Shown here: positions 1-15,371 of the stretch, in pieces
Layout of the letters: each line of letters starts with the position of its first letter
Numbering within the stretch: the stretch's first letter is position 1
NCBI GenBank assembly: GCA_964654465.1
Contig: CAZZIO010000046.1
Coordinates: 1-15,371, forward strand
DNA from: an uncultured Dictyoglomota bacterium
GTDB taxonomy: Bacteria; Dictyoglomota; Dictyoglomia; Dictyoglomales; Dictyoglomaceae
Direction of reading: 5' to 3'
DNA length: 15,371 nucleotides
The notes under the pieces: generated by a model
What the model saw: only the letters and a program-made list of their open reading frames with translations
Told to the model about the DNA's origin: nothing
Database searches by the model: none
Program-made: the position numbers and the translations under genes

Positions 1-279
1 TATCTCAAAAGCCATAACAGGATCCATTTTGTAGAGATTATTTAGTATTACAATATCTACACTCTTCTCCAATTTAGTTTCTAATCGAGAAACTATATCT
101 CCAATCTCCAAAAGTTCTAAATCTCTTTGTAAATGAATTGCAATATCAATATCGCTATCTTCTCTAAAATTTCCTTTAACTAAGGATCCAAATATTATTA
201 CAAAATCAACTGGATAGTCTATTATAATCTCTTTTAGCTCTTCTTTAGTTTTTTCAACAATATCTTTTTTCATAACCAT
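1..279 (-). CDS. Minimal nucleotidyltransferase (MNT, Pol-beta superfamily; MntA-like antitoxin). 3' end runs off the window. Start ATG at 279 or 273.
   Basis: Not in the ORF track. Manual translation: MVMKKDIVEKTKEELKEIIIDYPVDFVIIFGSLVKGNFREDSDIDIAIHLQRDLELLEIGDIVSRLETKLEKSVDIVILNNLYKMDPVMAFEI... It has the exact GS-X10-DxD motif and a later VDIV acidic strand. Starts about 10 nt after the epimerase stop. Confidence 0.88.
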   Translation of the reverse strand, partial: MVMKKDIVEKTKEELKEIIIDYPVDFVIIFGSLVKGNFREDSDIDIAIHLQRDLELLEIGDIVSRLETKLEKSVDIVILNNLYKMDPVMAFEI

Positions 280-288
280 CAAAGTAAT

Positions 289-1362
289 TTATGAAATTTC
301 CTTTATTACAACCTCTTTCATCTTTGGAGCAGAATAGTAATCACTAAAATCTACATAATCTCCTTCTTTAATATTTCTCTCAGCTTCTAATATTTTTTCT
401 ATGTTTGCTCCCACCAATGTATTCCATCCATATTTTACAGTCTCAATCCACTCAGTTTCATCCCTTAAAGTAATACAAGGTACTCTTAACCAAAATGCTT
501 CTTTCTGTACTCCACCAGAATCTGTAAATATGGCAAAGGCATTCTTCTCCAAACTTATCATATCCAAGTATCCAACAGGATCTATTAATAAAATATTCTC
601 ATTATCTAAATAATTCCCTAAATTAAACTCCTTAATTCTGCTTCTTGTTCTGGGATGAATAGGAAATACAGCTTTTCTTCTAAATTGAGCTATAGCCAAA
701 AGTATATTTTTTAATCTATCATAATTATCTGTGTTTTCAGCCCTATGAATAGTAAGAAGATAATATTCTTTAGGATTTAGCTTCAAGTTTTGTAATATTT
801 TACTTTTTTCTTCACTCATTCTTGAAAAATACATAAGAGCATCAAACATTATATCTCCTACCAAATAAACTCCTTTTGTTATACCTTCTTTTTCCAAATT
901 TTTAACTGCTGTCTCTGTAGGACAAAACAGTATATCAGAAAGATGGTCTGTCACAATTCTATTTATCTCCTCAGGCATCATTTTATTAAAACTTCTAAGT
1001 CCAGCCTCCACATGAGCTAATTTTACATGAAGTTTAGAAGAAGCTAAAGCACCTGCCAAAGTAGAATTTGTATCTCCATAGACTATAACTAAATCTGGCT
1101 TTCTCTTCATAAGTACTTCTTCTATGGCTATTAACATTTTTCCTGTCTGCTCACCATGAGAACCTGATCCAATACCAAGATTGTAATCAGGCTCTGAAAT
1201 TTCAAGTTCTTTAAAGAATATATCACTCATATTATCATCGTAATGCTGACCTGTATGTACAATTGTCTCTTTAAAACCTTCCTCTCTTAAGACTTTTGAA
1301 AGAGGAGCAAGTTTAATAAATTGTGGTCTTGCACCTACAATGGAGACTATATTAAGTCCCAT
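289..1362 (-). CDS. wecB: UDP-N-acetylglucosamine 2-epimerase (non-hydrolysing)
   Basis: Motifs GARPQFIK, HTGQHY, VYGDTNS, HVEAGLRS, MPEEINR, TIHRAEN, TDSGGVQKEA, LRDETEW. SD-like AAGGAAG upstream. Confidence 0.95.
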   Translation of the reverse strand: MGLNIVSIVGARPQFIKLAPLSKVLREEGFKETIVHTGQHYDDNMSDIFFKELEISEPDYNLGIGSGSHGEQTGKMLIAIEEVLMKRKPDLVIVYGDTNSTLAGALASSKLHVKLAHVEAGLRSFNKMMPEEINRIVTDHLSDILFCPTETAVKNLEKEGITKGVYLVGDIMFDALMYFSRMSEEKSKILQNLKLNPKEYYLLTIHRAENTDNYDRLKNILLAIAQFRRKAVFPIHPRTRSRIKEFNLGNYLDNENILLIDPVGYLDMISLEKNAFAIFTDSGGVQKEAFWLRVPCITLRDETEWIETVKYGWNTLVGANIEKILEAERNIKEGDYVDFSDYYSAPKMKEVVIKEIS

Positions 1363-1588
1363 CTAAATTCTCTTCCTTTCTTTATATAAACTTACCTCTT
1401 ATCATAAAAGAAATATCATAATTTCTTTATAATCTATATAATCTATCAAATTTTCTATTTCAATTTCCTTTACAGGACACAAAAATTTATAAATCTAAAT
1501 TATCATCAGACATAGCCAAAAATCATTACCACTAATAAAAAAATCTCTTTCTAACAGTCTCTAATCCTTATGTTTTGAAATGTATAAT

Positions 1589-3481
1589 CTATGATACTCC
1601 ACTTTCTTTTATGACTTTTTTTGTTAAATTCATATCCTTTTTATATGTGGGAATTAATCCTATAATTACCCTTTCAATTTCTTTCTTTTCCCTTTTCTTT
1701 GCAGATTCCAGTAGTTCTTGTAGTTTTCTATTAAAAGTATTCCTATCAATACCCATACTTGAAACTATCTTATATATCTTAGGATGAGAAGTTTTTTCAA
1801 TTTTTTCTTCCTTTTCCCAAAGTTCTTCTTTTAATTTTTCTCCAGGTCTAAGTCCAATTATCTTTATTCCTATATCATCAACCGAATGCCCAGAAAGTTC
1901 AATAAAGTTTTTTGCGAGATCTAAAATCTTTACTGGCTTTCCCATATCAAGCACAAAAATATCTCCAGAAGTTCCTATACTTCCTGCCTGAAGCACAAGT
2001 CCTACAGCCTCCGGAATAGTCATAAAATATCTTTCCATCTCAGGATCTGTAATAGTAATAGGGCCACCACTTTCAAGTTGTTTCTTAAAAACCTCCAGTA
2101 CACTTCCTCTACTTCCTAAAACATTCCCAAATCTTACCGCAATAAAACTGGTTTTTGAATGACTATTGTAAAATTTAACTAACATCTCTCCTATTCTTTT
2201 TGTAGCTCCCATAATGTTAGCAGGATACACCGCCTTATCAGTAGATATAAAGATGAATTTCTCTGCTCCTACATGTATACTTGCATCCATGACATTTATG
2301 GTACCAAATACATTATTAAATATCGCTTCATCAGGATTTTCCTCCATAAGAGGCACATGTTTATGGGCTGCTGAATGAAATATTATCTGAGGCCTCTCCT
2401 TTTCAAAGACATAAAAAATTCTATCTCTATCCTTTATATCTGCTATATATGATTTTAAAGAAAGATCTGGATAATATTTTTTTAATTCCATTTCTATATT
2501 AAAAATACTATTTTCTCCTCTTCCAAGAAGAATAAGTTTTTCTGGCTCATATTTTGCTACTTGCCTACATATCTCAGAACCTATGGAACCTCCTGCACCA
2601 GTTACAAGAATTTTCTTATTTTTTATATATTCCCTTATTTTCTCCGAATCTAAGTTTATTACATCCCTTTCAAGCAGGTCCTCAATTCTTACATTTCTTA
2701 TCTTGTTAATACTTACTCTGCCATCTATAAGCTCCCAAATACCAGGAAGTGTCTTTACGGGAATTTTCAATTTAGAAGCCATACCAACTATATCCCTTAT
2801 TAAAGATGAGGGGGCTGAAGGTATAGCAATGAGTACCTCATGCACAGAATTATTCTTTGCAATCTGATGCAGAGAGAATATAGGTCCTAAAACCTTTACT
2901 CCATGAATTATTTTTCCAATTTTATTCTTATCATCATCAAGAAAGCCAACAACGTTATAATTTAACTCCTTATGGGTTTTAATCTCCCTTAATATTTTCT
3001 CTCCCGCATCACCAGCCCCAATGATAATTACATTTTTGTAATGATTATTTAGAGGTTTCGGATGTTTAAAAGTTTCATAAAACCATCTTATAAAAGCCCT
3101 TAATGAAAAAAGCATTATAAGAGACAAAACATAGGAGATTACAAATATAGAACGAGGATAACCCTCTAATGGAAATATCATACCTAAAAGATAAAAATTA
3201 AGCTTTTCAAAAGTAAGTGCAAGGGTTAAATCCTTTAATGCGTCTAAACTAAAATATTCCCAAAGAGTTCTATATATTTTAAATACTAAGAAATAAAACA
3301 TAAAAAATATGATAATTTCCCTTAAAAGAGCGTACATTATAATTGGGATATACTTTTGGGGAATTGAAAATTCAAATCTTAGAAAAAAAGCAAGAAATAT
3401 AGAAATTATAAAAAAAAACCAGTCCAATAAGATACGTACCCAAGTTTTTTTAATTATTCTAACCAATTCAACCCCCAACAT
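1589..3481 (-). CDS. Membrane-bound nucleoside-diphosphate sugar 4,6-dehydratase (CapD/WbpM/PglF family). True start may be TTG at 3466, after a GGGGGT SD-like site.
   Basis: About 4 N-terminal TM segments, GAGDAG motif, NAD-binding TGAGGSIG, FHSAAHKHVPLME, ISTDKAV, MGATK (M replacing Y of YxxxK, typical of this subfamily), VRFGNVLGSRGSV, GLRPGEKL. Confidence 0.93.
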   Translation of the reverse strand: MLGVELVRIIKKTWVRILLDWFFFIISIFLAFFLRFEFSIPQKYIPIIMYALLREIIIFFMFYFLVFKIYRTLWEYFSLDALKDLTLALTFEKLNFYLLGMIFPLEGYPRSIFVISYVLSLIMLFSLRAFIRWFYETFKHPKPLNNHYKNVIIIGAGDAGEKILREIKTHKELNYNVVGFLDDDKNKIGKIIHGVKVLGPIFSLHQIAKNNSVHEVLIAIPSAPSSLIRDIVGMASKLKIPVKTLPGIWELIDGRVSINKIRNVRIEDLLERDVINLDSEKIREYIKNKKILVTGAGGSIGSEICRQVAKYEPEKLILLGRGENSIFNIEMELKKYYPDLSLKSYIADIKDRDRIFYVFEKERPQIIFHSAAHKHVPLMEENPDEAIFNNVFGTINVMDASIHVGAEKFIFISTDKAVYPANIMGATKRIGEMLVKFYNSHSKTSFIAVRFGNVLGSRGSVLEVFKKQLESGGPITITDPEMERYFMTIPEAVGLVLQAGSIGTSGDIFVLDMGKPVKILDLAKNFIELSGHSVDDIGIKIIGLRPGEKLKEELWEKEEKIEKTSHPKIYKIVSSMGIDRNTFNRKLQELLESAKKREKKEIERVIIGLIPTYKKDMNLTKKVIKESGVS

Positions 3482-3514
3482 ATTTTATCTTTCTTAATCT
3501 ACATTTTTTTGTTT

Positions 3515-3523
3515 ATTATATCA
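3515..3523 (-). promoter_or_regulatory. Extended -10 promoter (TGaTATAAT) for the polysaccharide operon
   Basis: Reverse complement of attatatca is TGATATAAT, 33 nt upstream of the ORF. The -35 region is poor (CTTTTA at 17 nt spacing). Confidence 0.6.
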
Positions 3524-3541
3524 TAAAGAATGTAATTTAAA

Positions 3542-3557
3542 AGTGATTTTCGTCACT
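3542..3557. promoter_or_regulatory. Palindrome AGTGA-N6-TCACT resembling a CRP/FNR-family operator
   Basis: Perfect 5-6-5 inverted repeat that matches the GTGA-N6-TCAC core of the CRP consensus. It lies between divergent genes. Confidence 0.45.
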
Positions 3558-3597
3558 ACTGACAATCTTCATAAATTTATTTTTAAATCATCTCATA

Positions 3598-3626
3598 TTG
3601 CAAAAATTTTTCATTTGTGATAATAT
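3598..3626 (+). promoter_or_regulatory. Putative sigma70-type promoter of the peroxiredoxin
   Basis: TTGCAA (3598-3603) followed by TGtGATAAT (3616-3624) or TAATAT (3621-3626, 17 nt spacer). Confidence 0.5.
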
Positions 3627-3630
3627 AAAA

Positions 3631-3653
3631 TTGAAAATAATAATTATTTTAAA
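3631..3653. promoter_or_regulatory. Fur/PerR-like operator
   Basis: TTGAAAATAAT-A-ATTATTTTAAA is an 11-1-11 inverted repeat with one mismatch. It contains the ATAATnATTAT core shared by Fur and Per boxes and sits between the -10 and the SD of a peroxide-defence gene. Confidence 0.55.
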
Positions 3654-3668
3654 AAAGGAGGTGTAATT

Positions 3669-4346
3669 ATGGAGAACCTTGAAAGAAAAGGGCTTCCACT
3701 TCTTGGTGAACCTTTCCCAGAAATGAAAGTTTTAACCACTCATGGTGAGAAAGTACTTCCTAATGACTATAAAGGTAAATGGTTTGTACTTTTTAGTCAT
3801 CCTGCAGATTTTACTCCAGTATGTACAACTGAGTTTGTGGCCTTTCAAAAAAGATATGAAAAATTTAGAGCTCTCAATACAGAATTAATAGGTTTAAGTA
3901 TTGACCAAGTCTTCAGTCACATAAAATGGGTTGAATGGATAAAAGAAAAGTTAGGCGTTGATATTGAATTCCCAATTATAGCAGATGATACAGGAAAGGT
4001 GGCAGAAAAGCTTGGTTTAATCCATCCAGGAAAAGGAACAAACACTGTAAGAGCTGTATTTGTCGTTGATGATAAGGGAATAATTAGATTAATACTTTAC
4101 TATCCACAAGAAGTAGGAAGAAATATGGACGAGATTTTAAGAGCAGTAGAAGCATTACAGGTATCTGACAAATATGGAGTAGCCATGCCCGCTCACTGGC
4201 CAGATAGTGAAGTTGTTGGTAAAGACCATGTAATAATTCCTCCTGCAAAGGATGTAAAAACAGCCAATGAAAGACTTGAATCTGCTAAAAAAGGAGAAAT
4301 TGAATGCTTTGATTGGTGGCTCTGCCATAAGAAATTAACAAGATAA
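3669..4346 (+). CDS. Peroxiredoxin, Prx6 family (archaeal/thermophile type with C-terminal Cys pair)
   Basis: Peroxidatic motif [30 protein letters not shown]-terminal CFDWWLC. Strong SD AAGGAGGTG at 3655-3663. Confidence 0.95.
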
Positions 4347-4368
4347 TAAAAAATAATAGTAGAAATTT

Positions 4369-4407
4369 AAATAAGGTATCCCCTAAACAGGGGATACCTT
4401 ATTTTTT
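4369..4407. terminator. Intrinsic terminator between convergent peroxiredoxin and MFS genes, possibly bidirectional
   Basis: Perfect 16-bp stem AAATAAGGTATCCCCT-aaac-AGGGGATACCTTATTT (4369-4404) with a T-run to 4407 on the + strand. Confidence 0.8.
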
Positions 4408-5552
4408 GATTCCTTTATACATTTTATTGAAATTAAAGTGGAAAGCAAAGAAACAAAGGTTAGAAAACGATACATACCTTTCAATCCAGAAATATCAGCT
4501 ACAAATCCTGAGATTACAGGTCCAATTGTTGAAGATAAGGACATACCCATACTTAATAAACCTTGAGCAGTAGCCCTTTCTTCTGGATTAACTAAATCAT
4601 TCATATAAACAACAGGGATAGTACCTATAACAGCAAAGGTTAAAGAGTGTAATAATTGAATTAAGATTATATGCCACGGATTAGTAGTTAATGTATAAAG
4701 AAAGATCCTTATAGGAAGAACAATAGAGGTAAATACTAATAAAGGTTTTCTTCCTACCTTATCAGATAAACGTCCCCAGATAAGCATAAAAGGAATTTCG
4801 GAAAAGGAGCTTGCTGAATAAGCAAAACTTATATGTTTACTTTCACCCCCTAAGGATCGAATTAAAAGATTCACATTAGAAGATGCTCCAAGAAGAGCTA
4901 CGTAGTAAATAATGTAAAATAAAAGAAAATTTCTAACATCAGATCTTAAAATTAATCTCTTTATATTCCTAAAGTCAACCTTAGATACACTAATCTTAGA
5001 AGAAGGTTCTTTCACAATAAGAGTTATTGTTAAGCCTAACATATATATTAAACCAATCATAACAAACATAATCTTAGGCTCTACCAGTTTAGGATAAAAA
5101 CCTGTAACAAGCATAAGTAATAAAAAACCTATACTTCCCCATATTCTTATAGAGGCATAATGGGTACCAGTATTTTCGGATATAGCATAGTCCATAACAA
5201 GTACATTAGCCATAGTAGTTATAGTACTTACAAAAACCCCTAAAAGAAAATAAACAAATATAAAAGTCCAAAAACTATTCAATTTAGGAAAAACAAGAGA
5301 GTAAAGAATAATAAGCATAATAAAGCTTAAAATAATAAATGGCTTTCTCTTCCCTATCTTATCTGATAAATAACCTATATATACCTGAAAAATAGTCCCA
5401 GAAAGCGATGAGATAGCAGATAAAAGCCCTATCATTCCAATAGAAAAACCTTTTATTTCTCTTAAATAAACAGGTACAAAGGAGAAGATAAATACCCAAG
5501 CAGAAAAGTATATAAAAAAGAATACTTTTAATAAAAAAATCTCTTTTTTCAT
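4383..5552 (-). CDS. Major facilitator superfamily transporter (12 TM; substrate unknown). Likely start ATG 5552 rather than 5603.
   Basis: Duplicated MFS motif A (GYLSDKIGKRK; GRLSDKVGRK), YASIRIWGSIGF typical of MFS_1-like/LacY-like members, and hydrophobic periodicity. The extension to 5603 overlaps the promoter region. Confidence 0.9.
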   Translation of the reverse strand: MKKEIFLLKVFFFIYFSAWVFIFSFVPVYLREIKGFSIGMIGLLSAISSLSGTIFQVYIGYLSDKIGKRKPFIILSFIMLIILYSLVFPKLNSFWTFIFVYFLLGVFVSTITTMANVLVMDYAISENTGTHYASIRIWGSIGFLLLMLVTGFYPKLVEPKIMFVMIGLIYMLGLTITLIVKEPSSKISVSKVDFRNIKRLILRSDVRNFLLFYIIYYVALLGASSNVNLLIRSLGGESKHISFAYSASSFSEIPFMLIWGRLSDKVGRKPLLVFTSIVLPIRIFLYTLTTNPWHIILIQLLHSLTFAVIGTIPVVYMNDLVNPEERATAQGLLSMGMSLSSTIGPVISGFVADISGLKGMYRFLTFVSLLSTLISIKCIKESKNKVSPV

Positions 5553-5559
5553 AAGTTTT

Positions 5560-5588
5560 ATTTTACATTTATGATAAACTATAAACAA
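5560..5588 (-). promoter_or_regulatory. Putative promoter of the MFS gene (probably leaderless mRNA)
   Basis: TTGTTT (5588-5583), 17 nt, TAAAAT (5565-5560), 7 nt, ATG (5552). No SD present. Confidence 0.5.
5572..5580 (+). promoter_or_regulatory. Putative extended -10 (TGaTAAACT) for the DinB-family gene
   Basis: TGn-TAnnnT about 50 nt upstream of ATG 5631. Confidence 0.4.
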
Positions 5589-5630
5589 GACCATCAAATC
5601 CACAAATATACCTTTTAGGAGGTGTCCATC

Positions 5631-6095
5631 ATGAGAGATCGCTTAGAAAGGATAATAAAATACATGAATGATGCATTCCAAAAAGACAAAGGATTATGGT
5701 CTCACTCTGTAATGGATGTTCTTGAAAATGCCACTTCAAAAGAGGCAGTTTTTAAAAAGGAAAATACCCATAGTATTTGGGAGATAACAAATCATTTAAT
5801 TTTTGGGAAAGAATATCTCTTAAGTATCCTTGAAGGAAAAGATCTTCCTTCCGAAGATGACTTTAAAACTCCCACTGATACCTCTGAAGAGGCTTGGAAA
5901 AATACAGTTAAAAGACTTGAAGACGCACATAATAAGCTTATAGAAATATTAAAAACCAAGAATGATGATGACCTTGATAAAAATATTGGAGAATATGGTA
6001 CATTAGAAGACAATCTATATGGTATAATAAGTCATGACTGTTATCATGCTGGGCAGATAGTTTTTATTCTACAACTTATGGGAATTGAGTTATAG
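5631..6095 (+). CDS. DinB/YfiT-family protein (putative metal-dependent thiol S-transferase or hydrolase). Start ATG 5631.
   Basis: HSIWEITNHL and HDCYHAGQI supply the three-His metal site of the DinB four-helix fold. SD AGGAGG at 5617-5622 favours ATG 5631 over GTG 5622. Confidence 0.88.
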   Translation: MRDRLERIIKYMNDAFQKDKGLWSHSVMDVLENATSKEAVFKKENTHSIWEITNHLIFGKEYLLSILEGKDLPSEDDFKTPTDTSEEAWKNTVKRLEDAHNKLIEILKTKNDDDLDKNIGEYGTLEDNLYGIISHDCYHAGQIVFILQLMGIEL

Positions 6096-6143
6096 ATGTT
6101 AACAAATTTTTAAAATAATTAATATAACTTTAACCCTTTTTGG

Positions 6144-6172
6144 TTGACACCATATTAAATATTTGATACCTT
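6144..6172 (+). promoter_or_regulatory. Strong orphan sigma70-type promoter
   Basis: Perfect TTGACA (6144-6149), 17 nt spacer containing extended TG (6164-6165), TACCTT (6167-6172). No protein gene lies downstream on the + strand. Confidence 0.7.
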
Positions 6173-6178
6173 ATTTAA

Positions 6179-6320
6179 CGAAAGTTGATGTTATTAAAAA
6201 AGTTTAGGAATAAAAAGTAAGGTTAGTAAGTCTAAAAAAGTAAAAAGAGTAAGTTAGAGAAGACACCTCCCCCTCTCACCCCCTCCCCCTGAGTCCCCCC
6301 TCTCAGGGGGTTTATTTTTT
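6179..6320 (+). ncRNA. Candidate small regulatory RNA of about 140 nt with C-rich anti-SD motifs
   Basis: Bounded by the 6144-6172 promoter and the 6285-6321 terminator. A-rich 5' half, C-rich tracts at 6262-6301, and only a 10-codon ORF. Confidence 0.55.
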
Positions 6321-6321
6321 T
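6285..6321 (+). terminator. Rho-independent terminator, + strand oriented
   Basis: Stem CCCCCTGAG (6285-6293) / CTCAGGGGG (6302-6310), loop TCCCCCCT, followed by TTTATTTTTTT. Confidence 0.85.
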
Positions 6322-8116
6322 ATGAGACAATTTCACTATTTCTTTCCTCCCAATAATTAAATTGGGACATAAACATATGATAATAAATTCCTTTCTTTTT
6401 CATAAGTTCCTCATGATTGCCTATCTCTAAAATCCTTCCGTTTTCAATAACTATAATTTTGTCAACATTTTGCACAGTAGATAGTCTATGAGCAATAATA
6501 ATAGAAGTTCTTCCCTTAAGAAGGATCTCAATTCCCATTTGAAGTAATCTCTCAGTATAGGTATCTACACTCGCTGTTGCCTCATCAAGTATTATAATTT
6601 TAGGATTTGCAATAAGAGTTCTTGCTAAAGAAATTATTTGTCTTTGTCCTAAAGAAAGCCTCATACCTCGCTCATTAATGTTTGTATCATAACCCTTCTC
6701 CATATTAGAGATAAAATCATGGGCATAAACCTTCTTTGCTGTCTCAACTACTTCATCATAAGTAGCATCAAGTCTTCCATATTTTATATTTTCAAGAATA
6801 GTACCCGAGAATAAAAATGTATCCTGAAACATTACTGCGATCTGTTTTCTTAAGCTCTCTAATTTAATCTTTTTAATATTTATCCCATCAATAAGAATCT
6901 CTCCTTCTTGTGGATCATAAAATCTACATAACAGATTAACAATAGTACTTTTACCTGCACCTGTATGTCCAACAAGAGCCACTTTCTCCCCAGGTTTTAT
7001 TTTAAAACTTACATTATCCAAAACCTTTCTCTTTCCATCATAAGAAAAGGAGACATTTCTAAATTCTATTTCTCCCTTTATATCAATATCTATTGCATCT
7101 TCTTCCTCTTTTATATTGGGCTCTATATCCATTATTTCAAATATTCTCTCCGCACTTGCCATGCCTATAACAAAATTGTTATATAAATTAGAAAGGTTCA
7201 TTATAGGTCTCCAAAACATGCCTATATAGCTTGTAAATGCAATAAGAAGGCCTACAGAAATATCACCTGAATTTATCATCTTTACTCCAAAATAGAAGGT
7301 TATAACAGTACCTATTCCCCAAGAAAACTCCACCATAGGCCAGAATAAATCATTTATTCTCACAGCTCTAACAAAAGCCTGCCTTACATCCCACGCAAGC
7401 TCTGAGAATATATTTGCTCTATATTTTTCTGCTGTAAAATATTTAACAACTCTTATTCCAGAAAAGTTTTCATGAGTAAAAGCATTAAGGGTAGATCCCT
7501 TTTTCCTTACTACTTGCCATCTTTTTCTGCTTATGGTTTGTATTGAAAAAAGAACTATAAACAAAAGAGGCAGCATAGACATAGCGTATAAAGCAAGTTT
7601 TGAATTAAGATAAAACATTATTAACAAAGTAGCAATTATAGTAACAGAATCAGGTATAAGATTTGTAATACTCATATTAAAAAGATTTGCTAAAGAGTTT
7701 ACGTCACTTATTATTCTTGACAAAATTTTTCCCACTGGTCTTTCATCAAAAAAGGTAAAAGAAAGCTGTTGAATATGATTATATAAATCTTGCCTAATAT
7801 TTAATAATATTCCATGGGTAATCTTTGACATTCTTTGAGTTCTTTTCTTAGCAGATATCATAGATATGAGATTTAAGACAATCATTAAAATGCCAACAAG
7901 AATTAATCCATTACTATCCTTATCTTTAATAAATCTATCAATAGCAAATTTTATAAAATATGGGTTTAGAAGATCCACTGCCATAACCACAAAAATAAAA
8001 AATAACACTATAAAGACTTCTCTCTTATATGGCTTCAAATATTTAAAAAGCCTCTTAAGTATGTCTATACTTACCTTCTCTTCTAACTTTTCGTCTTCTC
8101 TTAATGCATAAGGCAT
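6320..8116 (-). CDS. ABC exporter, fused TMD-NBD subunit B of a heterodimer (TM288/TmrA-like)
   Basis: N-terminal 6-TM domain, Walker A GHTGAGKS, degenerate signature LSLGQ, Walker B IIILDE, H-loop IAHR. SD GAGGGGG lies inside the upstream gene. Confidence 0.93.
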   Translation of the reverse strand: MPYALREDEKLEEKVSIDILKRLFKYLKPYKREVFIVLFFIFVVMAVDLLNPYFIKFAIDRFIKDKDSNGLILVGILMIVLNLISMISAKKRTQRMSKITHGILLNIRQDLYNHIQQLSFTFFDERPVGKILSRIISDVNSLANLFNMSITNLIPDSVTIIATLLIMFYLNSKLALYAMSMLPLLFIVLFSIQTISRKRWQVVRKKGSTLNAFTHENFSGIRVVKYFTAEKYRANIFSELAWDVRQAFVRAVRINDLFWPMVEFSWGIGTVITFYFGVKMINSGDISVGLLIAFTSYIGMFWRPIMNLSNLYNNFVIGMASAERIFEIMDIEPNIKEEEDAIDIDIKGEIEFRNVSFSYDGKRKVLDNVSFKIKPGEKVALVGHTGAGKSTIVNLLCRFYDPQEGEILIDGINIKKIKLESLRKQIAVMFQDTFLFSGTILENIKYGRLDATYDEVVETAKKVYAHDFISNMEKGYDTNINERGMRLSLGQRQIISLARTLIANPKIIILDEATASVDTYTERLLQMGIEILLKGRTSIIIAHRLSTVQNVDKIIVIENGRILEIGNHEELMKKKGIYYHMFMSQFNYWEERNSEIVS

Positions 8117-9847
8117 TTAAACTAATTCCCCCTCAATAAAGGCAAATTTTCCGTACTGCTCTTGATAAATCTCATAATACCTACCCTTTTTTCTTAAAAG
8201 TTCCTCATGTTTTCCTCTTTCTATAATCTCTCCCTTATCAAGTACTATTATTTCATCAGCATTTTTTATTGCAGAAATCCTATGAGCAATAATAATTTTT
8301 GTTACTCCCTTATATTTCTCCAAAGATTTTTGAATATAAAGCTCTGTCTCCAAATCAAGAGCAGAAGTAGGATCATCAAGAATCAAAATCTTAGCAGATC
8401 TTACCAATGCACGAGCAATAGTTAGCCTTTGTTTCTGACCTCCAGAAAGGCCAAGACCTCTTTCTCCTATAACAGTATCAAGCTTTTCTGGTAGCCTCAT
8501 TACAAAGTGATAGGATCTTGTATCCTTTAAAGCTTGTATTATTCTTTCATCATCTATATCCTTCCCAAGTTTTATATTCTCCCTTACTGTATCAGAGAAA
8601 AGAAATATATCTTGAGGAACATATGAAAGATGTTCTCTCAAAAATTTTAAATCAATTCTTCTTATATCAATACCATCTATTAATATCTCACCTTCCCAAG
8701 GCTCATAAAATCTTCCTAATAAGTTCACTAAAGTGGTCTTCCCAGAACCTGTGAGCCCAATAATACCAAGAGTTTCCTCAGGTTTTAGATGGAAACTAAT
8801 TTTCTTTAACACATACTCATCTTTATATTTAAAAGATACATTCTTAAACTCTATTTCTCCCTTTATATCCCTAATATCTACTTTCTCAGTTATGTAAGGT
8901 CTTTCCGATCTCTCTTTAAATAACTTATCTATCTTCTTTAAGGAAGCCAAACACTGAGCTAACATATTAACAATCCAACCCCCTAATCTCACAGGCCATA
9001 CAATCATAGAAACATACCATGAATAAGAAACTAACGTACCAATAGACATCTTTTCTGCAATTACTAAAAGTCCGCCAATAGTAATAGATAAAGCTATTGA
9101 AAAATTAGTTAAAAATTCCATCCAAGGAAAATACTTTGCAAAAATATTTGCCTGTTTTACATTTAACTCATAATTTCTCATATTCTCTTTAAAAAACTTC
9201 TCTATCTCATATTTCTCTCTACCAAAGGATTTTACAACTCTTATTCCAGCTATATCTTCTTGAGCAGTAGTATTCATTCTAACCCCTTGATCTGATATCT
9301 CTCCATATACCTCATCATTTTCTTTTTCAAGTCTATAAGCTGTATAGCCGATAAAGGGAATTACGAGAAGTACTATTAAAGTTAATCTGAATTCAATAGA
9401 GAAAAGGATTATACTGGCGATAATAAAATAAAAAAGCTGTTCTATAAAAAAGACCAACCCAAAACCAAAAGTAAACCAAATATTTTCAATATCTTCTCTG
9501 ATTCGGGACATAAGCTCACCAGTATTTATGCCATCAAAAAAAGAAAAAGGCAAAGTTTGAAGATGTTCGAAAAGATCCTTTCTCAGCTCATAAGCAAGTC
9601 TTGATCCACCTAAATCCATAAAATATTCTTTAAAGTATCCAAGAAATACTCTGGAAATTGTTATCAAAGTTAAGAATAGAAGTAATCGAGATAAAGGAGT
9701 TATATCTTTCCCTATAATTACTTTATCAACAAGCACTCCAACAATTTTAGGATTAAACATATCAAGAGATAAAGCCAAAATAGCGCAGAAAATAGCCGAT
9801 AAAAAAAAGTGCAAGTTATTCTTTATATATTTCTTTAATCTCATCAT
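8117..9847 (-). CDS. ABC exporter, fused TMD-NBD subunit A of a heterodimer (TM287/TmrB-like)
   Basis: TM domain, Walker A GLTGSGKT, signature LSGGQ, degenerate Walker B ILILDD. Its stop codon directly abuts the partner's ATG (TAA-ATG). Confidence 0.93.
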   Translation of the reverse strand: MMRLKKYIKNNLHFFLSAIFCAILALSLDMFNPKIVGVLVDKVIIGKDITPLSRLLLFLTLITISRVFLGYFKEYFMDLGGSRLAYELRKDLFEHLQTLPFSFFDGINTGELMSRIREDIENIWFTFGFGLVFFIEQLFYFIIASIILFSIEFRLTLIVLLVIPFIGYTAYRLEKENDEVYGEISDQGVRMNTTAQEDIAGIRVVKSFGREKYEIEKFFKENMRNYELNVKQANIFAKYFPWMEFLTNFSIALSITIGGLLVIAEKMSIGTLVSYSWYVSMIVWPVRLGGWIVNMLAQCLASLKKIDKLFKERSERPYITEKVDIRDIKGEIEFKNVSFKYKDEYVLKKISFHLKPEETLGIIGLTGSGKTTLVNLLGRFYEPWEGEILIDGIDIRRIDLKFLREHLSYVPQDIFLFSDTVRENIKLGKDIDDERIIQALKDTRSYHFVMRLPEKLDTVIGERGLGLSGGQKQRLTIARALVRSAKILILDDPTSALDLETELYIQKSLEKYKGVTKIIIAHRISAIKNADEIIVLDKGEIIERGKHEELLRKKGRYYEIYQEQYGKFAFIEGELV

Positions 9848-9904
9848 ATTAAATTACACCTTTATGAAATTTTATTTTCCAGTTATTTAGTAAGCCAAGT
9901 TTAT

Positions 9905-9910
9905 ATTATA
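9905..9910 (-). promoter_or_regulatory. Putative -10 (TATAAT) for the ABC exporter operon
   Basis: TATAAT on the - strand just downstream of the 9924-9963 terminator and about 57 nt before ATG 9847. No good -35. Confidence 0.4.
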
Positions 9911-9923
9911 TCCCTCCCCCTAC

Positions 9924-9963
9924 AAAAATAAAACCCCTTTCGCCTTATTCATGACGAAAGGGG
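9924..9963 (-). terminator. Rho-independent terminator of the murJ/metallophosphoesterase transcript
   Basis: On the - strand: CCCCTTTCGTC-atgaataa-GGCGAAAGGGG (11 bp including one G-U pair) followed by TTTTATTTTT. Confidence 0.85.
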
Positions 9964-9996
9964 GAATTAGAAAAATAAGATTTTTACTAAGGTTAT

Positions 9997-11397
9997 TTAT
10001 TTAACAACATTAAGATTCAAGTCTATTACAGTGTCATTGTCATCAGGGGGAAGATCAGAAAAATAAGAAATCAAAATTTTTCCTATTAAGATTTCATTAT
10101 CATCCTCAGAATGTGCTAAATTATCAAAGAATTCTAATACTAATTTACTAATTTTCTCGTCTCCTTTGTAATGAGAGATAATAGCATCAGGCAAAATATC
10201 AATGATCTTGGAATTTGGAGCTATATCCGAGGGTAAATCAATAGATAAAAGATTATTGGCCTTTAACATTGCCTCTACCCTTGATAAACCTTTCTTCATT
10301 AAATAACCCGCAAAATATTGTGGGATAATATTTTTTATCCCTGTCTTTAAAAAGTCATAAGCATAGTCTTGAAAAGAAATACCTTTTATATCGAAATCAA
10401 TCTTTTCTACCTTTTTATTACCGACAATTAGTTTGTTATCCTCTGTTAATGTTATCATTCTGTAAGGACACGGATATGTAACAAGAGAACCTGTCTCTAT
10501 ATCCAAGAGAAAATTACCATTTTGAAAATCCTTTCTCACTATATCTTGGGCATGGAAATGGCCAGTAAATATCACATTTAGTCCTTTTTCTGCAAATAAT
10601 TTAGCTACTTCCTCATAATTATTTATAATATATTCAGGAAATAACATCTTTTGACCTTCGAAGTGTTCTAAAATACCATGATGCATCATTCCAAAAACAA
10701 TTTTGTTTTCCTTTTTAGCAATTTCAACTTGTTTTAAAATCCAGTCTAAAGTCTCTTTCGATATTTCACCCTCTGTTTTTGAATATGGATTATATTTACA
10801 TGCATCTATAGCGATTATCCTTACATCTTTTATAGGTTCAACTACATAACTTAAAGAATTATTATCCACAGCTATTGCCTCTTTATATCCAAATTCCCAG
10901 TAAATTTTCTTAAACTCTTCTGGTGTCACACTTTTTACAGCTTCTACCTTATCCCCATCATACTTGTAAGCATGATTATTATTTATATCATGATTACCAT
11001 TTATAACATAAACTTTTTTACCGTTATCTTTTAGTTCCTTTAAATAACCGGCAAATTCAAGATGAGATATCTCTTCCCCATCTTTTGTCAAATCTCCTGG
11101 AATCAAAACAATATCCACATCACTACTTTTAAGATCTTCTATTACCGCCTTTAAAATAGCAGGACTTTCTAAGATCATCTTTCTATCCCTCATAATATAT
11201 TCTTCAAATTTAGGACCTCTTTTAATTAACAAGTTAGGGCTGAAGTAATGAGGATCAGAAAATATTGCTATTTTTGCTTTTACCTTTTCCATATTTGCCA
11301 TTGCAGGATTTAAAAAATTAAATAAAGATAGAAGTAAAAAAACTATAAGTAAACTCCCTATTACTAATACTACTGTTATACTTTTTTTCTTAAACAT
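9997..11397 (-). CDS. Calcineurin-like metallophosphoesterase with N-terminal signal or membrane anchor
   Basis: All five motifs present: SDPH, PGDLTKDG, GNHD, MMHH, GHFH. Basic then hydrophobic N-terminus. SD AAGGGGGT. Confidence 0.9.
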   Translation of the reverse strand: MFKKKSITVVLVIGSLLIVFLLLSLFNFLNPAMANMEKVKAKIAIFSDPHYFSPNLLIKRGPKFEEYIMRDRKMILESPAILKAVIEDLKSSDVDIVLIPGDLTKDGEEISHLEFAGYLKELKDNGKKVYVINGNHDINNNHAYKYDGDKVEAVKSVTPEEFKKIYWEFGYKEAIAVDNNSLSYVVEPIKDVRIIAIDACKYNPYSKTEGEISKETLDWILKQVEIAKKENKIVFGMMHHGILEHFEGQKMLFPEYIINNYEEVAKLFAEKGLNVIFTGHFHAQDIVRKDFQNGNFLLDIETGSLVTYPCPYRMITLTEDNKLIVGNKKVEKIDFDIKGISFQDYAYDFLKTGIKNIIPQYFAGYLMKKGLSRVEAMLKANNLLSIDLPSDIAPNSKIIDILPDAIISHYKGDEKISKLVLEFFDNLAHSEDDNEILIGKILISYFSDLPPDDNDTVIDLNLNVVK

Positions 11398-11516
11398 TAA
11401 CTTACCCCCTTTTTAAAATTTTTTCATTTTCAAATATAAGGGAAGTACATTAAACATGGGTTTAAATACTCTTAAGAATTTATTGGAAGAGTTCAAAGAT
11501 TTTTTAAAGAGGGAGA

Positions 11517-13124
11517 TTATTTAATTCCCAAAATTCCTGATACTAATTTTAAACCTTTATCAATTAGACTCCAAATTTTTCTTGCCTCATCAATTTTCCA
11601 TCTTTTTCCTAAATATAGATATAACATCACAACAATACCTATAGCAGAAAATAAATTAAAAGCAAGATAGATTTGTTTTGATGGTAAAACACAATCTAAA
11701 AATTTATAGATAAAAAACGCAAGCATACCTATAAGAGCTCCAGAAATCATAAATTTTATAATATCTCTTTTGGTCTCTTTTGAAAGAACTTCTCCTATTT
11801 TTAATCTAAAGGATCTGTAAAGCAGTACAAAAGAAATAAAAGAAGCTAAAGAAGTAGCAAGAGCAAGACCTCTATGGGCAAGAGGTTTAATAAATATAGT
11901 GTTTAATGCTATATTTGAAAGGAGAGCTAAAATAGAGTTAATAGTAGGTGTTTTTGTATCATGAAGGGCATAAAATCCTCTCACCATAATTAAATTAATA
12001 CTCATAAATACTAATCCAATAGAATAGAAGGTTAATGATTCTGATGTCCTTTGGGTAGCAATAGCATCAAAAGCTCCTCTTTGAAAAGCAAGCTGGACTA
12101 TAGGGGTTGAAAGAAATATGAGTCCAAAAGTGGCTGGAATAATAAAAAATAACAGTGCTCTTATGATTTTTTCTATAGATAGTTTGAATTTTTCTAAATT
12201 ATCATTTTGAGCACTAAAAGCAAGGTCAGTATATATGGCTGTAGCGAGGGCATTTACAAATAAATTCATAGGAAGTTGATAAATTCTACTTGCATAATTC
12301 AAGGCTGATATACTACCTTCAGAGAGATAAGATCCAAAAATTCTATCCACTGCCATATTTAAGATTCCTACACTTTGTCCCAAGAATATAGGCCCTATAA
12401 GGATAAGCGCTTTTTTTAGACCCTCATATTTTAGATTAAACTCCCATCTTAAATTTACCCCAATTCTTTTAAGAGCTGGAATAAGAAGAATATATTGGAC
12501 AAATACATTAGCAAGATAGCCCCATGGAAGTATGTAAGCCCCAAATATTTTATGAAATAAAAATATAGATATAATGAAAATAACACTTCCAAGTAGTCCT
12601 GCAAGATTTGGAATAAAAAAACTTTTTTGAGAATTATAAAGTCCAGTAATTAAACCATAAGTGCCCCAAAATATGATAGAAGGAAGCATAATATAGGTAA
12701 AACTTAAAGTAAGATTTCTTGTTTCTTGATTAAATCCTGGAGCCAAAATATTAACTATAAAGGGAGCTAAGAAGTACGCAAGAAGTGTAGTACCAATAAG
12801 GATTATCAATATGTCAGTAAGAAGAATAGAAGTAAACCTTTCTGCTTCTTCTTTTCCTTTCTTTTCTCTCCATTCAGCATAAAGAGGTATAAATACTGCT
12901 GATAATGCTCCTGAAATAAGTCCCGCAAGAACTCCAGGTATAGCTTGTGCCACTATAAAACTATCAGTAAATTTTTTTGCTCCAAAAAAGGCAGCAATCA
13001 TCATTTCCCTTAAAAAGCCTATTATCCTACTAATAGTTGCAAGGATTGTAATCAAGATTGCTGCCTGAGTGACGTTTTGTCTAAATATTAAATTTTTAAA
13101 CTTTTTCTTTAAACCACTATCCAT
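11517..13124 (-). CDS. murJ: Lipid II flippase MurJ (MviN)
   Basis: SRIIGFLREMMIAAFFGA, SAVFIP, LAPGF, GSISALNYASRIYQLP, FQRGAF, RGFYALHDTKTP, GLALATS. About 14 TM segments. Confidence 0.93.
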   Translation of the reverse strand: MDSGLKKKFKNLIFRQNVTQAAILITILATISRIIGFLREMMIAAFFGAKKFTDSFIVAQAIPGVLAGLISGALSAVFIPLYAEWREKKGKEEAERFTSILLTDILIILIGTTLLAYFLAPFIVNILAPGFNQETRNLTLSFTYIMLPSIIFWGTYGLITGLYNSQKSFFIPNLAGLLGSVIFIISIFLFHKIFGAYILPWGYLANVFVQYILLIPALKRIGVNLRWEFNLKYEGLKKALILIGPIFLGQSVGILNMAVDRIFGSYLSEGSISALNYASRIYQLPMNLFVNALATAIYTDLAFSAQNDNLEKFKLSIEKIIRALLFFIIPATFGLIFLSTPIVQLAFQRGAFDAIATQRTSESLTFYSIGLVFMSINLIMVRGFYALHDTKTPTINSILALLSNIALNTIFIKPLAHRGLALATSLASFISFVLLYRSFRLKIGEVLSKETKRDIIKFMISGALIGMLAFFIYKFLDCVLPSKQIYLAFNLFSAIGIVVMLYLYLGKRWKIDEARKIWSLIDKGLKLVSGILGIK

Positions 13125-13135
13125 AAACAGATGTA

Positions 13136-13141
13136 ATTATA
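13136..13141 (-). promoter_or_regulatory. Putative -10 (TATAAT) of murJ, very short leader
   Basis: TATAAT ends 11 nt before ATG 13124. No SD. Confidence 0.45.
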
Positions 13142-13206
13142 CATCAAAAATAGAGAATTTAAAAAGATCACGATTAATAATTTTTAATATTTCTTAAATA
13201 TTTCTT

Positions 13207-13215
13207 TGATATAAT
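13207..13215 (+). promoter_or_regulatory. Extended -10 (TGaTATAAT) of the ABC importer operon
   Basis: Perfect TGnTATAAT upstream of SD GGAGGTG (13242-13248). Confidence 0.6.
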
Positions 13216-13253
13216 AATTCGTGAAAAAAATAACAATTTGTGGAGGTGATAGC

Positions 13254-14168
13254 TTGAAAAATATATCTAAACTAATCTTCACATTAACCATTCTTCTCTT
13301 TATTCTTTCAGCAAACACCTTTTCCCAAATTCAAGAGATAAATGTTTTAATACCTTTTGGACCATCTATAATTCCCTTTGCTCCTTTAATGTCAAGCAAT
13401 AATCAAGTAGATATAAAAATTAACTTTATTATTTGGAGAACAATTGATGAACTGGCAATAAAAGTTAAAGATGGGAATTTTGATATATTGATTTCTCCTT
13501 TTGTAACCCTTGTAAATCTTCAAAATAAAGGAATTATTAAAGCAAGACATTTAGCCACATTTAACTGGGCTTCTTTTTATCTTGTTACTAATAAAAATAA
13601 GAAAGATTTTGTAGGAGAAAATATATATATCGCTCAAAAAGGATCAACCCAAGATATTATATTTTCTATTTATCTACAGGAAAAGAATTTAAAAGACAAA
13701 GTCCATATCTACTATTCTACACCTCAAGAAATAACCACACTTTTTATAGCTAAAAAGATAAATTATGCCCTACTTCCAGAACCCTATGTTTCCATGTGCC
13801 TTTCTGAAGGAGGATCTATAATCCTCGATATCCAAAGGGTATATAGAGATTTTAATAAAGCCCATCTTCCTATAACATCTATAGGTATTAATGAGAAAAT
13901 AAGGAAAGATTTAGTAATAAAAATAGATAGAATTTTTAGGGATAATTTCAAGAAACTTCATGATAATCCAGATCCTTTTATAGAAAAAGCATCCAGTATA
14001 TTGAAGATAGATAAAAATATAATAAACTTATCCTTTAAGAGACATTCCTTTAGATATCAAGGAAACTCAGCTAAAAAAGACTTATTAACATTTTTAAACT
14101 TTATTTTGGAAAAAACACCTCAAGTAATAGATAATAAATTGCCTAATGAAGAATTCTTTAAGATTTAA
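13254..14168 (+). CDS. ABC importer substrate-binding protein (NitT/TauT, SsuA/THI5-like). Likely TTG start at 13254.
   Basis: Signal-peptide-like N-terminus (MKNISKLIFTLTILLFILSANTFS), KGST and YALLPEPY motifs of this SBP class, operon context. SD GGAGGTG 5 nt before TTG. Confidence 0.8.
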   Translation: MKNISKLIFTLTILLFILSANTFSQIQEINVLIPFGPSIIPFAPLMSSNNQVDIKINFIIWRTIDELAIKVKDGNFDILISPFVTLVNLQNKGIIKARHLATFNWASFYLVTNKNKKDFVGENIYIAQKGSTQDIIFSIYLQEKNLKDKVHIYYSTPQEITTLFIAKKINYALLPEPYVSMCLSEGGSIILDIQRVYRDFNKAHLPITSIGINEKIRKDLVIKIDRIFRDNFKKLHDNPDPFIEKASSILKIDKNIINLSFKRHSFRYQGNSAKKDLLTFLNFILEKTPQVIDNKLPNEEFFKI

Positions 14169-14883
14169 AATAATATTTTGGATTATATTTTTTATATTTT
14201 GGTACCTTATGGGGTTAAGGGTGAATTCCCCTGCCATATTCCCTTATCCCCATAAGGTAATCTTAAAGACCATTTCTTTACTTAGTGACACAGAATTTTT
14301 ATACCACCTCAGTTTAACTATTATTAGATCATTAGTAGGCCTCTTTTTAGCCTTCTTTATAGGATTTATATTAGGAAACATAAAAAATAAAAAATTCTAT
14401 GTGGGAATAAGGAATATAATAGATATTTTTCAGAGTAATCCTTTAATTATATGGATTACCTTAGCCTTACTATGGTTTGGTTTTGGAAGCAGAACTGTCA
14501 TTTTTACTACCTTTATTATGCTATTTCCTAATCTTTATCTTTCTGTCTATCATGCTATTAAAAATGTCCCTACTGAATATATAGAACTTTTCAAAATATA
14601 TCCCATCTCTAAAAAGGATTATATTACCAAATTCCTAATTCCTTATATTAAACCATTTATACTTCCAGTATTAGCAAATTCAACCATTTCATCCTTCAAA
14701 ATATCAGCCATGTCTGAATTTTTTGCTACTAATAATGGAATAGGCTTTCTCTTAAGCTATGCAAAAACCTTTCTCAATACTGAATATATCTATGCCATAT
14801 CTATATATCTCTTTATTATAAGTAAACTCTTAGAATACATATTTAGAAAAATGAATATCTTAAAGGAGGATCTTAAATCGTGA
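14146..14883 (+). CDS. ABC importer permease (NitT/TauT, SsuC-like)
   Basis: FPYPHKV, HLSLTIIRSLVG, NPLIIWITLALLWFGFG, SEFFATNNGIGF. Overlaps the SBP stop codon. Confidence 0.88.
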   Translation: MKNSLRFKIIFWIIFFIFWYLMGLRVNSPAIFPYPHKVILKTISLLSDTEFLYHLSLTIIRSLVGLFLAFFIGFILGNIKNKKFYVGIRNIIDIFQSNPLIIWITLALLWFGFGSRTVIFTTFIMLFPNLYLSVYHAIKNVPTEYIELFKIYPISKKDYITKFLIPYIKPFILPVLANSTISSFKISAMSEFFATNNGIGFLLSYAKTFLNTEYIYAISIYLFIISKLLEYIFRKMNILKEDLKS

Positions 14884-15371
14884 CTGCAATTAATATTATA
14901 AACCTGAAAAAAAGCTTTGATGACAAAAAAGTATTAAATGGAATATTTTTGAAAGTAGAAGAAGGAGAAAAAATTGTAATCAAAGGCCCAAATGGCTGTG
15001 GTAAAACCACTCTTCTTAAAATTATTGCAGGCCTAATAAAGCCTGATGAAGGTATTGTAGAAATAGGACCAGGCATTAAAATATCCTCTATGTTTCAAAA
15101 TCCTATCTTTTTGCCCTGGTTAAATATGGAAGAAAACCTTAATTTAACTTGTAAAGATCCAGTAAAATTAAAAGAACTTATAGATTATTTTAAATTGAAA
15201 AATTACCTGAATCTATTTCCTCAACAGCTTAGCGGGGGTTATCTGCAGATATTTTCTTTTGTAAGGACTCTTACTATTCCCCATAATTTATTACTCCTTG
15301 ATGAACCCTTCAAATCTCTGGATATAAATCTGAAAGAAAAAGCTAAAGCCTTTCTTAAATATCATTTAGAT
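14880..15371 (+). CDS. ABC importer ATP-binding subunit (SsuB/TauB-like); runs off the right edge
   Basis: Not in the ORF track. GTG start overlaps the permease TGA (GTGA), SD AAGGAGG at 14863-14869. Translation MTAINIINLKKSFDDKKVLNG...GPNGCGKTT...MFQNPIFLPW...FPQQLSGGY...LLLLDEPFKSLD. Confidence 0.92.
   Translation, partial: MTAINIINLKKSFDDKKVLNGIFLKVEEGEKIVIKGPNGCGKTTLLKIIAGLIKPDEGIVEIGPGIKISSMFQNPIFLPWLNMEENLNLTCKDPVKLKELIDYFKLKNYLNLFPQQLSGGYLQIFSFVRTLTIPHNLLLLDEPFKSLDINLKEKAKAFLKYHLD

Follow-up and report, generated by a model that had tools for sequence, protein, structure and literature searches.

Several bacterial small RNAs (sRNAs) present C-rich or CU-rich sequence to their partners. 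RepG of Helicobacter pylori pairs the C/U-rich loop of its terminator with a G-run in an mRNA leader, and AbcR1/2 and the related ‘cuckoo’ (alpha-r15) sRNAs of Alphaproteobacteria carry anti-Shine–Dalgarno (anti-SD)-like CU-rich motifs. In Bacillus subtilis the sRNAs RoxS, FsrA and CsfG carry C-rich regions, which RoxS and FsrA use to bind target mRNAs, and G-rich sponge RNAs can neutralise these C-rich sRNAs (PMC8216469). The locus described below lies in a 15,371-nt stretch of Dictyoglomota DNA (the window), where positions 6099–6321 of the + strand are most likely a free-standing gene for a ~140-nt small non-coding RNA in Dictyoglomus. RoxS/RsaE, FsrA and CsfG of Bacillota resemble what is predicted for the candidate in being short, independently transcribed and closed by an intrinsic terminator, and in presenting several unpaired C-rich stretches whose sequence complements that of G-rich ribosome-binding sites; like them, the candidate would work without a dedicated hub protein. 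The C-runs of the candidate, 5–6 long, are gathered in one 21-nt single-stranded tract and in the terminator loop, whereas those of the Bacillota RNAs lie in the loops of several hairpins. The candidate further differs in its 5′ two-thirds, which is unstructured and A/G-rich, in its host, a Dictyoglomota thermophile, and in having no sequence or structure match to the Rfam families. The resemblance to RoxS/RsaE would thus be functional only, an analogy and not a homology.

A search of the whole window against Rfam gave no family at gathering score. For 6050–6400, with E values up to 10, the matches were at chance level; the best one listed was RsaOG, on the wrong strand and with 18 bits where the gathering score is 50, and RsaE was not among the 10 matches listed. 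An earlier reading of the locus made from the sequence alone (the sequence-only reading) had recognised no homology to known C-rich sRNAs, and the Rfam result is in agreement. The AbcR1/2 and cuckoo sRNAs share anti-SD-like motifs with the candidate, whose top predicted targets are enriched for signal-peptide/solute-binding-type genes, although this second likeness is not specific, as it is equalled by a fraction of shuffled seeds (see below). The candidate is unlike them in showing no homology to them, in having no Hfq found in its genome and in having no tandem gene copies. It resembles RepG in that pairing is proposed for the C/U-rich loop of the terminator, and it differs from RepG in the longer C-rich tract just upstream of the loop and in that no G-repeat target was identified. 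A search of article full texts found no report of regulatory RNA in the phylum Dictyoglomota, and none of small or non-coding RNA or of transcription-start mapping in Dictyoglomus. In these terms the locus is a well-supported candidate for an sRNA gene, a new member of a functional kind that is already known, and not a new principle.

Architecture of the unit

The features of the locus are collected in Table 1. As the sequence-only reading had it, the unit is situated between two convergent genes, a DinB_2-family gene on the + strand and an ABC transporter gene on the − strand. The ORF list contains no + strand ORF of at least 50 aa between 6095 and 6965. The terminator scan lists no site between 6095 and 6285, leaving the DinB_2 gene without a terminator of its own before 6285, and no − strand site downstream of the ABC stop codon before 3166. 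The genome to which the window belongs comprises 1.91 Mb in 72 contigs (31.6% G+C, 99.97% complete), and BLAST of the unit against it matched its own locus only, with no second copy. Gene calls for the genome-wide counts given below are crude, being stop-to-stop ORFs with the start picked by Shine–Dalgarno match, and ‘crude intergenic’ DNA denotes the ~12% of the genome left uncovered by these calls. Conservation was read from an alignment of 12 distinct sequences, five from genomes and seven from metagenome loci.

Table 1. Features of the locus, in window coordinates.
Feature	Position	Strand	Basis and remarks
DinB_2-family gene	5622..6095	+	ORF list; Pfam DinB_2 at 1e-08; upstream of the unit and co-directional with it
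AT-rich upstream block TTAACAAATTTTTAAAATAATTAATATAACTTTAACCCT	6099..6137	+	Almost no variation among the 12 distinct sequences (two genera)
−35 hexamer TTGACA	6144..6149	+	No variation among the 12 sequences; belongs to the composite motif
Extended −10, TG-a-TACCTT (TG 6164–6165, TACCTT 6167–6172)	6164..6172	+	TG invariant
Predicted 5′ body	6179..6263	+	Composition, alignments and folding; start put near 6178–6180
C-rich tract CACCUCCCCCUCUCACCCCCU (DNA CACCTCCCCCTCTCACCCCCT), proposed seed, 21 nt	6264..6284	+	One C indel and one T>A in 12 sequences
Terminator hairpin CCCCCTGAG/TCCCCCCT/CTCAGGGGG	6285..6310	+	Terminator scan; 9 pairs, 7 of them G-C
Terminator U-tract TTTATTTTTTT	6311..6321	+	Overlaps the stop codon of the converging ABC gene
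ABC transporter gene (ABC_membrane and ABC_tran domains)	6320..8116	−	ORF list, Pfam; converges on the unit

The promoter-like site reported by the sequence-only reading, TTGACA and TACCTT separated by a 17-nt spacer that ends in TG plus one base, is present where that reading placed it, with a perfect −35 hexamer. Its description as the best promoter in the window was overstated, as TACCTT fits TATAAT at only 3 of 6 positions and the site is for this reason absent from the best 60 of the 66 sites of a consensus scan. Of the composite motif TTGACA-N14-15-TGnTAnnnT the window has a single copy and the genome 15 (both strands), 12 of the 15 being in crude intergenic DNA; the number expected by chance, estimated from base composition, is ~6 genome-wide. 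Among the other 14 copies, 12 are within 300 nt upstream of the start of a co-directional called gene, and a thirteenth is followed, as judged by eye, by a ribosome-binding site and an ATG. As 12 of these 14 copies are gene-proximal, the motif can be taken as a specific promoter mark in this genome and the copy in the window as an orphan; it is the sole intergenic copy without a gene to transcribe, the next co-directional gene being 7,081 nt away. The distribution of the motif lends indirect support to an orphan promoter at 6144–6172. Across the 12 aligned sequences the −10 hexamer reads TA[C/T/G][C/T]TT, the first 8 nt of the spacer are variable, the spacer is 17 or 18 nt in length, and AATATTTG(A/G)TA, which contains the TG, is fixed. 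Such a pattern, in which the hexamer, the TG and TAnnTT are held around a variable spacer, fits a promoter.

Even with up to 9 mismatches allowed, the AT-rich block upstream of this site has no second copy in the genome. The block holds a weak second promoter-like pair, TTAACA-18-TATAAC; it is possibly an UP-like element or a regulator site. A match to a PerR/Fur site or to an UP element was considered and dropped, the comparison by eye with the consensus sequences being unconvincing. Together with this block, which the sequence-only reading had missed, the unit begins ~45 nt further upstream than the 6144 given there.

The predicted RNA falls into an A/G-rich body and a C-rich 3′ end. The body had been described as purine-rich with a single C, and a count over the 84 nt at 6180–6263 returns A43 T21 G19 C1; windows of 84 nt with at most one C (or one G, for the other strand) amount to 0.17% of crude intergenic DNA. 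In the alignments the body is variable, with indels that are not multiples of three, and contains two small conserved islands, GGAATAAAA and AGTCTAAAAA. A small ORF within the body was rejected, as the 10-codon ATG frame of the window has no ATG in one relative (G003), and no conserved ORF is found across the aligned sequences. The tract that follows is of unusual composition for this DNA, with only seven 30-nt windows of at least 18 C in the whole 1.9-Mb genome, both strands included. In the hairpin, 6285–6293 pairs with 6302–6310 to enclose an 8-nt loop, UCCCCCCU (DNA TCCCCCCT), at 6294–6301, which is proposed as a second seed. The GC-rich terminator with a U-tract on the same strand, as previously proposed, is recovered by the scan as a + strand site; the scan found 15 terminator-like sites as against 6.5 ± 2.9 in shuffles. 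A T-rich tail also follows the hairpin in the sister-genus genome G005, where no gene overlaps it.

Dictyoglomus grows at ~70–75 °C, and the predicted fold of the RNA changes with temperature. Parts of the body and the tail are predicted to pair at 37 °C; the prediction for 60 and 75 °C retains no structure but the terminator hairpin, and 6264–6284, the loop at 6294–6301 and the body are unpaired. The CACCUCC stretch, said in the earlier reading to be identical to the 16S rRNA anti-SD, indeed matches the 16S 3′ end GGAUCACCUCCUUUCU, which was taken from two same-genus genomes because the assembly of the window itself is without 16S.

Distribution of the unit and the hairpins downstream of ldh

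Eleven Dictyoglomaceae genomes of three genera were compared: g1 (n = 5, including the window's own), g2 (n = 1) and g3 (n = 5). The 233-nt unit is present in four of the five g1 genomes, the window's own being counted, and in the single g2 genome, with identities to the window of 84% (G003 and G004), 81% (G001) and 77% (G005, g2). When both flanking genes are included in the query the identity is 75–78%, which is below the 81–84% of the unit within the genus. The unit was not found in the fifth g1 genome, G002, which is 86% complete. All g1 genomes that carry the unit have it at the identical DinB/ABC junction. In G005 it stands directly after a 1-Cys peroxiredoxin gene, facing a MurJ-family gene, and no terminator of the peroxiredoxin gene was seen ahead of the unit. 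In the three g3 genomes that retain the junction (G007, G009 and G010) the DinB and ABC genes abut without the unit, with 1–5 nt between matches, and in the four g3 genomes, out of five, that were readable here the DNA downstream of the peroxiredoxin gene is without the element, three showing an evident terminator hairpin. Because the unit is found at another gene junction in the sister genus, it moves from promoter to terminator as one piece; and because its whole length is placed behind unrelated genes in the two genera, it behaves like a single gene.

Further copies were sought in metagenomes. Exact copies of the hairpin occur in sequences of uncultured Dictyoglomus sp. and of Dictyoglomaceae bacterium, and a scan of metagenome contigs with the 18-nt hairpin core returned 32 stretches, of which eight are low-G+C, Dictyoglomus-like copies of the unit and 24 are on unrelated contigs of 40–70% G+C. 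In the 12 aligned sequences, which span two genera, the last 52 nt (ACACC...CAGGGGG) are invariant save for one extra C and one T>A. The overall pattern of conservation fits a promoter followed by a spacer RNA under loose constraint and a 3′ functional end under tight constraint. As an observation apart, invariance over 52 nt exceeds what generic pairing with ribosome sites needs, and may be a sign of a protein partner or of a single exact RNA partner.

A covariance model built from the last ~100 nt of the unit was searched against 151 genomes. The unit itself is recovered at 107–121 bits in G000 (the window's own genome), G001, G003, G004 and G005, and a second class of matches appears at 33–62 bits in G009, G007, G010, G000 (C65:76495-76602), G003, G002 and G001. 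Matches below ~33 bits are scattered over unrelated families, and those checked by position resembled generic terminators. In six of the seven genomes the second-class hairpins closely follow ldh, and in the seventh (G010) only ldh 3′-end-like sequence precedes; ldh was identified by Pfam in G009 and G000 and judged from sequence in the other genomes. In each of these elements a pyrimidine-rich tract is accompanied by a 9-bp stem whose loop is UCCCCCCU or one of the variants UCUCCCCU, CCUCCCCU, UCCCCCUU and UCCCCCU. In a 10-row alignment of the stem 90 of 90 cells are paired and five of the nine pairs have changed in a compensatory manner, plainly from C-G to U-A and from U-A to C-G, with the loop preserved. 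The covariation score is attained by 0 of 500 shuffles, and pairing in slid controls drops to 32–70%, figures that are somewhat flattering in that the rows are related and the structure was drawn from one of them. As the stem covaries and the loop is kept, the hairpin is indicated to be a selected RNA structure with a loop sequence that matters.

The ldh-downstream hairpins share with the sRNA the 9-bp G-C-rich stem, the UCCCCCCU-type loop and the pyrimidine-rich tract ahead of it. Unlike the sRNA, they directly follow the ldh stop codon without a promoter-like site of their own; they are present in all three genera, g3 included, and their T-tract is weak or absent in g3. Genus g3 thus has the ldh-downstream copy only, the free-standing unit being absent. 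By these comparisons the ldh 3′-end module would be the older one and the free-standing unit its paralogue. That the 3′ hairpin belongs to a small ldh-downstream paralogue family had escaped the sequence-only reading. No Rfam match was obtained for the ldh-downstream or the 5S-adjacent C-rich elements, and no description of the ldh-downstream hairpin was found in the literature searched.

The serious rival to a free-standing gene is that the region represents the 3′ UTR and terminator of whichever gene lies upstream, dinB here and the peroxiredoxin gene in G005, with any small RNA arising by processing of the mRNA. In a variant of this explanation the C-rich hairpin would have a role in cis alone, as stabiliser of the 3′ end or as terminator, and the conservation of TTGACA...TAnnTT would have some other cause. 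As the upstream gene is without a terminator of its own ahead of the unit, a 3′-UTR origin and read-through are possible, and in both genomic contexts the unit directly follows such a co-directional gene. The paralogous hairpins immediately downstream of ldh likewise occupy a 3′-UTR position in seven genomes. Against this, one 230-nt unit serves two unrelated upstream genes, and the conservation follows the logic of a promoter, the hexamers and the TG being fixed while the sequence and the length of the spacer vary. The gene-proximal placement of the other copies of the composite motif also speaks against a 3′ UTR, as does the peroxiredoxin gene of the window's genome, which the scan shows to have its own terminator at 4369–4404. 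On balance we regard a 3′ UTR as unlikely, though it deserves to be taken seriously. The free-standing gene, on the other hand, is well supported by the comparison: the search of sister genomes proposed with the sequence-only reading finds the promoter-like site, the C-tract and the terminator conserved and the hairpin covarying in its paralogues, and the relocation of the unit in the sister genus adds to the case for the orphan transcription unit that was claimed.

Proposed pairing with ribosome-binding sites

The mechanism that we favour, with moderate confidence, is that of an undescribed, chaperone-independent sRNA that pairs with Shine–Dalgarno sites, like RoxS/RsaE in its working and unrelated to it. 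Transcription would start near 6179 from a sigma-70-type promoter and stop at the intrinsic terminator at 6285–6321 to give an RNA of ~140 nt. At the growth temperature only the terminator hairpin would be folded, leaving the tract CACCUCCCCCUCUCACCCCCU and the loop UCCCCCCU exposed. These C-rich segments could then pair with G-rich Shine–Dalgarno regions (GGAGGUG, AGGGGG, GAGGGGGAGG), and pairing there would block the entry of ribosomes. By analogy, the RNA probably shuts down the translation of some messages. A search for sequencing runs listed 13 entries, all of DNA type and none of RNA. Production from the promoter at 6144–6172, action in trans, ribosome-binding sites as the place of action and the genes under control are all points that we infer. 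Neither Hfq nor CsrA was found in the window's genome by searches that, run identically, detected both in control genomes. With no Hfq found, the long G-C seed would itself supply the duplex stability needed at high temperature; for the same reason, an Hfq-binding, ARN-type role for the body was rejected.

Ribosome-binding sites in this genome offer ample complementarity to such a seed. Over 1,589 long ORFs from the crude calls (1,607 stop-to-stop frames), the upstream G fraction rises to 0.31–0.46 at −14 to −8; the top 6-mers are AGGAGG, AAGGAG and GGAGGT, and AGGGGG forms a further class of note. Of 1650 genes called in this crude way, 148 have GGGGG between −22 and −3. We used RNAduplex at 70 °C to pair the seed (6256–6284) with the start regions of the 1650 genes and with internal sites of the same genes. 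The mean energy is −5.04 kcal/mol at start regions as against −2.73 kcal/mol at internal sites, and sites at −12 or lower number 16 and 2, respectively. Among the best predicted targets are a lipoprotein gene (perfect match over 13 bp), a 215-aa gene (16 positions paired at the site AGGGGGAGGUGUUUUU) and a gene with a glycerol-kinase-like N-terminus (by eye). Start regions predicted to pair in G000 include C18:56231, C65:113518 and, for a glpK-like gene, C68:14376. Signal-peptide-like genes account for 18 of the top 50 predicted targets, compared with 13% of all 1650.

The predicted preference for start regions is real, but it is generic: among 40 shuffled C-rich seeds, three equalled or exceeded the 16 strong matches, and six the 18 signal-peptide genes among the top 50. 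For the target prediction that the sequence-only reading had proposed as a check, this means that the predicted pairing at start regions stands and its specificity does not, and the secreted-protein set was rejected as specific evidence, 6 of 40 shuffled seeds doing equally well. Since shuffled seeds predict equally well, the mechanism of a multi-target translational repressor, as put forward by the sequence-only reading, rests on analogy and on generic complementarity. Genome-wide there are 138 exact complements of at least 10 nt, 11 of them at called start regions and the longest of 13 nt, and no single standout target among them. The best-scoring target is not conserved at its locus and is not syntenic in G001 and G003. 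For the second and third targets, carriers of the sRNA keep a G-rich ribosome-binding site where G007 has a plainer one, an anecdotal comparison. As a separate observation, the two genera with the free-standing sRNA have proportionally more GGGGG-type ribosome-binding sites; the ratio of G5-type to GGAGG-type sites is 0.29–0.36 in g1 and g2 versus 0.20–0.27 in g3, a single phylogenetic contrast, in which G002 (unit not found) groups with the carriers, and which is for these reasons not counted as evidence.

The same data bear on a different partner for the RNA. Instead of pairing with ribosome sites in general, it might bind a protein at the C-rich loop or tract, or one exact G-rich RNA in the manner of a sponge or decoy. 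The near letter-for-letter identity of the 52-nt tail in two genera goes beyond the needs of a degenerate anti-SD seed, the loop UCCCCCCU is kept while the stem covaries in the paralogues, and the equal performance of shuffled C-rich seeds also agrees with a partner of this kind. The searches, however, identified no candidate partner, Hfq and CsrA not being found, and the genome holds no long exact G-rich complement elsewhere, the longest being the 13-nt match given above. We judge a protein or single-RNA partner to be distinctly unlikely.

The − strand of 6264–6310 reads G6-ACTCA-G5-A-G5-TGAGA-G5, a canonical G-quadruplex motif in its four runs of at least 3 G and its loops of at most 7 nt. 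A selected feature on that strand, as DNA or RNA (a G-quadruplex motif with an i-motif opposite, a roadblock or a 3′-end structure of the ABC operon), would agree with this directly legible pattern, with a converging gene that reads towards the element in both contexts and with the lack of a − strand terminator of the ABC gene, but is very improbable, as a quadruplex needs the G-runs only while the loops and the hairpin complementarity are conserved and covarying, the T-tract belongs to the + strand and persists in G005, where it has no overlapping gene, the promoter-like site and the AT-rich block 130–220 nt away are left unexplained, and the ldh paralogues are without four G-runs.

A possible network of C-rich modules in Dictyoglomaceae

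A large C-rich loop is also found in the leader of a thioredoxin-fold gene in Dictyoglomaceae. It is conceivable, if rather doubtful, that Dictyoglomaceae run a small network of C-rich anti-ribosome-site RNA modules in which the sRNA was born from a duplicated ldh hairpin. The network may comprise three kinds of module, namely the ldh-end hairpin with its UCCCCCCU loop, the thioredoxin-fold leader loop and the free-standing sRNA. A duplicated ldh 3′ module may have gained a promoter in the ancestor of the two genera, and the sRNA may be a dedicated repressor of G5-class messages, its G-C seed replacing a chaperone at 75 °C.

Should the RNA prove real, C-rich anti-Shine–Dalgarno riboregulation would reach a deep-branching thermophile lineage in which neither Hfq nor CsrA was detected, and the RNA would be a natural case of RNA–RNA regulation kept stable at ~75 °C. 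Through its ldh-downstream paralogues the RNA would, on the same condition, show in legible form how an sRNA gene arises from a 3′-end hairpin.

The hairpin downstream of ldh

A hairpin positioned just 3′ of ldh is conserved in all three genera, where it carries a loop of the UCCCCCCU type, is preceded by a pyrimidine-rich tract, and exhibits stem covariation with the terminator of the candidate sRNA unit. In G000, the genome of the window itself, the gene that follows codes for a KaiC-like ATPase, and its ribosome-binding site reads AAGGGGGAA. In two g3 genomes (G009 and G010), the start of a solute-binding-protein gene lies within ∼15–25 nt of the hairpin, whose 3′ arm (GGGGGAG or GGGAGGAG) might serve directly as the ribosome-binding site of that gene.

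Coordinates of the hairpins, C-rich sites and promoter-like site (G handles, genomes; C handles, contigs; L034, a locus)
Feature	Location	Strand	Context or further copies
Perfect palindromic hairpin, 16 bp	window 4369-4404		Flanked by two converging genes, peroxiredoxin (+) and MFS (-); T-runs on both sides
Promoter-like site, GTGTCA-18-TATATT	window 6121-6150	-	Consensus scan, 9/12
ldh-downstream hairpin	G000:C65:76495-76602	-	Also G001, G002, G003, G007, G009 (L034 1497-1560), G010
Candidate C-rich leader of thioredoxin-fold gene	G000:C35:200-360		Homologous C-tracts at G005:C14:444-472 and G009:C77:120146-120172
Third C-rich site	G000:C4:20076-20125

Other features of the window and C-rich sites elsewhere

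The palindromic hairpin of the window is probably a bidirectional terminator. The 3′ end of the peroxiredoxin gene differs in G005, the sister-genus (g2) genome, where the gene runs straight into the sRNA unit, whereas in the window it is followed by this hairpin. The minus-strand promoter-like site overlaps the TTGACA of the plus strand, with a predicted direction antisense into the DinB gene. In DNA this AT-rich, the match has probably arisen by chance.

The third C-rich site of G000 reads GGACCCCCTTGAGGGTCCCCCTCCCCCCTTCC followed by a T-run. Just 7 windows of 30 nt in that genome contain 18 or more C, and this site is one of them. Many unrelated high-G+C metagenome contigs (L043, L045, L047, L050, L054, L055, L060, L067, L068 and others) have in common a longer motif (CCGTCCCCCCTCTCAGGGGGGACC..CAGGGGGGTC) around the 18-mer from the hairpin core of the sRNA unit. 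The motif appears to be a repeat carried by other organisms and is not related to the Dictyoglomus unit.

Ribosome-binding sites and a possible leader after 5S rRNA

The G000 assembly, 99.97% complete by markers, lacks 16S rRNA, and a whole-genome search found neither Hfq nor CsrA. Whole-genome counts of GGGGG-N4-11-ATG relative to GGAGG-N4-11-ATG give ratios of 0.29-0.36 in the six g1 (the window's genus) and g2 genomes, and 0.20-0.27 in the five g3 genomes, a difference that constitutes a single contrast because just two lineages are compared.

On G000:C35, a TG-extended promoter-like site (TTGACA-17-TAGTAT) lies directly 3′ of 5S rRNA and is followed by a long hairpin with a C-rich loop of ∼31 nt (GTCCCCTTCCCCCCTCACCCATCACCCCCTA), then by GGGAGGAG and the start codon (ATG) of a gene with a thioredoxin fold (WCPPC). 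The G005 copy of this element has no match in Rfam. The post-5S C-rich element of G000 could be a cis anti-SD leader.
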